Shown here one piece after another: positions 1 to 64,000 of a stretch of DNA of 64,000 bases. The notes beneath the pieces are model-generated. The model was not told the DNA's origin, ran no database searches, and worked only from the letters and a program-made list of their open reading frames with translations. Within the stretch, counting starts at the first letter, position 1. Each line of letters starts with the position of its first letter. The stretch covers positions 329,288-393,287 of the forward strand of contig CAYVDD010000001.1 in the NCBI GenBank assembly GCA_964450805.1. Reading direction: 5' to 3'. Position numbers and translations under genes: made by a program. Source of the stretch: an uncultured Candidatus Saccharibacteria bacterium (GTDB taxonomy: Bacteria > Patescibacteriota > Minisyncoccia > Minisyncoccales > JANBVM01).

Positions 1-171
1 TTTTAAGGCAATCTCACAAACATCACCAGGCAAAGCAGCAATTATCAAATCACAATTCCTGACATCAGCGTGCTTATTTAAAAAACCAACCTTTACATTA
101 AGGTTTAGTTTTTTCAAATAATATTTTACTGCTTTTCCTATTCTTCCTTTTCCTAATATAATTATCTTCAT
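1..171 (-). CDS. NAD(P)-binding Rossmann protein, N-terminal fragment (saccharopine-dehydrogenase-like); gene runs off the window
   Basis: Own translation from ATG at 171: MKIIILGKGRIGKAVKYYLKKLNLNVKVGFLNKHADVRNCDLIIAALPGD. It has a GxGxxG loop, and its ATG overlaps the TGA of speE (ATGA). Confidence 0.45.
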   Translation of the reverse strand, partial: MKIIILGKGRIGKAVKYYLKKLNLNVKVGFLNKHADVRNCDLIIAALPGDVCEIALK

Positions 172-1043
172 AACTGCCAATTTTTAGGTAATATCATGCT
201 GGATTTATGAATCTCTGGAGAATAATAACTGAATTTATGTTTTTTTGACAGTTTTTTAAACTTCTTTTCAATTTCTTCAAAATCAACTTTTGCTAAATCA
301 ATTTTTTTAGAACCAGCAATAAAAGAATACTGACCGCAATGATAAGAAGGCATTGTCAAATTATAAATTGAACTAAATTGAAAAATTTTTTTTATTCTTT
401 TAAAGGTTTTTTTAATAAAAGTATCAAAATCCAAAAAAGAAGCGCCAAGTGTAATAATTATTCCATCTTTTTTCAATGCTCTTGAGGCCTGCTTATAGAA
501 TTCTATTGAATAAAGCTCAGAAGAAAGCCCTTCTGGTTCAGGGTTAGTGCAGTCAACAATAACCACATCATAATAATCAACATAATCCCTTATAAATCTC
601 TCTCCTCCTGTTTTATAAATTTTTACTCTTTTATCAGAAAAGGAATTTTTACAAACAAACTTAAGATACTTTTTAGAAAGTTCAATAACTTCTTTATCTA
701 TTTCAACCAAATCAACTTTTTTAATATTATGTTTTAAAACTTCTCTTAAAACTCCGCCATCACCTCCTCCAATAATTAAAATGTTTTCTGGTTTTGGATG
801 AGAAAACAAAATCGGATGAACCATGATTTCGTGATAAATAAATTCATCGCTTTTAGAAAACTGAATTATTTTATCAAGGCAGAGAATTCTTCCATAAACT
901 GAATTATCAAAAATTAAAACTTCCTGGAAATTAGTTTTTCCTTTAAACGCCAGCTTATCAATATAAAAACAATGTTTGATTTTGCCTGCTCTTTTCCCAA
1001 GAGCAATTTCCTCGCAAAACCACTTTTCTTTAGAGGTAAGCAT
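168..1043 (-). CDS. speE: spermidine synthase (aminopropyltransferase)
   Basis: IIGGGDGGVLREVLKH motif and overall SpeE-like layout. Likely start is MLTSKEKW at 1043, not the longer ORF-track start. Confidence 0.85.
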   Translation of the reverse strand: MLTSKEKWFCEEIALGKRAGKIKHCFYIDKLAFKGKTNFQEVLIFDNSVYGRILCLDKIIQFSKSDEFIYHEIMVHPILFSHPKPENILIIGGGDGGVLREVLKHNIKKVDLVEIDKEVIELSKKYLKFVCKNSFSDKRVKIYKTGGERFIRDYVDYYDVVIVDCTNPEPEGLSSELYSIEFYKQASRALKKDGIIITLGASFLDFDTFIKKTFKRIKKIFQFSSIYNLTMPSYHCGQYSFIAGSKKIDLAKVDFEEIEKKFKKLSKKHKFSYYSPEIHKSSMILPKNWQL

Positions 1044-2157
1044 AAAATGGTTTATCAAATTTAATTCTATCAGGCTTTTCAGGAAGATAATCAAAAATAT
1101 ATAAAGAAGCGCCTAGTTTAGCAGATTTTTTAATGATCTTTTTATCAATAAAATTAGAAAGTCTATCTAAAATTACTTTGTCTTCCTCGTAAAGCATAAT
1201 ATTGGGATAATAAACTTTGTTTAAAATAAGCTCATTTAAAATCAGATTATTTTTGGCAAAAAATTCCTGCAGGAATAAAAACCTGTTCCCTATTGCCTCG
1301 TCTCCTACTTCTAAAAATACTATTCCTCCATCTTTGCCAAGTTGATTTATTCCAAACTTCACAAATTCTTTTACACCCTGTTCTGTATAAACAGGATTAG
1401 CTAAAAAGCCTGTGAATTTCTCTCCTAAACTTTTTTGTTGAGCCAAATCAACTTCTTTTGTTTTAATCTTTAAATCAAACTCAGAAGCTAAAATGTCAAT
1501 GCATTCTAAAAGCTGTTTATCAGCATCAATAACTAAACATTCAATATTTGGTTCAACTAAAGTTAAAATAACTGAAATGAAATCATCGTCTCCAACAAAC
1601 AAAAATTTTTTACTAAGAGGCAAATTATCTAATATTTTTTCAACAACATAGAAAGAAGATTCAACTGATATTGGCATCTGGTCCCATCTAGCTTTAACTT
1701 TAAAACTTTCGAATTTTTTGAATAAATTAATAACTGGTTCTTTCTCTCTAATTTTAATATTTAATTTTTGAGTAAGTTTTTCTTTTATCTCCTGGTAAGT
1801 CTGAGGTTGAGGAATTGTTTTTTTAATTTCTTTTTTCAAAAGTAAAACGTCGCCATTTCTTGAAACTTTTATAATTTTTTCGTCAGTCAAAAGTTTTAGA
1901 TAACGATAAAGGTCCCAATCTTCTGATGATTGCTTTACAATAAAATCAAATGCATTTTTAGAGTAAATTATTTGCTTTACATCTTTTAAGAAACTCAAAA
2001 AAGGAACTTTATAATAATTCCTGTAAAAATCAGCTAAGACTTTATCTGATAATTTTATTTCCTTTAAGCTAGTTGAATGTTGTTTGGTATCAAGAAAAAA
2101 ATATTCTTTTTCCAGCTTTAAAAATTTTTTATATAAAGCTCTTAAATATTTTTCCAT
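1030..2157 (-). CDS. DUF43/BpsA-like aminopropyltransferase (branched- or long-chain polyamine synthase family)
   Basis: FVGDDDFISVILTL (GDDD motif typical of the DUF43/BpsA C-terminal domain). Sits between speH and speE. Confidence 0.55.
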   Translation of the reverse strand: MEKYLRALYKKFLKLEKEYFFLDTKQHSTSLKEIKLSDKVLADFYRNYYKVPFLSFLKDVKQIIYSKNAFDFIVKQSSEDWDLYRYLKLLTDEKIIKVSRNGDVLLLKKEIKKTIPQPQTYQEIKEKLTQKLNIKIREKEPVINLFKKFESFKVKARWDQMPISVESSFYVVEKILDNLPLSKKFLFVGDDDFISVILTLVEPNIECLVIDADKQLLECIDILASEFDLKIKTKEVDLAQQKSLGEKFTGFLANPVYTEQGVKEFVKFGINQLGKDGGIVFLEVGDEAIGNRFLFLQEFFAKNNLILNELILNKVYYPNIMLYEEDKVILDRLSNFIDKKIIKKSAKLGASLYIFDYLPEKPDRIKFDKPFYAYL

Positions 2158-2163
2158 AAAAGT

Positions 2164-2559
2164 TTAGATTATTCCTCTTTCTATTTTTTGAATTTCAACT
2201 CTTTTGGGAGCAAGCTCTTTCTTTAAATAATCTAAAGCTTTCTTAGGGACAGCTCTATCTCCGCAGGTAAAAATATCAATTGCAATATAATTATATTCAG
2301 GCCAGCTGTGAAGTGAAAGATGACTCTCAGCTAATAAAACAACCCCAGTGATTCCCTGCGGTTCAAACTTATGAATTGCTGTTTTTAAAGGAATGCAATT
2401 AGCTTTTCTAACTGCTTCAGTTAAGATTTCTTTTAATTCTTTTTCATTTTCAATGATTTTTCCATACCAAAGCTCAGCAATTAAGTGAATACCTGCGTGT
2501 TTGAATTGATTTTTTTTGTTTACGACCCATTTGATGGATCTCTTTGTTTTTGTGTTCAT
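2164..2559 (-). CDS. speH: S-adenosylmethionine decarboxylase proenzyme (small pyruvoyl class)
   Basis: AESHLSLHSWPEYNYIAIDIFTCG, including the ES/H self-cleavage site. The ORF-track start is a TTG; the ATG at 2559 (MNTKTK) is more likely. Confidence 0.85.
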   Translation of the reverse strand: MNTKTKRSIKWVVNKKNQFKHAGIHLIAELWYGKIIENEKELKEILTEAVRKANCIPLKTAIHKFEPQGITGVVLLAESHLSLHSWPEYNYIAIDIFTCGDRAVPKKALDYLKKELAPKRVEIQKIERGII

Positions 2560-2700
2560 ATTTTTAGTCAATCGCTTTATCTTTCAACATCTGTCAAAAG
2601 GATGCTGAAAAACTCGCTCAACAATTATTTTTTGTTGAGAAAAACAAAGAGTTAAAAAAAAGCGATTGAGGTTACCTTAAAACGCACTGCATCTTAAGGA

Positions 2701-3141
2701 TCAAATTCCTTCTTCTAAGTTTCTTTCTCGTTTATAAAACCTAGCAGAGGGAGTGATTTTGAATTCTTTTTTTGCCACTCGACTTTTCCTTTTAAACTTT
2801 GCAGTCATTTTTGCTCTTTGACCTTTTAATTGCCTTTGAAGGTCAGTTCTTACATCATCTAAAGCTGTTCTTAAGTCAGCTGAAACAGCTTCTGATCTTA
2901 TAATCTTCTTTGGAAGCCTTAATTGACATTCTGTTCTGAAAAAAGGCCCTTTTTTATGATGGGTACCCTTTTCGATTTCAACAAAAGCTTCTAAAGCTAA
3001 TTTTGATTTACCGGAAAGACTGCGATAGTTTTTATTATTCACTAGTTTAACGAACTTTTCAAGAGGGCTTATCTTCTTCTCAATCAATTCTCTAATAGCC
3101 TGATCCAGCTTGATATTTGTACCCTTGATATTTATTTTCAT
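2701..3141 (-). CDS. hpf: ribosome hibernation-promoting factor / RaiA family
   Basis: MKINIKGTNIKLDQAIRELIEKKISPLEKF is a typical HPF/YfiA N-terminus, followed by a basic C-terminal tail. Start chosen at 3141. Confidence 0.75.
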   Translation of the reverse strand: MKINIKGTNIKLDQAIRELIEKKISPLEKFVKLVNNKNYRSLSGKSKLALEAFVEIEKGTHHKKGPFFRTECQLRLPKKIIRSEAVSADLRTALDDVRTDLQRQLKGQRAKMTAKFKRKSRVAKKEFKITPSARFYKRERNLEEGI

Positions 3142-3224
3142 AAGAAAAGAAAAACCCCCACGCTTTGAGTGTATCATTTTTAAAAACTTTTGCAAGCTTT
3201 TAATTTAAGGTGGGGGGAAAGGCT

Positions 3225-3380
3225 TTATTTTTTCTTTCTTCTCCTTCTCCTTTTCTTGGCTGGCTTTTTTTTAGCTGCCTTCTTTCTTTTAGCTGGTTTT
3301 CTTTTTCTTCTAACTTTTCTTTTCTTGGTTGTCTTCCTTTTTTTTGTTGCTGCTTTTTTTCTTCTTCTTCTTTTTGCCAT
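3225..3380 (-). CDS. 51-aa extremely basic (Lys/Arg/Ala) protamine/histone-H1-like small protein
   Basis: Own translation: MAKRRRRKKAATKKRKTTKKRKVRRKRKPAKRKKAAKKKPAKKRRRRRKKK*. It is below the ORF-track length cutoff. The listed plus-strand F/L-rich ORFs are its antisense shadow. Confidence 0.4.
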   Translation of the reverse strand: MAKRRRRKKAATKKRKTTKKRKVRRKRKPAKRKKAAKKKPAKKRRRRRKKK

Positions 3381-3576
3381 GTTTTTGAAAATTATTTATT
3401 TTCCTTGGCAGATAGTCGACTCCCCTATTGCCTTTTTTAGAAATTAATTTTGAAAAACTTTTAAACTTTTCTTAATTATTTTCATTTATTATTTTATTTT
3501 TTCACTTAAGAGAATAATGTCAAGTGTTAAAAACTAATTTTTTAACTTTTTAAAAAAATTTTTTAGTTTTTGTAAT

Positions 3577-3616
3577 AAAAAAAGAACAAAGTTTAAACTT
3601 TGTTCTTTATTTTTTG
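3577..3616. terminator. bidirectional rho-independent terminator downstream of murB
   Basis: Perfect palindrome AGAACAAAGTTTAAACTTTGTTCT (3583-3606) flanked by an A-run and a T-run. Confidence 0.75.
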
Positions 3617-3630
3617 TAAGTTTTAAAATT

Positions 3631-4611
3631 TTAAAAGTTAAAATACTGAACTTCTTCTTCTAATTCAATTTTAAATTTATCTTTAACTTTATTTTTTATC
3701 AAATCTATTAATTCTTTAACATCTTTTGCTTCTGCATTTTTAAAATTAACAATAAAGTTTGCGTGTTTTTCTGAGATTTTAGCGCCTCCAATAATTTTTC
3801 CTTTTAGATTGCACTTATCAATTAAATAACCTGCAGGAATTATTCCTTTTTTAATGAAGTTTTCTAATTCTGGAAATTCTTTAATAAGTTTTTCACTAAA
3901 ATTAGAAACTTCTGACTTACTTAAAACATAATTTTTAAAAATACTTCCGCAAGAAGCAAAGTTTAAAGGCTGGTTTTCTTTACGATACTCTAAGTAATCA
4001 TTCATTCTTTTTTCGATCTCTGACTTGCTTCCTTTTTTTAATTGAAGAATGCAGGATAAAATAATTAAATCCTTGTTTTCTTTAAAAACACTGGTTCTGT
4101 AACCAAATCTGCATTCTTTGTTTTCAAAAACTCTAATCTTTTCTTTATTTTTATCAAATACTTCAACCTGTTTTATAACATCACCTATAAAGCCTGTTAT
4201 TGAATCACCAGAAGCTCCAGCATTTCCTCTGACTGCACCGCCAATTGTTCCTGGGATTCCTTTTAAACATTCTAAGCCGGTTAAATTGTTGTCAAGAGCA
4301 ACTGCTGTAAGTTTTTGCGTTAAAACACCTGCTCCTGCAGAAATCTGGGAATCCTGAACTTTAAATTCTGAGTTCTGAATTTTTATTACAAGCCCATTAA
4401 AATCTTTATCAGATATCAATAACTTGCTTCCCCCTCCTAAAATAAAAAACGGCAAGTTGTTTTTTCTTGCTGACTTAAGTAATTCAATTAATTCATTTTT
4501 TGTCCTGGCAATAAAAAAATATTTTGTTCTGCCACCAATCTTGAAAGTTGTGTAATCCTTTAACAAAATATTAAATTGTATGCCAGGAATGTTTACTACT
4601 TCCTGATCCAT
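3631..4611 (-). CDS. murB: UDP-N-acetylenolpyruvoylglucosamine reductase
   Basis: FKIGGRTKYFF, ILGGGSKLLISD and SCGSIFKN motifs, with MurB length and order. Confidence 0.9.
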   Translation of the reverse strand: MDQEVVNIPGIQFNILLKDYTTFKIGGRTKYFFIARTKNELIELLKSARKNNLPFFILGGGSKLLISDKDFNGLVIKIQNSEFKVQDSQISAGAGVLTQKLTAVALDNNLTGLECLKGIPGTIGGAVRGNAGASGDSITGFIGDVIKQVEVFDKNKEKIRVFENKECRFGYRTSVFKENKDLIILSCILQLKKGSKSEIEKRMNDYLEYRKENQPLNFASCGSIFKNYVLSKSEVSNFSEKLIKEFPELENFIKKGIIPAGYLIDKCNLKGKIIGGAKISEKHANFIVNFKNAEAKDVKELIDLIKNKVKDKFKIELEEEVQYFNF

Positions 4612-4752
4612 GGGAATAGAAAAATGAGAATATTTTTATATTCCTATAGACCAGGAGAGTTACTCCTATTCTAAGTCTTTAGTGAGTGCTATCCTCCTGA
4701 TCCATTTACATTTTAAAGTATTATTTTAAAAAAGAAAAGGGTTCTTAAGGTT

Positions 4753-5190
4753 CTATTGTTTGTTATTATCATTTATACATTTAGATATTAACCATGAGCT
4801 TGACTGAACTTTTCCTCCTCCAACATTAAAGACCATTTTAATACCAAGCTTCTCGCATATTTCTTTTTCTGGAATATTATCTAATGTCCTATCCCCTCCC
4901 TTGGCAAATATGTCTGGTTTAATTGATTCTAATGTCTTGCAAACTGTTTTGTCATTATCAATTGATAAAACAACTTCATCCACAGGCTTCAAGGAAGAAA
5001 CTATTTCAGCCCTTTCTTTCTCATTCATAAAAGCAAAACTTCCTTTGAGCTTACATTGTTTATCTGAATTAATTATTACTATTAATTTTGTTCCAAGCTT
5101 CTTTGCTTCTTTCAAATATCTAACATGTCCGATATGTAATGGGTTAAAATAACCAGAAACTGCAACTACAATTTCTTTGCCTTTGTTCAT
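4753..5190 (-). CDS. cytidylyltransferase-like nucleotidyltransferase (RfaE domain II / TagD-like)
   Basis: VSGYFNPLHIGHVRYLKEAKKLG (HxGH nucleotidyltransferase signature); 145 aa. Confidence 0.7.
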   Translation of the reverse strand: MNKGKEIVVAVSGYFNPLHIGHVRYLKEAKKLGTKLIVIINSDKQCKLKGSFAFMNEKERAEIVSSLKPVDEVVLSIDNDKTVCKTLESIKPDIFAKGGDRTLDNIPEKEICEKLGIKMVFNVGGGKVQSSSWLISKCINDNNKQ

Positions 5191-5269
5191 AAAGCTAATG
5201 AATATTATAGTAAATCTTGACCTAGCTTAATTATAAGGAATTATAGGAAAAAGACAAAAAATCTTTTAA

Positions 5270-5300
5270 AAAGCAAAAACTCCTGCAAGCAGGAGCTTTT
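5270..5300 (-). terminator. rho-independent terminator after the peptidase gene
   Basis: CTCCTGC-AA-GCAGGAG stem (5280-5295) with a T-run on the minus strand (GGAGTTTTTGCTTTTT). Confidence 0.7.
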
Positions 5301-5350
5301 GCCGACTAGGAATGAAGTTCTATATAAATAGAATCACACTCACTAACCCT

Positions 5351-5379
5351 ATATTAATAAAATTTTCTCTTTTTGTCAA
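5351..5379 (-). promoter_or_regulatory. sigma70-type promoter (TTGACA-17-TAATAT)
   Basis: Minus strand TTGACA (5379-5374), 17-nt spacer, TAATAT (5356-5351). Lies between the peptidase stop codon and the terminator. Confidence 0.4.
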
Positions 5380-5384
5380 TAGGA

Positions 5385-7094
5385 TTAATGATATAGCTGA
5401 TTAATCTTGATTCTGGTCATTGATCCAACAAAGCCAGTGCCTTTTTCAAGACCTAAGGGATGCAAAATTTCACTGACATATTTCTCCTGAAAACGAATAA
5501 CCGCTTGTTTTGTTAAAGTCAAAAAATTACCTGTTACCAAGCCCTCAGGATAAACTTCTGCTCCCTGGGACTTTAAAAACTCCTGCAAGCATTTTACTTC
5601 ACTATTATCTGTTAGACCATAATAAAGATTCTTCTCAAAACTAACGCAAGAATTATTTGACACTGAACCTGAACCCAAAGCTGCAGCTATTTGTGACTGA
5701 AGTCTGGCAATCTCTGCCTGAAGGCTTGCAATTTGATCTAAAAGACTCTTTATTAATTCTGATTCTTTGTTCTCTTCATTTTCAGCAGTAGAAGCAGACC
5801 AGAAAAAAGAAATAGATTGTTCTGATTCTGAAAAATTGGAAATCTTGTTCTGTGCAGAAGGAATAATAATTAAAGAAATATTTTCAGAGCCAAAATTAGA
5901 CACATTTATTACTCCATTACCTTCAGTATCCAATTCTAAGAAAGCAATTGATAATTTACCCTCATTATCTTGTATTAAATAAGGAATTTTAAAAACTATT
6001 GACGGAGAAGTTATAAATTCTAACTTCAAGTTACTATGATTACCACCAATAAACTTGTGCCAGTTGCCTGACCAATCTTTTGTTGTATTTGTAACAGACA
6101 AAACACTGTTGCCTAGAACAGGAAGATAGTTAATTGAAGGCATGAGCTTAAGTGTCTTTAAATTCTCATCCAAATAGCAGTAAGTTGGAGAAATACTACA
6201 ATCATTCACTAATACAGTAATTGTCCAATCAGTAAATATTTCAGAAAAATCTTTTTCAAAGTTCACCCTAGATAATGCATAGTTTATACTCTTTATCCCT
6301 GTATAAGGACTTTTAAGCGAATTAGTAATTATCCCAAGCCCATAATGATCAACCAGATAATGAATAAAAAGATTTACCACTCCATAGTCATAAGGAAGAT
6401 TTCTCCATTCAGTCAGAGAATCATAAGGTTTATCTAAAAAGCTCTTCAGTTTTCTTTCAAGATTACTGCCTTGAAATTCTTGGTTATAGCCTAGTAGAGT
6501 TGAAATGTATTCTGAACGAGCCTCATTAAGCCAGATATCCTCATTAACACCATATGTCTTCTCTTTTTGATTAAATGAAATCAAATGTTGGAATTCATGA
6601 GCTAAAAAACTTTTGGCCAGCACTTTGCTTAAATGAACAGCATTAAAGTATATCATCTCTCTTTCATTTGAAGTTGGTATTTGGCTTTTTGAAAACTCAT
6701 CAGCACTATTAAAATATCCTCCTGTACTTTCGTCCATTGGATGAATAAGGATTGTAATTCTTAAATCATTATCAATACCGGGTCTCCATTCATTTCCAAA
6801 AATCTGTGTCAGAATAGGATAAATCCTGTCATCAAATTCAATAGATAATGAATTTAAAGAAGCTGTTGCTTCCTGGTACTGAATTGAATCCATCCCATCC
6901 AGCCAATTAGAATCTATATACCAATAAGCTTTATTTGATATTTTCTCTAAGGTTGCCTGAATCTCTTCTCTTTTTAAAGAATCATAAGAAGGCTCAATAT
7001 TAAAAACAACTGAATCCCCTAAAACATCTTCAGCATTAACAAGCATTGGCAGGAATAAAATTAAAATAATTGCAATGAAGAATAATTTTTTCAT
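5385..7094 (-). CDS. secreted zinc metallopeptidase-like protein with C-terminal coiled coil + peptidoglycan-binding (PG_binding_1-like) module
   Basis: Signal peptide MKKLFFIAIILILFLPMLVNA, an HEFQH (HExxH) motif, and C-terminal LQAEIARLQSQIAAAL followed by VKCLQEFL...AVIRFQEKY...GTGFVG. Confidence 0.65.
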   Translation of the reverse strand: MKKLFFIAIILILFLPMLVNAEDVLGDSVVFNIEPSYDSLKREEIQATLEKISNKAYWYIDSNWLDGMDSIQYQEATASLNSLSIEFDDRIYPILTQIFGNEWRPGIDNDLRITILIHPMDESTGGYFNSADEFSKSQIPTSNEREMIYFNAVHLSKVLAKSFLAHEFQHLISFNQKEKTYGVNEDIWLNEARSEYISTLLGYNQEFQGSNLERKLKSFLDKPYDSLTEWRNLPYDYGVVNLFIHYLVDHYGLGIITNSLKSPYTGIKSINYALSRVNFEKDFSEIFTDWTITVLVNDCSISPTYCYLDENLKTLKLMPSINYLPVLGNSVLSVTNTTKDWSGNWHKFIGGNHSNLKLEFITSPSIVFKIPYLIQDNEGKLSIAFLELDTEGNGVINVSNFGSENISLIIIPSAQNKISNFSESEQSISFFWSASTAENEENKESELIKSLLDQIASLQAEIARLQSQIAAALGSGSVSNNSCVSFEKNLYYGLTDNSEVKCLQEFLKSQGAEVYPEGLVTGNFLTLTKQAVIRFQEKYVSEILHPLGLEKGTGFVGSMTRIKINQLYH

Positions 7095-7104
7095 AATTTA
7101 TTAA

Positions 7105-9324
7105 TTATTCCAATCCTAAATTTTTCAAAAACTCTTCAATACTTGGCTGTAGTGATGGATCAAGCTCTAACACCTTTAAAGCAGCCTCCTTGGCATCGTT
7201 TAATCTTCCGGCATTAGCATAACTTGCAGCCAAATTAGCCCATATTTCAGTATTTCTAGCATAATATTCAAGTTTTAGTACATCTTCGTAAATTTTAATC
7301 AATGCCTCTTCTCCTTGTACAGTACTGTAGATTTCGCCTCCATGCCTTAAAGTTTCTAAATTCTGTGTCCAGTTATAGCCATGTTCTTCTGCTTTTTTAA
7401 GTTCAGCAAAAGCCAAGTCGTACTCACCTGTTATTTTATATGCCATGGTCAAATACCAATAAGCCTGACCATATCTCGGTTCTAAATCAATTGCATATTG
7501 AAACAAATCATACGAAGTTTGGTAGTTACCTTTAAATAGTTCAATTTCAGCTAATTGCCAGTAAGTCTGTTGATTATTCGGGCTTAGCTCTTTTGCTTTT
7601 TCCATAGTCTTCTCTGCTAAATCTAGAATATCTTTGTCCTGACTAACACGATAATGGGCAAAATAGGTTCTTCCCAAAAAAAGATGTGGTCTGTAATCTA
7701 AAGGATTTTCTTTTATACTCTTTTCCATTTCTTGTTCAGCTAATTTAAAAAATTCTCCAATATTGCTGGGATATCCTGATTTTAAACTGGTTTGGACAAT
7801 TTTCTGAGCAAACTGTTCTCTGGCTTCATACTTATCCATAAAAGTATTTAAAGATTGTTTAAAATAATTTGCTGATTCCTCCGGACCTTCAGCCAAAACA
7901 ATCATATTAACAATATTCCTGGCGCCTAAATAAGGCTGAATGTTACCGTAAAAAAGCAGGATAACTGTTAACAATGCAACAGCACCAATTATTATTTGTC
8001 GTGTTTTTTTAGTGTGTATAAAACTGCTAGGTAAATTATATCCTGTATTTAAAAAAGAACCTTTATCTTCCTCAATTAAATAACTGATAAAACCCAAGGA
8101 TAAGAAGAAAACTACATAACTTGAAATCATATCAAAAACAAGCATGTTGTGAAAGAAATACACAATAAGCAGAACAATCATTATTAAAGGACCAAACATA
8201 TTTTCTTGTCTTTTAAAACAGATCTTTAAAAGATTAAAAATAGAAATTTCAAAAATGAATAAATAAGTTATGAAACCAACTATTCCTGTTGTAGTCAAAA
8301 TATCCAAGACAATATTATGAGCCCTATCAAACCAAATTTCACCACCACATTCATCTACAAACATGCATGGATTAAAAAATTCAACAAAAAGAACATTAAA
8401 ATTTTCTAGGCCCCATCCTAAAACAGGCTTTTTTAAAAATCCTTTCCAACTTGTTTCCCAAACAGCGACTCTTGGCCCCATCTCTTTTAAAGTTTGACTG
8501 ATTTTGGCCTTAATAAAAGAAGGATGAAGAATAAGTAATATTACAGCAATTATTACCAAAAAAGAAAAGATAAAAATTCCTATTTTCTGAATTTTTTTCT
8601 GTTTAGAAAATATTAAATAACCAAAGAATATAAGAAATAATCCCATTGCAAAAGAAATGATTGCACCTCTGGCACTAGAGGTTAATAAAGTAGGAATCAT
8701 GACTAGTAAAGATAAGCCAGAGAATAATCGCCATCCTGTATGCTTTCTCTCAAAAAACAAAAACAGGCTGAAAAAAACATTAAAAAGTAGATAGGCTGCC
8801 ATAAAGGAGGTATTTCCAATAGGACCTCCCCCTCTAGAAGAAACCTGCTCAGTTGTTACAAGACCAATACAGAGGAAGACTCCTGCTAATACTGAAACTG
8901 CAAGGAATTTTCTCCAGGCATCTTTATCTTTAAAAACACTTGTTAAAACTATAAAAAAGGCCAAAAGGTGTAAGAATGTAAAGATTCCTGTCATTCTTTC
9001 ATAAACACTCCAAAAGCTTCTTTTAAGATTGATTCCTAGAAAAGAAGTCAGAATAAGGATTAAAATGAATACTAGAATAGAAACGAAAAGACCATTCATT
9101 TTTGGACGGTAGCGGGGAGCAAATATTACCAAAATTAAATAAAAAGCAAAAATAATTTCTATTAGAATTCTGAAATAAATGGTTTTTGGGGTCACAAAAG
9201 GGAAAAAAGACCTCTGACTTACGATCAAAGGAGTAAAAAGACTCAAATAAATACCTGATTTGATGAAAAAGAGACAGATTTTCTCTAAAAATGGACCTAT
9301 ACTCTGTTTAGTTTTTTTATTCAT
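7105..9324 (-). CDS. O-antigen ligase/Wzy_C-family polytopic membrane protein with C-terminal TPR repeats
   Basis: Contains more than 10 predicted TM helices, SSARGAIISF...GWGLENF...RAHNIVLD (Wzy_C-like loop), and TPR-like repeats in the last ~250 aa. Confidence 0.7.
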   Translation of the reverse strand: MNKKTKQSIGPFLEKICLFFIKSGIYLSLFTPLIVSQRSFFPFVTPKTIYFRILIEIIFAFYLILVIFAPRYRPKMNGLFVSILVFILILILTSFLGINLKRSFWSVYERMTGIFTFLHLLAFFIVLTSVFKDKDAWRKFLAVSVLAGVFLCIGLVTTEQVSSRGGGPIGNTSFMAAYLLFNVFFSLFLFFERKHTGWRLFSGLSLLVMIPTLLTSSARGAIISFAMGLFLIFFGYLIFSKQKKIQKIGIFIFSFLVIIAVILLILHPSFIKAKISQTLKEMGPRVAVWETSWKGFLKKPVLGWGLENFNVLFVEFFNPCMFVDECGGEIWFDRAHNIVLDILTTTGIVGFITYLFIFEISIFNLLKICFKRQENMFGPLIMIVLLIVYFFHNMLVFDMISSYVVFFLSLGFISYLIEEDKGSFLNTGYNLPSSFIHTKKTRQIIIGAVALLTVILLFYGNIQPYLGARNIVNMIVLAEGPEESANYFKQSLNTFMDKYEAREQFAQKIVQTSLKSGYPSNIGEFFKLAEQEMEKSIKENPLDYRPHLFLGRTYFAHYRVSQDKDILDLAEKTMEKAKELSPNNQQTYWQLAEIELFKGNYQTSYDLFQYAIDLEPRYGQAYWYLTMAYKITGEYDLAFAELKKAEEHGYNWTQNLETLRHGGEIYSTVQGEEALIKIYEDVLKLEYYARNTEIWANLAASYANAGRLNDAKEAALKVLELDPSLQPSIEEFLKNLGLE

Positions 9325-9352
9325 TCAATTATTTTAACTAATATTAAAGATA

Positions 9353-9381
9353 TTGCAAATTTCAGCACAATTTATTAGAAT
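9353..9381 (+). promoter_or_regulatory. sigma70-type promoter (TTGCAA-17-TAGAAT), probably giving a leaderless or near-leaderless mRNA
   Basis: TTGCAA 9353-9358, 17-nt spacer, TAGAAT 9376-9381. The ATG at 9388 is only 6 nt after the -10, and no SD is present. Confidence 0.45.
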
Positions 9382-9387
9382 ATAGCT

Positions 9388-10698
9388 ATGTCAAATCTAA
9401 GAAAATTTGTCCTGCTTTTAGGAGATATTTTTCTACTCTATTTCTCACTACTCTTAACTGTACTCTTAGGATTTTTAGGAGATTTCAGCTTTGAACTCTT
9501 TGTTCTGCACTTATTGCCTTTTTCAATACTTTATGTTTTTTGGTTGATTATTTTCTATGTTTTTGGGCTCTATGATTTTCATCTAATAAAAACTAGGACT
9601 TCTTTTTACGCTAGTATCTTAGGAGCTATTGCTATTGGACTGGTATTGGGAATGCTTTTCTTTTATACTTTCCCATTTTTTGAAATTACGCCCAAAACTA
9701 ACTTGGTTATTAATGCTCTGCTTTTCGGAATACTGTTCTTAGGATGGCGCAGATTGTCTTATTCTCTATTTTCAGTCCACTTCTTAAGCAGAACAGCAAT
9801 TATAGGCAAAGGCCCTGAAATTGAATATCTTAAAAAAGAAATTAATGAAAAGCCTTATCTTGGTTACAAAGTTATCCCAATTGATATAACACAAGATTTA
9901 CTTTCTCAAATCCAAAATCTTAATATTGATACAGTAATTTTTACAGAAGAATTTGAATCAAATCCTAAAATACTTAAAGCGCTTTATTTCTGTCTTCCAG
10001 CAAAAGTGAATTTTTTGGAATTCTCAAAAGCTTATGAGTTAATTTATAGGAAAATTCCTGTTCAAATGGTTTCTAAGGCATGGTTTTTAGAAAATCTAAA
10101 AGAAGGAGAGAAAGGTTTTTATGATAAATCAAAAAAGTTTATTGATGTTATTATTGCCAGCATTATTCTCATTTTAAGTTTTCCTTTTTGGATACCGATT
10201 GCTATAGTTATCAAATTAGAGGATAAAGGACCTATTTTTTATTCACAGAAAAGAGTCGGTAAAGACAGAAAAGTTTTTATATTGTATAAATTTAGATCAA
10301 TGAGACCTGATGCTGAAAAAAATGGAGTTGTTTGGGCAAAAAAAGAAGATGAAAGAGTCACAAAGGTAGGCAGAATCTTGCGAAGAACTCATATTGACGA
10401 ATTTCCTCAGATGATAAATGTATTAAAAGGAGATATTTCTTTAATTGGACCAAGACCAGAAAGGCCGGAATTTGTACAAGAATTAGAGGGGAAAATCCCT
10501 CACTACCACTTGCGCCATATTATCAAACCCGGGTTTACTGGATGGGCTCAAATAAGATTCAGATATGGTAGATCAGTTATAGATAGTAGTGAAAAGTTTG
10601 AATATGATTTATATTATTTAAAAAATCGTAATTTCTTACTTGACATAGGAATATTGTTAAAAACCTTTCAATTATTCTTTAAGAATGAAAACTCTTAA
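9388..10698 (+). CDS. polyprenyl-phosphate glycosyl-1-phosphate transferase (WbaP/Bac_transf family priming enzyme)
   Basis: N-terminal TM helices, then KFRSM, DEFPQ and GDISLIGPRPERPEF motifs. Confidence 0.85.
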   Translation: MSNLRKFVLLLGDIFLLYFSLLLTVLLGFLGDFSFELFVLHLLPFSILYVFWLIIFYVFGLYDFHLIKTRTSFYASILGAIAIGLVLGMLFFYTFPFFEITPKTNLVINALLFGILFLGWRRLSYSLFSVHFLSRTAIIGKGPEIEYLKKEINEKPYLGYKVIPIDITQDLLSQIQNLNIDTVIFTEEFESNPKILKALYFCLPAKVNFLEFSKAYELIYRKIPVQMVSKAWFLENLKEGEKGFYDKSKKFIDVIIASIILILSFPFWIPIAIVIKLEDKGPIFYSQKRVGKDRKVFILYKFRSMRPDAEKNGVVWAKKEDERVTKVGRILRRTHIDEFPQMINVLKGDISLIGPRPERPEFVQELEGKIPHYHLRHIIKPGFTGWAQIRFRYGRSVIDSSEKFEYDLYYLKNRNFLLDIGILLKTFQLFFKNENS

Positions 10699-11938
10699 AC
10701 AAAGGATTTATAAGTTTTTACGTTGGTCACAAAAATATACAAAAACTGACAATGTATATCTTTTTGAAAGTGGAGGCTGGTTAGGATTCAGTAATCTTTT
10801 TAATACGCTCATTGCTATCGTATCTTCAATTACATTTGCCAATCTGCTTGATCCCATAGTCTATGGAAATTATAAATACATACTTTCCATCACAGGAATG
10901 TTGGGTATTTTTAGTCTTGGAGGAATTGCAAAATCTATTACCCAAGCTGTTGCCCGAGGATTGGAAGGCTCTTTTTATACTGGGTTTAAAGTAAAACTGA
11001 AATGGAGTACATTGGGTAGTTTAAATGCATTAATATTAGCCAGTTATTATTTCATCAAAGGAAATTATCTTTTACCAATCCCTTTAATCATTGTAGCTAT
11101 CTTTTTACCGCTAGTTCGTAGTTTTGGTATTTATTCATCTTTTCTACAAGGCAAGAAGCTCTTCTCTATTGATGCACAATACTCTACTCTCTCCACTTTC
11201 TTTTCTACTTTGATTTCAATCATAACTGTTTTTTTGACCAATAATGTTCTCTGGTTAATTTTAGCTTATTTTATATCAAATACTGTTTTAAACTATATTT
11301 TTTATTCAATTATAAAGAGGAAATTCCAGCCAAATAAAAAAGAAGATCCCCAAACTATTTCTTATGGAAAACATCTTACTTTAATAGACTTATTAGGCCA
11401 AATTGCTTCGCAGCTAGATAGAATACTGCTCTTTACTTTTATTGGGGCAAATCAATTATCCATATTTACATTTGCCCTTATCATTCCTAGTCAAATCAGA
11501 AGTCTTTTAAAGAATATTTCTATTCTTGCCTTTCCGAAACTTTCAGCAAAGCCTATAGAAGAAATTAAGAAGGGTATGAAACGAAAAGTTTGGCAACTAT
11601 TTCTTCTAGCTGCAGTAACAACAATTAGTTATATTTTAATTGCACCTTATATTTTTAGATTAATTTTCCCTCAATATTTAGATTCTATATTTTATTCTCA
11701 AATATATGCTCTTGCAATAATGACTCTTCCTTTTAGCTTGATACTAACAACTTTTGAAGCAAAATTAATGAAAAAAGAGCTTTATTTACTTCAGATTAAT
11801 TCATTTTTGCAAATAATTCTTTCATTATTTTTAGTACCTAAATTTGGAGTATCAGGTGCAATTTTTTCAAGACTGATAGTTAAATTTATTAACATTTTCT
11901 TTATTGTGTTTTTATTTAAGAAAGCTCAAACTTCTTAA
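10685..11938 (+). CDS. Wzx-like polysaccharide flippase (MOP superfamily)
   Basis: 417 aa and polytopic throughout. Directly follows and overlaps the priming transferase. Confidence 0.6.
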   Translation: MKTLKQRIYKFLRWSQKYTKTDNVYLFESGGWLGFSNLFNTLIAIVSSITFANLLDPIVYGNYKYILSITGMLGIFSLGGIAKSITQAVARGLEGSFYTGFKVKLKWSTLGSLNALILASYYFIKGNYLLPIPLIIVAIFLPLVRSFGIYSSFLQGKKLFSIDAQYSTLSTFFSTLISIITVFLTNNVLWLILAYFISNTVLNYIFYSIIKRKFQPNKKEDPQTISYGKHLTLIDLLGQIASQLDRILLFTFIGANQLSIFTFALIIPSQIRSLLKNISILAFPKLSAKPIEEIKKGMKRKVWQLFLLAAVTTISYILIAPYIFRLIFPQYLDSIFYSQIYALAIMTLPFSLILTTFEAKLMKKELYLLQINSFLQIILSLFLVPKFGVSGAIFSRLIVKFINIFFIVFLFKKAQTS

Positions 11939-11948
11939 ATTCTCATTT

Positions 11949-13832
11949 CTAAAACCTTATAACTCTTGAGAGTTCTTTAGTAAAATCTTTTTTAGTGTCA
12001 ATATATTTTTTATAAAACTGTCTACCTAAATTAAGAACAATTTCTAAATAAGCTTTATCAATAAATAGTCTATTGATAGATTCAATTGCTTCTTCAGCAT
12101 TCTTTACAATTATTCCACAATCTTGATAACTATACTTTAATACGTCTTTTTCAATTCTTGATAAGATATCAATATATACCACTGGAATACCTACTGCCTG
12201 ACAATCTAAAATAGTAGTACTAATTCCTCCTGGAAAAACAGCAACATCACAACGTTTAAGATCTTTCAGTTTCCATCTCTTTTTAATATGGCTAATGGGA
12301 AAATTTTTGTATTGTTCCACTAATTTATCATAAAATTCCCAATAATCCTCTAATTTATGAGATTTTATTATTATTTTAAAACCGGAATTTAAAAACTGAC
12401 CAACAATAGCTTCTATTGTTTTAAAAAATAAATTTAAATTTTTTACTTCATAGATCCATGAATTTAATTTCATTGCAGTGAAAAGAACAATGGTTTTTTG
12501 GTTTGATTGATAAAAAGAATTAGAAATTTTTCTTTTCTTTTCTCCTATAACATTGAACCTATAATCGTTAATACCTGTTCTTCTAATATTTGTAACCACT
12601 CCTTGCCCTGAAACTAAAATCTTATCTCCTAAAGATTTTATTGGATCAATGCAAGGTACAAACAATGGACATCCATGGGTGAAAGTATATACCTTAGCGC
12701 CTATTTCTCTCGCAGTAAAAACAAAAGTTCTGCCAATATAGTGATGAAGATCTGAAGTAATAAAAATCTTTGGCAAATGTAATTTGAATATTGAAAATAA
12801 CCATTCGCGATAACCTTCAATAATAATTGTTCTATATAAATAAAAATAAAGATAGGTAGAAAAAAGCTCTTCTATATTAAACTTTTCGAAAATAGAATCT
12901 GTTTTAATAATAAAATTGTAATCGTCAAAAGCTTTAATTGATTTTGAGATAAAAGTAGAAATGTTCTTTAAAAAATAAGTTCTGATTGGCTTTTTAGTAT
13001 AAAAATAATGATTTGGTGATAGATATCTTGACTCTTCTTTCCTAAAAAAAAGATGAACAATATTTAAATCTTTCAATTCATTGGAAAGGTCTAATAAATT
13101 AGTGTGTTTTATTAGATCCCCTCCCCAATTAATAAATATTTTTTTATCCTTTTGGTTTTTACTATCTATATTTTTGCCCTTAAATATATTTTCATTTTGC
13201 TCTGTAATACTAAAAATATTTTTCCAAATATTCAAAAAGAACTTGATAAAACTATTAAAAGATAGGAATCGAAAAATATTTTTAGGAGATACGAATAAAA
13301 TAATAAATAAAGGAATTCTTTTTATCTTAATATCTTTTTGTCCTTCAGCTAAATTATTAATAACAGGATTGAAGATCTCACTTTTAAAAGCGAAACCAAA
13401 CTTTTTATGAAAAGGAATCAAAAAATATCTTCTATAAGGCAAAACAACCATAGAATCAGGATTGAGAATTCTTATAGTATTTTTGAATATAGCTTTACTC
13501 ATTAAAATACTATAAAAAATTTCCTGTATGCTAGGCAGAAGAATATTGTGAAGATATTTTTGTTTTTTTATTTTTTTAAGAAACAAAAGGGCATCTTTAC
13601 TAGCTTCTTTAAAACATTTGTATTGGAAATCATTTATATCAATAAGATCAAACAAATATTTTACATTTTTAAATAAGTCTTTCGTCCTATCTAAAAAAGA
13701 ATAATTGCAACAAATAACTAATAGATTTTCGAAATCATAGTTTCTCAGAAATGAAAATTTTCTGGTAAACTGTAAAATCTTTAAATCAATTTCATCTTCA
13801 ATAAAAATAATTTTCCTTTCTTTTTTTTTCAT
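11949..13832 (-). CDS. large soluble protein of unknown function, possible GT-B-like polymer-building transferase
   Basis: The C-terminal half (THGCP...VSGQG...IVLFTA...DVAVFPGGISTTILDCQAVGIPVVY) resembles the retaining edge of GT-B / capsule-synthesis type enzymes. By-eye paralog of the next gene. Confidence 0.3.
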   Translation of the reverse strand: MKKKERKIIFIEDEIDLKILQFTRKFSFLRNYDFENLLVICCNYSFLDRTKDLFKNVKYLFDLIDINDFQYKCFKEASKDALLFLKKIKKQKYLHNILLPSIQEIFYSILMSKAIFKNTIRILNPDSMVVLPYRRYFLIPFHKKFGFAFKSEIFNPVINNLAEGQKDIKIKRIPLFIILFVSPKNIFRFLSFNSFIKFFLNIWKNIFSITEQNENIFKGKNIDSKNQKDKKIFINWGGDLIKHTNLLDLSNELKDLNIVHLFFRKEESRYLSPNHYFYTKKPIRTYFLKNISTFISKSIKAFDDYNFIIKTDSIFEKFNIEELFSTYLYFYLYRTIIIEGYREWLFSIFKLHLPKIFITSDLHHYIGRTFVFTAREIGAKVYTFTHGCPLFVPCIDPIKSLGDKILVSGQGVVTNIRRTGINDYRFNVIGEKKRKISNSFYQSNQKTIVLFTAMKLNSWIYEVKNLNLFFKTIEAIVGQFLNSGFKIIIKSHKLEDYWEFYDKLVEQYKNFPISHIKKRWKLKDLKRCDVAVFPGGISTTILDCQAVGIPVVYIDILSRIEKDVLKYSYQDCGIIVKNAEEAIESINRLFIDKAYLEIVLNLGRQFYKKYIDTKKDFTKELSRVIRF

Positions 13833-13850
13833 TTGTCTATATTGTTTTTT

Positions 13851-15620
13851 TTATTTAATTTGTGAGAACTTCTCTGCCTGATTAACAACCCATTTACTTC
13901 CGTTTTTATACGGATCACCAAAAAATCTTTCTCTTAATCTTATTAAAATCTTTTTTGAAATACCTACATTTTTTCTTATGCAAACAATCAGTCTTTCTGG
14001 ATTTTCAGCAAAAAAATCTTGGTCATTAATAGATTTCATATCAAAATAATCGCCCCACTTATTAGTCCAGAAAAACACAAAAGGTTTTAGTTGTATCAAA
14101 CCTTCTAAAACAGCTGTGCTGTGAGAACCAACTACAATATCTGATTGAGAAATCGCTTCAATCATACTACCTCTAATAATCTTTATTCTTTTCAAAAATA
14201 AAGGGTTATTCTTTCTAAGCCACATTTCAAAGCCATCTCTGTAAGGACGAAATTTCAAATACAAATCAAAATCATTAACCTTTAAGAGTCTTGTGAGATA
14301 TGGCATAATTTCTAGGGGATCAGCTAATTGTTCTGAAATAAATAATATTTTGAGACCTCTATTTTTACTTTTTAAATGTACGCGAGAAGTTTCATATTTT
14401 AAAGGCCTCATTGGCCCTGAAACGTATAATTGTTCTGGTTTATAAGCTCTACTATTTTTAAGATAATACTCTTTCCACCAATCGCTCCAAAGACCATATT
14501 TATCAACAGAGAATGTTTTCCTATTATTAAATCCAATAAAATCATATAGAGCATAGTATTTAGAAGAAGCTCCATGCATAATACCAACTATAGGTATTGA
14601 ATTCAGTTTACACCCTAAAACTGTATGAAAATTACGATTACAAGCAGCAATAACAATGCCTGTTTTAATACCAATTTTCTGCAAGATAAATTTTATTATA
14701 CGGATTGAAAAAATATTCCCTTTAGACCTGCCGAGATAATGAATAGAACATAAAAACCAGAAATAGTCTTCTGGATTACTTTTTAAAGATGATGAGTATA
14801 GATAAACTAATTTCTTTTTCTGATTTTCTTCGAAAATACGGACAAAAAAATGAACCAAATCAATAATTGCTGTTGGATAAATCACTGGCCTTTTTCTTCT
14901 AAATGCATGATTTAAAATTACTGATGAAGATTCTAAGCTACGTATAAATTCAACAAAATGAATCTTTCTTTTCCGTAACTCTTCATAAATGAACTTCATT
15001 CTAAAATCATAATCATTAGGAGTATCAAATTTATCACCAGTAAATACCATGATTTTAGGACGACTGAGTATAAGCCAGAAAAAAGAAATAGTAGAAAGAA
15101 TAACTTGAATTAAAACACCAAAAGGAATAGGAATCAATTCCCTTAAATGAAAAGATTTTAGAATAAATAACTGACATTTATGAGCTTTGAGAAAATATTG
15201 AAAAATATGAAGATGAGGAGGCTTGTAAAGATAAATCTTATTAAAATCCTTCAAGTATTCAAGTAATTTATGATACTGGGTATAAGGTAGACAAAACTTG
15301 AAATATATTTGCTCACAGTTAATCCACCAAAGATCATAACCTTTATAATTAATTAATTTAGTTAAACGAGAGCCATCATTAAGATTTAAATGAGAGAGCT
15401 TATTAATAATCTTATAGGCTCGCTGAATACTACCTGACAAAATAAAATCTTCCAATTTCAAAAAAAGAATCTTTTTGTTTGTAATCTGTCTTTTTAGTTT
15501 TTCCGGAGCAATAACAACTTCTAATTTGTTCCACCAATCTTGACTTTTCTTTGGTAAATCATTTGTAAAAACCACCAAAACTGAAGATTTTTTTTTAAGC
15601 TTTTTGTTTAGATAGTTCAT
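13851..15620 (-). CDS. large soluble protein of unknown function, possible GT-B-like polymer-building transferase (paralogous layout to 11949-13832)
   Basis: MHGASS...VSGPMRP...ILFISEQ...DIVVGSHSTAVLEGLIQLKPFVFF, in the same order of elements as the neighbour. Confidence 0.3.
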   Translation of the reverse strand: MNYLNKKLKKKSSVLVVFTNDLPKKSQDWWNKLEVVIAPEKLKRQITNKKILFLKLEDFILSGSIQRAYKIINKLSHLNLNDGSRLTKLINYKGYDLWWINCEQIYFKFCLPYTQYHKLLEYLKDFNKIYLYKPPHLHIFQYFLKAHKCQLFILKSFHLRELIPIPFGVLIQVILSTISFFWLILSRPKIMVFTGDKFDTPNDYDFRMKFIYEELRKRKIHFVEFIRSLESSSVILNHAFRRKRPVIYPTAIIDLVHFFVRIFEENQKKKLVYLYSSSLKSNPEDYFWFLCSIHYLGRSKGNIFSIRIIKFILQKIGIKTGIVIAACNRNFHTVLGCKLNSIPIVGIMHGASSKYYALYDFIGFNNRKTFSVDKYGLWSDWWKEYYLKNSRAYKPEQLYVSGPMRPLKYETSRVHLKSKNRGLKILFISEQLADPLEIMPYLTRLLKVNDFDLYLKFRPYRDGFEMWLRKNNPLFLKRIKIIRGSMIEAISQSDIVVGSHSTAVLEGLIQLKPFVFFWTNKWGDYFDMKSINDQDFFAENPERLIVCIRKNVGISKKILIRLRERFFGDPYKNGSKWVVNQAEKFSQIK

Positions 15621-16557
15621 TTATTATATTAACAAGAGTATTTTTATGAACACGTTCCCAAGCTAAAGGGCTTGCATTAGCATTATGAGGTGAGAATAGA
15701 ACATTTGAGAATCGTCTTAAAGAACTATCATTAGGTAAAGGTTCTTTTTCAAAAACATCCAGTGCTGCTCCTGCTATTTTTTTTGAAGATAAAGCTTTAA
15801 TTAAATCTTGTTCATTAACTATTGGACCACGAGCCGTATTGATAAGATAAGCTGTGGCTTTCATTAAATCAAAACTCTTTTTATTAATCAAATTATGGCT
15901 AGTAGGATTTAGATCACAATGAATAGTAACAAAATCTGCTTGTTTTAATAAATTCTCCAAAGAAACAACTTCAAGTCCTGTTTCTTTTACGAAATCAGAA
16001 GGAATCTTCTTAATGTCATTACCAAGTATTTTCATTTCAAACGCTTTTGCTCTTCGCGCCATTGCTTTTCCAATATTACCAATACCGACAATACCTAATA
16101 CACATTCTCTAAGAGATATGCTCTTTTGTTTCTGCCATAAACCTTTTTTCATATCAGAATCCAATTGAGGAATTTTACGGGCAAAAGAAAGTATAAAACC
16201 CATTGCAGTATCAGCTACTGCATCTGTAAATGCATTGACAGTGTTGCAAACTGGAATACCATATCGAGCTGCTGCCTCTTTATCAATAGAGTCAGTTCCT
16301 GTACCCCATTTTGAAATCACTTTTAAAGACTTTGCTTTCTCAAGCACTTTTTCTGTAATCCTATCATCACCACAGGCAATTCCATGAATCTGTTTAATAT
16401 AATCCAAACCTAAAAGCTCTTGTTCAGACAATCTTTCCTTAACTTTTAAAATAATTGGTTCAATATTATTTGAACTTAGAAGATCTTTATAATTATTTAT
16501 CACTGGATAAAGATATGGTGCTGTGATTAAAATTTTCCACTTCATATTTTTATACAC
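15595..16557 (-). CDS. D-isomer-specific 2-hydroxyacid dehydrogenase (phosphoglycerate-dehydrogenase-like)
   Basis: GIVGIGNIGKAMARRA (NAD loop), NTARGPIVNEQDL and SPHNA motifs. Confidence 0.8.
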   Translation of the reverse strand: MYKNMKWKILITAPYLYPVINNYKDLLSSNNIEPIILKVKERLSEQELLGLDYIKQIHGIACGDDRITEKVLEKAKSLKVISKWGTGTDSIDKEAAARYGIPVCNTVNAFTDAVADTAMGFILSFARKIPQLDSDMKKGLWQKQKSISLRECVLGIVGIGNIGKAMARRAKAFEMKILGNDIKKIPSDFVKETGLEVVSLENLLKQADFVTIHCDLNPTSHNLINKKSFDLMKATAYLINTARGPIVNEQDLIKALSSKKIAGAALDVFEKEPLPNDSSLRRFSNVLFSPHNANASPLAWERVHKNTLVNIINELSKQKA

Positions 16558-16571
16558 TAATAATCAAAATA

Positions 16572-17207
16572 CTATAAAGGAATTAATATTGCCCTAGCTG
16601 GTGCAGCCTCAACTGCTAAAAGCTTTAAAGGAAGACATATCAATTGATAAGTACCGGAATCAACTCCAGACAAATCAAGCGTTTCAAGTATAATAATTTT
16701 GTTTTTTAAAAGAATTTGATGAACTTTTACTGTTTCATCAAACTTAGCAATTGATAAATAATCTATACCTATTAGCTTAATATTGCTTTTTGCAATCCAG
16801 AAAGCTCCACTCACATCAATTCCTACATAATCTTTTCTGAATTGTTTTTCTCTTTTTTTCCAAAGTTGTGAATTTCTTGTTTTCAATAATATTCTTTCTA
16901 CATTTTTATCTAAATTCAGTTTTTCTAAATCTGAAGCAGTTATAGTCTTTACTTCTGGTAAATAAACAACTACCGCTTTACCAATCAATAGTTCAAAATC
17001 TATTTTGTTCACATTATCACCGTCTTTTATGAAGTGTAATGAATTTTCAATGTGAGTACCTACATGAACATCAAGCTTAATAGAAGTCACATTAGCCAAA
17101 TCACCCTTATTTATATTACTAGATTGCTTGAAATCAATACCATTACTATCTGGCCAAATAGGCGTTTCTTTTTCTAAACCAACCGAAATGTCTATTATTT
17201 TCCTCAT
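16572..17207 (-). CDS. cyclase-family protein (kynurenine-formamidase-like metal hydrolase fold)
   Basis: DVHVGTHIENSLHF (HxGTHxD/E-type motif). The start MRKIID at 17207 forms an ATGA overlap with the upstream stop. Confidence 0.6.
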   Translation of the reverse strand: MRKIIDISVGLEKETPIWPDSNGIDFKQSSNINKGDLANVTSIKLDVHVGTHIENSLHFIKDGDNVNKIDFELLIGKAVVVYLPEVKTITASDLEKLNLDKNVERILLKTRNSQLWKKREKQFRKDYVGIDVSGAFWIAKSNIKLIGIDYLSIAKFDETVKVHQILLKNKIIILETLDLSGVDSGTYQLICLPLKLLAVEAAPARAILIPL

Positions 17208-19099
17208 GCTTCTAGAAGAACTTTTAGATATTTTAAAGAACGTTGATATTTCCAAGCTTTTGAGAATTGATGAAGGGGCAAAACAGTTTTAGTAAAATTA
17301 GAAGTATCTATTTGAGGTAATATTTCAAGAGCTTTTTTAAAATCCTGAGCAGCACCCCCCACTGAACCAATAATAAACTTTTCATTTCCCACAACATCTT
17401 CAAAATTGTATTCGATTCTTGCGTAGGGAAAACCTAAAATTAAAAGAATGGAACCAGTTCTACTTTGTCTTAAAACCTGCTTCAAAGCTTGTTCTGAACC
17501 AGTTGCTTCAATAATCAAATCAAATTGATTTAAATTTTTAACTTCTTGAGAAGTTGTTGTTTGATCTTTTAAAAATTCTAATCTATTTTGATTTTTATCA
17601 AAAACAACAACATCATGGCCAGAATTTAAAATAACTTGAGCAGAAAGATGACCAATAGGTCCTGCTCCAATAACAGCGCATTTACTCCTGTTTTTCATTA
17701 CTTGATCAGGAACTCGTCTTAAAGCTCGTAAAACCACAGCTAAAGGCTCTGCCAAAGAAGCTGTTTTAAGATCTACCTCATCAGGAATCTTATGAATATA
17801 ATTTGCAGGTAGAACTATGTATTTAGCATAGGCTCCATTGTAATTCATGACCCCAACCTCTTTTCTTTGACTGCAAGCAATATTAGATCCTTTAATACAA
17901 TAAGAACACTTACCACAAGACAAAATACATTCTCCTACTACTCGATCCCCTATTTTCCAATCAACTCTGTTATTAACCCCTATTTTTACAATTGTCCCTG
18001 AGAACTCATGACCAGGAATAATTGGATATTTAGCTATTCCCTTCTTATAATATCCAAGGTCGCCATCATAAACTTCCAAATCAGTTCTACAAACTCCAAC
18101 GTAAGCAACCTTTATTAAAACATCTCCTGGTTTCGTTTCTGGTAGAGGTATTTCCTTAAAATTAGCCTTAGATTGTGCAGAAATAACTACACCATAATTA
18201 GAGCTAGGATAATGAAGAGTAAACATATCTTTATTAGATTCAATATCGGCATAATAATACCAGCCTCTTTTTGTTCCCAGCCATTGAGTATATCTAAAAT
18301 GAATAATGTCTTTTAAATGAGAAAATGATAATTCTGAAAAAAATAACTGTATGTCTTTAATGATGCTTTCAATTAACCATAAAACATTGGGCTGAGATTG
18401 AGGAGGATTTGAAAGCCCAATCTGTCTTGCTGCTATAGCTTCTCTTCTGTAACGACTGTATATTTGATTCCAATCTTCATCATGAATATGATGCACTGTT
18501 GATTTGGGTTCATAAATAATACTGTATTTTTTCTGTATCATGTGCTTAGCCCACTGTAAATCTTCAAGACCGAATAAATCCTGTTTGAAATTATGCTCCT
18601 GCCAAAGCTGTTTTCTGATAGCTGAATTAGCATTATTAGCGTAGTAAGAAGAACCATCAAATCTCAAAAGAGAATTGCCGAAAAGTCTTTTAAAATCTCT
18701 TTTTTCTGAAAGTCTAGTGTTTCCAGTAGCAATCTGTTTCCCATAAACCATTGCCACATTCTTATCATTGAAGTGCTTAACTAAATTGCCAAGCCATTTA
18801 TTATTTAATGGTAGTGTATGAGCTGAAACTATAACGAGATATTCTCCTTTTGCATTTTGACAGCCAATATTTAAAGAATAACCAAAGGTAAAATCTCTAC
18901 TTTTTATTTCAATAATTCTAGCAGAGAATTTTTTAGCAATATCTAAAGTTTTATCTATAGAACCAGAATCAACAACAAGAATCTCATAATCACGATAATG
19001 TTGATTCTTAATAGATTGTAGAAGATTCCCAAGATGTTTTTCTTCATTAAATGTTCTAATAATAATACTTACTTTTGGCATAGATTTTTTAAATAACAA
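17204..19099 (-). CDS. fusion protein: N-terminal GT2 glycosyltransferase + C-terminal zinc-dependent alcohol/polyol dehydrogenase (MDR)
   Basis: N-terminus: VSIIIRTFNEEKHLGNLLQSIKNQHYRDYEILVVDSGSIDKT. C-terminus: GVCRTDLEVYDG, PGHEFSG, CGKCSYC and VIGAGPIGH. Confidence 0.8.
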   Translation of the reverse strand: MLFKKSMPKVSIIIRTFNEEKHLGNLLQSIKNQHYRDYEILVVDSGSIDKTLDIAKKFSARIIEIKSRDFTFGYSLNIGCQNAKGEYLVIVSAHTLPLNNKWLGNLVKHFNDKNVAMVYGKQIATGNTRLSEKRDFKRLFGNSLLRFDGSSYYANNANSAIRKQLWQEHNFKQDLFGLEDLQWAKHMIQKKYSIIYEPKSTVHHIHDEDWNQIYSRYRREAIAARQIGLSNPPQSQPNVLWLIESIIKDIQLFFSELSFSHLKDIIHFRYTQWLGTKRGWYYYADIESNKDMFTLHYPSSNYGVVISAQSKANFKEIPLPETKPGDVLIKVAYVGVCRTDLEVYDGDLGYYKKGIAKYPIIPGHEFSGTIVKIGVNNRVDWKIGDRVVGECILSCGKCSYCIKGSNIACSQRKEVGVMNYNGAYAKYIVLPANYIHKIPDEVDLKTASLAEPLAVVLRALRRVPDQVMKNRSKCAVIGAGPIGHLSAQVILNSGHDVVVFDKNQNRLEFLKDQTTTSQEVKNLNQFDLIIEATGSEQALKQVLRQSRTGSILLILGFPYARIEYNFEDVVGNEKFIIGSVGGAAQDFKKALEILPQIDTSNFTKTVLPLHQFSKAWKYQRSLKYLKVLLEA

Positions 19100-19813
19100 T
19101 TAAGGTTTTTTCCAGCAACCGCAATAAATATCCCAAGCATTTAATTCATTAGTAATCTCTTCTAAAGAGCAAAAATCTCCAGTTTTATGACTATAGAATT
19201 TCTCTTCTACGCATATTAAACCAGTACAGAAATTTTTAATCATTTCATAGTTATAAACTTTATTACTATTAAAATTAATTGAAGGATGATTGTTGTTTAT
19301 TGTAGTAGTGAAAATTAAATGTCCTCCTGGCTTTGTTACTCTGATCATTTCTTGGAAAGCTTTATGGTCAGCGTTTAAATCAAACTCATCACCATAACGC
19401 CCAAGGCCAAAATGCTCTAAAGTACATAATGATATTACCATATCAAATGAATTATTAGTTAAGTCTAGATTTTTAGCATCACCAGTTATTACAGTTTCAT
19501 TCTTTAATGCAGGCTTTCTATGACGAACATCTAATGTTGTAACCTCAAAGTTTGACAATATCCCAAGAATAAAGTGCCTGTAAGATCCTATATCTAAAAT
19601 ATTTTTGGGATTTATTTGAGCTATATGATAAGCTGCAAATTTACATTCATAATCCATAGAATTTTCTGGATGATTTCCAATCTCATACCTAAATTTCTTA
19701 AAAATTTTAAACACTCCTGGGTTTTCTTTTAAAAATTGAAGGTTACGTTTATAATCTCTTATAAATTCTTTAGGAGTCTTTTTTCTTTTTTTGTGTTTAA
19801 ACATAAAAAACAT
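19100..19813 (-). CDS. class I SAM-dependent methyltransferase (DUF268-like)
   Basis: ILDIGSY...LCTLEHFGLGRYGD...PGGHLIFTT. Confidence 0.6.
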   Translation of the reverse strand: MFFMFKHKKRKKTPKEFIRDYKRNLQFLKENPGVFKIFKKFRYEIGNHPENSMDYECKFAAYHIAQINPKNILDIGSYRHFILGILSNFEVTTLDVRHRKPALKNETVITGDAKNLDLTNNSFDMVISLCTLEHFGLGRYGDEFDLNADHKAFQEMIRVTKPGGHLIFTTTINNNHPSINFNSNKVYNYEMIKNFCTGLICVEEKFYSHKTGDFCSLEEITNELNAWDIYCGCWKKP

Positions 19814-19883
19814 ACAATAGTTATTCTATTTTTATCCAAAATAAATAAAAAACCCAAAGCTTACATATTTACTTATTGTTCGT

Positions 19884-20657
19884 TCATGTCTTCGCATAAC
19901 TTACAATTAAAGGATCTTTTTTCATTAATTGCTCAACTATATGCAAATCTTCTGGAGTATCAACAGAATGACTTTGAAATTCAGTTAAGGCCATTTTAAT
20001 CTTGCCTCCATGCTCTAATATCCTAAGCATATCTATAGATTCAGCAATCTCTAGGGCACTCTGCTCGAGTTCATTAAACTCCAATAAACAATCCCTTGTG
20101 AACGGAATAATACAAACTTGTTTAAACATAGGTACGTCACCTGATGCTTGTTTCTTAGAAGGAATAGGTTCACGAGAGAAGTAAATTGCAAAATTATTCT
20201 TATCAATTACTGTTTTAATACAGTTAGGATCATTATACTCTTCTAAACTTGTAATAGGAGCTATTAAATTAACTAATTTAATAGAAGGATCATTTAATAT
20301 TGGCTTGATTGAAGCATCGATCATCTCAGGCTGAACCATTGGCTCATCACCCTGAATCATATTAACAATATCTACTCTTTGACCAGTACGAGATTCTATT
20401 TTAAGCATTGCTTCAGCGGTCCTATCAGAAGCTCTTTTATGGGTATTTTTTGTCATAACCCACTTAGCTCCAATAGACTCTGCATAATTACCTATTTCCT
20501 GGTCACAAGTAGCAATATACACCTCATTCAAGGTTTTGCTCATTTTACTTCTAAACCAAACATGACCTACCATTTCAGTACCTAATATTTTAGCTAAAGG
20601 TTTACCTGGGAATCTTGTTGATCCCATACGAGCCGGGATAATCCCTATAATATTCAT
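19884..20657 (-). CDS. kdsB: 3-deoxy-manno-octulosonate cytidylyltransferase family (CMP-ulosonic acid synthetase)
   Basis: IIPARMGSTRFPGKPLAKILG, IQGDEP and ESIDMLRILEHGGKI motifs in KdsB order. Confidence 0.7.
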   Translation of the reverse strand: MNIIGIIPARMGSTRFPGKPLAKILGTEMVGHVWFRSKMSKTLNEVYIATCDQEIGNYAESIGAKWVMTKNTHKRASDRTAEAMLKIESRTGQRVDIVNMIQGDEPMVQPEMIDASIKPILNDPSIKLVNLIAPITSLEEYNDPNCIKTVIDKNNFAIYFSREPIPSKKQASGDVPMFKQVCIIPFTRDCLLEFNELEQSALEIAESIDMLRILEHGGKIKMALTEFQSHSVDTPEDLHIVEQLMKKDPLIVSYAKT

Positions 20658-20732
20658 AGTATATGAGTCGATTATTTGTATATGTTAATTTAGATTATAA
20701 GAAAGGGAGTGTCAAGCTAATTTATTCTATTT

Positions 20733-21731
20733 TTAATGTAGTTTTTTGTCTCGTTTTTTGGCTAATATTCTCATATGAGAGCTAAAACCATTTTTACCTA
20801 TCCAGTCCTGAAGTTGGTCTTTTGCTTTGGAGTCTGCTTTTTTAATAATTAATTCCCAAAACCGTCCAGGACTCACTCCTTCGTTCTGGTATACTCCCTC
20901 TACAATATCCCAATCCAGCCTGCCAGGGGTTGAAATATCTTTAACTGCAAATCCCTGTGACTTAAGCAAAAGACTGATTGAATCAGGATTAAAGAAATTT
21001 AAATGCTGAGGCGGAGCTATGCTTTTTGATTTTTCCCAGAGCACTTGAATGTCAAAACCTTCACCATTTAAAGTGGTAAGAAAAAAATATCCTCCTGGAC
21101 GCAAGAGATTCCATGCTTTTTTTAAAAATTTACTAGGATCATATAAATGTTCAAATAGTTCAAAGGAAGTGAGAAGGTCAAATTTTTCATCCCAGCCTGT
21201 TACATTTTCTAAAACAGAGGGAATAACTTCTAATCCTTTTTGCTTGCATATCTTAATCATATCCAAAGATGGTTCAATAGCTATCATTTTGGCAGAGGGC
21301 CAAAACCTAGCCAACTCTTCAAGGAAAATTCCAAAACCAGCTCCAATATCTCCAACTACTTGAAGTGTGTTCTTAAAAAATCTGTCCCTTATAAATTTAG
21401 CTCTTGGCCGAAATATCTTTGTTCGCCGAGCCTCACTTACTGGCTTAAAGAATTTTTCCACCCAAAAAGTAGAGGAGTCAGACTTAGTATAGAATTTATC
21501 TAAAGCTTTAAGGGAAGGACGAGGATTAACAAAAAGTGTTCTACATGTCTGGCACAAAACATAAGTAAAATTTAATTTATTAAATTGGGATTTAAAATCT
21601 TTGCTGCCACAAGCAGGACAATCAATATTTAAAAACTGTTTATTATCAGCAAACATTTTTTTAACATCTTCTTCAACAAGCTTGAGATATTGATTATGAG
21701 TTTCTCTTTTACGAATATCTTCTTCTTTCAT
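20733..21731 (-). CDS. class I SAM methyltransferase with N-terminal Cys4 zinc ribbon
   Basis: CPACGS...CQTCRTLF, then VGDIGAGFGIFLEEL and PGGYFFLTT. Confidence 0.7.
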   Translation of the reverse strand: MKEEDIRKRETHNQYLKLVEEDVKKMFADNKQFLNIDCPACGSKDFKSQFNKLNFTYVLCQTCRTLFVNPRPSLKALDKFYTKSDSSTFWVEKFFKPVSEARRTKIFRPRAKFIRDRFFKNTLQVVGDIGAGFGIFLEELARFWPSAKMIAIEPSLDMIKICKQKGLEVIPSVLENVTGWDEKFDLLTSFELFEHLYDPSKFLKKAWNLLRPGGYFFLTTLNGEGFDIQVLWEKSKSIAPPQHLNFFNPDSISLLLKSQGFAVKDISTPGRLDWDIVEGVYQNEGVSPGRFWELIIKKADSKAKDQLQDWIGKNGFSSHMRILAKKRDKKLH

Positions 21732-21796
21732 ATTAAACTGATAAATATTATTATATAAGGACCTGATTTAATCAAGCTATTTTCTCAATAACAAAT

Positions 21797-23032
21797 TCAG
21801 CTTTCCATTAATTTCTGATACCAGAAAAGTGTATCCTGAATGTGTTTTTTTAAGCTAAAATGCTTTTTTAACCTCTCATAACCAGCTTCTCCAAATTTCT
21901 CTGCTTTTTTAGGGTTTTTCAGTAAATAAGCAATCTTTTCTGCCATCAGCTCAACATTAAAAGGATTGATTATATAGCCAGTAATTCCATTCTGAATAAC
22001 TTCCTGAGCTCCTCCAAAGCAAGTGGCTATTACTGGTTTTTTACAAGCCATTCCCTCTAAAACTATTCTTGGAAACGAATCAAAAGCAATAGAGGGCACA
22101 ATAACAACTCGGCTGCTATGATAAGCTAATTTCAGTTCATTACTGTCAAGCCAGCCGGCTAAGATAATATTATTCTTTACCCCTATATCTTTAGCAAACT
22201 CTAAAAGGTATTGAACATAGCGATCTTTTTTTCCTGCCACGAATAAAACAGTTTCTGGAACCTTTTTAATGATTTTTTTCATTATTTTAATGATTTTTTT
22301 ACCTCCTTTTAATTCGCTCATTCTACCTCCAAAAAACACTATTTTCTTGCCCTCAAGGTCATATTTTTTAAAAAATTCTTTGACATGTTTGTGGTCAACC
22401 TGCCAATCATTAACATCTGTTCCAGTATAGCTTACCTCAACATTCCTTATTCCATTCTGCTCTAGAGCACTTTTTAAAGCATTGCTCACAGCAAAAAGCT
22501 TATCAGGATATTTTAAATATCTTCTAATCAGAAAATTCCTCAATGGATTATATCTCTTCCCTGCCTGTTTTAAATGATCTTTCCATGTAAGCCTAGAGTC
22601 AAAATCTTTTAAATACTTTTCGGTAGCCATTTTTCCATAACTAAACGATATTACATCTCTGGCGGTGAAGAAAAGAGGCTTGTTGTATTTCTTTGCTATT
22701 TTCAAACAATGATAAGAAAGATAATGGTGTATGTTGTGAGCATGAATAACATCGGGTTTAATTCTCTTCATTAATTCTTTAACCCTGCCTACAGTTTGAG
22801 GATTATATAATCCAAGGTAACCAGCCCATCTGTGATTATATTTGGTGTAAATCCTAAATATATCCATTCCTTTATAGGTTACACTTCCCTCTTCTTTTTT
22901 ATCCCTGACTGTACTAACAACAAAAACTTTGTGTCCAGCATCATGTAAACCATGAGCTAAATAAAAAGTAGAATATCCTGCTCCCCCAAAACTTTTAGGA
23001 GGGAAATCATCTGATAGAATTAAAATTTTCAT
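21797..23032 (-). CDS. GT4-family (GT-B) glycosyltransferase
   Basis: MKILILSDDFPP...GGAG and FDSFPRIVLEGMACKKPVIAT (E-x7-E region). Confidence 0.8.
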   Translation of the reverse strand: MKILILSDDFPPKSFGGAGYSTFYLAHGLHDAGHKVFVVSTVRDKKEEGSVTYKGMDIFRIYTKYNHRWAGYLGLYNPQTVGRVKELMKRIKPDVIHAHNIHHYLSYHCLKIAKKYNKPLFFTARDVISFSYGKMATEKYLKDFDSRLTWKDHLKQAGKRYNPLRNFLIRRYLKYPDKLFAVSNALKSALEQNGIRNVEVSYTGTDVNDWQVDHKHVKEFFKKYDLEGKKIVFFGGRMSELKGGKKIIKIMKKIIKKVPETVLFVAGKKDRYVQYLLEFAKDIGVKNNIILAGWLDSNELKLAYHSSRVVIVPSIAFDSFPRIVLEGMACKKPVIATCFGGAQEVIQNGITGYIINPFNVELMAEKIAYLLKNPKKAEKFGEAGYERLKKHFSLKKHIQDTLFWYQKLMES

Positions 23033-24426
23033 TGTTTATTCTTTTTAAAAATTGCATTATATACGGTTTTAAGAATAGATTTCAACAATGGCTTTGATAA
23101 AATAGATTCCTGAAACTGCTCTATTTTTACCATTAAAGCTTTTTTAATATCATAGTGTTTGTAAACATCAAACTTAAAGTTTCTAGCTGCCCTCTCTATT
23201 TCTTTTTTTGAAATAGTAGGAAGATTTAAAATTGATGTCTTCATGTAAGAATCAGCTGATATGCTGCTGATAAATCCCTCTTTAATACAGCGGTCTCCAA
23301 GGATTGTTCCAATATAAGGATAAAATATTGTAATCTGCATAAAGTCTGGCTTGATCCTGGTATTTAGTTTGATTGTATCCTGAATGGTTTTTTTTGTTTC
23401 TCCAGGAATACCAACCATATTGAATGAAAATGTTTTTAATCCTATTTCTTTTGCCTTGTCAAATAAATCAATGATGTCTTGATTGCTGATATTTCTATTA
23501 AGAACTTTTTTCCTTAAATCTTCATTTCCAGTTTCCACTCCAACCTTTATTAAATTACATCTGCTGTTTTTCAAAATCTTCAAAGTATTTTCGTCAATTG
23601 TGCCAGGTCTTGCATTACATTCAAAGGTTGTATCTGGAAAATCTTTGGCAAACCTGTTGCAGAATCTCAAAAGCCACTCGGTGTTAAAAGAAAAAGTGTC
23701 ATCATCTAATTTAATATGTTTGAATTTGTAACGATTTTTAAGATCTTTGATTTCTCTAATTGCCTTGTCAACGCTTAAAAACCTTAAATATGTACCAAGA
23801 CCTGTCCATTGTTTTCTTAATGCATGGTTGCAGCAGTAAGTACAGCTGAATGGACATCCTCTTGAGAAAATAAATCTGGGTACAACCTGCTTCTGTCCAT
23901 ATTTCTTAAAATATCTGAAAATAGACCTGTCAGGAAAAGGAAGTCCATCTAAACTTTTTATTAAAGGACGGTATCCATTTTTAATAATAGTTTCACCTTT
24001 ACGAAACCAGAAATTCTTAACATCAAAATAATCCTCACCTTTCTCAATCCTATTAATCACTTCTAAAAAAGCTTCCTCTACCTCTCCTATACAAACACCA
24101 TCAAAAGCTTTTTCTTCTTCAAATGATTCGGGATATAAAATGGTGTGAATTCCTCCTACAAAAATGGGTGTAGAATGGTTTTGTTTAATTGCCTGAGCTA
24201 TTTTTCTAGCATAAGGAAACTGATGAGAGTTGACTGAGATACCAATAATATCAGGCTGTTCTTGTCTTATATTCTTTAACAATTCTTTTAAATGATCATT
24301 TAAATTATCTATCTCAAATAAATCAAAGTTATGTCCAGCTTTCTTAAGCACAGCTGATATTAAAGCAATACCAACATGCCAAACACAGCCAGAATCTATT
24401 TGAGGCAAAATAAATAATATCTTCAT
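23029..24426 (-). CDS. B12-binding (class B) radical SAM enzyme
   Basis: N-terminal B12-binding-like Rossmann region (PDIIGISV...), then SRGCPFSCTYCCNH (CxxxCxxC). Confidence 0.8.
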   Translation of the reverse strand: MKILFILPQIDSGCVWHVGIALISAVLKKAGHNFDLFEIDNLNDHLKELLKNIRQEQPDIIGISVNSHQFPYARKIAQAIKQNHSTPIFVGGIHTILYPESFEEEKAFDGVCIGEVEEAFLEVINRIEKGEDYFDVKNFWFRKGETIIKNGYRPLIKSLDGLPFPDRSIFRYFKKYGQKQVVPRFIFSRGCPFSCTYCCNHALRKQWTGLGTYLRFLSVDKAIREIKDLKNRYKFKHIKLDDDTFSFNTEWLLRFCNRFAKDFPDTTFECNARPGTIDENTLKILKNSRCNLIKVGVETGNEDLRKKVLNRNISNQDIIDLFDKAKEIGLKTFSFNMVGIPGETKKTIQDTIKLNTRIKPDFMQITIFYPYIGTILGDRCIKEGFISSISADSYMKTSILNLPTISKKEIERAARNFKFDVYKHYDIKKALMVKIEQFQESILSKPLLKSILKTVYNAIFKKNKQ

Positions 24427-24560
24427 AATAAAGTTTCCAGGACCTGGCTGTTAGTTAAATAGACAGCATTATCACGATTAGAAATCCATTGGTTCATCAT
24501 GCATTTCATTAACAAATGATTCTGTTAATAATATTTTTCCTCTTGGCTTGTAAATATATA

Positions 24561-25313
24561 TTATTTTTTAAAAGCTACAGCTGTTAATTGAATAAAACGG
24601 TCGAAGCGCTTCGGCCTTTCATTGTGTTTTAAAAACGGATTAAAACCTATAAGAGAAACAATATTAATCAGCCATTTGAAAACAGGTCTGTAAAATGTCC
24701 AGCGTGAGCTGTAAGTATAGGGAAAAAACCACAAAGCAGGATGGCTTTGAAAAATTTCAATATTGTTAAAATCAGATTCCAGTAAAGATTTCAACTCATT
24801 AGGATAATATTCTTTAACATGATATTTATCCCAAAGATTTTCTCCGAATTTATAGGGAGTGCTTATTACAATCTTACCATTTTGCTTTAGAACTCTTTTA
24901 GCTTCCTTCAATAATCTTTCAGGCTCCTGAACATGTTCAATAATGTCGCTTAAAACAACGCAGTCAATTGAATTATTATCAACAGGAATATTGTAAGCAT
25001 CAGTCAAAATAAACTGGGCTGGAACTTTCTTTTTTTCAAAAATCTTTTCAGCCAACTGAATTCCTTCTTTTGAATTGTCCACTCCAATAATATCAGCTCC
25101 TTTCTCAGCAATTCTGTAAGTTAAAGCTCCGTCACCACATCCAATATCAAGAATCTTCTTGTCTTTAACGTCTCCTAAAACACGCAAAACCCATTCAAAT
25201 CTTGCTTCTTGAACAGCATTGAATTTAAATATAGAACGCTTAGCATCTTCCCAATGATAAGCTCCTTTTTTCTTGTATTTATCAAATTCTATTTCTTGAA
25301 CCATAAAAATCAA
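24561..25313 (-). CDS. class I SAM-dependent methyltransferase
   Basis: ILDIGCGDGALTYRIAEKGADIIGVD...VLSDIIEHV. Confidence 0.75.
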   Translation of the reverse strand: MIFMVQEIEFDKYKKKGAYHWEDAKRSIFKFNAVQEARFEWVLRVLGDVKDKKILDIGCGDGALTYRIAEKGADIIGVDNSKEGIQLAEKIFEKKKVPAQFILTDAYNIPVDNNSIDCVVLSDIIEHVQEPERLLKEAKRVLKQNGKIVISTPYKFGENLWDKYHVKEYYPNELKSLLESDFNNIEIFQSHPALWFFPYTYSSRWTFYRPVFKWLINIVSLIGFNPFLKHNERPKRFDRFIQLTAVAFKK

Positions 25314-26415
25314 TTAATTGTTTTGTCTTAAATTTAATATCATTTTTCCTGGCCCAGTCAATACAATCCTGTTTTTTAATGCTGTTTTTATTCAAAATTA
25401 AGTCTATTTTTTCAGCTATTTCTTGAGCATTATAAGAGTTTACGCTATACCCTGTTTTATTGTTTAAAATTGCTTCTTCACATCCAGAATTCACTGACCC
25501 AATACACGGAACTCCTTTGGCATTGGCTTCCAAAAACACTAACCCGAATCCCTCAAAATGATTATTAGTATTGATAGATATCATTATAAAAAGATCTGCA
25601 TCAGCATAGTATTTATGTAATTTGCTATCCACTATCTCCCCCAAAAAAAAGACTTTATCAAAAAGATTATAATTGTTTATTTTTTTTAGAATCTTTTGAT
25701 AATAAGTGCTCTTCTGATCATAATGCCCTACTATTTGGAAAATAAAATCATTGGAAAAATTTTCCTGATAATATTTAAGAGCTTTAACAACTTCTACAAT
25801 ACCTTTTCTTGGTTTAACTGCTCCAACAAACAATACCTTTTTTGTTTTATTCTTTCTTTTTTCATTCAAGTCAATAATTTTGTGCTTTTTTAAATCAATA
25901 CCATTAGTAATAACTTTTATTTTTTTCTCTAATCCAGAGTAATGATTCATCAAATAATTTTTCGTGTAATTGCTGACTGCTATCACTCCATCCACCTGTT
26001 TATAGTATTTTTTGGATAAAACCCAAGAAATCTTTTTCTTCAGGAAGCTGTTTAATAAAATTGGAGGAACAGAATAAGTTCCATGAACAGTTAAAAAAAC
26101 TTTAATTTTCTTGTTAGATAAAAAATGGAGAATAGCTGCATAAGGCTCCACCATGAAATGGATAATATCGGGGGAAAATTCAGCAATCTTTTTTTTTATC
26201 TTCAAGGCAGTTAGAAAACAAGCAAAAGGATTGGCTATGTATTTTACGGGGGAATCAAGTAGAATATATTCTTTTATTTTTTCTTGGTTAGACTTTTCAG
26301 AGGTTAAACATAAAACATCAAAGCCTAAATTTTGAAGCTCATTAATATAGTCTAAAGAAATCCTACTCCAGCCGTCAGTCCCTTTTAAATGATTAGTTAA
26401 AAACAAAATTTTCAT
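25282..26415 (-). CDS. GT4-family glycosyltransferase
   Basis: FEGFGLVFLEANAKGVPCIGS; GT-B length. Confidence 0.8.
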   Translation of the reverse strand: MKILFLTNHLKGTDGWSRISLDYINELQNLGFDVLCLTSEKSNQEKIKEYILLDSPVKYIANPFACFLTALKIKKKIAEFSPDIIHFMVEPYAAILHFLSNKKIKVFLTVHGTYSVPPILLNSFLKKKISWVLSKKYYKQVDGVIAVSNYTKNYLMNHYSGLEKKIKVITNGIDLKKHKIIDLNEKRKNKTKKVLFVGAVKPRKGIVEVVKALKYYQENFSNDFIFQIVGHYDQKSTYYQKILKKINNYNLFDKVFFLGEIVDSKLHKYYADADLFIMISINTNNHFEGFGLVFLEANAKGVPCIGSVNSGCEEAILNNKTGYSVNSYNAQEIAEKIDLILNKNSIKKQDCIDWARKNDIKFKTKQLIDFYGSRNRI

Positions 26416-26427
26416 TATTCAGATTTT

Positions 26428-28146
26428 TTATTTCTTTTGATAAATTGCAATATCTCCATATTGAGCAGTTTTCTGTAGAAATGAATACTGATCCATCTGC
26501 CATTGGGGCTCATTTTTTTTATCCCAAACAACATATTTCACTTGGTATTCAGTCCATAGCTTATTCAAAAATTCATTGTCTGGAATTAAAAGAGACTGTT
26601 GATACTGCTCAGTAATTTTACCAATCACCTCATCAGGAATACCTCCATGACTGCCAACAGATTCTCTGTAATACATACCATAGATTTCATGAGCTATTAT
26701 CTCTTTGTTTTCAAAAAATACCTGTTTAGCTTCATCTCTTTTTACTCCATCTAATCTATAAAAAGCAAAAACACTATTAAGTAGACGATCATTTGTAGCG
26801 GCAAAAGAATAAATACCAGCTCTATGGTAAAAAACATTTAAAGGAGTGTAAATAACAGTGAAATAAGATATTTCATCGTTGGCAAAAACAATATCCTCTT
26901 TTTGAGAATTATTATTTAACCACTCCATAACTAGACCATATCTTTGAGAATCAATAGCTTCCTGCTCCATAGACGCATAAGAGTTTACTTGTATAAAAAT
27001 ACCCACATAAATACTTAAAATTATCATAGATATTGTTGAGATTTTTTTAACAAGCTTCCAGTTTTTCCTAGAAACCCAGGCAAAAAACATGATTAAAATA
27101 TAGATAATTGCCAAAGGAACATGAAAAAACCAATGATAATGGGAGCTCTGAAGCATTTTACCTGTAATAATCTGCTGATTAAGAGTAACAAAGGGAGTAA
27201 GAACTAATGCTAATGTAAAAAAATATTGATTTTTTCTTTTTTTAGGAAAAAACAATAAAAATAAAAATAAAATCAAAGAAATTAAAAGTCCTAAATCAGG
27301 CGTCCTATTTTCAACTACTCCAAATCTTTGACTAACCTTTTCATAATTAGGATAAGTGGTTGCTCTGTAAATATTTAAAAGATATGGAAGAGCAATAAGG
27401 CTCGCTCCAATAAGTATTGCAATTATTTTTTTAACCTCTAACATTTTTCTCTGAAAAAGAAAGATTAAAGCAAGAACCCCGCAAAATGCATATAAAAAAG
27501 TCCATGTATAAAAATAATCATAAAAACTAAAACCTAAAACCATAACACTTAAAACTCCCCATTTTTTGTGTTTTTTTTCCAAAAATAACCAGAAGAGCAA
27601 AAGAAAGCTAAAAAGAAATAGGGTTGGCAGGGCTGGTATAACTGGACGGGCAAAGCGCAGAAAACTTCGGGGACTTATCCCGTCTAATATTTTAAAAATT
27701 CCGTAACGGGTAAAAAGCACTTTAGCCAAAATAATCACTATTGAGCTTGTTAAAGCAGTTGATTTGTCTTTTGAAAGCAAAAAAACAAAAGCATATATTA
27801 CAAGAAAAACCAGAAAAGGAAAAACTAAACGAGCAAGCAAAATAGTGTTGTTAATATCTAAAGAAAAAATACTTCCCAAATAACCAGAAAGTATTGATCC
27901 CAATGGCTGAAAAAGGTAAGGATCATTTTTCCCTTCCTTAAAATAAATGCTTCCTAGTAAAGGGTGTCCATCCTGAATCTCTCTTATCCTTGCTGTCCAA
28001 GGAGAATCACCCATAATTTCAATTCCCTGGTAAATGTCTTTGTTGTCATAACGAAAATAAATCTGAAAACTGGCAACAAGGATTGCTATCATTAAACCAA
28101 AAACAACTGCCCATTTATGATTCTTTAGAATCTGAACTATACTCAT
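26428..28146 (-). CDS. polytopic membrane protein with C-terminal extracytoplasmic domain (candidate GT-C type glycosyltransferase)
   Basis: About 12 hydrophobic segments in the first ~390 aa, then a soluble tail. Sits directly downstream of a GtrB-like polyprenyl-phosphate GT2. Confidence 0.35.
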   Translation of the reverse strand: MSIVQILKNHKWAVVFGLMIAILVASFQIYFRYDNKDIYQGIEIMGDSPWTARIREIQDGHPLLGSIYFKEGKNDPYLFQPLGSILSGYLGSIFSLDINNTILLARLVFPFLVFLVIYAFVFLLSKDKSTALTSSIVIILAKVLFTRYGIFKILDGISPRSFLRFARPVIPALPTLFLFSFLLLFWLFLEKKHKKWGVLSVMVLGFSFYDYFYTWTFLYAFCGVLALIFLFQRKMLEVKKIIAILIGASLIALPYLLNIYRATTYPNYEKVSQRFGVVENRTPDLGLLISLILFLFLLFFPKKRKNQYFFTLALVLTPFVTLNQQIITGKMLQSSHYHWFFHVPLAIIYILIMFFAWVSRKNWKLVKKISTISMIILSIYVGIFIQVNSYASMEQEAIDSQRYGLVMEWLNNNSQKEDIVFANDEISYFTVIYTPLNVFYHRAGIYSFAATNDRLLNSVFAFYRLDGVKRDEAKQVFFENKEIIAHEIYGMYYRESVGSHGGIPDEVIGKITEQYQQSLLIPDNEFLNKLWTEYQVKYVVWDKKNEPQWQMDQYSFLQKTAQYGDIAIYQKK

Positions 28147-29086
28147 CTTTAAAATTAATTTTATCTTTAATTAAATAGGGAGGCTTTCCCTTTGCCTCAT
28201 AATAAATTCTGATGAGAATCTCTGCTAAAAGCCCCATTAAAATAAACTGAACCCCAATAATAACTAAAAATAAAGTAAATAAAGGCAAAGGAGTTGAGGT
28301 AAAAGATATGCCCAATATGAACTTATAAGCAAAAGAGGCTATACCTGATAGGAATCCAGAAAACAACAGGAAAAGACCAGTTTTGCCAAAAAAATGAATT
28401 GGCTTAGTTAAATAAGTCATTAAAAATCTTACAGTTAAAAGATCTAAAACAACCTTGAAGGTCCGGGCAAATCCGTATTTGGTTTTACCATATTTTCTAG
28501 GCCTGTGATTAACCACTATTTCTGTTATTCTTGCCCCATACCAAGAGGCATAAGCTGGCACGAATCTATGCATCTCTCCATAAAGCCTAATATCCTTCAT
28601 AATTTCTCTTTTATAGGCTTTAATAGTACAACCATAATCATGAAGTTTTACTCTGGTAATAAAAGATATTAGAGCATTTGCCATCTGAGAGGGAATCATT
28701 CTACTTATATAATCTTTTCTGTTTTTTCGCCAACCAGAAACAACATCAAACCCTTGATCTATTTTTTCTAAAAGCTTGGGGATATCAGCTGGATCATTTT
28801 GCAAATCAGCATCCATTGGAATTAAAATCCCGCCTTTGGCAAAATCAATGCCTGCTGATATGGCTGCTGTTTGGCCGTAGTTCTTTCTAAAATTAATTAC
28901 CTTAAAAAATGGATCTTTGCCAGTAATTTTCTTGAGAACTTCCAAACTTTTATCTTCAGAACCGTCGTTAACTGCAATAATTTCAAAACTAAAAGCAAGA
29001 GAATTCAAAACCTGCTTAATTTCCAAATAAAGTTTTTCTATACTTTCTTCTTCATTGTAAATTGGAAGAATGATAGATAATTTCAT
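28115..29086 (-). CDS. polyprenyl-phosphate glycosyltransferase (GT2; GtrB/ArnC/DPM1-like)
   Basis: MKLSIILPIYNEEESI...AVNDGSEDKS...MDADLQNDP plus two C-terminal TM helices. Start moved to 29086. Confidence 0.8.
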   Translation of the reverse strand: MKLSIILPIYNEEESIEKLYLEIKQVLNSLAFSFEIIAVNDGSEDKSLEVLKKITGKDPFFKVINFRKNYGQTAAISAGIDFAKGGILIPMDADLQNDPADIPKLLEKIDQGFDVVSGWRKNRKDYISRMIPSQMANALISFITRVKLHDYGCTIKAYKREIMKDIRLYGEMHRFVPAYASWYGARITEIVVNHRPRKYGKTKYGFARTFKVVLDLLTVRFLMTYLTKPIHFFGKTGLFLLFSGFLSGIASFAYKFILGISFTSTPLPLFTLFLVIIGVQFILMGLLAEILIRIYYEAKGKPPYLIKDKINFKDEYSSDSKES

Positions 29087-29097
29087 AATACTAAATA

Positions 29098-29844
29098 TTA
29101 TTGTTTTCTGGCAGTTATCATAACGCACCAGCAAATTTGTTTATTTAAAACAGGAATTTTTAAAATTGTCTCATCAAATTTAATTAAAAAAGGCGTAAGG
29201 AGTCTTTTAAAAGGAAAAAACTTGTAAATATTAACTACATCGGGAAAGCCAAGTAAAGGATGACTTAAAAAGCCAAAATAATAAATCTTTTCTATTTCTA
29301 AATGAGAGCTAATAATTCTTATTAATTCTTTTTCTTGAAAATTTTTATGTAAAGGAGAAAAATGTTTTGTGCCTCTTAAAAATGTTCTGGGAATAAGATT
29401 GACAAAGCTAGCAATTGGCTCAGTAAAAACCGCTTCTCCTCCTTTTTTAAGTACACGGTTAATTTCACTTATTCCTTTTTCAGGATCCTCTAAATGATGA
29501 AGTACTCCTCTGTTTATCACTATCTGAAATGAAGAATTACCAAAAGGCATATTTTGAGCATCCCCTAAAAGCACTTTAGAATATCTTTTTTTTGCCAGCT
29601 TAATCATCTCAGGAGACATATCTAACCCAATAACTTCATATCCTTTTAAAAATTGGCTCATAAATCCTGTGCCGCAGCCATTATCTAAAATAGGACTTCT
29701 TAAATTTAAAAAAGAAAGTAGTTTTTTCGCCCACCATCTGTGATATACCAAAGAATAAGATACAGCATATCTTTTATCATTATAAAGTTCAGCAACATAA
29801 TCCTGAACAGCAATTTCTTCTTCAAGACGATTGTATGTATTCAT
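29098..29844 (-). CDS. class I SAM-dependent methyltransferase
   Basis: ILDNGCGTGFMSQFL...VINRGVLHHL...KGGEAVFTE. Confidence 0.75.
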   Translation of the reverse strand: MNTYNRLEEEIAVQDYVAELYNDKRYAVSYSLVYHRWWAKKLLSFLNLRSPILDNGCGTGFMSQFLKGYEVIGLDMSPEMIKLAKKRYSKVLLGDAQNMPFGNSSFQIVINRGVLHHLEDPEKGISEINRVLKKGGEAVFTEPIASFVNLIPRTFLRGTKHFSPLHKNFQEKELIRIISSHLEIEKIYYFGFLSHPLLGFPDVVNIYKFFPFKRLLTPFLIKFDETILKIPVLNKQICWCVMITARKQ

Positions 29845-29851
29845 TTTTTTG

Positions 29852-30799
29852 TCACTTTCCTTTTAAAAATAATATTGTTCCTGGAACACCTATTATTAAG
29901 ATGTTACAAAATAAAACTAATAAAGAAAAGGTGACAGTTAAAGAGACAGGAATATTAAAAAATGAGAAAAAATAAATGTAGGATGCTTCTCTGGCACCCA
30001 ATCCAAATATGCTCACAGGAATAGCAATAATTAGCCAGACCAAAGCAACAACTAAAAAAACATACCAAAAAGGAATTATTATACCCAAAGACAAAATAAT
30101 CAAATGAGCAAAGACTGCTCCAGATAAAATATAATAAATAAATCCTAAAAACAAAACCTTGAAAAACAGGCTTAGGTTTAAAGAATTGAATCCCTGGTAG
30201 AGTTCATTCAAAAAAAAGTTTGTTTTTTCTTTGAAATCCTCAGGCACTAAAAGCTTTATCAAAAAATCAGAAATCTTTTTAGTTCTTTGTTTTGCGCTTA
30301 AAAAATAAATTAAAAGTGCTGAAAAGAATAAAACTAAAACTGGCAATTGCCAATTCCAGATTTTAGTGAACTTGAAAGGGATGATTACAAAAGAAAACAG
30401 ACCGATTATAATCACAACCAAAATATCTGTTGCCCTATCTAAAAAAGCGGTATAAAAAGCTTTACCCTTGCTAGCTTTACTTTTTTCAGATAAATATTTT
30501 GCCCTCCAAAACTCTCCCATTTTTGCTGGAGTAATCAGGCCAAAAAAGAATCCCTTAATTGACATTTCAGCTAATTCATTAAAAGAAGTTTTAGCGCCAA
30601 TAGAATCAACCAACAATCTCCATCTTAAAACACGAACTAAAAATCCAAAAATTAAAAACAAGAGCCCTATCAAGCAATAAATAGGATCGGCTTGTTTTAA
30701 AGCTAATAAAAGCTCATTGAGATTGATTTTAGAAAGAATATATGTGAATAAAGCTACTCCAAAAAGTCTGAAAAACTTTGAATATGTTATTCTTTTCAT
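29852..30799 (-). CDS. UPF0104 / LPG-synthase-TM-like 'flippase-like' membrane protein
   Basis: 315 aa with ~8 TM helices; RWRLL and GLITPAKMGEFWRAKY pattern. Confidence 0.5.
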   Translation of the reverse strand: MKRITYSKFFRLFGVALFTYILSKINLNELLLALKQADPIYCLIGLLFLIFGFLVRVLRWRLLVDSIGAKTSFNELAEMSIKGFFFGLITPAKMGEFWRAKYLSEKSKASKGKAFYTAFLDRATDILVVIIIGLFSFVIIPFKFTKIWNWQLPVLVLFFSALLIYFLSAKQRTKKISDFLIKLLVPEDFKEKTNFFLNELYQGFNSLNLSLFFKVLFLGFIYYILSGAVFAHLIILSLGIIIPFWYVFLVVALVWLIIAIPVSIFGLGAREASYIYFFSFFNIPVSLTVTFSLLVLFCNILIIGVPGTILFLKGK

Positions 30800-30804
30800 T
30801 TATT

Positions 30805-32148
30805 TTAAACTGTAAGTTTATACAAAGGCCTCCCATTTTCCGCTTTGCCAATAAATTTGGCTTTATTTAAACAGGAATTATTAATTATGAAATTCACGAA
30901 TTCTTCTGGAGTAAAATCTTTGTAAGGATTCTTTTTTGTTAATTCCCCAGGCCTGTGTGGTTCAAAAAACAATTCTTTTGCTTTAATCCTCTTTAACAGC
31001 TTTATGAAATTCAAATAAACATCTTCCCTTTCTAAAAAATGATGAAATATACTTAAAGCCAGAACCACGTCAAAAGTTACTTCTTTGTCTTTTTTATATT
31101 CAAAAATTGATTCTGGAATAATTTTGAATTTTTTACCTTCTGCATCTCTTAGTTTTTTCATGAAATATAGGCACATGCGATTTTCCTCCAAAGCATGGCA
31201 CTCAAGCCCCTCTTCTTCAAAAACATGACAGAAATAGCCCAAATTAGCCCCAATATCTAGAAGAGTTCCTTTTGAAAATGAAAGATTATTTTTGATTATC
31301 TGATAGCGGAAATCTCCACGCCTGAAAAGGATGTCTTGAAGGTCTGGGTGATTGAGCAATTGATAAAGTCTTCCTCTCTGGTAATTTTTTGAAAAAGCAA
31401 TCAGTTCTCTCCTGAAATCCATCCATTTCTTGTGTCTGGCAATGATCCTTACGGGAATTTTGGGAAGCTTTAAAATTTTGGCAATTGAAAACCTGTGCCT
31501 GCCGTTTACGAACAAAAGCCTTCCATCCCTTGCTATCACGACAGAAACATCATCTATCACTGCCGAAGGTTTTTCCAGCTTTGCTTTTATTCCCTCCTGC
31601 CCGTAAAGCTCCTGCATTTGTTTGAATCCTTTTCGCTTGATTTCATCAAACAGCAAGTCAATCTTTTTTAACCTTTCATCGAAATCATACTTATTTTTGC
31701 ATCCCCACTTCCTCTTTCCTCTCTCAAGCTGAGTTAAGACCCTGGAGTAAAAGTCAGTGTGCTTCCATTCCTTGTTCTGTTCGAATCTCTGCCTGAAAGC
31801 CTTAAAAACGTCTAAATCCTCGAATTTCACAATGTTTTTATCCCAGTTTCCGTCTATCACCTTTCCGTGGTTTTTCCAGATATCAAAGCTTTCATTTAAA
31901 ATATACTCTATTTTCTGAGGATTGACCCAGCACACTTTGTTGAAATCCAATCTGTCGGTTTTGTATTCAATCCTAGATTTTAATTTGAGGATCTGCCTGA
32001 CGACAATGAATTTTAAATCGCAAAAAGCATTCCAAAGCATGACCAAAGGACGCCCTATAATCGGAAGCTTTTCGCCCAGATCAAGGACGAAATATCTTAC
32101 GGTGACAATTATCTTATTCCTGATTTTTTGGTAGAGATAAAGCGCCAT
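30805..32148 (-). CDS. fusion: ParB/sulfiredoxin-like domain + class I SAM methyltransferase
   Basis: VVIARDGRLLFVNGRHRFSIAKILKLPKIPVRI (ParB/Srx-type DGxHR core), then LLDIGANLGYFCH...VLALSIFHH. Confidence 0.5.
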   Translation of the reverse strand: MALYLYQKIRNKIIVTVRYFVLDLGEKLPIIGRPLVMLWNAFCDLKFIVVRQILKLKSRIEYKTDRLDFNKVCWVNPQKIEYILNESFDIWKNHGKVIDGNWDKNIVKFEDLDVFKAFRQRFEQNKEWKHTDFYSRVLTQLERGKRKWGCKNKYDFDERLKKIDLLFDEIKRKGFKQMQELYGQEGIKAKLEKPSAVIDDVSVVIARDGRLLFVNGRHRFSIAKILKLPKIPVRIIARHKKWMDFRRELIAFSKNYQRGRLYQLLNHPDLQDILFRRGDFRYQIIKNNLSFSKGTLLDIGANLGYFCHVFEEEGLECHALEENRMCLYFMKKLRDAEGKKFKIIPESIFEYKKDKEVTFDVVLALSIFHHFLEREDVYLNFIKLLKRIKAKELFFEPHRPGELTKKNPYKDFTPEEFVNFIINNSCLNKAKFIGKAENGRPLYKLTV

Positions 32149-32150
32149 AT

Positions 32151-33263
32151 TTAGGAAATGAATTTTAGGATATTTTCAGCTCTTTTCTGCCAGGTATAAG
32201 CCTGAACATCCTGAAAAGCTTGATTTGATATCTTATCAGAAAAAACAGGAGTTTCCAACGCATTTGCGATAGCCTCAGCAAGCTTTCTAGGGTTATCCGG
32301 TTTAACTAAAAAAGCGTTATTCTCATTGAGAATTTCTCTTATTGAAGGAATATCTGAAGCTATTATTGGCCTTTTGGAAGCCATATACTCAAACATCTTG
32401 ATAGGCGATGTCCAGTGGGAGATTTTCTGTTTGGCTGAATTGGGAAGAACCAGAAGGTCAGCTGACTTAAGCCATAAAGCCATCTGGCTGTATGGCTTAT
32501 GGCCCACGATATTGATATCCAGATCTGAATATTTTTCCTTGAATTCTCTGACATGCTTTTTGGTTCCCCCGACAAAGTATACGGCTATGTTGTTTTTCAA
32601 AAACTTGGAAGCTTGAACCAAAACATCAGCTCCTTTCCATTTATATAAATGACCAGTGTAGAGTAGTATTTTCTCGTCCAAAGGAAGGTTAATTTTTTCC
32701 CTACATCCCTCTTTGCTTTCTTTGATGTTAAATTGTTTCAGGTCAACTCCGTCAGCAGAAACAAAGATTTTTTCAGGCCTTACACCTTTTTCAACAAAGA
32801 GATTTTTCAATTGTTTTGTGATTGAAATCACTGCTTTGGTTCTTTTAAAAAACCATGAATAGAGAAAGTAGTTTTTAGGGAAGGTATGTGCTTCAAAAAC
32901 AAGGTTGTTTTTAAAAAACGCCAAACCAAGGAAAAACTTGTCTCTTGTATAAATGATGTCTGTTTTTTTAAAAATTATGTAAAAGAATGAAAAAGCAAAA
33001 AAAGTGAATGATTCAATCCACAAAGCTAAATGACCTAATAATTTATCGAAAGGAATCAAATCAATGCAAGGGAATTTTTTAATCTTAAAGTTTTTTTCAA
33101 TTCCATAGTATTCAAACGCATTTTTTTTAATCCAATTGATTCTTCTGGGTATTACCAGTTCTAAATCATTTCCCATACCTAAAGCTTCGCACATTTTCAT
33201 AATCTGTATTCCATGTGCTTTTTCCGTTGGAATTCTTGCATTAGCAATGTATAGAATTTTCAT
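32151..33263 (-). CDS. GT4-family glycosyltransferase
   Basis: SPIKMFEYMASKRPIIASD; GT-B length. Confidence 0.75.
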   Translation of the reverse strand: MKILYIANARIPTEKAHGIQIMKMCEALGMGNDLELVIPRRINWIKKNAFEYYGIEKNFKIKKFPCIDLIPFDKLLGHLALWIESFTFFAFSFFYIIFKKTDIIYTRDKFFLGLAFFKNNLVFEAHTFPKNYFLYSWFFKRTKAVISITKQLKNLFVEKGVRPEKIFVSADGVDLKQFNIKESKEGCREKINLPLDEKILLYTGHLYKWKGADVLVQASKFLKNNIAVYFVGGTKKHVREFKEKYSDLDINIVGHKPYSQMALWLKSADLLVLPNSAKQKISHWTSPIKMFEYMASKRPIIASDIPSIREILNENNAFLVKPDNPRKLAEAIANALETPVFSDKISNQAFQDVQAYTWQKRAENILKFIS

Positions 33264-33910
33264 GATTTTTTTGCTTTGATAACAAAGTTAAGTGCAAAAA
33301 TAGATGGTTTTTTTTCAGCTAAAAACTGCATTAAGTTTCTAATTCCTGGCACCCAAGAAAAAAAACTATTTACTTTTATTGCTTCAATTGAGAAACTGCT
33401 CTCTTCTAATAAATCTTTAATAATAGAATAGGACATCCAATAAACATGACCCTGCCTATGCTTGTTGTTTTCAGGTATTTTCCCTAATAGCATTTGTATT
33501 CTAGCAGGCAGAGAATTAAAATTAGGCACACTTATTAATAAGTTTCTTTTGGAAACTCTATGAACTTCTTTTAATACTCTTGTGGGCTGATATAAGTGTT
33601 CGAGAACGTCAAGCAAAACCACTGTTTCAAAAGAATTGTCAGGAAATGGTAATTTATTTGTAGTAAAATTAAATTGTCTTACGTTTAATTCTTTTGTCCT
33701 TGCTTTTTTTATTGCGATTTCAGAAACTTCAATCCCTATTCCTTTTATGCCTTTATTCTTAAGCATATTTAAAAATAGACCATCTCCACAACCCAAATCT
33801 AAAACCAAACCTTTGTCCACTAATGCAAAAGCTGCTTTGTGGCGAAAACATATTCCCTGATCCATTTTAGCCCAATATTCGCTTTCAAAATCTCTTAATT
33901 CTTTATCCAT
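33260..33910 (-). CDS. class I SAM-dependent methyltransferase
   Basis: VLDLGCGDGLFLNML...VVLLDVLEHL. Confidence 0.75.
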   Translation of the reverse strand: MDKELRDFESEYWAKMDQGICFRHKAAFALVDKGLVLDLGCGDGLFLNMLKNKGIKGIGIEVSEIAIKKARTKELNVRQFNFTTNKLPFPDNSFETVVLLDVLEHLYQPTRVLKEVHRVSKRNLLISVPNFNSLPARIQMLLGKIPENNKHRQGHVYWMSYSIIKDLLEESSFSIEAIKVNSFFSWVPGIRNLMQFLAEKKPSIFALNFVIKAKKS

Positions 33911-35357
33911 TTCTATCTTTTTTTATTATTGGAATTCCCACTAATGACCCCCAATTTAGCAACATCTTTGCCCTAAATTTTAATTCATCATTCTTAAGAG
34001 GAATATCAAAAATCTGTTCAGGTAAATCAGCTATTAGTGATTGAGTTTGTTCATCTCTTCCCAGAGAAATACTCCATCCCTTTTTACGCCATACCAAATC
34101 TTTAGGCAGATATCTTTCAGCCAACCTTCTGAGGATTAATTTATCAATGTAAATTTTGGTTTTTGTGTTATTAGAATAAGCTAAGCGGTAAGAAAGAGGT
34201 ATACTAAGGAAAAATTGAATAATATCCATATCATAAAACAGGTTTGAAAATACAGCATTATTGTTTAGTATCGGACCAGACAATGTTTCTCCTTCTGTAG
34301 GAATACAGCCAACATATATTCCTCCTAATGACAACAAATCTATTGATGAAAGATTAGGGTCAATATACTCTTTGAATTCTTCCCAATTGCTAATTAGACC
34401 GTTTGTGTTCAAAGATATGTAATTTTCTAAAAGAGTTTTATGGCAAGTATCTCTGTGTATTTTTTTCCTGATAGATTGAGGAAGAAAATTCAAAAAATAA
34501 GAAATATATTGCTGGACGATGGAACAACTTATAGTGTCAGCACCTTGCGCTGCATAGACTTGCTTTTCTTTTTTAAAAGGAGAATGTTTCCATAAACTTG
34601 CCACCCCTATAATAGTAGTTAATCCGTGAGGATCTTTGTATAATTCAGGAATAAATGACACTGCTTCTTTGTATTTATCAGTCTCAAGGAAATCTATGTA
34701 ATGATTTTCTGCACCCATAATAGCAGCGTTCATTCTTGCAAAAGGGATTTCAGAGCTTTTCCTACCCCAAGGCGCAGAAGTATAAGCATTAATCTTTGCT
34801 CCTGATTTTTTTAAATAAATACCTGTTAAGGCTGAATCAATTCCTCCACTTAAATATAATCCAATTTCATCAAATCGACGAGTTCGTTTTGCAACTTTTA
34901 ACAATAATTCATCTAATCTGTCCACATATCCATTAAGAAAGCGTATACCTAATTTGAGCGGTCTGATTTTGTACCTATAAATAATTTGGACATTGAGAGT
35001 TTTGGTATTTATTTTCATCACTGAACCTGGAGGCACCATCATTATTTCTTTAAACAAAGGTTTTAATTTGGCAGTGGCAGTTGCAATAAAATATCGAACT
35101 CCCTCGAAATCTAATTTACAAGTTGAATCTATTAAAGATGTTAAATGAACAGAAAACTTAACTTCGTTGTTAAAAAATCTAAAATACAAAGGAATTATTC
35201 CTATATGGTCTCGGATGGCGTATATAAAATCTCCTTTTTGATAAACAAAGGCAAACCATGAATCTCTGCGTTTTTTCTCAAAAAGCAAATCAAAATCTTC
35301 ATCAGCAATGTCCGAAGGGTTAAAATTGTAATTTAATAAAATTTTGATATTATTCAT
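33903..35357 (-). CDS. asparagine-synthetase-like amidotransferase (PP-loop ATP pyrophosphatase domain)
   Basis: LSGGIDSAL (SGGxDS PP-loop). The N-terminus is MNNIK, with no Cys2 glutaminase nucleophile. Confidence 0.65.
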   Translation of the reverse strand: MNNIKILLNYNFNPSDIADEDFDLLFEKKRRDSWFAFVYQKGDFIYAIRDHIGIIPLYFRFFNNEVKFSVHLTSLIDSTCKLDFEGVRYFIATATAKLKPLFKEIMMVPPGSVMKINTKTLNVQIIYRYKIRPLKLGIRFLNGYVDRLDELLLKVAKRTRRFDEIGLYLSGGIDSALTGIYLKKSGAKINAYTSAPWGRKSSEIPFARMNAAIMGAENHYIDFLETDKYKEAVSFIPELYKDPHGLTTIIGVASLWKHSPFKKEKQVYAAQGADTISCSIVQQYISYFLNFLPQSIRKKIHRDTCHKTLLENYISLNTNGLISNWEEFKEYIDPNLSSIDLLSLGGIYVGCIPTEGETLSGPILNNNAVFSNLFYDMDIIQFFLSIPLSYRLAYSNNTKTKIYIDKLILRRLAERYLPKDLVWRKKGWSISLGRDEQTQSLIADLPEQIFDIPLKNDELKFRAKMLLNWGSLVGIPIIKKDRNG

Positions 35358-35363
35358 AATAAA

Positions 35364-36401
35364 TCAAATTCTATTACTGAATTCATAAAGGATTTTTTCT
35401 ACTAAATTATCTAAGCTATGGTTTTTGACCACTATTTCTCTTAAATTTTTGTCTTGTTTAGAATCTTTTAGATTGAAAATCTTGCGAGCCAATTCCTCAT
35501 CATTCCCTTTTTGAAATCTGTATTTATTTTCAAGTATTTCATTATAGGCCTGATTGCATGTTAAAACCAAGCAACCTGAAGCCATAGCTTCCAATACAAC
35601 TTTGTCTAGACTTCCAGTAGAACTGATATTTATAACCAATTCAGCTTTCTGATAATAATCAGGCAGTTCATTATAAGGCAAACCTCCTAAAAACCTTATA
35701 TACTCTTCCATGTTTTTCTCTGAAATAAAAGCTTTCAGTTCCCGGAAATACTTTTTTTCATCTGCGTCTATTGGACTGCCAATGATTTTTACCTCAATAT
35801 TTTTAATACCTTTTTGGTTTATTAAAATATCCAAAGCTTTAACTAAAGTAATCTGATCTTTAATGCGTGAAATCCTTCCAACAGAGAGAATGTTCAGATT
35901 AGATTCTCTATTTGATAAAGGATCTGGCCTGAACTTATCAGTATCTATTCCCTGACCTATTACTTTTACCTTTTTGCTTTTCATTCTAAAACCAGATAAA
36001 GACGACGTTACTAATCCACATGCAAGCACATTGATTAATCTTGAACGAAAAGTCACTGCGCCATGAGCATACCATTGTATCAATTTCTTTTTGAAAAGCT
36101 TGGCCAAAGGAAAAGACAGGATTCCATAGATAGGACACATGTGGGCAAAAACACCATCAACTTCCTTTAAGTGTTTTAAAAGGATTTTCTGTAAAGTGAA
36201 AAACTGCTTTAATTTTGAATGGCCTTTTTCCTTTCCCAAAGAATAAACAATAACATTATCAGGAAGATTGTATTCTCCAACAGCTAAACCTATAACATAA
36301 ACTTTTTCAAGTTTTTTTGAAAGTTTTTCAAGCCAGAGGTGAAAAAAACTAAGATTATCGTCATTAAGATCAACTTTTTGACTAATGATTATGAGTTTCA
36401 T
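35364..36401 (-). CDS. GT4/GT1-family glycosyltransferase
   Basis: GSLDKVVLEAMASGCLVLT; GT-B length. Confidence 0.7.
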   Translation of the reverse strand: MKLIIISQKVDLNDDNLSFFHLWLEKLSKKLEKVYVIGLAVGEYNLPDNVIVYSLGKEKGHSKLKQFFTLQKILLKHLKEVDGVFAHMCPIYGILSFPLAKLFKKKLIQWYAHGAVTFRSRLINVLACGLVTSSLSGFRMKSKKVKVIGQGIDTDKFRPDPLSNRESNLNILSVGRISRIKDQITLVKALDILINQKGIKNIEVKIIGSPIDADEKKYFRELKAFISEKNMEEYIRFLGGLPYNELPDYYQKAELVINISSTGSLDKVVLEAMASGCLVLTCNQAYNEILENKYRFQKGNDEELARKIFNLKDSKQDKNLREIVVKNHSLDNLVEKILYEFSNRI

Positions 36402-36407
36402 TTTTGT

Positions 36408-36779
36408 TTATTTGGGAAAAAGAAGAAATATTCCTGAGATTATCAAAACCATACCAATAAGCTGAACTGTGGTTAGAGCTTCTCCTAGAAAAACCCATGA
36501 GCCTAAAGCAACAAGAATGATTCCTGCACTGGTCAATATTGGGTAAGCTATATTCAACTGAATTTTAGATAGAACAAAACCATAAAAGAAAAAACCTATC
36601 AAAAACAGCGAAGCTCCTCCCACAAGCCATGGGTTTTTAATGATATAAGGTAATTTATTCCATAAGCCTGAAATTGAAAAATCCAGATCTCCTAAAAGAA
36701 GAATGCCTTTTTTAAAAAAAATCTGGGCAGTACTGGCTATTACAACAGAGAATACTATAGCAATAATAGTTGACTCCAT
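36408..36779 (-). CDS. small 4-TM EamA/SMR-like transporter (ArnE/F-like lipid-linked sugar flippase candidate)
   Basis: 123 aa with four hydrophobic helices. Adjacent to GT2 enzymes. Confidence 0.5.
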   Translation of the reverse strand: MESTIIAIVFSVVIASTAQIFFKKGILLLGDLDFSISGLWNKLPYIIKNPWLVGGASLFLIGFFFYGFVLSKIQLNIAYPILTSAGIILVALGSWVFLGEALTTVQLIGMVLIISGIFLLFPK

Positions 36780-36863
36780 AATCTTTAAATATTATGCTTT
36801 TAGCTCACTTTATCTGTTTTTTAAAGATAAATCAAGCTTAAAAACCTTGCTCAAGCCAATAGT

Positions 36864-37559
36864 ATGGGATATAAAGAAACTATGAAATTATCTATAGTAA
36901 TACCAATTTTTAATGAAGAAAAAACTCTTTTAAAGCTTATTGAAAAGGTTGAAAAAGCTCCTACTTTAAGGCTTGAAAAAGAGCTTGTTTTGGTTGATGA
37001 CGGCTCCACCGATTTAAGCAAAGATATTTTAAAAAATCTTGATAATAAATATGTTGTTGTTTATCACAAAAAAAACCAAGGAAAAGGAAAAGCTATCAGA
37101 ACTGGTTTCAAACATGCTACTGGAGATATTATTCTTATTCAAGATGCTGACTTGGAGCTTAATCCCAATAATTACCCTGATTTGCTTAACCCTATTTTAA
37201 ATAATAAAACTAATATTGTTTATGGGTCCCGCTACAAACAAAAAGATAATTCAATTTATAAAAGCCATTATTGGGGAGTAAGGATTTTAAGCATTCTAAC
37301 TAATGTTTTATATGGTTCTAATTTGACTGATGTTTATTGCGGCTATAAGGTATTTAAAACTGAAGTCTTGAAAAATCTAAAACTGATTAGTAATAGCTTT
37401 GAAATTGAATCTGAAATGACCGTAAAAGCTCTAAAAAAAGGTTATAATATTACTGAAGTGCCTATTGATTATTTTCCTAGGAAGTTTGATGAGGGAAAAA
37501 AGATAAGACTGGGCAATGGACTCAAAGCTATCTGGGTGATCATTAAAAACAGATTCTGA
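36864..37559 (+). CDS. GT2-family glycosyltransferase (soluble)
   Basis: MKLSIVIPIFNEEKTL...LVDDGSTDLS...IQDADLE. The true start may be the MKLS codon at 36882. Confidence 0.8.
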   Translation: MGYKETMKLSIVIPIFNEEKTLLKLIEKVEKAPTLRLEKELVLVDDGSTDLSKDILKNLDNKYVVVYHKKNQGKGKAIRTGFKHATGDIILIQDADLELNPNNYPDLLNPILNNKTNIVYGSRYKQKDNSIYKSHYWGVRILSILTNVLYGSNLTDVYCGYKVFKTEVLKNLKLISNSFEIESEMTVKALKKGYNITEVPIDYFPRKFDEGKKIRLGNGLKAIWVIIKNRF

Positions 37560-37596
37560 ATTTGACATAAATTCAGAAAATGTAATCATTAAAGAT

Positions 37597-37674
37597 TAAA
37601 GAAAGGAAACCTGGTGAAAATCCAGGGCTGTGCCGCAACTGTAATCCAACTGGTGAGTCAGAATACTTTCTTTA
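37597..37674 (+). promoter_or_regulatory. cobalamin riboswitch aptamer (compact form)
   Basis: Core AAAGGAAACCTGGTGAAAATCCAGGGCTGTGCCGCAACTGTAA matches the conserved GGGAA..GGTGAAAATCC..GCCGCAACTGTAA pattern of cobalamin riboswitches. P1 is closed by TAAAGAAAG (37597-37605) and CTTTCTTTA (37666-37674). Confidence 0.75.
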
Positions 37675-37733
37675 GTAATTAATAATATTTTTCTTTTCGA
37701 GCAAAAAGAAAAGTAAGCTGTTTTTTGAAATAG

Positions 37734-37762
37734 CTTGTTTCGCTCGAAACAGGATTTTTTTT
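37734..37762 (+). terminator. riboswitch expression platform: intrinsic terminator that also sequesters the RBS
   Basis: CTTGTTTCG-CT-CGAAACAGG (9 bp including one G-U) followed by T8, which abuts the ATG at 37763. The AGGA Shine-Dalgarno lies in the 3' arm. The upstream TTCGAGC (37696-37702) can pair with GCTCGAA (37741-37747) as the alternative structure. Confidence 0.65.
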
Positions 37763-39553
37763 ATGAAAAAGAAAATTTCAATTATTTTTCTAGCTACACT
37801 TCTTATTGTATCTTTTGCTGGCATTTCTAGTTCAGAGTCAGAAACAGACAAAGCTGCTAATTACCTCAAATCCCAACCTCAGACTCCTTGGAGCACCATG
37901 GCTTTGGCAGCTAATAATGAATTAGGTCTTGATTTAAGCCACTTAGTCTCTGTTCCTTCAGATCAGAAATCTCCCACTACTTATGCAAAATATATTCTGG
38001 CTTTAGTTGCAGCTGGGCAAAACCCAACCACTTTTGGAGATGAGAATTATGTGGAGCAATTAAAAACTTATTACCAGAACAACCAGTTTGGACAAGAGGA
38101 TCTTATTAATGATGACTTTTGGGCGATTTTAGCTTTAGGAGCACTTGGCCAGGAAAACCTGCAAATGGTTCAAGATGCCAAGCAGTATATTTTAAATAAC
38201 CAGAATGTAAATGGAGGCTGGGGATATGATCTTTCTTCTTCAGATACCAATGATACAGCATCTGCTATAATAGCTCTTTTAGAAGCTGGTGTTTCTGCTT
38301 CTTCACCAGTTATTCAAAACGCATTGTCTTATTTAAAATCCGCTCAAAATGATGATGGTGGTTTTCCTTATACCCTTGGCTCTGCTTCTGATTCCTGCTC
38401 TGATTCCTGGATAATCTCAGCTATTTACAGAGTTAAACAAGACCCTGCTGTTGACTGGATGAAAAATGGAAATAACCCTTTAGACCATCTTAGATCTTTA
38501 CAGGATGAAGATGGTGGTTTCTGGTGGCAAGTTCAGGGAGACAATAAATTCTGCAGCCCTTACGCTCTTTTATCTTTACTTGAACAATCTTACCCAGTTA
38601 AAACAGATTACAATAAGCACAGTATAAGGATTGAAGGCCAGCAAGATACTGTTTGTAATATACAGGTTCATGGAGGAACAGCAATGGATCTTATTGTTTC
38701 TGGAGCTGAAGCCTGTGGCTATAATTACACTATTGTTGAATATACTGGCATGGGTCTTTATTTGTCAGAATTAGCAGGAGAAACCAGCTGGATGTTTATG
38801 GTAAACAATATTTCACCAACAGTAGGAGCAGATAATTATTATTTGAATCCAACTGACAAAGTTTTATGGTTTTCAGGAGACTGGCTGGATGCAGGCTGGC
38901 ATCCAACCAGAATTGAACTAACTCAGACTGATAGTTTAATTACTATTCAGGTTCAGTATTATGATCCAGTAAATAACCAGTGGCAGAATTTAGCAGTAAC
39001 AGGAGTCAAGGTAAAGATTGGCTCTTCAGAACTTACAACAGATAATCAAGGCAAGATTGAAATCGCTTCAAACAGTTTGGAAAATGGTTTTTATGAAGTA
39101 TTTGCGGAGACTCAAATTATTCAGGATATAGGATATATCCGCAGTGAAAAAGTGAGTTTAAAAACAGGAGAAACTCCTGTAGACCATCAGGCTGGATTAA
39201 TGGTTGAAATTGAAAAAATCCAGGTTCCTGACAAAGGAGAGCAAACCGCTATCAGTTTTTCAGTAGAACCCGACTTGTTGGACTTTGGAAAGCTCAAGCC
39301 CGGAGAAAGTAGCAATTCCAGTTTAACTGTTGTAAACGGCCAGACAGCGATTTATTTAGAAGCAGAAGTAAGCGGAGCAAGTGTTTTTCAGGATAATCTA
39401 AAAATCAGTGAACAAATGTGGCAGTTTTTTTCTGCTGACATAGATGCAAACCAAAGCGAGATTCTGCCTATTTATTTCAGTATTCCTGTAACCTATAATG
39501 ATAACTTTGGTTTGCAGGAAGGAAGTATAATTTTTTGGGCTATACAAAAATGA
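37763..39553 (+). CDS. secreted transcobalamin-like protein: alpha/alpha-toroid (prenyltransferase/squalene-oxidase-type repeats) + DUF4430-like domain + C-terminal beta-sandwich domains; putative B12-capture protein
   Basis: Signal peptide MKKKISIIFLATLLIVSFAGISS. Repeats NVNGGWGY, QNDDGGFPY and QDEDGGFWW. Then IRIEGQQDTVCNIQVHGGTAMDLIV...GLYLSELAGETSWMFMVNNISPTVGADNYYLNPTDKVLWF (DUF4430 pattern). Sits directly behind the cobalamin riboswitch. Confidence 0.6.
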   Translation: MKKKISIIFLATLLIVSFAGISSSESETDKAANYLKSQPQTPWSTMALAANNELGLDLSHLVSVPSDQKSPTTYAKYILALVAAGQNPTTFGDENYVEQLKTYYQNNQFGQEDLINDDFWAILALGALGQENLQMVQDAKQYILNNQNVNGGWGYDLSSSDTNDTASAIIALLEAGVSASSPVIQNALSYLKSAQNDDGGFPYTLGSASDSCSDSWIISAIYRVKQDPAVDWMKNGNNPLDHLRSLQDEDGGFWWQVQGDNKFCSPYALLSLLEQSYPVKTDYNKHSIRIEGQQDTVCNIQVHGGTAMDLIVSGAEACGYNYTIVEYTGMGLYLSELAGETSWMFMVNNISPTVGADNYYLNPTDKVLWFSGDWLDAGWHPTRIELTQTDSLITIQVQYYDPVNNQWQNLAVTGVKVKIGSSELTTDNQGKIEIASNSLENGFYEVFAETQIIQDIGYIRSEKVSLKTGETPVDHQAGLMVEIEKIQVPDKGEQTAISFSVEPDLLDFGKLKPGESSNSSLTVVNGQTAIYLEAEVSGASVFQDNLKISEQMWQFFSADIDANQSEILPIYFSIPVTYNDNFGLQEGSIIFWAIQK

Positions 39554-40089
39554 AAAAAATCTTCTTAATAATATCTCTTTGTTTTATTAGTTTATCTGTT
39601 CAGGCAGTGGCAATTCAAATTCAGCCTTCAGAATTAAAAATTGAAGCTGATGTTGGAGTTTTAACTAAACAGGAAATTATTATACATAATCCAGATAACA
39701 ATGTGGCTTTTTATGAACTTTATATGGATACTTTTTCTGACTGGATTAAGATTCAACCAGAAAGCTTTATCCTGGAAAGTAAAGAATACAAAGAGGTGAT
39801 TCTAGAAATCAAAAGTAAAGAAACAGGTTTTTTTAAAAGCACGCTTTCTGTTTTAGCTAAGCCTTTATCTGAAAGAAAATTTAAAGCGGAATCAGGCGTG
39901 AAAATTCCAGTAGAAATTAGAATCAATGAAAGCAAGTCTTACTTCTTAGCTAATATTGTTCATGCTTTAAATTTAACTCAAAGATCAAAAGCCATTATCT
40001 ATTACATACTCAGCTTGCTTTTAATTTTGACTCTAATTATTCTTTATATAAGAAAAAAGAATCTTGGTTCAAACAAATTAAAATCCTAA
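39550..40089 (+). CDS. signal-peptide protein with one beta-sandwich-like domain and a C-terminal TM anchor (unknown function, co-operonic with the B12-capture candidate)
   Basis: MKKIFLIISLCFISLSVQA, a ~110-aa beta-rich region, and IIYYILSLLLILTLIILYI followed by a basic tail. Its ATG overlaps the upstream TGA (ATGA). Confidence 0.6.
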   Translation: MKKIFLIISLCFISLSVQAVAIQIQPSELKIEADVGVLTKQEIIIHNPDNNVAFYELYMDTFSDWIKIQPESFILESKEYKEVILEIKSKETGFFKSTLSVLAKPLSERKFKAESGVKIPVEIRINESKSYFLANIVHALNLTQRSKAIIYYILSLLLILTLIILYIRKKNLGSNKLKS

Positions 40090-41187
40090 AGATCCAGCCA
40101 GCATATCTACAAAAGCCACATTAGGATTCACTAGAGAAAAACAATAATTTGAAACCACGAACAGACACACAACCAGCACCACTGCTGGTTTTTTTAATTT
40201 TTCATTCAATTTACTTTCCAAAAACTCAATTCCCTGAACAGCCAACAAGATCCCTAAAGGAGCGAAAATAAAAACTGTACGAGCCCCAGCAGAAGTGGTC
40301 CAAAGCAAAAAAGAAAAGGAAGAAGGAATCAAAGCTAAAAACACTTTCATTCTAAAAATATTCTTTTCCTTTGACTCTTTCCACAAGCCCAACAAGATGA
40401 AAGGCCAGATAACACCCAAAATCCTAAACAGCTGACCCAAATACCTCAAGCTAGTCAGCACAAAACTCTCCCCTGTTTTACTAACAGCCCTGCTCATAAT
40501 CCAATCATAACTTGTAGAATTAAAAATATTGTAAACTGCGATTTGTAAAATTATTACAGGAATTAAAAATGGAAAAACAAATTCACACATTTTTTTAAAT
40601 TTCTCTTTCAAATTAAATTCACTAGATAAAAGAATCATACAAACAAAAAAGGAAATACCTAAAGCAGCATTCTCTTTAAGCAAAAACCCTATCCCAGAAA
40701 TAAAACCATTTAAAAAAATCAATTTATTATTTCTTTTTTTAAAAAACAATAAAGTTAAAAACAAAGAAAATATGTAAAAAAACCAGGCTCCCATGTCAGT
40801 CAAATATGCCAAACCAACATCCAAAACTGGAGTGGCAGCAGCAAAAAACACAGAACCTAAAAAAGCTTTCCTAGAATCACCAACAACAATCTCAACAATT
40901 TTAAAAATAAAAAACACTGCTAAAAAGTAAAAAATAAAATTCTGAATAACTAACCCTGCTCCAGGCCCCAAGAATTCAAAAGGAAGAGCCAAGAAACTTC
41001 CCAAAGGCCTTAGTGCGTGATAAGGCTCAAGGTAAGAAACATCAAGCTTTCCCTGAAACCACTTGATATCATCTAAAAAAACAACAGTATCCCCATAATG
41101 CTTAAAACCAAATATAAAAGAAATTGCCAAAGCATTAAAAAAAGCAAATATTATTGCATAAATTAAAAACCTGTTTTTTTCAAGCAT
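40078..41187 (-). CDS. polytopic membrane protein (candidate glycan polymerase or GT-C enzyme)
   Basis: 369 aa and hydrophobic throughout. Lies at the distal end of a run of GT4 genes. Confidence 0.3.
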   Translation of the reverse strand: MLEKNRFLIYAIIFAFFNALAISFIFGFKHYGDTVVFLDDIKWFQGKLDVSYLEPYHALRPLGSFLALPFEFLGPGAGLVIQNFIFYFLAVFFIFKIVEIVVGDSRKAFLGSVFFAAATPVLDVGLAYLTDMGAWFFYIFSLFLTLLFFKKRNNKLIFLNGFISGIGFLLKENAALGISFFVCMILLSSEFNLKEKFKKMCEFVFPFLIPVIILQIAVYNIFNSTSYDWIMSRAVSKTGESFVLTSLRYLGQLFRILGVIWPFILLGLWKESKEKNIFRMKVFLALIPSSFSFLLWTTSAGARTVFIFAPLGILLAVQGIEFLESKLNEKLKKPAVVLVVCLFVVSNYCFSLVNPNVAFVDMLAGSLGF

Positions 41188-42274
41188 TTATCATTGAAAT
41201 ATAATTTTTAATATATTTTTGATTTGAAAAATTATTCTCAATAAACTTTCTCCCCTCTTTCCCCATTTTAACTGCTAATTCTTTATTTCTCAAAAGAATC
41301 CTTAACTTCTCTGCTAATTGCTCTATATCCTTAGGATTAAACAAAAATCCATTCTTACCGTCTTTTATTAAGTCTGGAATTCCAACTACATTGCTTCCAA
41401 TAACAGGTTTACTTAGAGCCATAGATTCCATCAAAACCCTGCCTAAACCTTCTGAAAAAGAAGGTAAAACCAAACAATAGCATTTTCTCATTATTTCTTT
41501 CGTAGCTTCCAAGGATAATCTTCCTTTAAAATCTACTTCTTTCTCCAAACCTAAGTTTTTAGCTTTTAATTGTAAATCTTTTTTAATCGAACCTTCTCCT
41601 ACAATTACTAATTTAAAAGAAGGAAATTCTTTTTTAATCTTTAAAAAAGCTTCAATCAAAGTATCAATATTTTTAACAACTGAAAGAAAGCCAACAAACA
41701 GAATAAAGTTTTCTGAGAAAGTATTTTTTTCAGCTAAAAAGATATCAATATCAGTGAAAGTAGGAAATAGAAAATAGGGTTTTTGTCCTGAAATTTTAAA
41801 AGCCTGGTTTTTGGTAAATTTTGAAATAGCCCTAACCTTATCAGCTTTTCTTAAGCTAATCTTGGCTAAAACAGGAATTATCTTTCTCTGAAGGAATTCA
41901 AACTTTCTTTTTTTTGAAAGAAAAGGACCTTCTATCCAATCTCCATGTATTTCAACAATCAGTTCTTTTTTTAAAAAAGTTTTAATTATTGAACCTGTAA
42001 GTCCTTCTATTAAAGGCGACTGGGCAATAATTGTATCAATTTTCTTTGTTAAACATATCCAGAATCCAAAAATTAAAAAAACAGGCCAAAATAAAAGACT
42101 GGAGGGAAAAAGATAGAATTCTGTGTTCCATTTTTTAATATGAAAAGGTTTTCCTTTTGCCAGAACAAAAGTTTTTATTCCCTTGCTTAACCCTAAAAAC
42201 TTTTCCTCAAGATGAGACAAGGAACGTTCTTTAAAATCATAATTTGTTGCGCTGATGAATAATACTTTTTTCAC
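41180..42274 (-). CDS. GT4-family glycosyltransferase
   Basis: SFSEGLGRVLMESMALSKPVIGS. Confidence 0.8.
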   Translation of the reverse strand: MKKVLFISATNYDFKERSLSHLEEKFLGLSKGIKTFVLAKGKPFHIKKWNTEFYLFPSSLLFWPVFLIFGFWICLTKKIDTIIAQSPLIEGLTGSIIKTFLKKELIVEIHGDWIEGPFLSKKRKFEFLQRKIIPVLAKISLRKADKVRAISKFTKNQAFKISGQKPYFLFPTFTDIDIFLAEKNTFSENFILFVGFLSVVKNIDTLIEAFLKIKKEFPSFKLVIVGEGSIKKDLQLKAKNLGLEKEVDFKGRLSLEATKEIMRKCYCLVLPSFSEGLGRVLMESMALSKPVIGSNVVGIPDLIKDGKNGFLFNPKDIEQLAEKLRILLRNKELAVKMGKEGRKFIENNFSNQKYIKNYISMINA

Positions 42275-43443
42275 TAATCCTGATTTAAAATAATATCTAT
42301 TGTTCTTTTAACTAAATTATCCCAGCTGAACTGTTTTAATTTCTTTTTTGAATTTGTAATGAAAGTCTGCTGAAGATTCTTATCATTGTAAAGCTTTATA
42401 ATTGATTCCTTAATCTGCTTTTTATTATTGTATTCCATTAATAATCCATTGAAGTTATCTTCAACAAGCTCTGAATTTCCCCCGCTATCAGAAAGAATCA
42501 TTGGCACATTTAACTGCATTGCTTCTAAAGCCACGTGAGACAATCCTTCATATTCAGAGTTTAAAACAAACATGTCAGCTGCTTTAAAATACAGAGAAAT
42601 ATCCTGGTGATTGATTCTGCCTGTGAGTCTGACCTTGTCTTTTATTTTTAATTGTTTAATCTTGTTCTCTAAATTCTTTTTTTCACTACCTTCTCCAACA
42701 ATCACTAATCTAAAATCAGGATTTTGCTTTAATAAATCAGGCATTATATCAATAAGTGTTTCAAAACCTTTCCAGGAACATAGCCTTCCAACAGATAAAA
42801 TAATGTCTCCATGAATGTTTATCTTTTGCTTTGCATTCTCTCTTGAAAAATCAGGTTCTTGAAAAAAATCCAAGGAATTATAAATAACTGATATTTTTTC
42901 TTTTGAAATTCCCCAGGAACAAACAATATCTCTTAAATAATAACTTGGAACAATAATCTCATCAGAATTTTTTACAGTGAAGCTTCTAATTTTTTTAAGT
43001 AGTTCTACGAAAAACCCGTATTTTTTATTTTGAAATACATCAAGGCTGTCAGGCTTCTTACTTCTATTGGCATAGTTTTCCCAGGCAGCATCCCCTACTA
43101 CTTTTGAAACTAATTTCTTTCTCAAAAGTCTGGAAATAATCAAGCTGGGCAAACCTGCGCTGATTTGGTTCTGGCTATAAATTACATCTTTGTTTTTTGA
43201 AATGCTTAACAATTTTAAAAAAAACAATAAATGCCTTATTCCTTTTGGATATTTTCTTGAAATTCTTGCCACAGGGAATCCATAATCATCCGGCAGCATC
43301 TTGTCTGAAAATGTAACCATATCAACTTCAAATCCTCTTTTAACAAGTTCTTTTCCAAGTTTGCTAACATAGATGGCAGGACCACCAATATCTGGAGGAA
43401 ATATTCCTGTAGCAAAAACTATTCTTTTAGACATATTGTCCAT
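42274..43443 (-). CDS. GT4-family glycosyltransferase
   Basis: SEYEGLSHVALEAMQLNVPMILSD. Confidence 0.8.
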   Translation of the reverse strand: MDNMSKRIVFATGIFPPDIGGPAIYVSKLGKELVKRGFEVDMVTFSDKMLPDDYGFPVARISRKYPKGIRHLLFFLKLLSISKNKDVIYSQNQISAGLPSLIISRLLRKKLVSKVVGDAAWENYANRSKKPDSLDVFQNKKYGFFVELLKKIRSFTVKNSDEIIVPSYYLRDIVCSWGISKEKISVIYNSLDFFQEPDFSRENAKQKINIHGDIILSVGRLCSWKGFETLIDIMPDLLKQNPDFRLVIVGEGSEKKNLENKIKQLKIKDKVRLTGRINHQDISLYFKAADMFVLNSEYEGLSHVALEAMQLNVPMILSDSGGNSELVEDNFNGLLMEYNNKKQIKESIIKLYNDKNLQQTFITNSKKKLKQFSWDNLVKRTIDIILNQD

Positions 43444-44527
43444 AAATCCTATATACCATTTCTATAATATTATCCCAGTTGTATCTTTTTAAAGCTGAAA
43501 AGGCTTGTTCTGTCAATTTTTTTACAAACTTTAATTTTGAATGAATGGCTACTATTGCTCCTTTAATTTGCTCTGGACTTTTAGGATCCACTAAAATCCC
43601 TGTTTCCTTATCTTCAATTAAATCAAGTATTCCCCCAACTTTAGTAGCAATAACAGGAACTTTAGCTGCCATTGCTTCAAGAATCACTATTCCAAATCCT
43701 TCACTTACTGAGGGCAAAACAAAACAATCAGCAACTGACAAATAATCAGGGGCTCTGTTATTTTCAATTTGACCTAAGAACTGAATATGCTTTTTTAAAC
43801 CAAGGCTTTTTGAAAGATTCTCAAGGTTTTCTCTTTCTGAACCGTCACCAATAATCAACAGCTTGTATTTAAAATCCAAATCTTTAACTGCCTGAATCAA
43901 ATATTTGATTCCTTTAACTTTTTCAAGACGAGCTATTGTCATAATCACAAACTCGCCATTTAAGCTAAGTTTTCTTTTATTTTCTGATCTGTCTAAATTT
44001 CTGAATCTTTCCAAATCAATACCATTAGGAATTACTTTAATATTCTTACACTCAATACTTTCGAAGTATTCCCTAATTTTAACACTTGCCGCAATGCAGG
44101 TCTTAGCATTATTATATACCAGTCTTCTTATAAAGCTTTTGTCTCTTTCCAGTCTCTGAACTGTAATAATATAGGAAATCTTTGTCAGTTTAAACAAGAA
44201 GTAACCAAGAAATCCGCTTAAAAAACTCTGGCAGTGCATAATATCAATCTTTTCTTTTTTAATCAGATTAAGGGATTTCAAAAAAATGAAAGGCATTGCA
44301 GTAATTATATATATCAAAGAAGAATGAGAAAGATTGTTTAAAAAAAACAAAGATGTTCTTGTAATATTAACATTGTTGTAAATTTCCTGTTTAGGTCTGT
44401 TTTTAACTTTTCCAGTAATAACAAAAACCTCTGCTTTTTTTGCAGTTCCTTCAGCAATTTTTCTAGTCCATGTCTCAAGCCCCCCTATTACAGGAAAGTA
44501 ATGTAAAACCGGTATTAATACCTTCAT
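43427..44527 (-). CDS. GT4-family glycosyltransferase
   Basis: SVSEGFGIVILEAMAAKVPVIAT. Confidence 0.8.
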   Translation of the reverse strand: MKVLIPVLHYFPVIGGLETWTRKIAEGTAKKAEVFVITGKVKNRPKQEIYNNVNITRTSLFFLNNLSHSSLIYIITAMPFIFLKSLNLIKKEKIDIMHCQSFLSGFLGYFLFKLTKISYIITVQRLERDKSFIRRLVYNNAKTCIAASVKIREYFESIECKNIKVIPNGIDLERFRNLDRSENKRKLSLNGEFVIMTIARLEKVKGIKYLIQAVKDLDFKYKLLIIGDGSERENLENLSKSLGLKKHIQFLGQIENNRAPDYLSVADCFVLPSVSEGFGIVILEAMAAKVPVIATKVGGILDLIEDKETGILVDPKSPEQIKGAIVAIHSKLKFVKKLTEQAFSALKRYNWDNIIEMVYRIYGQYV

Positions 44528-45621
44528 AATTCAGTAATATTTTTTTTAATTATTCCAATCATTTTTTCAATGTCTTTTTCACGATAATAATTCTGCAAAG
44601 GGAAATTAATGATTCTTTTTGATACTTCAATTGTGTTGGGAAAATCACTTGGATTAATTCTATATTCTTTCTGAAACTCGCTATTAGAAATAATTGGACT
44701 GTGCCACATTCTTGTACAGAATATTTTTTTCTTTTTCAACTTATTTACAAATTCATCTCTTTTCTGCTCCAAATGTTTTGGAATTAAGGCAGAAATATAG
44801 CAGAAAACATTGTTTTCTGATTTCTGAACTTGAAAGCCAAGGTTCTTTAATTGTTTCTGAAAACTCAAAGCAAGTTGTTTTCTTTTCTCAAGAGAATTAT
44901 TGTAATCATTCAAAAAACTGGAAAACAAATTCAAAGAAACTGAATTAATGGAAGCTGGTTCTAATATCTTTTCTTTTCTAATAAATTCCTGCTTTAATTT
45001 ATCACCTGGAAGTTTTTTAAAAATAAAAGCAAAAAAAGGAAATGAATTCAATAAGGAAATCATATCCCTGAAACTGAATCTGGTTTTTTTAAGTTCAACA
45101 TTCCATTCTTTTGGGCAAACAAGTATTCCCCCCCTCACGCTGGGAAATTGCTTGTACAGGCTGAAAAACAAAGCATTGTTAGATTTGTAATTTAAATTAA
45201 AATAATGGGCGCAGTCTTCAATAACATGAATATTGTTTATCCTGCTGACATCAGAATGCAAACCGTATGTATGTGGAAACAAAACAGCTTTTGTCTGGGC
45301 TGTAATTGTATTTAAAACCTTTTCCTGATCTAAACTAAAAGTTTCAAGATCAATATCCAAAAGAACAGGCTTGATATTGTAATGTTTTAAAACAGGATAA
45401 AAGATATCACAGATGTATGCTGGAAGAATAATCTCGCAGGCTTTCAGGTTCATTTTCTCAATAATAATTTTAAAAGCTGACCTTCCCATATCAGTAAAGA
45501 TAATCCTTCTGCCAGGAAAGAATGAATTAAATAAAGAAAAATTAGGTTTTTTGAAAAAACTTGCAATTATTTTTTTCAAGTTGGGAATATTAAATTGAAT
45601 CTGAGGATGAACAAAAAACAT
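44524..45621 (-). CDS. DegT/DnrJ/EryC1-like PLP-dependent sugar aminotransferase (divergent)
   Basis: VIEDCAHYF and FFSLYKQFPSVRGGILV (candidate PLP lysine); 365 aa. Confidence 0.5.
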   Translation of the reverse strand: MFFVHPQIQFNIPNLKKIIASFFKKPNFSLFNSFFPGRRIIFTDMGRSAFKIIIEKMNLKACEIILPAYICDIFYPVLKHYNIKPVLLDIDLETFSLDQEKVLNTITAQTKAVLFPHTYGLHSDVSRINNIHVIEDCAHYFNLNYKSNNALFFSLYKQFPSVRGGILVCPKEWNVELKKTRFSFRDMISLLNSFPFFAFIFKKLPGDKLKQEFIRKEKILEPASINSVSLNLFSSFLNDYNNSLEKRKQLALSFQKQLKNLGFQVQKSENNVFCYISALIPKHLEQKRDEFVNKLKKKKIFCTRMWHSPIISNSEFQKEYRINPSDFPNTIEVSKRIINFPLQNYYREKDIEKMIGIIKKNITEL

Positions 45622-45624
45622 ATT

Positions 45625-46611
45625 CTAAAGTTTAAGCTTCAATAATTTAGAACTGATAAATGTTGGTAAAAAAGACAGAACATTTCTTAATTGTAATTTC
45701 TTAATCCCTTTATCTTTAAAGTTTTTTAACTGAAAAATTGTGTATTTTTTAGTAGCCCAGCCGCTTTTGAAAATCTCTAAACTGGATCCCCTGCCAGTAC
45801 CGCCAAAATCAAATACTTTGTAATCTTTGCCAGCATATCTTTCAATCTGATTCCATAAAATTAAATAATTTGCTTTTTTATCTCTGTAGGTAGAGTCAGA
45901 AGCACTAATATAATAATGAATAAACTTATTGTAAAAAAGAAATACACTGCCAGCTATAATCTTATCATTATACTTAGCCAGCATTATCTCAACATCAGGA
46001 GAACTCAAAAAAAACTGGAAAAAAGAATATGGATAAGGAATGTTTTTATGTTTTTTGATTGTTTTAACATAGAGTTTGTAAAAATCTTTTAGTTCCTTTT
46101 CATTCTGGCATTTTTCAGTCTTTGTATTCTCTTGTTTAGCTTTTTCAATAGAGTGGCGTAGTGTTTTTCTAAAATTTGAATAAATTTCATCAGCAGTTCT
46201 TTTATCAAAATCCTCAATAAAATATGTATCACTTACACTGTCAGATTCTTTTAAACCGAATTCCTGAAAATATCTTGGAATCTGGGGATGAAAACTTATC
46301 TTTAATTTATTTTTAAATTCCTCAAAAAGATCATTTTTAAATTCCCTGCCGCTGACATTCTGTTTTAAAGGAAGAATACCTCCATATTCGCAAAAAGGAT
46401 GAGATATTAATCTTTGCTTTCCCGTTAAACTGTATCTGGCTAAAGATAAAAGAATGCTGTCTTTGTATAAGTAATGCTCAAATCTCAGCCACTTAAACTG
46501 ATTTTCTAAAAACTCTTCCCATTCCACATTATGAAAAAAAGTTTTAAATAAAACCTTATCAAGAAGCTTTTTCCATTTTTTTTTATCTTTAATTTTTTGA
46601 AAATTGTTCAT
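45625..46611 (-). CDS. FemAB-family / GNAT-fold aminoacyl- or acyl-transferase
   Basis: Two-lobed ~330-aa layout with a C-terminal FDFGGTGRGSSLEIFKSGW (FemAB-like tail). Confidence 0.45.
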   Translation of the reverse strand: MNNFQKIKDKKKWKKLLDKVLFKTFFHNVEWEEFLENQFKWLRFEHYLYKDSILLSLARYSLTGKQRLISHPFCEYGGILPLKQNVSGREFKNDLFEEFKNKLKISFHPQIPRYFQEFGLKESDSVSDTYFIEDFDKRTADEIYSNFRKTLRHSIEKAKQENTKTEKCQNEKELKDFYKLYVKTIKKHKNIPYPYSFFQFFLSSPDVEIMLAKYNDKIIAGSVFLFYNKFIHYYISASDSTYRDKKANYLILWNQIERYAGKDYKVFDFGGTGRGSSLEIFKSGWATKKYTIFQLKNFKDKGIKKLQLRNVLSFLPTFISSKLLKLKL

Positions 46612-47344
46612 AAATCTGCTTTCCGTTTAAAAAAATATATTCTTTGTTTTTTAATAATCCTAACAGTTTTTCTAGCTTAATAATAAGTTTGTCATTTAAA
46701 CTATCCCAGGAATGCAGGCTTAAACTCAAAAACTCAGGGTTTTTAATCCTAAACAATGTCTCATAAATAAAAAAAGGTAATTTTGATATCCAGGTGCCTG
46801 CCAAAGGAATTGAGAGGATTCCAGAAACAGGAATTTCTAAAATTTTCATCTGGCCTTTTCTTCTGTAATCCTCTCTGCTTGGAAAATATGGCTCTTGAGG
46901 AGCTTTGCCTCTGTACCCCCTGTAAGATTTAGACAGAGGGTAATGAGGAACAACACTGCTGTCATAAGAAAAACCTTTTTCTTCAAGAAAAGATATGACT
47001 TCATTATCAATAATATGAGAAGGAGCACGGAATCCCTGCAATTTTGTATTAAGAGTTCTTTTAAAAAGAAAAATAAAATCATCAATTTCTTTTTTTCTTT
47101 CCTGGCTGGTTAAAAGATTCCAGAATTTATGGGAATAGCCGTGAAAAGCAATTTCATGGTTTCCTGACCATGATTTTATTTTCTCAGAATATTTTTCAAA
47201 AACATTTCCAGTGATAAAAAGGGTTGCAGAAATGTCATATTTTTTAAAAACATTAAAAACCCTGTTAATATTTTCTACTCCTTTAAACCTCTGTGGCTTA
47301 GCCAAATCAGACTCAATATCAATTGAAATAAAACAAATTTTCAT
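46589..47344 (-). CDS. polysaccharide deacetylase (NodB-homology)
   Basis: SIDIESD, ATLFITGNVF and AFHGYSH motifs. Confidence 0.7.
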   Translation of the reverse strand: MKICFISIDIESDLAKPQRFKGVENINRVFNVFKKYDISATLFITGNVFEKYSEKIKSWSGNHEIAFHGYSHKFWNLLTSQERKKEIDDFIFLFKRTLNTKLQGFRAPSHIIDNEVISFLEEKGFSYDSSVVPHYPLSKSYRGYRGKAPQEPYFPSREDYRRKGQMKILEIPVSGILSIPLAGTWISKLPFFIYETLFRIKNPEFLSLSLHSWDSLNDKLIIKLEKLLGLLKNKEYIFLNGKQIYEQFSKN

Positions 47345-47357
47345 AAGAAAATAGTTT

Positions 47358-48326
47358 TTAGGCTTTTGCCTTTTCCCTTATAATTTTCCTAATAGTTTCA
47401 TTTAAGCTGATTTTTGGACTGTATCCAATCAGTCTTTTGATTTCTGAAACATCAGGCACTCTTCGTCTAAGATCTTCAAATCCTTCGGGATAAGCCTGGT
47501 TGTATGGAATATGAGTTATTTCTGAAGAGCTGTTTGCAAGCTCTTTAACTTTTTTAGCTAAATTATTAATACTGATTTCTTTATCTGCTCCCAGATTAAT
47601 AACTTTACCTTCTGCTTCTTTTACTGTCATCAACTTAACCAAAGCATTAATAATATCTTCAACATCAGCAAAACTTCTTGTCTGGTTGCCGTCTCCATAA
47701 ACAGTAATTGGCTGATTATTAATGGCCTGCTTAACAAAAGTAGGAACAACCATACCATATCTTCCAACCTGCCTTGGACCAATAATATTGAAAAATCTGG
47801 CAATAACAACTGGTAGATTCTTTTCTTTCCAGTATGCTAAACCTAAAAACTCATCTACTCCTTTTGAAAAAGCATAAATCCAGCGATTGTTGTAAATAGA
47901 GCCATAAACCCTGTCATCTCTTTCTGTAAAAGGGACTTTATCGCCTTTTCCATAAACTTCAGAGCTGGAAGCAATGAAAACTTTTATCTTTCTTTTTTCT
48001 GCTTCTTTTAATACGTTCTCTGTGCCCTTGATGTTGGTAAGTAAACAGTCCAAAGGCTGTTCTAATATTTTTTTAACTCCAACTGATGCAGCTAAATGAT
48101 AAACCTGATCTGCCTTACCTATTAATTCTGCCATTAAGCTTTCATCAAGCACTGAACCTTCAATAAAATGAAAATTATTGTTAGTTTTGAAGTGTTCAAT
48201 ATTCTCTAATCTTCCTGTTGAAAGATTATCAACAACAAAAACTTCTTTATTATCTTTAAGAAGTTTTTCAGCTAAGTAAGAACCAATAAATCCTGCTCCT
48301 CCAGTAATTAAAACCTTATTGTTCAT
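47358..48326 (-). CDS. NAD-dependent sugar epimerase/dehydratase (extended SDR; UDP-glucuronate decarboxylase-like)
   Basis: VLITGGAGFIGSYL, SSSEVYG and YAFSK (YxxxK). Confidence 0.75.
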   Translation of the reverse strand: MNNKVLITGGAGFIGSYLAEKLLKDNKEVFVVDNLSTGRLENIEHFKTNNNFHFIEGSVLDESLMAELIGKADQVYHLAASVGVKKILEQPLDCLLTNIKGTENVLKEAEKRKIKVFIASSSEVYGKGDKVPFTERDDRVYGSIYNNRWIYAFSKGVDEFLGLAYWKEKNLPVVIARFFNIIGPRQVGRYGMVVPTFVKQAINNQPITVYGDGNQTRSFADVEDIINALVKLMTVKEAEGKVINLGADKEISINNLAKKVKELANSSSEITHIPYNQAYPEGFEDLRRRVPDVSEIKRLIGYSPKISLNETIRKIIREKAKA

Positions 48327-49215
48327 TTTTTAATCTGTTTATTCCTTGTTCTAATGTTACTTTAGGTTCCCAGTCCAATAATTCCTTTGCTAAAGTTATA
48401 TCAGCCAAAGTATCCCTTACATCACCAGGTCTTGGAGCAATATATTTGGTCTCTCCACCAATCAATTCTGCTATTTTATTAACGGTATAGTTTTTTCCAG
48501 CACCAATATTAATAACTTCACCTTTGCCAACCTTGTCTGACTGCATTGCTAAAATATTAGCATTTACAACATCAAAAACATGAGTAAAATCTCTTGTTTG
48601 TTCGCCATCCTCAGTAATTGTTAGAACCTGTCCTCTGCTTTTCTGTGTCAGAAATAAACCAATAACAGGGGTATAGCTTCCCTCTTTTGGCTGTCTTGGA
48701 CCATAAACATTGAAGTAGCGAAGAGAAACAGTAGGCAAACTGTAAAGCTGAGGAAATATCCTGCAATAAAGTTCACCAACGTATTTCTGTAAAGCATAAG
48801 GGCTTACAGGATTTGCAACTATGCTTTCCTTTAAAGGTAGATCTTTTCTGATACCATAAACTGAGGAAGAAGAGCTGAAAATAAATCTTTTGACTTTTGC
48901 TTCTTTTGCAGCAACTAACGCATTTAAGGTTGCTGTAATATTCATATCATTGCTTTTTATTGGCTTGGCAACCGACAAGGGGACTCTTGGCAAAGCAGCT
49001 AAATGAAAAACAAAGTCTATGCCTTGAAATATTGGCTTTATCTTTTCAAAATCTCTTAAATCAAACTCAAAGAATTTGGCCTGAGGATTAAGATTTTCTT
49101 TACTACCAGTATATAAGTTATCAATCACTGAAACCTGATGACCTTGTTCGATCAACTTATCTACTAAGTTAGAGCCGATAAAACCAGCTCCACCTGTTAC
49201 AAGCATTTTTGCCAT
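48316..49215 (-). CDS. NAD-dependent sugar epimerase (extended SDR)
   Basis: MLVTGGAGFIGSNL, SSSSVYG and YALQK (YxxxK). Confidence 0.75.
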   Translation of the reverse strand: MAKMLVTGGAGFIGSNLVDKLIEQGHQVSVIDNLYTGSKENLNPQAKFFEFDLRDFEKIKPIFQGIDFVFHLAALPRVPLSVAKPIKSNDMNITATLNALVAAKEAKVKRFIFSSSSSVYGIRKDLPLKESIVANPVSPYALQKYVGELYCRIFPQLYSLPTVSLRYFNVYGPRQPKEGSYTPVIGLFLTQKSRGQVLTITEDGEQTRDFTHVFDVVNANILAMQSDKVGKGEVINIGAGKNYTVNKIAELIGGETKYIAPRPGDVRDTLADITLAKELLDWEPKVTLEQGINRLKNEQ

Positions 49216-49252
49216 AAATTATTGATTTTAGTCTTAATATTAAAGCTTAAGT

Positions 49253-50080
49253 TTAAAAAGGGTCTCTTTTGCTGTAATTTTCTGGATCAGTAATATTTTG
49301 TTCTCCAAGGAGCCTGTCATTTATTTCATCTACAGTTTTATGAAGATTTAAGCTAACTCCTTTTTTATCAGCAAATTTTATTAGAGCTTTTATGTCTTTT
49401 GGAAGGCATTTTCCTGCATATCCGCGCTTGCCTTTATGCCAGACAGTTAAATGAGTCCTGTCAATTCTTTTATCAGCAGATGCAGCATCCATGATCCTGT
49501 CATAGTTTATGTTTAATTTCTTGCACAAATCATAAATCTGGTTTGCAAAAATAACTTTTGTTGAAAACCAGGTATTGCCAAAGTATTTAACCATTTCAGC
49601 TTCAGTAGCTGGCATTATTCTTTCAAAAGGAGCTAAAGGTAAAATATTCATAATGTCTTTGGCAATGCTGAATGATTTTTTAGTATAGCCAACAATCTGA
49701 CGGTCTGGATAGCGCATATCCTGATCAGCTGTAGATTCTGTTAAAAACTCTGGATTATTTAAAATCTTATGTTGAGGATATTTTTCCTGCAGATATTCAA
49801 TAGTGCCAGGCAGAGTGGTTGATTTATTAACTATAATCTTCTGGCCTTTGATGTTTGAAAAAGCATCCTCAATATATGAAATATCAAAATAGCCTTTTTC
49901 TTTATCATAAGGAGTAGGGACAGCTACAAAAATCACTTCTCCCTGATTGATTTCTTCAATAGAACCTAAATTTTTACCTGGGTCATATAAAAAGGGCTTT
50001 ATGTTCCTCATTTTCTCGAAATATCTTTGCATGGCTCCTCCAACCATACCTACGCCTATAATAGAAATTTTCTTAAACAT
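49253..50080 (-). CDS. short UDP-glucose/GDP-mannose dehydrogenase-family protein
   Basis: ISIIGVGMVGGAM, NPEFLTESTADQDMRYPDRQIVG and AGKCLPKD (catalytic Cys region). At 275 aa it lacks the usual C-terminal domain. Confidence 0.55.
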   Translation of the reverse strand: MFKKISIIGVGMVGGAMQRYFEKMRNIKPFLYDPGKNLGSIEEINQGEVIFVAVPTPYDKEKGYFDISYIEDAFSNIKGQKIIVNKSTTLPGTIEYLQEKYPQHKILNNPEFLTESTADQDMRYPDRQIVGYTKKSFSIAKDIMNILPLAPFERIMPATEAEMVKYFGNTWFSTKVIFANQIYDLCKKLNINYDRIMDAASADKRIDRTHLTVWHKGKRGYAGKCLPKDIKALIKFADKKGVSLNLHKTVDEINDRLLGEQNITDPENYSKRDPF

Positions 50081-50262
50081 ATATTATAAAAATAAGATTG
50101 ATTATTTAAATTTAATAATTTATTATTATATAGAAAGTAAACTGAAAGTCAATCTATTTTAACCAGGAAAATACTGTAAGAGATGCAAATAAAAAGACTT
50201 TCAACATATGAGCTAGTCTATATAAATATGACGTTAAAAAGCCTGATTTATTACATTTAAAA

Positions 50263-51429
50263 ATGGAAATTGTAGGTAAAACCAAAATTCTTTTCATTGT
50301 AACTCAATCTGAGTTTGGAGGAGCTCAAAGATTCATACTTGAGCTTGTTTCACATTTAAATAAAGAGAAGTATGAGGTTTTAGTAGCTGCTGGCCAGGGA
50401 GACGGAGAATTATTTAAAAAACTTCAGAATTTAAATATTAAAACAGTCCAATTAAAACACTTAAAAAGAACTCCCTATCCTTTAAAAGCATTTTTTTCTG
50501 TGTTAGAAATGCTTGAATTGTTAAAAAAAGAAAGGCCAAATGTTTTTTTTCTCTGCTCTACAACAGCCGGCATCTTAGGCTCTATAGCCGGCTCAATATA
50601 TCATACTCATAATTCAAGCTTTAAGGTTGTTTATAGGATTGGTGGCTGGGCTTTTAATGATCCAAGGAATTGGTTTTTAAATAAACTTATCATTTTAGCT
50701 GAAAAACTGACATCTGGGTTTAAAAACAAAATCATTATTAATTCTGAAGTTGACTATCAGGCTGCAATTAAAAACAAAATTTGTTCCTCTAATAAAATCA
50801 TTAAAATCTATAATGGGATTAATGCTGAAAAACTAGAGTTCCTGCCTAAAAATGAAGCACAAAAATTTTTATCTGAAAAGACTGGCAAACCTTTAAATGC
50901 TGATTTTTTAATAGGCTGTGTAGCCAACTTTTACAAGACAAAGGGAATAATTTACTTGATTAAGTCAATAGACCTATTAGAGACTAAATACAAGCCTCTG
51001 GGCGCAAAATGTATTATCATTGGGGATGGAAAACAAAGGCCTGAAATAGAAAATCTCATTAAAAAACATGGGCTTGAAAACAAAGTTTTTCTTGCGGGCA
51101 GAATTCCTGATGCATATAAGTATTTAAAAGCATTTGATGTTTTTGTATTGCCCTCTTTAAAAGAAGGCTTTCCCTGGATAATCTTAGAAACAATGGCAGC
51201 TGAAATTCCGATTATAGCTACAAATATAGGAGCTTTGCCTGAAATTATTGAAAACAATGAGCAGGGCATATTAATTAATCCTAAAAATCCTGCACAAATA
51301 GCAGAAGAAATACAGAAATTAATTGAAAATCCTGAATCAGCTCAAAGATTACAAAACCAAGCAAAGCATAAATTAAAACAGTTCTCTCTATTGGAAATGG
51401 TTCAAAAAATAGAACAATTATTTAATTAA
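50263..51429 (+). CDS. GT4-family glycosyltransferase
   Basis: SLKEGFPWIILETMAAEIPIIAT. Confidence 0.8.
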   Translation: MEIVGKTKILFIVTQSEFGGAQRFILELVSHLNKEKYEVLVAAGQGDGELFKKLQNLNIKTVQLKHLKRTPYPLKAFFSVLEMLELLKKERPNVFFLCSTTAGILGSIAGSIYHTHNSSFKVVYRIGGWAFNDPRNWFLNKLIILAEKLTSGFKNKIIINSEVDYQAAIKNKICSSNKIIKIYNGINAEKLEFLPKNEAQKFLSEKTGKPLNADFLIGCVANFYKTKGIIYLIKSIDLLETKYKPLGAKCIIIGDGKQRPEIENLIKKHGLENKVFLAGRIPDAYKYLKAFDVFVLPSLKEGFPWIILETMAAEIPIIATNIGALPEIIENNEQGILINPKNPAQIAEEIQKLIENPESAQRLQNQAKHKLKQFSLLEMVQKIEQLFN

Positions 51430-51447
51430 AGACAAGGATTAAAACCT

Positions 51448-51474
51448 AAAACCGCCCCTTAAAGAGGCGGTTTT
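51448..51474. terminator. bidirectional rho-independent terminator between convergent genes
   Basis: AAAACCGCC-(loop)-GGCGGTTTT. It has an A-run on one side and a T-run on the other. Confidence 0.8.
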
Positions 51475-51514
51475 AGTTGCCTTTACAAGGAAAAGGCTAT
51501 TTTCAGTTCAATCT

Positions 51515-54500
51515 TTACTTACTAAGAGTCTTTGTAGCTGTTGGTAAACCGGAAACCTTATATTCACTAGTCCAGTCACCGGTTGTAAAGCTGTGAGCAG
51601 CATAACTACCTCCTGATCTGTCAGACCAGACAAAGTTAGCAGTAGTAGCAGCAATATTTGCGTAGTTGTCTGTGCTAGTAGCATTAGTACCAGTAGTTCT
51701 TGCAGCAATCTTTGTGCTTAAAGAACTGCCTGGCTGACCACTACCTTGCAGAACATCACCAAGAAACTTATATGTCTTGCTGGTTCCAGCGCTAACAACT
51801 TGTTCAGTACTAGCAACAAAGGTAACTCTAGCTGTTCCAGTAGAAGTTTCCTGGTCAACTGTCCAGGCATGTACGCCTGATCCAAGACCAGTAACTTCTG
51901 TATTGGAACCAACATCCCAGACTTGCATTGTACTAGTAGCTATCAATTGTTTCACACCAGATGCTATTGCATCACCCCAAGTAGTAGTAGTAGACATGTA
52001 AATACCGTCAGATTTTTGCGCAGCAGGACTACTACCAACAGTGTAAGAAGAACCTCCTGAAGTTAAAATCACTCCACCTGTTACATCAAAGATAATTTTC
52101 CTCCAGCCAATATCACTTAGATCATCAGCTGAAACTGTCCATCTAAGCAATTCTTGCTGTCCTCCACCATATGTTCCAGAAGTTGGAGAAGCCAAAGCAA
52201 TAGTAGGCTTGGATTGTCTTACAGTCTGTCTGTAAGCATTATCACATTCATCAATAATTCCACTAGTTCCACCATTAACTGTTAATGATGTTGAACCAGA
52301 ACTCTTTCCTTGAACAGTTACTCTGTCAATACACAGGTAGACATTGTCTCCTGTTACTGATCCAGAACTGTATGGGTCTCTTACACCATTAAGACTTGCT
52401 TTAATAGTTAAGTACTTTGCACCAACAGTTGGGATTTCCCAATAATTACCTGCAGCAAAGTTAAACGTAGTTGAAGCATTAGTATTAATGGCTTGAGCTG
52501 AACCTAATTGAGTAGAGCCGTCCCAAAGACTAACTGAAGCAAAAGTAGCTGGGTTAGTTGATGTTGGATGACCCTGACTTTCAATGGTAATGCTCTTGAT
52601 GTAAATTGGCTCCATTGAAGCTGCAAAATAAGTCTTCAAGAATGGAACATTAGCAAGTCCTACTGTACCTACAGACTGAATTCCTTCAATAGGAGTATCA
52701 GCACTGGTATTGATTGTTAAGACACCAGCTGAAGTAAGTGTAGATTCATAACAGTTAGCAGCAACACTGCCTCTGGTATAATGATAGTTTGCACCAGTAG
52801 TACCACTAACAGTAGGAGTTGGTGTTGTATTGGACAAAAGACCAGTAAATACAACATCATCAGTACTACTTACACCAATAGCAAATGTGTGATTTGCTAC
52901 ACCAGTAGCTGGAATATCACCTTTAACAGTAAGAGTTTTCTGCTGTCCTTTTGATATATCAAGTCCAATTCCATTTAGCCAGTCAGCGCCAGAGAAAGTA
53001 ACATAGTTCCGGTTAGCAGCAACTTCAGTTAAGGATTCTTTTGCAGTTAACCTGGTTGACCCATCATAAAGTGCGAGGTAAGAAACATCTGTTGTACTAC
53101 CTTCTCCTGCTGAAGAACTCTGTGTCAAAGTAACACTGGTCACTCTAATATTCTCAGCAGTTGAAGCTTCAAATACCAGACCAACTAAAGCAACTTCACT
53201 GGATCCAACAATAATACTCTGATCAGCTGGAGCTGCTGCAGCAGATACAGTTAATCCAGCCTGGCCAATAGTCATTGTGTTACCCACGGCTGAACCTGTC
53301 TCAGTAATGTCAGCCATTGAAGCACGACCTGTTGATGTCAAAGCACTGGCTATAGCTGTTGTTGATGCAACAGACATGGAACCATTAGGCTCTGGATAGC
53401 TACTTGATGGAATATCACCAATTGCTTTCAAGGTCACTGTTTGTGAGGCTGGAACTGTCAAACTTCCACTAAAGCTTGCAGTAGCTATAGGATTTGCCTG
53501 GGTTGAACCAAATTGGGTTCCGTCCTCTTTAACCAATTTAACATTGGTAAAGTGAGCTCCTGAAGTAGCAGCTATGCGGTTTGAGAACAGATCAAGAATA
53601 ATTGATGTTACATCAATATCCTCGCCTGAATCAGCAGTAAGATTAATCCTTGTAAACTCTTGTCCTGTTGCGCCAATAACATAAGTCTGGGCGCTTGGAG
53701 TCTGAGAAGACAAAGATACTGCTAAATTACCGCTACTAGAAATATTGTGGGCATTTCCAGTTGCCGCACCAGTAATGCTAGATGATGGTAAATCATACCT
53801 GGAATTTAAACCGTCAGCCCAAACATCACTAGCTAAAGCAATACTTAACTTTACAGTGTGATTTGTATTTGCTCCTGTTGGAACATCAGCCTTAACAAGA
53901 ATAGTTTTTACTTTTGAAGCCTCTATATCAAACAAGCTACTTGTATCCCAGCCAACAGTATTAGCCCCAAATGTTACGTATGAACCAATAACACTAGCAG
54001 AACCGATCTGAGTAGTTCCATCCCAAAGAGTAACATTGGAAAGATCAGTAGCAGCTGCTAATGTGCCTCCTAATGTCAATCTAAGTTTAACAACCCTTGC
54101 TCCTTCCACTGAACCTGTTGAGAACTTTAATGCAGTTATTAATCTGTTTGTAGTTCCCTTAACATAGGTTTGGGTTGAAGGGTTCTGAGATGCATCAATA
54201 GCAACAGCCAACACACCCTGACCAATAGTCATTTCGTTTCCTGTCTGTTTATAGAATGAAGTAGTGTCATCGTAAGAGACAGTAACTGCTCCTCCAGAAT
54301 TAGCTCCGTAAGCAACAATGTCTGTGTATTGAGTAATCTCAAATATTGCTGTTCTTGAAGTCCATATTCCTGAACCAATGTCAGCAAAAGCACAAACAGT
54401 CTTGGTTGTACCAGCAAGAATGCTCAAGGGAGAGCTTGAAAGGTCAAAAGTTGCACCATTTGAAGTATCAAACTGTGAAACAGTTGAACCAATCTGTACT

Positions 54501-55651
54501 CCTGTAACTTTAAGCTTTACATTAGGCAAGTCTTCTCTACTAGCAGTACCAACCTGTGATACTTTAATAGAGTGGACATTAAAGCCTTCTGTATTTGTAG
54601 CTGTAAAGTCCCAACAAGCAATCTCCTGGTCAGTTGCTCCAGATAAAATCGTAGTTGTAGCTGGACTTGTTTTCTTTGCAACAAACAGTTCACCAACTGA
54701 AATACCAGCAATTGTCATTGCATTACTCCAGATTGGAAATGTTCCTGATGGAGTAACTGTTGATGTAATGTCTGTAGCAGCGTAAATACCCAATTTAATC
54801 GAGTCTCCAACAGTAGCTGTTCCTGAGGCAGCAATACTTCCCTTTATAGTTAAGTATTTAACGCTGTAAGCAGGGATTGTCCAGTTAAGTCCAGTAAAGC
54901 TGGCTTTGTGTGTAGTTGTGTTCAAGGCCTGGGTTGAACCTAGCTGAGTTGTACCATCATATAATTTAATAGCTGAAACATCAGCATCAGCAGCAACACC
55001 ACTCCTTGTGATGTATATGGTTGAAACAGTATAGGCACTAGCACCAGCTGTGAACTTAACTTTTGCAAACACTACATCCTGAGCAGCTAAGGCTGTTTGA
55101 GAAGCAACAGGAGTATCAGCACTTAAACTTACAGTAGCAGCTGTTCCTGTTTCACCTGCGCCCGTACCTGTACCTGCGCCTGCGCTCAGTAAGCTGTTTA
55201 ACTTGGCTCTGGTTGTTGTACCAACAAAACCAGTACCACTAGTTAAGCCATAAGTAGCAAGAACTTCACTGGCATATTTTTCCTGGAACTTAATAACTGC
55301 TGCATTGGTTAATGAACCAAAGTAGTTAGTTTCATTTCCAGAAGAGCCTACACCAGAAGCAGCAACTTGTGTACTAGCGTCTGAGTTCAAAACAATCTGT
55401 AAACATTTAACATCATCACCACTCATTCCTATTTTAAGATTTCGGCTAAAGCTGCTAATGGAACAACCTGTAATAGTTCCAGTGCCAGCCCCCATACCAG
55501 ATAACTGAGCCTGTAAGGTGGCGATCTGAGCTAATAAGGCTGCAATCTGAGCTTGAAGCTCTTCAATTGTTGCAGACATAGCAGGACCAGCAGCTGTAAA
55601 TAGAAAGGAAAATGTCGTAATAATCGCTATAATCTTTTTAATTTTAGTCAT
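51515..55651 (-). CDS. 1378-aa cell-wall-anchored repeat surface protein (S-layer/adhesin candidate)
   Basis: Signal peptide, coiled coil IEELQAQIAALLAQIATLQAQL and a PG_binding_1-like module (VKCLQIVL...AVIKFQEKY...GTGFVG). These are followed by ~7 beta-rich modules with recurring L[YW]DG[TS]TQ[LI]GS ... K.LT[IV]K[GA] motifs. The protein is Thr/Ser/Gly/Ala-rich, and the DNA is visibly GC-richer than its flanks. Confidence 0.85.
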   Translation of the reverse strand: MTKIKKIIAIITTFSFLFTAAGPAMSATIEELQAQIAALLAQIATLQAQLSGMGAGTGTITGCSISSFSRNLKIGMSGDDVKCLQIVLNSDASTQVAASGVGSSGNETNYFGSLTNAAVIKFQEKYASEVLATYGLTSGTGFVGTTTRAKLNSLLSAGAGTGTGAGETGTAATVSLSADTPVASQTALAAQDVVFAKVKFTAGASAYTVSTIYITRSGVAADADVSAIKLYDGTTQLGSTQALNTTTHKASFTGLNWTIPAYSVKYLTIKGSIAASGTATVGDSIKLGIYAATDITSTVTPSGTFPIWSNAMTIAGISVGELFVAKKTSPATTTILSGATDQEIACWDFTATNTEGFNVHSIKVSQVGTASREDLPNVKLKVTGVQIGSTVSQFDTSNGATFDLSSSPLSILAGTTKTVCAFADIGSGIWTSRTAIFEITQYTDIVAYGANSGGAVTVSYDDTTSFYKQTGNEMTIGQGVLAVAIDASQNPSTQTYVKGTTNRLITALKFSTGSVEGARVVKLRLTLGGTLAAATDLSNVTLWDGTTQIGSASVIGSYVTFGANTVGWDTSSLFDIEASKVKTILVKADVPTGANTNHTVKLSIALASDVWADGLNSRYDLPSSSITGAATGNAHNISSSGNLAVSLSSQTPSAQTYVIGATGQEFTRINLTADSGEDIDVTSIILDLFSNRIAATSGAHFTNVKLVKEDGTQFGSTQANPIATASFSGSLTVPASQTVTLKAIGDIPSSSYPEPNGSMSVASTTAIASALTSTGRASMADITETGSAVGNTMTIGQAGLTVSAAAAPADQSIIVGSSEVALVGLVFEASTAENIRVTSVTLTQSSSAGEGSTTDVSYLALYDGSTRLTAKESLTEVAANRNYVTFSGADWLNGIGLDISKGQQKTLTVKGDIPATGVANHTFAIGVSSTDDVVFTGLLSNTTPTPTVSGTTGANYHYTRGSVAANCYESTLTSAGVLTINTSADTPIEGIQSVGTVGLANVPFLKTYFAASMEPIYIKSITIESQGHPTSTNPATFASVSLWDGSTQLGSAQAINTNASTTFNFAAGNYWEIPTVGAKYLTIKASLNGVRDPYSSGSVTGDNVYLCIDRVTVQGKSSGSTSLTVNGGTSGIIDECDNAYRQTVRQSKPTIALASPTSGTYGGGQQELLRWTVSADDLSDIGWRKIIFDVTGGVILTSGGSSYTVGSSPAAQKSDGIYMSTTTTWGDAIASGVKQLIATSTMQVWDVGSNTEVTGLGSGVHAWTVDQETSTGTARVTFVASTEQVVSAGTSKTYKFLGDVLQGSGQPGSSLSTKIAARTTGTNATSTDNYANIAATTANFVWSDRSGGSYAAHSFTTGDWTSEYKVSGLPTATKTLSK

Positions 55652-55748
55652 TTTTTAACTTTCTTAAATCGAATTTAATTAATAATTTTTTAACCTTTTT
55701 TACTTCTTGTCGCGTCGACCATTCCCTCAAAACATTTAATAATATGCA

Positions 55749-55799
55749 TTGAGTGAAACTCACGACCTTACGTATTAGTCACGAGATATTTACACTCAA
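55749..55799 (-). promoter_or_regulatory. long imperfect stem-loop in the 5' leader of the giant surface-protein gene
   Basis: Minus strand UUGAGUGUAAAUAUCUCGUGAC-loop-GUCGUGAGUUUCACUCAA. The inner stem pairs only via G-U wobbles on the minus-strand RNA; they would be C/A mismatches on the plus strand. Confidence 0.4.
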
Positions 55800-55939
55800 G
55801 CATTGTTTATCGGAGAAATACGACTTTCAAATGCTAATTAATAAAAAATCGCAAGAATCTATATTCTATAAATCTGAATGTAATGATTTTAATACTAACA
55901 CATTGTCAAAGAAAATTCCTGTGGAAAATTATTTTCGCA

Positions 55940-56632
55940 CTATCTTTGACTTAAATTCAAAATACCTACCAAAGCATCAAAATACTTTCCATCTTCAAGA
56001 TATCCCTTTATTTCCTTCAGAATCTCTTGCTTTTCTTCAGTTAAAGTATTTTCTTCTAAAGCCAGAATTTCTCGTTCAATTATCTGAGTTAAAGCATTAT
56101 CATATTCTTCTGTATCAATCTTGGTTGCTAAAACCTGTTCTATCTTCTCTTTATTCTCCTCTAATTGCTTTACCTGAACAATAATTTGTTCATTAACTTC
56201 TGTCACATTTGCCAGATTCTTTGCAGCTTCAACAGTTTCAAGCTTAAATTCATTCACAGCAGGAGCCAGTTTTTGAGCCTGATTCTCTTCACTAATCATT
56301 GCTAATTCTATCAGTCTCTTATTCGCTAAAAGCAAGCTTAATCTTGGCTTGTCCTGCTCAGAAGCAAACATTGTTTGGCCTTTTTCAGTAATTTTCTTTA
56401 CTTTAAACAGTAATTCACCAGGCAAGGCATTCTGGGAAAACTGAATTAAACCAAATATCAGGAAAATGCAAAACAGACCAGCATAAACTGGTTTCAATGT
56501 TGGGAATAAACCAAATCCTAGATCTTCTCCTAAAATTTCCTTTTTAGTTGATATTACGAACTCTTTTCTAGGCTTTATTTGGTTTAATTTCTTTATATTT
56601 CTAATCAGTTGAATGTCATTCATAAGAGTCAA
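55940..56632 (-). CDS. single-pass membrane protein, anti-sigma-factor candidate with helical extracytoplasmic domain
   Basis: One TM helix (VYAGLFCIFLIFGLIQF) and a long E/K/Q-rich helical C-terminal domain. Sits immediately downstream of the ECF sigma gene. Confidence 0.5.
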   Translation of the reverse strand: MTLMNDIQLIRNIKKLNQIKPRKEFVISTKKEILGEDLGFGLFPTLKPVYAGLFCIFLIFGLIQFSQNALPGELLFKVKKITEKGQTMFASEQDKPRLSLLLANKRLIELAMISEENQAQKLAPAVNEFKLETVEAAKNLANVTEVNEQIIVQVKQLEENKEKIEQVLATKIDTEEYDNALTQIIEREILALEENTLTEEKQEILKEIKGYLEDGKYFDALVGILNLSQR

Positions 56633-56694
56633 TAAAGTAAGTAAAACAGAATATAGCTATCCTATAATATTATGACGTAAAAAGCAAAGACTTA

Positions 56695-57207
56695 TTACAC
56701 TTGTTCTATTCTGTTTTTTAATGCTTTTAGAGCTCTGTGAAGCAGCACTCTGGTTGCTTGTTTTGATTTATTTAAAATCTCTGATACTTCAGATATAGAT
56801 AAATCATTTAAATAATGCCAGATAATAATATTTTGATAGTCCTCTTTTAAATGAAGCAGTGCTTGTTTTACTTTATCCATATCTGAATTTAATAGAACAT
56901 GCTTTTCTAAGTCCTGTGAAGAATCAATAATAGTAGGAACAGAAGGATTATTTGTTGATACTATATTAACCCTGGCTTTTTGTCTATAGTGGTCAATAAC
57001 CAAATTATTTGCTGTTTTATATAAAAAAGCTCGGACATTCTTAATTTCATCCTGGTTTTCTTTAAAAACTACCCAGGTTCTAGAAAAAGTCTCTGAAGTT
57101 AAATCTTCAGCTATTTCTTGAGAGTTTACCTTTAAAAATACAAATTTATATATTTTATTTATATATCTATTGTATATCTGACCGAACTTTTTTCGAGAGT
57201 CTGACAT
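56695..57207 (-). CDS. ECF-type RNA polymerase sigma-70 family factor
   Basis: 170 aa with region 2 (IYNRYINKIYKFVFLKV...AEDLTSETFSRTW) and a region 4 HTH (LSISEVSEILNKSKQATRVLLHRALKALK). Confidence 0.8.
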   Translation of the reverse strand: MSDSRKKFGQIYNRYINKIYKFVFLKVNSQEIAEDLTSETFSRTWVVFKENQDEIKNVRAFLYKTANNLVIDHYRQKARVNIVSTNNPSVPTIIDSSQDLEKHVLLNSDMDKVKQALLHLKEDYQNIIIWHYLNDLSISEVSEILNKSKQATRVLLHRALKALKNRIEQV

Positions 57208-57237
57208 GTAATTTATATTAACTAAATAGTTCTATAA

Positions 57238-57289
57238 TAGGACAATGTCCTAATAATTATACTTAAATGTAGTGTCCTATATTGTCCTA
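57238..57289. promoter_or_regulatory. cluster of TAGGACA/TGTCCTA repeats (candidate operator) upstream of the ECF sigma gene
   Basis: Palindrome TAGGACAATGTCCTA (57238-57252) plus TGTCCTA at 57273-57279 and 57283-57289. A TATAAT lies between them on the minus strand. Confidence 0.4.
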
Positions 57290-57957
57290 TCTGTTTTGAG
57301 TTTGTAAAAAGTAGTGTTTTTTTTCCCTTTTCTTTCTACTAACCCATCTTTTAATAATTTTCTGAAATCACGACGCAGAGTTCTTTTACTCACATCTGGA
57401 AAAGAGTCTTTTACCTCCCAAACTTGAACACCTTCTTTTTGCTTTAAAATATCTAAGATTCTTTTCTGCCTGTCACTAACCTCTATATTACTTTTTTCCA
57501 TAGTAGGCGGTTCAGATACAATAAGTGGTTCAGGTAAAGGAACACTACTAAGGCCTTGATTAAGCTGAATAGGAGATGAAGCTGTTTCTACAATTTCTTT
57601 TTTTTCTTGGTCTTGTTTTTCTTGTTCCTGTTGTTCTTCTTGTTTTTTTGGCTCTTTTAGGCCTTGTTTGATGTTTTTATAGTCTTGCTGAAGATTTAAG
57701 ATATCAACTGGCTTTACCCAATTCTGCTCTTTAGCAATCTCAAAAAAACTATCTAAAACTTCAAATAAATTATGGGAATTTTCAACAAGCCCTGGGCTTA
57801 TTAGAGGATTAGAAACAGGGTTAAAATAAGTAATGGAATTAGCCAGAATCTCATCAGCTAATTCCCTCATTTTAAATCTTAAAGGCTCTTTTTTAGGAAA
57901 AAGAAGTGTCAGTCTGTATAGTTCATTTGTTATTTCAACTACATGATTTTTGTCCAT
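57277..57957 (-). CDS. winged-helix (DeoR-type HTH) DNA-binding protein with N-terminal helical-bundle domain and acidic/Gln-rich linker
   Basis: C-terminus DRQKRILDILKQKEGVQVWEVKDSFPDVSKRTLRRDFRKLLKDGLVERKG. Start taken as ATG 57957 (MDKNHV), because the ORF-track TTG start is the -35 box of its own promoter. Confidence 0.65.
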   Translation of the reverse strand: MDKNHVVEITNELYRLTLLFPKKEPLRFKMRELADEILANSITYFNPVSNPLISPGLVENSHNLFEVLDSFFEIAKEQNWVKPVDILNLQQDYKNIKQGLKEPKKQEEQQEQEKQDQEKKEIVETASSPIQLNQGLSSVPLPEPLIVSEPPTMEKSNIEVSDRQKRILDILKQKEGVQVWEVKDSFPDVSKRTLRRDFRKLLKDGLVERKGKKNTTFYKLKTDRTI

Positions 57958-57973
57958 ATTATTTATACTAACA

Positions 57974-58002
57974 ACTATATCAAAAACAAAAAAATTGGTC
58001 AA
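57974..58002 (-). promoter_or_regulatory. sigma70-type promoter (TTGACC-17-TATAGT) for the HTH gene
   Basis: Minus strand TTGACC (58002-57997), 17-nt spacer, TATAGT (57979-57974). The ATG is 16 nt downstream. Confidence 0.55.
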
Positions 58003-58004
58003 AA

Positions 58005-58140
58005 AAAATACAACAATACTATTATGGAATAATCTCTGGAAAACTTAATAATAACTTGTTTAAAACTCTGTGGAATTTTTGTGTACCTTTTGTGTGTTTT
58101 TTGTTATATATTTGTTATCTATTTGTAATAGAGTCTTTGG
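58005..58140. repeat. ~135-bp intergenic module 'Y', copy A (between divergent promoters)
   Basis: Colinear by-eye alignment with 58989-59120: aaaatacaaca..tggaa.aatctctggaaaa..ttaataacttgtt.aaa..ctgtg.aatttttgtg...ttttgtgtgttt.ttgt.atat.t.tta.ctatttgtaataga..ctttgg. Confidence 0.7.
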
Positions 58141-58141
58141 T

Positions 58142-58170
58142 TTGACAAATTTAATAAAATATTATATAGT
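58142..58170 (+). promoter_or_regulatory. sigma70-type promoter (TTGACA-17-TATAGT) for the 75-aa membrane protein gene
   Basis: TTGACA 58142-58147 and TATAGT 58165-58170. A strong SD (AAGGAGGTGA, 58195-58204) precedes the ATG at 58209. Confidence 0.6.
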
Positions 58171-58208
58171 TCAAGTATTAAAATTTAAAAAAATAAGGAG
58201 GTGATTGA

Positions 58209-58436
58209 ATGGTAGAGCTAGAGTTTATCATATTATTAACAATAACGTTGTTTGGTAATTTTGCGGTGTTAACGTTCGCATATGAGTTCTTAGGAAAAGT
58301 TTTCCAAAGAGATAAAAAACAAAAGATTTGTTTATTTATTATCCTGGTTTGGGGAATGGTTTTTTTCTCTGTAATACTAATTTGGCTCTCATATAAACCC
58401 TACATAGTATTATTCCAAGTAGTGTTTGTAGAATAA
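58209..58436 (+). CDS. 75-aa two-TM small membrane protein, unknown function
   Basis: Consensus promoter, a perfect SD at correct spacing, two hydrophobic helices, and its own terminator. Confidence 0.7.
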   Translation: MVELEFIILLTITLFGNFAVLTFAYEFLGKVFQRDKKQKICLFIILVWGMVFFSVILIWLSYKPYIVLFQVVFVE

Positions 58437-58473
58437 TATTTTTTTAGTTCTTTTTATAGGTTTGAAAAAGGCG

Positions 58474-58498
58474 AAACTGCTTTTAAAAGCAGTTTTTT
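58474..58498. terminator. rho-independent terminator
   Basis: AACTGCTTTT/AAAAGCAGTT perfect palindrome followed by a T-run. Confidence 0.75.
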
Positions 58499-58618
58499 AT
58501 CTTAATGAAATAATAGATATTCTCTAATATTAATATATTTTTTTATTTCTTTCTTTTCTTCGTTTCATTATATTCAACTCGTCCGAGGGACGGACGATAT
58601 TAAAACCTTTTTAAGGAG

Positions 58619-59014
58619 GTAATCAACAAAAACCGCCTTAATAGAATAATATATATAAAAAAATACGGCTTATTTAACTTCGCCGTTTTTAACGGTTTTC
58701 CGAAAAAAAATGAGATTATGTATAAATAAATACCTCTTCCCAGTTCGAAAAGGGTAATTTTGTCTTTTTTTCTTTCTCCTCTTTCACTTCTTGTTCTTCT
58801 TCTTTCATTATAAAATAGACCTCTTTTTTTCTTTTATTTTTTAATTAATGTTTTATTTTTAGATGCTACCAATACTTATTAAAAAGTCAAAACCCGAATC
58901 AGAGGATTGGGTTTTAACAACTCGGAGTAGGACTCACTTCGATAAATTCAGAGGAAACTTCTCATCCCTAAACAGAATATCTCAAAATAAAATACAACAG
59001 CACTGTTGTGGAAA
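58619..59014. repeat. ~400-bp direct repeat 'X', copy 1 (upstream flank of the RM gene)
   Basis: Aligns colinearly with 61661-62100. Identical runs of ~53, 37 and 37 nt are separated by substitutions and a 33-nt indel. Confidence 0.85.
58716..58808 (-). CDS. 30-aa acidic/Lys-rich micro-protein (paralog of 61773-61898)
   Basis: Own translation MKEEEQEVKEEKEKKTKLPFSNWEEVFIYT*, with an AGAGG upstream. The paralog differs by an in-frame 11-codon indel and keeps the stop position. Confidence 0.45.
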   Translation of the reverse strand: MKEEEQEVKEEKEKKTKLPFSNWEEVFIYT

Positions 59015-59120
59015 AATCTCTGGAAAAGCTTTTAATAACTTGTTAAAAATCCTGTGTAATTTTTGTGCATGTTTTGTGTGTTTGTTGTATATTTATTACC
59101 TATTTGTAATAGAACTTTGG
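58989..59120. repeat. ~135-bp module 'Y', copy B (fused to the end of X copy 1, upstream of the RM gene)
   Basis: See copy A; the same order of conserved blocks. Confidence 0.7.
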
Positions 59121-59201
59121 CAAGTATCCCAGCGGCAGGGCTTTGCAGATGTGTTTTTCTTTGCTAAGATTAAATTAGATTTAGCAATTGTGGAAAACTT
59201 T

Positions 59202-61592
59202 ATGAATAAGTTCAATTTCAGCAAAATCCAAGTTTCAACGGAAGAAGATGTAAAAGTTAAAATTATTGCAAAGTTGTTAAAACATTTAGGATTTTCTGAA
59301 AACGTTTCTGGTGAGGTAGAGTACGACAAACCTATTTCTATTGGTAGAGGTAGACACGTATATCCTGATATAGTCGTTAATATAAACAAAGCCCCCGCTT
59401 TTGTTATTGACTCTAAAGCCCCAAACGAAAATCTTGACTTTTATAAAGAGCAAGTAATTTCTTATGGATTACTTTTAAGAGTGCCCTATTCAGTTTTGTG
59501 TAATGGTCAGGAATTAAGGGTTTATGATACAAGAACTGAAGAGGTTGTTTGGAATAAGGATGTATCTGTATTTCCAAAGTTCTTAAGTAAAAAAGGTTTA
59601 GTAGAAAAGATTAAGAAATCCATTGATACTCTTACCAAAGAACAAGAAGAGAAAGCAAAAAAGACTTTATCGGTTTTTGAGGGCATCAGAGAATTTTCTT
59701 CAATCTTTTACAAATGCGAAGATTTAATAAGAGATATTGATGGCCTTACAGGTGCTGATGCATTCGATGAATTAAGCATGTTGCTCTTTACTAAAATGTA
59801 TGAAGAACAAAAAGCACTTGAAGAAAATAGAAAAAGTAGATTTATTATAAGTGAACAGACAGATGCACATTATATCAAAAATGATTTATTCAAAAGGGCT
59901 GTAGATGATAATCCTGATATTTTTGAGGGAAATGAGAAAATTACATTAGATAATGAAACTGTGAAGGGTATTACTAAATTATTACAAGATTATACTCTTT
60001 TAGAGACAGATGTTGATGTTAAGGGACGGGCTTTTGAGATTTTTCTTGGTAAAACTTTTACTGGTAAGTTGGGTCAATTCTTTACTCCTCGAACTATAGT
60101 TGATTTCATGGTCAATTTTGTAAACCCAACCAGGCTATCTAATGGTAAAAACTTATATTCTGTTATAGACCCCGCCTGTGGAAGCGGTGGTTTTTTAATT
60201 CGTGTTTTCACTCATATAGCAAATCAAATTAAAGAGATAGAGAAAGATAGCGATAAGAGAAAAGAGGCTTTAGACATTTTATCAAAACAACAGCTTTTTG
60301 GGGTTGATATAAACCCTCGTTTAGTCAGGATTGCTAAAATGAATATGGTACTACATGGAGATGGGCATGGAGGTATTTTCCGCCACAATGGATTAAAGAC
60401 ACATCAACACGAACGTCTCATTGGTAAAGAATTTGATTTGGTAATCACGAATCCACCTTTTGGCAATAAAGATAAGGGAGATATATTAAAAGAGTTTCAG
60501 TTGGGCAAATATACTACTGGTAATCCTCCAGAACAGGCGAGAGAAATTTTGTTTATTGAAGAGTGTATAAAATTATTGAAAGAGAATGGTGAATTAGCCA
60601 TTTTACTTCCTGATGGCATTCTCAATAATTCTCGATTGAATTATGTTAGAGAATTTATTAAAAAGCACACCATAATTCAGGCGATTATTAGCTTGCCGGA
60701 TAGAGCTTTTAAGGCTTCGGGTGCAAATAGTAAAACCAGCGTTATTTTCGTTAGAAAAAAAAGTAATCACGAAACACAAAAACCAGTATTTATGGCTATT
60801 GCAGAAGAGGTGGGTTATGATAGACAAACTAAAGAAGCTAAGGCAATAAGCCAAAACGATTTACCTTTAATATTAAAACAATATAAAGATTTCTTAACCA
60901 CTCAAACTTATAGGTCAATCCAATCAAACATTGATAAGGTTTATATTATATCTGAAGAGCCAGCTTCTTTTATGATTGACTCGGATTTATTAGATAAAAG
61001 ATTAGATGCTACTTATTTTTACTCAAAACATGTATTCAAGTTAGATGTGCCAAGTATTAAGTTATCAGACATAGCTTATTTATCGGAAGATAGAATAAAT
61101 CCAGAGAAGTATTCAAAAAGAATCTTTAAATATATGCAATTCAGTGATGTAGAAAAAAGACTCGGTAGTATTGTCTCCTGGTCAAATTATGCAGGTGATG
61201 AGATGCCATCGAGGGCACGAATGTTAATAAAGTCAGGCGATGTAATAGCGGCTAAGGTAAAAGATAGTGAAGAAAATGTAGCTATTATTCCAAAAGAGCT
61301 AAACGGAGAAGTTGTTTCAACTGGGTTTGCTGTTTTGAGACCGAAGAAAGGTGTTGCGTCTGAAGTATTATATGTCTTAATGAGGCTTAAAAGCACTTTC
61401 AATCAAATTAGATGGATGGTAGCTGGTACAATCCAGCCAGCGATTAAAGATGAAGATTTGATGCAAATTATATTACCGAAATTAAATAAAGGAACACAAG
61501 ATAAAGTTATCAAAAGAATTAAAAAGATTGAGAAAGCACGAGAAAAAGTCAGAAAAGAACTCGAGGAAGTAGAAAAAATAATAATTGATTAA
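59202..61592 (+). CDS. single-chain restriction-modification enzyme: N-terminal PD-(D/E)xK nuclease (HSDR_N-like) + gamma-class N6-adenine DNA methyltransferase (HsdM-like) + one HsdS-like target-recognition domain (Type IIG/IIB-like)
   Basis: YPDIVV...FVIDSKAP (PD...DxK), VIDPACGSGGFLI (motif I), VITNPPFG (motif IV), and a C-terminal TRD ending in a coiled-coil tail. Start set at MNKFNF (59202), because the upstream 113 codons of the ORF-track model lie in repeated intergenic DNA. Confidence 0.8.
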   Translation: MNKFNFSKIQVSTEEDVKVKIIAKLLKHLGFSENVSGEVEYDKPISIGRGRHVYPDIVVNINKAPAFVIDSKAPNENLDFYKEQVISYGLLLRVPYSVLCNGQELRVYDTRTEEVVWNKDVSVFPKFLSKKGLVEKIKKSIDTLTKEQEEKAKKTLSVFEGIREFSSIFYKCEDLIRDIDGLTGADAFDELSMLLFTKMYEEQKALEENRKSRFIISEQTDAHYIKNDLFKRAVDDNPDIFEGNEKITLDNETVKGITKLLQDYTLLETDVDVKGRAFEIFLGKTFTGKLGQFFTPRTIVDFMVNFVNPTRLSNGKNLYSVIDPACGSGGFLIRVFTHIANQIKEIEKDSDKRKEALDILSKQQLFGVDINPRLVRIAKMNMVLHGDGHGGIFRHNGLKTHQHERLIGKEFDLVITNPPFGNKDKGDILKEFQLGKYTTGNPPEQAREILFIEECIKLLKENGELAILLPDGILNNSRLNYVREFIKKHTIIQAIISLPDRAFKASGANSKTSVIFVRKKSNHETQKPVFMAIAEEVGYDRQTKEAKAISQNDLPLILKQYKDFLTTQTYRSIQSNIDKVYIISEEPASFMIDSDLLDKRLDATYFYSKHVFKLDVPSIKLSDIAYLSEDRINPEKYSKRIFKYMQFSDVEKRLGSIVSWSNYAGDEMPSRARMLIKSGDVIAAKVKDSEENVAIIPKELNGEVVSTGFAVLRPKKGVASEVLYVLMRLKSTFNQIRWMVAGTIQPAIKDEDLMQIILPKLNKGTQDKVIKRIKKIEKAREKVRKELEEVEKIIID

Positions 61593-61660
61593 CAAATTAT
61601 GAAGAAACCTTCAACTGGTGTCTGCTTCTTCAACCACTACTGCTTTTGCCTTGCCCTAGA

Positions 61661-62100
61661 GATAATCAATTAAAACTACCTTAAATGAAGCACAATAGAA
61701 TAATATATAATAGTAAAAAAATACGGCTTATTTAACTTCGCCGTTTTTAACGGTTTTCCGAAAAAAATTAGATCAGGTAAAAGAAAATACCTCTTCCCAG
61801 CTAAAAAAAGGCAATTTTGTCTTTTTTTCTTTCTCCTCTTTCACTTCTTTCACTTCTTCCCAGCCTAATTCTGCTAATTTTTTAATATCTTCTTTCATTA
61901 TAGACCTCTTTTTTATTTTATTTTTTAGTTAAATGTTCTATTTTTAGATGGTACCAATACTTATTAAAAAGTCAAAACCCGAATCAGAAGCTCGGGTTTC
62001 AATAACTCGGTGGTAGGACTCCCTCCGGTAAACCCAGAAGAAACTTCTCATCCAACAGAATATCCCAAAACGAAAACACAACAGCTTATTTGTGGAAAAA
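61661..62100. repeat. ~400-bp direct repeat 'X', copy 2 (downstream flank of the RM gene)
   Basis: See copy 1; offset ~3.05 kb. Confidence 0.85.
61773..61898 (-). CDS. 41-aa acidic/Lys-rich micro-protein (paralog of 58716-58808)
   Basis: Own translation MKEDIKKLAELGWEEVKEVKEEKEKKTKLPFFSWEEVFSFT*, with an AGAGG 6 nt upstream of the ATG. Confidence 0.45.
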   Translation of the reverse strand: MKEDIKKLAELGWEEVKEVKEEKEKKTKLPFFSWEEVFSFT

Positions 62101-62338
62101 AAGAAAAGGGATGAAAAAAAGCTCACCCCAAAATAACTACTAAACTTAATGAACTACTACATGAACTACATGAACTATACGAAACGAAATAACGAACACT
62201 ACCCTTTTTTTCATCACCTCTAGTCTATTAATATATATTTTATTATTCAAAAAAATTTGTCAATTGTGGAAAAATAAACAAGAGACAATTTGTCTCTTAT
62301 AGGATTAAAAAATTATCTTTCTTTGTGTTTAAATATAA

Positions 62339-62440
62339 TTAATACTGAAAAGCGTAATAAAGCATCCAGCCAATCACAAAAAAGGCAATTATAAGGTCGA
62401 ATAAAAGAAATATGCCGCCTTTTTGAAAATTAATTTGCAT
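62339..62440 (-). CDS. 33-aa hydrophobic single-TM micro-protein (tentative)
   Basis: Own translation MQINFQKGGIFLLFDLIIAFFVIGWMLYYAFQY*. It starts 6 nt after the stop of the upstream HtrA-like gene. Confidence 0.3.
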   Translation of the reverse strand: MQINFQKGGIFLLFDLIIAFFVIGWMLYYAFQY

Positions 62441-62445
62441 AGATT

Positions 62446-63126
62446 TTAAAAACCAGCAAAAGTTCTGATTATTGAAACAGGAATAGCGCTTACCATCCCC
62501 CAGTAGTCAACAGTTGTCAAACCAACAAGTTCTCCTTTAATATTGAACAAGGGACTGCCAGCCATGGTTAATTTTTCAAAAATATTTGTTGAAATCAGGC
62601 TATCATTGAAATAAGAAACAATTCCCTGGTTAGTCCCGCGAGTAAATTCTTCAACTCCATAAACTGTTCCAACCAGAAAAACCCTTTCTCCTGTTCTTAA
62701 TTTATTAAAATCAGCAAAACCGACTGTTGGCAAATTATCCTGCTCAAGCTTTACTAAAGCTAAGTTTTGAGTTAAATCTCTTTTAAGGATTTGATAAGAT
62801 AATGGCTTTCCATCAACAAAGAATAGAAATTTAGAACCCTGAGGAACAAGTTCAGCTAAAGTCACAATTAAACCATCTGAAGTTAAAATTATTCCTGAGC
62901 CGTGAAGAACTTTCTCTTTAGTGGTTGTTTTTATTCCAATAACTGTTTTTTCCACCTTTTCAACGGCATTTCTTAAAGCAGTGTTTTCTTCAATAATAAT
63001 TTCCTCTCTTTCAGTTACATAAACAGGCCTTCCAGTAAAATATGGACCAATGACCTGATTAGCGAAAACTCCTCCTAAAATACCAATAATAAAAATAAAC
63101 AGGATTTTGAAAAATGTTTTTCTCAT
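62446..63126 (-). CDS. membrane-anchored trypsin/HtrA-fold (S1C-like) protein lacking PDZ domains, with catalytic triad apparently substituted
   Basis: N-terminal TM helix, then GSGIILTSDGLIVTLAELV, NLALVKL and TMAGSPLFNIKGELVGL. By eye these align to the DegP blocks GSGVII..GYVVTNNHVV, DIALIQI and GNSGGALVN..GELIGI, with H/D/S replaced by E/N/A. Confidence 0.6.
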   Translation of the reverse strand: MRKTFFKILFIFIIGILGGVFANQVIGPYFTGRPVYVTEREEIIIEENTALRNAVEKVEKTVIGIKTTTKEKVLHGSGIILTSDGLIVTLAELVPQGSKFLFFVDGKPLSYQILKRDLTQNLALVKLEQDNLPTVGFADFNKLRTGERVFLVGTVYGVEEFTRGTNQGIVSYFNDSLISTNIFEKLTMAGSPLFNIKGELVGLTTVDYWGMVSAIPVSIIRTFAGF

Positions 63127-63129
63127 ATA

Positions 63130-64000
63130 TTAAACAGAGACTCTTTGCCTTTTCCCCTGATTCTTTATCAAGTCTTTTGCGCTTAAAAACATTATTTTCT
63201 CGTTCTGAAAATCAATAACTATTCTTTTATTCTTTTCAAAATCACCGGAAATAATTTTCAAAGACAAAGGATCTAAAATCTTCTTTTGAATTACTCTTTT
63301 TAATGGTCTTGCCCCTAAATTAGAATCAAAGCCTTTTTCAGCAATAAAGTCTTTAACAGACTCTTCAATTCTGACGTCAATGTCTTTTTTCTTTAATCTT
63401 TTGGCAACTTTATCAAACTCTAAATTAACTATCTTTTTAATCTCTGTTTTACTAAGAAAATTAAAGATAACAATGTCATCAATTCTGTTTAAGAACTCTG
63501 GCCTGAAACTATTTTTTAAAGCTGACAGAACTTTTTCCCTTAATGACTCTTTTTGCTTTTCTTTTTCATCGCCTCCAATAAATCCTAAAGAAGCTTGTTT
63601 AGCAATAATATCTGAACCAACATTTGAAGTCATAATAAGAATTGCGTTTTTAAAAGAAGCTAATCTTCCTTTAGCATCAGTCAGTCTTCCATCTTCTAAA
63701 ATCTGAAGAAGAATATTAAACACTTCTGGGTGAGCCTTTTCAATTTCATCAAGCAGAATAACACTATATGGCCTTCTTCTTATCTTTTCAGTCAATTGAC
63801 CGCCTTCTTCATGGCCAACATAACCAGGAGGAGAACCAATCATTTTGGAAACAGTGTGTTTTTCCATGTATTCTGACATGTCCAAACGAACAAGCGAATC
63901 TTCATTGTTAAATAAAAAGCTGGCCAAGGCTTTAGCAGTCTCTGTTTTTCCAACGCCTGTTGGTCCTAGGAACATAAATGAGCCTAAAGGCCTGTTTTCC
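63130..64000 (-). CDS. Clp/Hsp100 AAA+ ATPase (ClpB/ClpC family), C-terminal D2 portion; gene continues beyond the window
   Basis: RPLGSFMFLGPTGVGKTE (Walker A), VILLDEIEKAHPEVFNILLQILEDGRLTD and GARPLKR. The reading frame stays open to position 64000. Confidence 0.85.
   Translation of the reverse strand, partial: ENRPLGSFMFLGPTGVGKTETAKALASFLFNNEDSLVRLDMSEYMEKHTVSKMIGSPPGYVGHEEGGQLTEKIRRRPYSVILLDEIEKAHPEVFNILLQILEDGRLTDAKGRLASFKNAILIMTSNVGSDIIAKQASLGFIGGDEKEKQKESLREKVLSALKNSFRPEFLNRIDDIVIFNFLSKTEIKKIVNLEFDKVAKRLKKKDIDVRIEESVKDFIAEKGFDSNLGARPLKRVIQKKILDPLSLKIISGDFEKNKRIVIDFQNEKIMFLSAKDLIKNQGKRQRVSV

Follow-up and report, generated by a model that had tools for sequence, protein, structure and literature searches.

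Defence islands and integration hotspots between conserved core genes are known from the pan-genomes of E. coli and Pseudomonas, and the islands of Dehalococcoides carry their own recombinases together with short direct repeats of the ssrA 3' end. Restriction-modification (RM) genes can insert with long target duplications (Nobusato et al. 2000; Furuta, Abe and Kobayashi 2010, PMC2853133), while CIMEs and genomic islands can accrete in tandem by site-specific recombination (Pavlovic 2004; Bellanger 2011; reviewed in PMC5704250). The tmRNA-gene tandem islands of Dehalococcoides are described as cargo that integrates at the end of a small-RNA gene in a streamlined genome (PMC3146451).

The locus analysed here lies in a window of 64 kb, meaning the whole stretch of DNA under study, from a Candidatus Nealsonbacteria bacterium (Patescibacteria/CPR) with a ~0.64-Mb genome. 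The data support a variable hotspot between two conserved operons, ClpB-protease and DeoR-sigma-antisigma, that has two tandem slots in this genome. Specifically, the region consists of two tandem units of the form J-Y-cargo-X-J with differing cargo, in the order J1-Y1-75-aa gene-X1-J2-Y2-RM-X2-J3, where Y frames each cargo on its 5' side, X frames it on its 3' side and J is a short junction. The array probably arose by the addition of whole units at J, either by CIME-like tandem accretion or by unit duplication.

Comparison with the described systems reveals partial likenesses throughout. As in the cases of long target duplication, direct repeats of hundreds of base pairs surround an RM gene that has no mobility gene beside it, and the insert is absent from a related genome; unlike in those cases, the repeats are diverged, hold a small gene, are accompanied by Y and frame two units with different cargo, and J alone aligns to the empty site. 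With CIMEs the locus shares integrase-less elements that keep att-like direct repeats in a tandem attL-element-att-element-attR order, a single site in the empty relative and an att region resembling a tRNA 3' end, but its units are very small, at 1.0 and 3.1 kb, and neither a cognate integrase nor an intact tRNA gene nor excision was found. The conserved flanks and relative-specific defence content (Type IIG RM, GmrSD-like, QatC-like) recall defence hotspots, although this slot lies in a ~0.64-Mb CPR genome and is framed by duplicated small-gene/operator modules instead of bare intergenic DNA. Cargo islands at a small-RNA gene end in a streamlined genome are likewise found in Dehalococcoides, whose islands have an identified ssrA target (PMC3146451), whereas no tRNA gene, tmRNA gene or recombinase was found in the window. 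Cargo units with or without a promoter, separated by recombination-site-like junctions and lacking an adjoining integrase, also resemble integron cassettes and CALIN arrays; in contrast to these, there is no IntI, J has neither the attC R''-L''/L'-R' architecture nor a GTTRRRY core, and the units have the long framing sequences X and Y in common.

A first-pass annotation of this DNA had described an RM gene between two colinear direct repeats of ~400 bp, with identical runs of ~53, 37 and 37 nt and a 33-nt indel. These repeats, here X1 (58615-59016, minus strand) and X2 (61661-62100, minus strand), are real (BLAST E ~1e-106): BLASTN pairs 58640-59016 with 61694-62100 at 80.3% over 412 columns (E 7.6e-106), and global alignment gives 349 identical columns, 40 substitutions (26 of them transitions) and 12 indel events, which corresponds to ~90% identity at aligned bases and ~77-80% with gap columns included. 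The identical runs measure 54 nt (58656-58709, equal to 61714-61767) and twice 37 nt (58756-58792 and 58867-58903 in X1 coordinates), and the large indel, 33 nt in total, lies in frame within a small minus-strand ORF. Random placement of the 52 break events yields three runs of 37 nt or more in 0.02% of trials and one run of 54 nt or more in 1.6%; such runs could stem from gene conversion as much as from function. BLASTN detected no further X copy in the 64-kb window, and beyond J and a tRNA-like piece X matched no other genome. Exact 26-35-nt X probes gave no match in 185,579 species genomes, JGI metagenomes or IMG/VR, and X is therefore no common dispersed repeat, a reading that the first-pass annotation had considered. 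Long terminal inverted repeats were not detected either, as that annotation had noted. The short sequence TTGTGGAAAA has four copies in the window against 0.57 expected, all on the plus strand within 59006-62273.

The X copies are not bare flanks, as each is a small minus-strand transcription unit convergent with its cargo. Repeat alignments together with promoter and hairpin scans resolve X1, read along the minus strand, into J2 (59016-58984), a tRNA-3'-end-like piece (58941-58921), a hairpin (58918-58886) that overlaps a promoter (TTGACT-16-(TG)TAGCAT, 58890-58863), the RBS AAGAGGT, a 30-aa ORF (58808-58716) and the 54-nt identical tract (58709-58656). X2 follows the same plan, with J3 (62100-62068), the tRNA-3'-end-like piece (62029-62007), a hairpin (62002-61972) overlapping the promoter TTGACT-16-(TG)TACCAT (61975-61948), an RBS, a 41-aa ORF (61898-61773) and the identical tract (61767-61714). 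The TG-extended promoters and terminator-like hairpins thus match between the copies in the scans; z for hairpin folding is -2.5 and -2.75, and although one arm differs in sequence between the copies, both retain the stem. The two ORFs, sX1 (58716-58808, minus strand, 30 aa, MKEEEQEVKEEKEKKTKLPFSNWEEVFIYT) and sX2 (61773-61898, minus strand, 41 aa, MKEDIKKLAELGWEEVKEVKEEKEKKTKLPFFSWEEVFSFT), have a common frame and stop position with synonymous changes at Leu, Pro and Thr codons, and a search of 1.84e9 representatives found two more 41-aa family members elsewhere, P0364 (E 4.7e-5) and P0365 (E 4.4e-4). sX is a conserved 30/41-aa protein gene, and X also holds a terminator-like tract. The tRNA-3'-end-like piece, which appears decayed, was recognized by inspection of the sequence and gave no match by ARAGORN or Infernal.

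A second repeat, Y, was overlooked by the first-pass annotation: 57999-58140 aligns with 58982-59120 at 82.5% over 143 columns (E 3e-34), and the Y2 repeat start overlaps the X1 end. By mutual similarity, Y1 frames unit 1 at 58033-58140 and Y2 frames unit 2 at 59017-59120. The first ~60 nt of Y1 (58025-58085) form a Y-core with TTTTCCA(C/G)A-type boxes, whose identity in L018-L023 is 85-90%, against only ~71% for the protein next to it there.

The junctions form a family of three copies (at 58000, 58984 and 62068) that are ~79% alike. J1 (58000-58032) is a degenerate copy leading from Y1 to the DeoR-gene promoter, which the promoter scan places at 58002-57974 on the minus strand (TTGACC-17-TATAGT). 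J2 (58984-59016), at the border of units 1 and 2, fuses the X1 end to the Y2 start and holds a perfect palindrome, ACAACAG-CA-CTGTTGT, followed by GGAAAAA. J3 (62068-62100), delimited like J1 by the three-copy family and the L016 alignment, leads from X2 to a conserved promoter/short-transcript segment and is 87% identical over 38 nt to L021:2914-2951. Their composition is attL/attP/attR-like, with J3 made up of the chromosomal left flank, the core and X, J2 of Y, core and X, and J1 of Y, core and the chromosomal right flank; we infer from this sequence pattern that J is an att-like junction, of which J1 and J3 would be degenerate copies. The box TTTTCCACA(R), which is part of J, also occurs just upstream of the -35 elements of ordinary promoters, so the conservation of J may be partly regulatory and not recombinational.

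The cargo of the two units differs. Cargo 1 (58142-58436, plus strand) combines a strong sigma-70-like promoter (58142-58170, 11/12 matches) with a 75-aa membrane-like ORF (58209-58436) that belongs to no Pfam family and has no homologue in the fetched loci; the hairpin scan places a bidirectional terminator-like hairpin 3' of this gene (58473-58496). Cargo 2 is a 796-aa single-chain RM enzyme (59202-61592, plus strand), identified through Pfam, PADLOC and homologues. It has an N-terminal PD-(D/E)xK nuclease (HSDR_N_2, Pfam 1.2e-6), an N6-adenine methyltransferase (DPACGSGGF and NPPF; Pfam N6_Mtase 8e-46, Eco57I 1e-15) and a putative C-terminal target-recognition region, and it matches the PADLOC models MTase_I and REase_MTase_IIG, by which it is predicted to be Type IIG-like. 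Its homologues, at 84%, 76% and lower identity, have a length of 803 aa and the same start position; the gene begins neither at 59203 nor at the ATG of a 909-aa reading (58863). Past the RM stop codon lies a unique spacer (61593-61660) with a GAAGAA...TTCTTC hairpin and no homology to the flank of X1 or to L009/L012. Beyond J3, a conserved chromosomal segment (62108-62273, minus strand), whose homologue adjoins J in L016, comprises the box TTTTTCCACAA (62273-62263), a -35 element TTGACA (62263-62258), a 22-aa ORF (62214-62146) and a terminator (62129-62108). The terminator of the ClpB-protease-33-aa ORF operon lies at 62278-62300 (minus strand), and the synteny common to all relatives stops at ~62330.

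The RM gene was imported with its own upstream region (59130-59201, plus strand), which contains an extended -10-like element, TTTGCTAAGAT, and the leader TGTGGAAAACTTT-ATG. This region is conserved in L012 and shares 76.5% identity with the DNA preceding the RM homologue in L009-L011. DNA homology to L009-L011 is limited to 59130-61584, with Y2 ending at 59120 and X2 beginning at ~61661. A 13-mer that the first-pass annotation had noted at 59185 and 62261 is indeed present at both positions, although the copy at 59185 belongs to the RM gene's own leader: TGTGGAWAACTTT is preserved ahead of RM homologues whose contexts are unrelated. The closest homologues reside in a phage-like contig or beside large serine recombinases, which bears out the earlier view of a mobile RM gene and supports horizontally acquired, mobile cargo at a variable site. 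Within the window itself, no ORF of at least 150 aa carries a recombinase or transposase Pfam domain, in line with the first-pass annotation, and the adjoining 10 kb likewise showed no recombinase.

Related genomes carry both empty sites and other cargo at this position. In L016 the conserved flanks enclose neither unit and a single J (ACAACAGCACTGTTGTATTTT), in the order ClpB, protease, 33-aa ORF, box, promoter, short transcript, terminator, J and DeoR promoter. Deleting J3xJ1 from the window in silico yields a sequence colinear with L016, whose empty site aligns only with the J core (~21 nt, in a J of ~21-33 nt) and its flanks, not with the 400-bp X. Upstream of the same DeoR-sigma operon, L018-L020 carry a 959-aa Type IIG enzyme and a GmrSD_N protein, and L021 carries a QatC-like island. 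J and the tRNA-like piece also open islands in L021 (2915) and L006 (11367); a direct repeat, TTYCCACAGAT, bounds the L021 island, which L018 lacks. The relatives are distant (flanking proteins 70-87% identical), so the single-J state of L016 may be ancestral or a later deletion. The recombination-prone cassette site proposed by the first-pass annotation thus stands as a variable site with empty and alternative cargo, but the long target duplication proposed with it is not supported.

Such a duplication, in which a single X was doubled as the RM gene inserted without mobile-element machinery, is improbable. It belongs to a class documented for Type I-IV systems with repeats of up to ~420 bp (PMC2853133), and an RM-only insert of <20 kb with direct repeats of >30 bp and no mobility gene nearby would suit it; yet the X copies are diverged, whereas published cases are ~93-100% identical (PMC2853133), the empty-site relative aligns to J and not to X, and the imported RM segment ends exactly at the Y2/X2 edges and interrupts no single X. 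Moreover, Y is doubled too, on the RM-proximal side of X1, so the duplicated entity is the whole unit frame, and unit 1 has cargo of its own. Instead of an RM gene acquired together with a duplicated module, as the first-pass annotation had suggested, the whole frame (Y, X, J) is present twice, around the 75-aa gene and the RM gene. An old tandem duplication by unequal crossing-over, with the RM gene later replacing one cargo and no element mobility, would make X and Y merely paralogous chromosomal genes and regulatory regions. The similar divergence of X and Y (80% and 82.5% identity by BLAST), the bona fide small gene inside X and the Y-core as a conserved chromosomal element across all relatives fit this account, but it requires a second precise event that swaps cargo at the exact frame edges, and it leaves J and the tRNA-like piece at the starts of the unrelated L021 and L006 islands unexplained; we consider it highly improbable.

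An active cassette system, in turn, would make J the site of a site-specific recombinase whose gene lies in another part of the genome or on a phage, with Y-cargo-X as integrase-less cassettes that excise as circles and then reintegrate. The candidates would be a serine recombinase that uses the 7-2-7 palindrome and a tyrosine recombinase that uses a dif-like 11-6-11 site. Such a system is unlikely: J1 and J3 are degenerate, 7-2-7 palindromes are no rarity in AT-rich DNA, searching IMG/VR with a J pattern returned only chance matches inside coding DNA, the J box also behaves like a promoter-proximal operator, and the window and its 10-kb surroundings hold no recombinase. On the other side stand the three J copies in direct orientation exactly at unit boundaries and the one at the empty site, the perfect palindrome common to J2 and L016, J-like sequences bounding islands in two other scaffolds and one RM homologue that travels with a large serine recombinase. 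Finally, the assembler might have stitched in tandem two strain alleles of one slot, with the 75-aa gene in one and the RM gene in the other. Logan contigs from the same sample (SRR14802572) match the window at 100% identity and stop inside the shared runs, L001 30 nt in (window 61959) and L017 25 nt in (window 58685), as expected because a short-k-mer assembly graph branches at a repeat; they confirm the outer junctions at 100% identity, while the inner X1-J2-Y2-RM join comes from the window assembly only. However, J1, J2 and J3 are too unlike to offer a false join an exact overlap, X1 and X2 differ by dozens of changes yet the flanks are identical within the sample, and a 909-aa NCBI gene call runs across X1-J2-Y2-RM on a 636-kb contig, all of which makes an artefact extremely unlikely.

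The addition of a whole unit at J, as opposed to an RM gene inserting and duplicating its target, could have followed two routes. Two related, now integrase-less islands may have accreted in tandem at J in a CIME-like manner, or unequal recombination at J may have involved a diverged relative's RM-carrying allele of the slot. Against this explanation we count that neither excision products nor circular forms nor population variants were seen. Units may be lost or swapped through recombination between copies of J, X or Y, with or without a trans-acting recombinase; as suggested earlier, homologous recombination between the flanks could plausibly delete or exchange the RM gene, with identical tracts of 37-54 nt available. 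X and Y would provide regulation and termination around the slot, and the RM enzyme presumably acts as an ordinary defence enzyme that would not need X or Y for its function. Taken together, the locus is a defence-gene hotspot of an ordinary type whose layout is unusually tidy, since its repeats are a small-protein gene module that frames each slot.

The DNA between the DeoR-type HTH gene and the protease operon consists of two tandem units of one design, each with a different cargo. On the plus strand, the order is the DeoR gene (minus strand), J1, Y1, a 75-aa gene, X1, J2, Y2, the restriction-modification (RM) gene, X2, J3, a conserved segment with a promoter and a short transcript, and the protease operon (minus strand), where X and Y are two pairs of direct repeats and J is the short junction sequence at the unit boundaries. 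To the left, the minus strand carries the DeoR-type gene (start 57954) and genes for an ECF-type sigma factor, a DUF5667 protein and a 1378-aa protein; to the right, it encodes a trypsin-like protease and ClpB. The window has a G+C content of 31.8% and its proteins match MAGs of Candidatus Nealsonbacteria and Patescibacteria, while the protease adjoining the locus is identical to one NCBI protein and to a Logan contig of run SRR14802572. A large glycosyltransferase/polysaccharide cluster fills 1-51 kb; within it, an AdoCbl (B12) riboswitch aptamer (37580-37719, plus strand; 63.6 bits against a gathering score of 50) lies directly 5' of a 596-aa ORF (37763-39553).

The direct repeats around RM, which the first-pass annotation had picked out from the sequence alone, are real. 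BLASTN aligns 58640-59016 (X1) with 61694-62100 (X2) at 80.3% identity over 412 columns (E 7.6e-106), with about 2.6 kb between the copies, and a global alignment of 58615-59016 with 61661-62100 contains 349 identical columns, 40 substitutions and 12 indel events. The copies share identical runs of 54, 37 and 37 nt; when the 52 differences are placed at random, three runs of this kind turn up in 0.02% of trials. Two short-read contigs from the same sample (L001 and L017) are 100% identical to the window; the former ends at window position 61959, 30 nt inside a shared run, and the latter starts at 58685, 25 nt inside another. Such breaks are the expected behaviour of a short-k-mer assembly graph at a true repeat; the inner join from X1 through Y2 to RM is present in the window assembly only. 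BLASTN found no further X copy in the 64-kb window and exact 26-35-nt probes gave 0 matches in genome_contigs, metagenome_contigs and viral_contigs, so that X was rejected as a common dispersed repeat, the alternative raised by the first reading itself. Its observation that mobility genes are missing likewise held, as no recombinase or transposase domain was found in window ORFs of at least 150 aa; inverted repeats around the locus amount to short low-complexity matches, and a transposon with terminal inverted repeats was rejected on these grounds. At the outer edge of X1 lies a strong Shine-Dalgarno-like sequence, TAAGGAGGTAATC (58611-58623, plus strand), with no start codon downstream. Its counterpart in X2 is TAGAGATAATC, i.e. 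it is not conserved, the minus-strand reading resembles the 16S rRNA 3' end, and the element is probably a relic.

The second repeat, Y, which the first reading had overlooked, pairs 57999-58140 with 58982-59120 (82.5% identity, E 3e-34, BLASTN). Its initial ~33 nt are the final ~33 nt of X, and because the start of Y coincides with the end of X, J is present three times, at 58000, 58984 and 62068 in the same orientation, thereby marking both ends of each unit as well as the boundary between the tandem units. Inspection shows J to be a 7-2-7 palindrome flanked by A/T-rich sequence. J3 carries the left chromosomal flank and J1 the right one, and J2 joins Y to X; by analogy, this is the attL/attP/attR pattern of tandem integrated elements. 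A search for known RNA families in X, Y and J yielded no Rfam match at the gathering score or at E up to 5.

On the minus strand, X1 and X2 are built alike, with J followed in turn by a decayed, tRNA 3'-end-like piece, a stem-loop, a promoter, a ribosome-binding site (AAGAGGT), a small ORF and a 54-nt tract. The stem-loop is followed by UGACUUUUU, has folding z-scores of -2.75 and -2.47 in the two copies, and is kept in both despite sequence differences in one arm; the TG-extended promoter (TTGACT-16-TAsCAT) overlaps it. The small ORFs encode 30 aa in X1 (58808-58716, minus strand) and 41 aa in X2 (61898-61773, minus strand), differ by an in-frame 33-nt indel and silent substitutions in Leu, Pro and Thr codons, and end at the matching position with TAA and TGA, respectively. 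A profile built from the two copies and searched against 1.84 billion representatives recovered both of them plus two more 41-aa proteins, MKDEITEKLEELGWEEEIEKEDKKEKKKKLDFSWEDVFSFT (E 4.7e-5) and ...GKEKKTKLPFSNLEDVFAYT (E 4.4e-4), which carry the same C-terminal motif, KKxKLxFSxxE[DE]VFxxT. No homologues were found in the fetched comparison loci by tblastn, and none were confirmed in JGI metagenomes, where the query was a low-complexity pattern. The identical runs of X fall on the promoter, the coding region and the 3' tract. Given the shared series of elements and a conserved small ORF with further family members, X is a module built around a small gene that converges with the cargo gene. 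The 54-nt tract folds weakly (z -1.6), and its role as a terminator is therefore tentative. Inspection also ruled out a 35-aa ORF that covers the tRNA-like piece of X2 on the minus strand, as it is not conserved and meets a stop after 5 codons in X1.

The cargo of the second unit is a 796-aa ORF starting at 59202. Pfam places an HSDR_N_2 nuclease domain at residues 14-114 and an N6_Mtase domain at residues 271-579 (8e-46), the motifs PD...DSK, DPACGSGGF and NPPF are visible by inspection, and the protein matches the PADLOC REase_MTase_IIG models; its C-terminal ~210 aa are conserved in 803-aa homologues and have no Pfam match. By domain content, RM would be a Type IIG single-chain enzyme with a nuclease, a gamma-type N6-adenine methyltransferase and a target-recognition region, which puts the predicted restriction and modification functions on one polypeptide. 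The public gene call P0121 extends it to 909 aa from 58863, across 113 stop-free in-frame codons (58863-59201) that span X1, J2 and Y2. This longer ORF was rejected, as the homologues have 803 aa and homology begins at ~59130/59202; the database call is probably too long, and the start at 59202 is favoured.

The closest RM homologue (84% aa) lies on a phage-like contig with Phage_rep_O, a ParB-methylase and a GpA-type terminase, and the next one (76% aa) lies between rplS and rbfA, adjacent to a large serine recombinase. In the latter setting (L012:3921-8544, also L013 and L015), the two genes are divergently paired among tRNA, rplS and rbfA genes, which suggests a compact mobile unit of recombinase and RM. 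DNA similarity to the 84% homologue is confined to 59130-61584, from 10 nt past Y2 to the stop codon, and includes RM's own extended -10 and the leader TGTGGAAAACTTT-ATG, conserved 5' of RM homologues; RM is thus an imported cargo with sharp edges. This bears on the two recurring 13-mers pointed out in the first reading, since both are present, yet the copy before RM travelled with the gene as part of this leader. The sequence TTGTGGAAAA occurs 4 times in the window, against 0.57 expected, each time within 59006-62273.

Relatives were located through the protease and DeoR genes as anchors. Protease-anchored synteny (relatives at 76-86% aa) ends at ~62330, just beyond a conserved 33-aa membrane ORF, MQINFQKGGIFLLFDLIIAFFVIGWMLYYAFQY (62339-62440, minus strand), directly 3' of the protease gene; the ORF is kept in L004, L006 and L016 and is missing from the gene lists of these contigs. 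Here two contigs of an 85% relative stop, one complete genome leads into recG, and another relative has an island of small genes including a methyltransferase. Contigs L002/L003, which carry the protease relative P0003, run out 379 nt beyond that gene. Contig L016 (70% aa by DeoR) runs from ClpB, the protease and the 33-aa ORF into an unrelated 7-kb island, followed by a Y-core-like end, the box and promoter as in window 62274-62225, a short transcript and a terminator. Its single J (TTTTTTACAACAGCACTGTTGTATTTT, 9925-9950) sits between the short transcript and the DeoR promoter, directly abutting the latter, and the window, after a virtual J3xJ1 deletion, lines up colinearly with L016. The empty site that the first-pass annotation proposed to look for is thus present in L016 as a locus with one J and without a unit, but not as a site with a single X: alignment of this distant relative to the window is limited to the J core and its flanks, and X is absent. 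X is also absent from the distant relatives L018-L023.

Other relatives carry other cargo. In L018-L020 (72% aa), the genes upstream of the Y-core encode another Type IIG enzyme, of 959 aa (PADLOC 6.5e-99), and a GmrSD_N/NsnA-like protein. A QatC-like protein (1.1e-57) is encoded in a 6.2-kb island of L021 (71% aa); this island starts with a J-like sequence and a tRNA-like piece, ends at the Y-core and is bounded by TTYCCACAGAT, and it is missing from L018, though the same gene remnant precedes the site. In L006, which shares its assembly and probably its genome with L021, J is followed by GGTTCGAGTCCTGCTGCCGGAGCCA, opening another island. No Pfam or PHROG recombinase match was obtained among the L006 and L021 island proteins tested. 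The Y-core is 85-90% identical across relatives, versus ~71% for the neighbouring protein. The locus is a variable, defence-rich hotspot with conserved flanks. A further small spot of variation separates ClpB from the protease; the two genes are 3 nt apart in the window, whereas L016 has ~860 nt extra (1015-1877) and L006 a 204-aa gene (9217-9831).

Between J3 and the protease operon, a 22-aa Val/His-rich ORF, MKKRVVFVISFRIVHVVHVVVH (62146-62214, minus strand; ribosome-binding site AGAGGTG), lies between the conserved promoter and a terminator (62129-62108) and looks like a leader peptide, and L016 has at this position a non-homologous short transcript of similar length. The conserved promoter after the protease operon (TTGACAAATTTTT...) drives an unannotated, GC-richer predicted transcript of ~300 nt that ends in a strong terminator, in two tandem copies in L018 (8960-9250 and 9320-9650) and once in L021 (9286-9610), with no Rfam family match. 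In L002 and L006, its place is taken by another short hairpin RNA, GGGCAGRAAGG...CTTTCTGCCCC.

Half of J is made up of a DnaA-box-like box, TTTTCCACA(R), found in the window at 55919-55927, 59006-59015, 62090-62099 and 62264-62273 and in relatives at L016:9739 and 12101, L018:8859 and 11993, and L021:9171 and 11989. It recurs beside -35 TTGACA elements and forms arrays in the Y-core; one copy lies ~10 nt 5' of the -35 of the 1378-aa gene's ordinary promoter, conserved in four genomes, and another directly adjoins the conserved promoter's -35 at 62263. Since the box also accompanies ordinary promoters, the conservation of J and Y is likely in part regulatory. The box is probably an operator for a local regulator, and one may guess that J and Y form an operator array for the adjacent DeoR-type protein. 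TTTTCCACA fits the relaxed DnaA box TTWTNCACA, but an oriC or DnaA-box cluster was rejected: gene orientation and the sign of the GC skew are unchanged across the locus, the window shows no enrichment of the general pattern, and the box sits by the -35s of ordinary promoters in four genomes.

How did the array arise? It most likely grew by the addition of a whole unit at J, and units may be lost or swapped through recombination between the repeats, by a site-specific or a homologous mechanism. Addition could have occurred by accretion at J of related integrase-less islands, as described for CIMEs (PMC5704250), which likewise have att-like repeats at the element ends and at the inter-element junction and, as in L016, a single such site at the unoccupied locus. 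In islands of this type, the att site may stem from a tRNA or tmRNA 3' end. The L006 contig has a sequence like a tRNA 3' end, GGTTCGAGTCC-TGC-TGCCGGA-G-CCA, with decayed versions in L021, X1 and X2; ARAGORN and Infernal found no tRNA or tmRNA in the window or key loci, and a truncated-tRNA search of the L006 fragment gave no match. Alternatively, the slot may have recombined unequally at J with the allele of a diverged relative. [quoted passage not shown] The insert here is indeed an RM gene of <20 kb without other mobile-element genes, between direct repeats of >30 bp (~400 nt for X1 and X2). However, X is not single and uninterrupted at the empty site in L016, the duplication also takes in Y and a second cargo, and the published cases are far less diverged than X1 and X2. 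A target duplication may have occurred as an ancient event, but it is not the simplest reading.

A bolder alternative would make J the site of a trans-acting site-specific recombinase in Nealsonbacteria, shuffling integrase-less Y-cargo-X cassettes through the chromosomal slot, each with its own small protein gene and operator array. We consider this improbable. The arrangement differs from an integron cassette array in that the window has no tyrosine recombinase domain and J, by inspection, no GTTRRRY core as in attC (R''-L''/L'-R'). In IMG/VR, a degenerate J pattern had 4 matches, all by chance inside coding DNA, and the tRNA-like 25-mer had 0. If such a recombinase did act at J, ultra-small CPR genomes would have a system for exchanging defence-gene cassettes that resembles integrons or CIMEs.

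Taken together, with growth by whole-unit addition as the preferred reading, the locus is real and neatly organised but belongs to a familiar class: a defence hotspot that holds an RM gene, with direct repeats left by unit-wise gain. The analysis also corrects a likely over-extended gene call for the RM enzyme from 909 to 796 aa. CPR bacteria have very small genomes with few recognisable mobile elements, and the gain and loss of defence genes in this group are poorly known for this reason. Here one such case can be followed at base-pair resolution: defence cargo differs by lineage within a slot bordered by two conserved operons, the units meet at short att-like junctions, and each is framed by a conserved gene for a small protein. 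Should these junctions be recombination sites, the locus would show how integrase-poor genomes exchange defence cassettes; otherwise, it would be a clear case of homologous recombination maintaining a hotspot.

Follow-up and report, generated by a model that had tools for sequence, protein, structure and literature searches.

RM genes with flanking long direct repeats, or with a long target duplication, are a described class (Furuta et al. 2010, PMC2853133), and RM insertion accompanied by a long duplication of the target is attributed to Nobusato et al. 2000, as cited in PMC2853133. The locus considered here lies in a window of 64,000 nucleotides (the whole stretch of DNA that was analysed) from a tiny Nealsonbacteria-like (CPR) genome of roughly 650 proteins, and consists of a single 2.4-kb RM ORF inside two repeats of ~400–440 nt, X1 and X2, each of which carries a micro-ORF on the minus strand (Table 1). 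Two other kinds of described system can be compared with these micro-ORFs. Soluble small-protein regulators such as SgrT, Sda and MntS are encoded by sORFs and count 50 aa or fewer, and transcription attenuators, or leader-peptide systems, of the trp or pyrBI type form a known class of their own. We consider it probable (roughly 0.6) that each repeat carries a complete gene of its own, coding for a small soluble protein, and that the "leader" upstream of this gene is a separate unit.

Table 1 Features of the repeat-bracketed RM locus, with coordinates in the window.
Feature	Coordinates	Strand	Basis or remark
Repeat copy X1	58615..59016	-	blastn and MAFFT against X2, ~80% identity
Repeat copy X2	61660..62100	-	Element order same as X1; Logan contig L021 identical down to 61959
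Single-chain type IIG-like RM gene (HSDR_N nuclease, N6_Mtase, C-terminal specificity region)	59202..61592	+	Pfam, PADLOC
Micro-ORF 1, 30 aa, MKEEEQEVKEEKEKKTKLPFSNWEEVFIYT, stop TAA	58716..58808	-	Read from sequence; P0242 in protein collection, from an NCBI contig of 636,475 bp
Micro-ORF 2, 41 aa, MKEDIKKLAELGWEEVKEVKEEKEKKTKLPFFSWEEVFSFT, stop TGA	61773..61898	-	Read from sequence; P0001
AGAGG ribosome-binding site, micro-ORF 1, 11-nt spacer to ATG	58820..58824	-	Kept in X2 and L028 (TAGAGG)
AGAGG ribosome-binding site, micro-ORF 2, 6-nt spacer to ATG	61905..61909	-	Read from sequence
Stem-loop ACGGC-GAAGTTAAATAA-GCCGT + A + T-run, terminator of micro-ORF 1	58657..58686 (stem-loop 58686-58665)	-	Identical in X2, L028
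Same stem-loop terminator after micro-ORF 2, facing RM gene 3′ end	61715..61744 (stem-loop 61744-61723)	-	Sequence
Promoter-like site TTGACT-16-TG-g-TAGCAT, directly upstream of micro-ORF 1, overlapping hairpin 2 T-run	58863..58890	-	Function inferred
Promoter-like site TTGACT-16-TG-g-TACCAT, upstream of micro-ORF 2	61948..61975	-	Consensus match
Hairpin 2 of X1, AAAACCCAATC...GATTCGGGTTTT then GACTTTTT, intrinsic-terminator-like, upstream unit	58887..58917	-	Single-sequence fold, pair counts
Hairpin 2 of X2, 12 pairs + T-run	61972..62002	-	Terminator scan
Hairpin 1 of X1, TCGAAGT / GAGTCCT / ACTCCGA, weak, one A.C mismatch	58922..58942	-	Sequence; not recovered by RNAalifold
Hairpin 1 of X2, CGGAGG / GAGTCCTA / CCACCG, weak, one A.A mismatch	62008..62027	-	Sequence
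TTTTTCCACAA-N6-TGTTGT box, candidate operator, 5′ edge of X1, inverted repeat ACAACAG-TG-CTGTTGT	58994..59016	-	Alignment
Same TTTTTCCACAA-N6-TGTTGT box, 5′ edge of X2	62078..62100	-	Alignment
Third, partial copy of DNA upstream of X1 (matches 58985-59120, 83% identical): HTH_DeoR / ECF-sigma operon regulatory region	57999..58140	-	

The two repeats are in direct orientation, are ~80% identical (blastn E 1e-102 to 1e-106) and bracket the RM gene, with neither a transposase nor an integrase between them. Both extend beyond the limits drawn in the preliminary description of this DNA, to the coordinates given in Table 1. The order of elements in X1 is operator-like box, leader, hairpin 2, promoter-like site, micro-ORF, terminator and tail, and X1 is of mosaic build, its 5′ side corresponding to regulatory DNA of the neighbouring HTH operon. 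A Logan assembly made independently from this organism agrees at 100% identity with the window from 64000 to 61959 and has its break point inside a 37-nt stretch common to X1 and X2, as is expected if the repeat is true. Identical DNA is carried by the Logan run SRR14802572. By the criteria of Furuta et al. 2010, the locus shows direct repeats >30 bp, an insert <20 kb and no other mobility gene. It resembles their class in its lone RM gene, in repeats that exceed 30 bp by far, in the missing transposase or integrase, and in the presence of different RM genes at the locus in related genomes: in L022–L024, another type IIG RM gene (24% identity) together with GmrSD lies upstream of the orthologous HTH-sigma operon. 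It differs in the ~80% identity of X1 and X2, which have several indels between them; most published cases are >90%. Among the relatives fetched, the neighbours on the protease side and on the HTH side differ in every one, and none has an RM-free allele with a single X at the locus (empty site). An RM insertion at the X locus is a putative one, and base composition gives no sign that the RM gene is foreign, its GC content being like that of its surroundings. We infer that the locus is a defence-gene hotspot in relatives; the presence of the whole ~400-nt module in two copies may be due to the type IIG RM gene being seated between long direct repeats.

The preliminary description had reported duplicated micro-ORFs of 30 and 41 aa with an in-frame indel, TAA and TGA stops at the same position, an AGAGG and a shared terminator, all of which can be read directly in the sequence. 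The indel between the two is of 33 nt, and an A-rich 5′UTR of ~50 nt precedes both. In an exhaustive HMMER search over 1.84 billion representative proteins, the window peptides were joined only by P0244 and P0245, both of 41 aa. The first (E 4.7e-5) is aligned over its full length, with 64% identity to the micro-ORF 2 protein, and the second (E 4.4e-4) over the C-terminal 20 residues only: its N-terminal half is completely different, and its C-terminal motif is kept with W-to-L and E-to-D replacements. P0245 is encoded on an ENA contig of 2,773 nt. The P0244 gene is found on a Logan contig of 1.5 kb (L028), between unrelated small ORFs and engB. This contig keeps the promoter-like TTGAYT-16-TGGTA, the A-rich 5′UTR, the RBS, the ORF (~75% identical to that of X2 at the nucleotide level) and an identical terminator (31-nt block), and has neither the two-hairpin leader nor an RM gene. 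The family amounts to four members among ~15 billion proteins, all apparently from Nealsonbacteria-like CPR metagenomes.

The other searches were negative. A word-indexed protein search with the 41-aa peptide gave the self-match only, a result of little weight since the 30-aa paralogue was missed too, and an exact look-up of the same peptide gave no record. No entry related to the micro-ORF peptides was found in Pfam, NCBIfam, PHROG, PADLOC or the PDB, and tblastn of the phage collection matched nothing. A GTDB genome scan with the neighbouring protease yielded relatives at 41–50% identity only, none with DNA similarity to X, and X was absent from the 16 loci collected by synteny from the protease and HTH genes, save for partial modules in L008. 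A JGI metagenome scan with the 22-mer CGGAAAACCGTTAAAAACGGCG gave no match, the block conserved in L028 being ACGGCGAAGTTAAATAAGCCGT and not this 22-mer; the peptide patterns EVKEEKE and KKTKLPF[FS] gave 600 candidates in JGI, of which 0 were confirmed. Scans of IMG/VR with four DNA patterns and a four-peptide profile returned chance 18-mer matches only, on GC-rich contigs. Rfam 15, at gathering and at permissive thresholds, had nothing for X in the window and the related loci; the sole match above gathering score in the window is an AdoCbl riboswitch elsewhere, and the best scores within 57900–62500 are ~20 bits, against thresholds of 40–59.

The comparison of X1, X2 and L028 bears on the question of whether the micro-ORFs are translated. 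The ATG and a lone terminal stop at one aligned position (TAA, TGA and TAA, respectively) are kept in the three sequences, and the sense frame is the only one with both in all of them. None of the three indels (33, 3 and 3 nt) shifts the frame. With a sample of three DNA sequences and four peptides, and a codon alignment guided by the protein alignment, which inflates the apparent synonymy, dN/dS is 0.26–0.31 in 3/3 pairwise comparisons, and there are more synonymous changes than expected (P = 0.03 in X2 vs L028, 0.08 and 0.11 in the other pairs). Two Ser codons change family from X2 to L028 (AGC to TCA and TCT to AGT). Open frames arise readily in DNA as rich in purines as this, and X2 and L028 are free of stops in one antisense frame too; a conserved antisense ORF was rejected because neither its start nor its stop is conserved. 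On balance, the comparison supports the micro-ORFs as protein-coding. The earlier proposal of a duplicated small-protein gene has thus gained two further 41-aa relatives, with frame, stop position, RBS and terminator kept and substitutions of the coding type; conservation of the reading frame in relatives, which had been put forward as a check on it, is seen in X1, X2 and L028 at a dN/dS of ~0.3. As far as sequence comparison goes, it looks like a real, lineage-restricted small-protein gene, whose rare product seems genuine and is without an assigned function.

The unit could alternatively be a small non-coding RNA, made of a purine-rich body and an invariant 3′ stem-loop, with the micro-ORF untranslated and its open frame a by-product of T-poor composition. 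The conservation of the 3′ stem-loop speaks for this: it is 100% conserved together with its 12-nt loop (31/31 nt in X1, X2 and L028), above the ORF (~75%, X2 vs L028, hence ~25% diverged). The antisense frame that is open in 2/3 copies of this purine-rich sequence, the count of four family members among ~15 billion proteins and the empty pattern scans of JGI and IMG/VR point the same way. An ATG with AGAGG 6–11 nt upstream is nevertheless found in 3/3 DNAs, every indel spans a multiple of 3 nt, the stops fall at one position although the stop codons differ, and against this alternative stand also the Ser codon-family switches and the dN/dS of ~0.3. The RNA hairpin predicted inside the ORF in X1 and X2 is moreover broken in L028, where the peptide is retained, and P0245 retains the C-terminal peptide motif in spite of its two replacements. 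We therefore regard the non-coding alternative as unlikely. Plain termination does not explain the invariance of the terminator loop. The stem-loop, for which shuffles gave 0 chance matches, falls in a stretch of 54 nt without a single difference between X1 and X2. A and T tracts flank it on both sides, so that it could act in both directions. A general REP-like terminator was rejected, the stem-loop being seen only together with the micro-ORF, and so was an integron attC-like or dif-like site in the loop: GTTAAAT fits the GTTRRRY core, but there is no inverse core or arm structure.

The leader was examined in view of a second alternative, according to which hairpin 1, the terminator hairpin 2 and the micro-ORF are one transcription unit, from which a small protein, its expression attenuated by the leader, would regulate or neutralise the RM enzyme next to it. 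In its favour, the leader adjoins the ORF and was duplicated along with it, the RM gene has one copy directly on either side, hairpin 2 is terminator-shaped and lies just upstream of the ORF, and one pair of hairpin 1 is compensatory. The likeness to attenuators is that of a terminator hairpin upstream of a short ORF; overlapping alternative hairpins can also be drawn downstream of the ORF (CCGTT-AAA-AACGG / ACGGC...GCCGT). The differences are that neither X1 nor X2 is followed by a regulated gene on its own strand, that the promoter-like TTGAYT-16-TGGTA element kept in X1, X2 and L028 separates hairpin 2 from the ORF in the two repeats, and that L028 holds the gene with neither leader nor RM gene. 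The T-run of hairpin 2 overlaps the micro-ORF's −35 box, so that the leader would most probably be an upstream unit of its own and not an attenuator. With regard to the RM enzyme, the micro-ORF of X2 is convergent with its gene, whereas that of X1 is divergent, which rules out a common regulatory geometry for the copies, and the peptides match none of the PADLOC defence-system models.

The two hairpins themselves differ in standing. Hairpin 2 dominates the single-sequence folds of both copies, and the terminator scan calls that of X2 on the minus strand. In it, 87% of cells are paired and five one-sided changes keep G-U pairs on the minus strand only; there are 0 compensatory pairs, no measure exceeds shuffles, and Rfam has no match. 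In hairpin 1, of which there are two sequences, 3/7 pairs are invariant, 1/7 is compensatory (U-A/G-C) and 3/7 are broken in one copy or the other; covariation that rests on one pair is no more than chance, and RNAalifold misses this hairpin. A covariance model of the leader, run over 312 kb of related DNA, found X1 and X2 alone. L008 has a hairpin-2-like element and TTGACA-17-TACAAT in front of a different, GC-rich cargo that lacks the micro-ORF, and a second hairpin-2-like/promoter junction in front of a 71-aa gene. A coding ORF within the leader was rejected, since the 35-codon frame of X2 is stopped after 5 codons in X1. Of the two hairpins that the preliminary description had placed in both copies, the terminator-like hairpin 2 is thus present, while hairpin 1 exists but is weak. 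Its "partial covariation" comes down to the single compensatory pair beside three broken ones, with no statistical support for any covariation; a structured, possibly attenuating leader finds no support in a whole gene unit that does without it in L028, nor in the promoter-like site between hairpin 2 and the ORF. The suggested role as a regulator or antitoxin-like partner of the RM cassette likewise finds no support in L028, where no conserved RM linkage is seen on the 1.5-kb contig, and the hint of plus-strand transcription taken from a wobble pair in hairpin 2 is set against G-U pairs in hairpin 2 of X2 and L008 that are valid on the minus strand only, which favours minus-strand transcription. 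On the present comparison the two-hairpin leader does not belong to what is conserved in the micro-ORF gene, and an attenuated regulator of the RM enzyme is distinctly unlikely.

The TTTTTCCACAA-N6-TGTTGT box at the 5′ edge of both repeats also precedes the HTH-sigma operon (~58030–58005) and occurs 3 times in L008, and the region of the third, partial copy is conserved upstream of the orthologous operons in L022–L027. The leader would start behind this box, of the CACAA-N8-TTGTG type and common to the neighbouring HTH_DeoR/ECF-sigma operon, and would end at hairpin 2 as a minus-strand intrinsic terminator; it may be a short operator-controlled transcript or a transcriptional insulator, rather than a conserved attenuator of the micro-ORF. 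The gene unit proper would begin at the sigma-70-type promoter TTGACT-16-TGgTAnCAT and continue with the A-rich 5′UTR of ~50 nt, AGAGG, the ORF of 30 or 41 codons and the terminator ACGGC-GAAGTTAAATAA-GCCGT-T7, promoters and transcript ends being consensus matches only.

The small protein predicted from this gene has helices at residues 2–26 and 34–40 according to AlphaFold2 (pLDDT 67). Its N-terminal part would be a K/E-rich helix of variable length and sequence, and its C-terminal segment a short amphipathic aromatic helix, the conserved C-terminal part reading KEKK(T/K)KL(P/D)F..(W/L)E(E/D)VF.(F/Y)T-COOH; the C-terminal peptides of the micro-proteins are LPFSNWEEVFIYT and LPFFSWEEVFSFT. It is comparable to SgrT, Sda and MntS in that its gene, of 30–41 codons, stands alone and is equipped with an RBS, a promoter-like site and a terminator, and a hydrophilic product with a conserved short predicted helix is consistent with the binding of a larger partner; the peptide differs in having no sequence relation to any described bacterial small protein. 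The most likely action would be the docking of the C-terminal helix onto a putative partner protein.

A broader form of this idea, which we hold to be quite improbable, is that of a small mobile cassette of Nealsonbacteria-like CPR (promoter, ORF of 30–41 aa, invariant 22-nt stem-loop), with a docking or decoy peptide as its product and the stem-loop as a functional RNA or DNA element. If true, the peptide would act via its FxxWEEVFxFT helix, for instance as a mini-antitoxin or as a modulator of a defence or proteostasis enzyme, and the stem-loop around GAAGTTAAATAA would do more than end transcription, serving for instance as a site of recombination or of protein binding, which would explain the cassette in unrelated contexts and on both sides of the RM gene.

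The micro-protein might also descend from the segment by which a Phd/YefM-like antitoxin binds its toxin, and act on its own as a mini-antitoxin or decoy that binds a RelE/ParE-type toxin or a similar groove. The likeness is in an acidic/aromatic segment, NWEEV(F/I)x(Y/F)T: a Phd-like antitoxin of a related genome (L001, 12458–12670), beside a ParE/RelE-like gene, carries RPLFRISPVEEENWEEVIDFT, echoing KLPFSNWEEVFIYT; the pattern W[ED][ED][VI][FILV]..[TS] occurs only in this antitoxin and the three micro-ORFs among 625,000 translated residues, and hhalign aligns 10 columns with 41% probability. This is very improbable, as tblastn gives E ~2, 625,000 residues should contain the motif ~0.4 times by chance, so that one extra match, and with it the similarity, is statistically not significant, the micro-peptide is without the N-terminal DNA-binding domain of Phd/YefM antitoxins, no toxin gene adjoins X1 or X2 in the window, and the antitoxin models of Pfam and NCBIfam leave the peptides unmatched.

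Neither the small-protein gene nor the repeat-bracketed RM locus alters current concepts. The genomes of CPR/Patescibacteria are tiny, a considerable part of their genes has no assigned function, and their small proteins are essentially unstudied. To these the locus adds one small-protein gene backed by comparison with relatives, whose motif and invariant 3′ stem-loop are searchable, and it is a case, in CPR, of an RM gene with long direct repeats on both sides, within what appears to be a defence hotspot.

The two direct repeats, X1 and X2, are about 80% identical from end to end, both by blastn (E 1e-102 to 1e-106) and by alignment. Each contains the series of elements listed in the table below, and the stem-loop with its T-run sits within a 54-nt block that shows no differences between them. 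The sequence details listed in the preliminary description all proved correct on reading the sequence. A Logan contig assembled independently from the same organism matches the window from 64000 to 61959 without differences and then breaks off within a 37-nt stretch common to X1 and X2, which is the behaviour of a genuine repeat in short-read assembly.

Features of the repeat locus and other elements of the window
Feature	Position	Strand	Description
X1	59016-58615	minus	direct repeat
X2	62100-61660	minus	direct repeat
Box, 5' end of each repeat		minus	TTTTTCCACAA-N6-TGTTGT
TTCCACAA-N6-TGTTGT boxes	58994-59016 (X1), 62078-62100 (X2), ~58005-58030 (HTH_DeoR/ECF-sigma operon)	minus	candidate operator
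Leader of each repeat			~90 nt; weak hairpin 1 and strong hairpin 2, then GACTTTTT
Promoter-like site		minus	TTGACT-16-TG-g-TA(G/C)CAT, 3' of leader
A-rich stretch			between promoter-like site and ATG; AGAGG at its end
Micro-ORF	58808-58716 (X1), 61898-61773 (X2)	minus	ATG start; 30 codons in X1, 41 in X2
Stem-loop			ACGGC-GAAGTTAAATAA-GCCGT and T-run, 3' of ORF
Tail			~40 nt, last element, 3' of stem-loop
RM ORF	59202-61592	plus	796 aa, between X1 and X2; HSDR_N, N6_Mtase/Eco57I, C-terminal specificity region
75-aa membrane ORF	58142-58436	plus	near-perfect TTGACA-17-TATAGT promoter, AAGGAGGTGA ribosome-binding site; convergent with X1
Hydrophobic micro-ORF	62339-62440	minus	33-36 aa (MQINFQKGGIFLLFDLIIAFFVIGWMLYYAFQY), directly 3' of Trypsin_2 protease gene
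Short unit	62108-62273	minus	TTTTCCACAATTGACA (promoter-like), GAGGTG, 22-codon ORF (MKKRVVFVISFRIVHVVHVVVH), terminator GGGGTGAGC-T7-CATCCC
AdoCbl (cobalamin) riboswitch	37580-37719	plus	63.6 bits against RF01482; sole Rfam family above gathering score in the window

A word-indexed protein search with the 41-aa micro-ORF peptide returned the query alone. An exhaustive HMMER search with a profile of both window peptides against 1.84 billion representatives gave five matches. These were the two window peptides (P0001 and P0242, both already annotated in the NCBI record), P0244 (MKDEITEKLEELGWEEEIEKEDKKEKKKKLDFSWEDVFSFT; 41 aa, E 4.7e-5, full-length alignment), P0245 (MRYKMIKKFLKIFINGLRKKLGKEKKTKLPFSNLEDVFAYT; 41 aa, E 4.4e-4, aligned over the C-terminal 20 residues) and one spurious repeat protein. 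The small-protein family is new, very rare and lineage-restricted. The P0244 gene lies on a 1,497-nt Logan contig (L028), which retains the TTGATT...TGGTAATAA element, the A-rich UTR (AAAATAAAAGAAAAAATAGAGG), the ATG with a 41-codon frame ending in TAA at an unchanged position, and the stem-loop with its T-run (31/31 nt as in X1 and X2). On the same contig, the micro-ORF has engB downstream and, upstream, a pair of small ORFs that overlap each other (80-128 aa and 88 aa; 270-924, plus strand). This pair resembles a bicistron of the toxin-antitoxin kind, but gave no Pfam match or other family assignment.

The coding comparison covered only three DNA sequences, in a codon alignment guided by the protein alignment. 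Every indel (three, of 33, 3 and 3 nt) preserves the frame, X1, X2 and L028 end in TAA, TGA and TAA respectively, and dN/dS is 0.26-0.31 in every pair. Between X2 and L028, two Ser codons change family (AGC/TCA and TCT/AGT) and 9 of the 30 differences are synonymous, against 15% expected (P = 0.03, the codon alignment following the protein alignment). The remaining sense frames contain many stops; purines predominate in the sequence, and two of the three copies also have one antisense frame free of stops. RNAalifold places a hairpin inside the X1/X2 ORF, three pairs of which are broken in L028 where the peptide is kept. Given this coding signature and the broken hairpin, the micro-ORF is very probably translated (probability about 0.8, judged from sequence comparison), which bears out the proposal of a duplicated small-protein gene.

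The peptides share a near-invariant C-terminal part, KEKK(T/K)KL(P/D)F..(W/L)E(E/D)VF.(F/Y)T, and vary in their N-terminal part, which the 30-aa copy lacks; in X2 and P0244 this part carries LGWEE a second time, and in P0245 a basic/hydrophobic sequence stands in its place. AlphaFold2, run on the four-sequence alignment, predicts two helices with low to moderate confidence (pLDDT 67): a long one at residues 2-26 and a short C-terminal one at 34-40, in which F, W, V/F and F/Y share one face. The product is most likely a soluble mini-protein that docks onto a partner by way of its aromatic C-terminal helix, a role that we infer, since no family in Pfam, NCBIfam, PHROG, PADLOC or PDB matches the peptides. 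Echoes of the motif in a Phd-like antitoxin of the related locus L001 (NWEEVIDFT) and in PDB 4mud (LPLFNWEDVIAFT) are statistically not significant and are recorded as leads only.

The leader had been proposed as a possible attenuator of the micro-ORF. Hairpin 2 dominates the folds of X1 and X2, forms 12 pairs followed by a T-run in X2, as a minus-strand intrinsic terminator, and has a homolog in L008, a relative whose protease is 86% identical. Over these three sequences 87% of cells are paired, and five variable pairs carry one-sided changes through G-U pairs valid on the minus strand only; compensatory changes are absent among the three, and shuffles attain the observed values. Read on the minus strand, hairpin 2 makes a good intrinsic terminator. 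In hairpin 1, one pair is compensatory and three are broken in X1 or X2, and RNAalifold favours other pairings. Attenuation is not supported: the hairpin 2 T-run overlaps the -35-like TTGACT, the leader is absent from L028 (where the TTGAYT-16-TGGTA found between hairpin and ORF is retained), and L008 carries other cargo: there, a hairpin-2-like element and TTGACA-17-TACAAT are followed by a GC-rich element of ~190 nt with no Rfam match, and a second hairpin-2/promoter junction lies in front of a 71-aa gene. In 312 kb of related DNA, a covariance model built from the leader found X1 and X2 only. Most simply, the leader would be a short transcript of its own with an operator in front, or a mere terminator/insulator, with its end at hairpin 2, and a separate promoter would drive the micro-ORF.

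X1, X2 and L028 have exactly the same stem-loop behind the ORF, down to the 12-nt loop, while the ORF has diverged by ~25%; by our own arithmetic, 31 consecutive matches at 75% identity have a chance of ~1e-4. Simple termination requires no conserved loop. Searches of the window, of the 28 loci fetched and of IMG/VR turned up no further copy of the stem-loop. Gene-free elements of 190-330 nt, with GC above their surroundings, were also seen in L022 (4960-5250 and 5300-5660, tandem duplicates; same in L023 and L024), L025 (5270-5640; same in L026 and L027) and L008 (2040-2300). Each has a near-consensus promoter upstream (TTGACA-17-TAGAAT or TACAAT) and a terminator at its end, and they are 78-84% conserved between L022 and L025. 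None matches Rfam, which makes them candidates for new Nealsonbacteria ncRNAs.

The DNA immediately upstream of X1 (59120-58985) recurs, 83% identical, before the HTH_DeoR/ECF-sigma operon (58140-57999) and is also kept before the orthologous operons in L022-L027. Common to all of these is the box with the inverted repeat CACAA-N8-TTGTG, perhaps an operator targeted by the HTH_DeoR protein. All four exact copies of TTTTCCACAA in the window lie inside X1 or X2. The X1 and operon boxes have ACACAAAA boxes upstream, ~11 nt apart, and the box also precedes several L008 genes (~1945, 2340 and 4346).

The closest named relatives of the neighbouring proteins are from Candidatus Nealsonbacteria (Patescibacteria/CPR). 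The contig that contains the window measures 636,475 bp. X2 comes after a block of ClpB, the Trypsin_2 protease and a 33-aa membrane micro-ORF. The latter is kept in three relatives (L008 1683-1787, L006 ~10687-10785, L009 ~8070-8180) and so probably represents a genuine small membrane protein co-transcribed with the protease. The short unit keeps its DNA and terminator in L008 (1850-2005), where the ORF ends after two codons; a small RNA or regulatory region is more likely here than a gene. Independent assemblies of related organisms (L006/L007, L009, L021) break ~380-490 nt past the protease gene 3' end, which suggests repeats or strain variation at the locus in several populations. X1 is followed by the 75-aa membrane ORF, which has no Pfam match, and by the operon of HTH_DeoR, ECF sigma factor, DUF5667 and a 1378-aa surface protein.

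The domains of the RM ORF identify a single-chain type IIG-like enzyme; a 909-aa ORF from 58863 in a mechanical listing is not credible, being its upstream extension across X1. The suggestion that the small protein is a partner of this enzyme was not upheld. The RM gene stands alone between X1 and X2, where no transposase or integrase is present. In L022-L024, a GmrSD gene and a different type IIG gene (24% identity to that of the window) lie upstream of the orthologous operon (L022 1-4414), so that the locus behaves as a defence hotspot, and this points to allelic replacement. For all RM types, cases of RM genes between long direct repeats have been described, among them "insertion with long target duplication" (Furuta et al. 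2010, PMC2853133). Against a simple recent event of this kind stand the identity of only ~80%, the mosaic nature of X1 (its 5' flank derives from the HTH operon regulatory region), the failure to find an RM-free allele among the relatives fetched, and the unremarkable GC content of the RM gene; long target duplication is therefore only a plausible origin of the two copies. The locus adds a case from the CPR to the RM genes already known to lie between long direct repeats.
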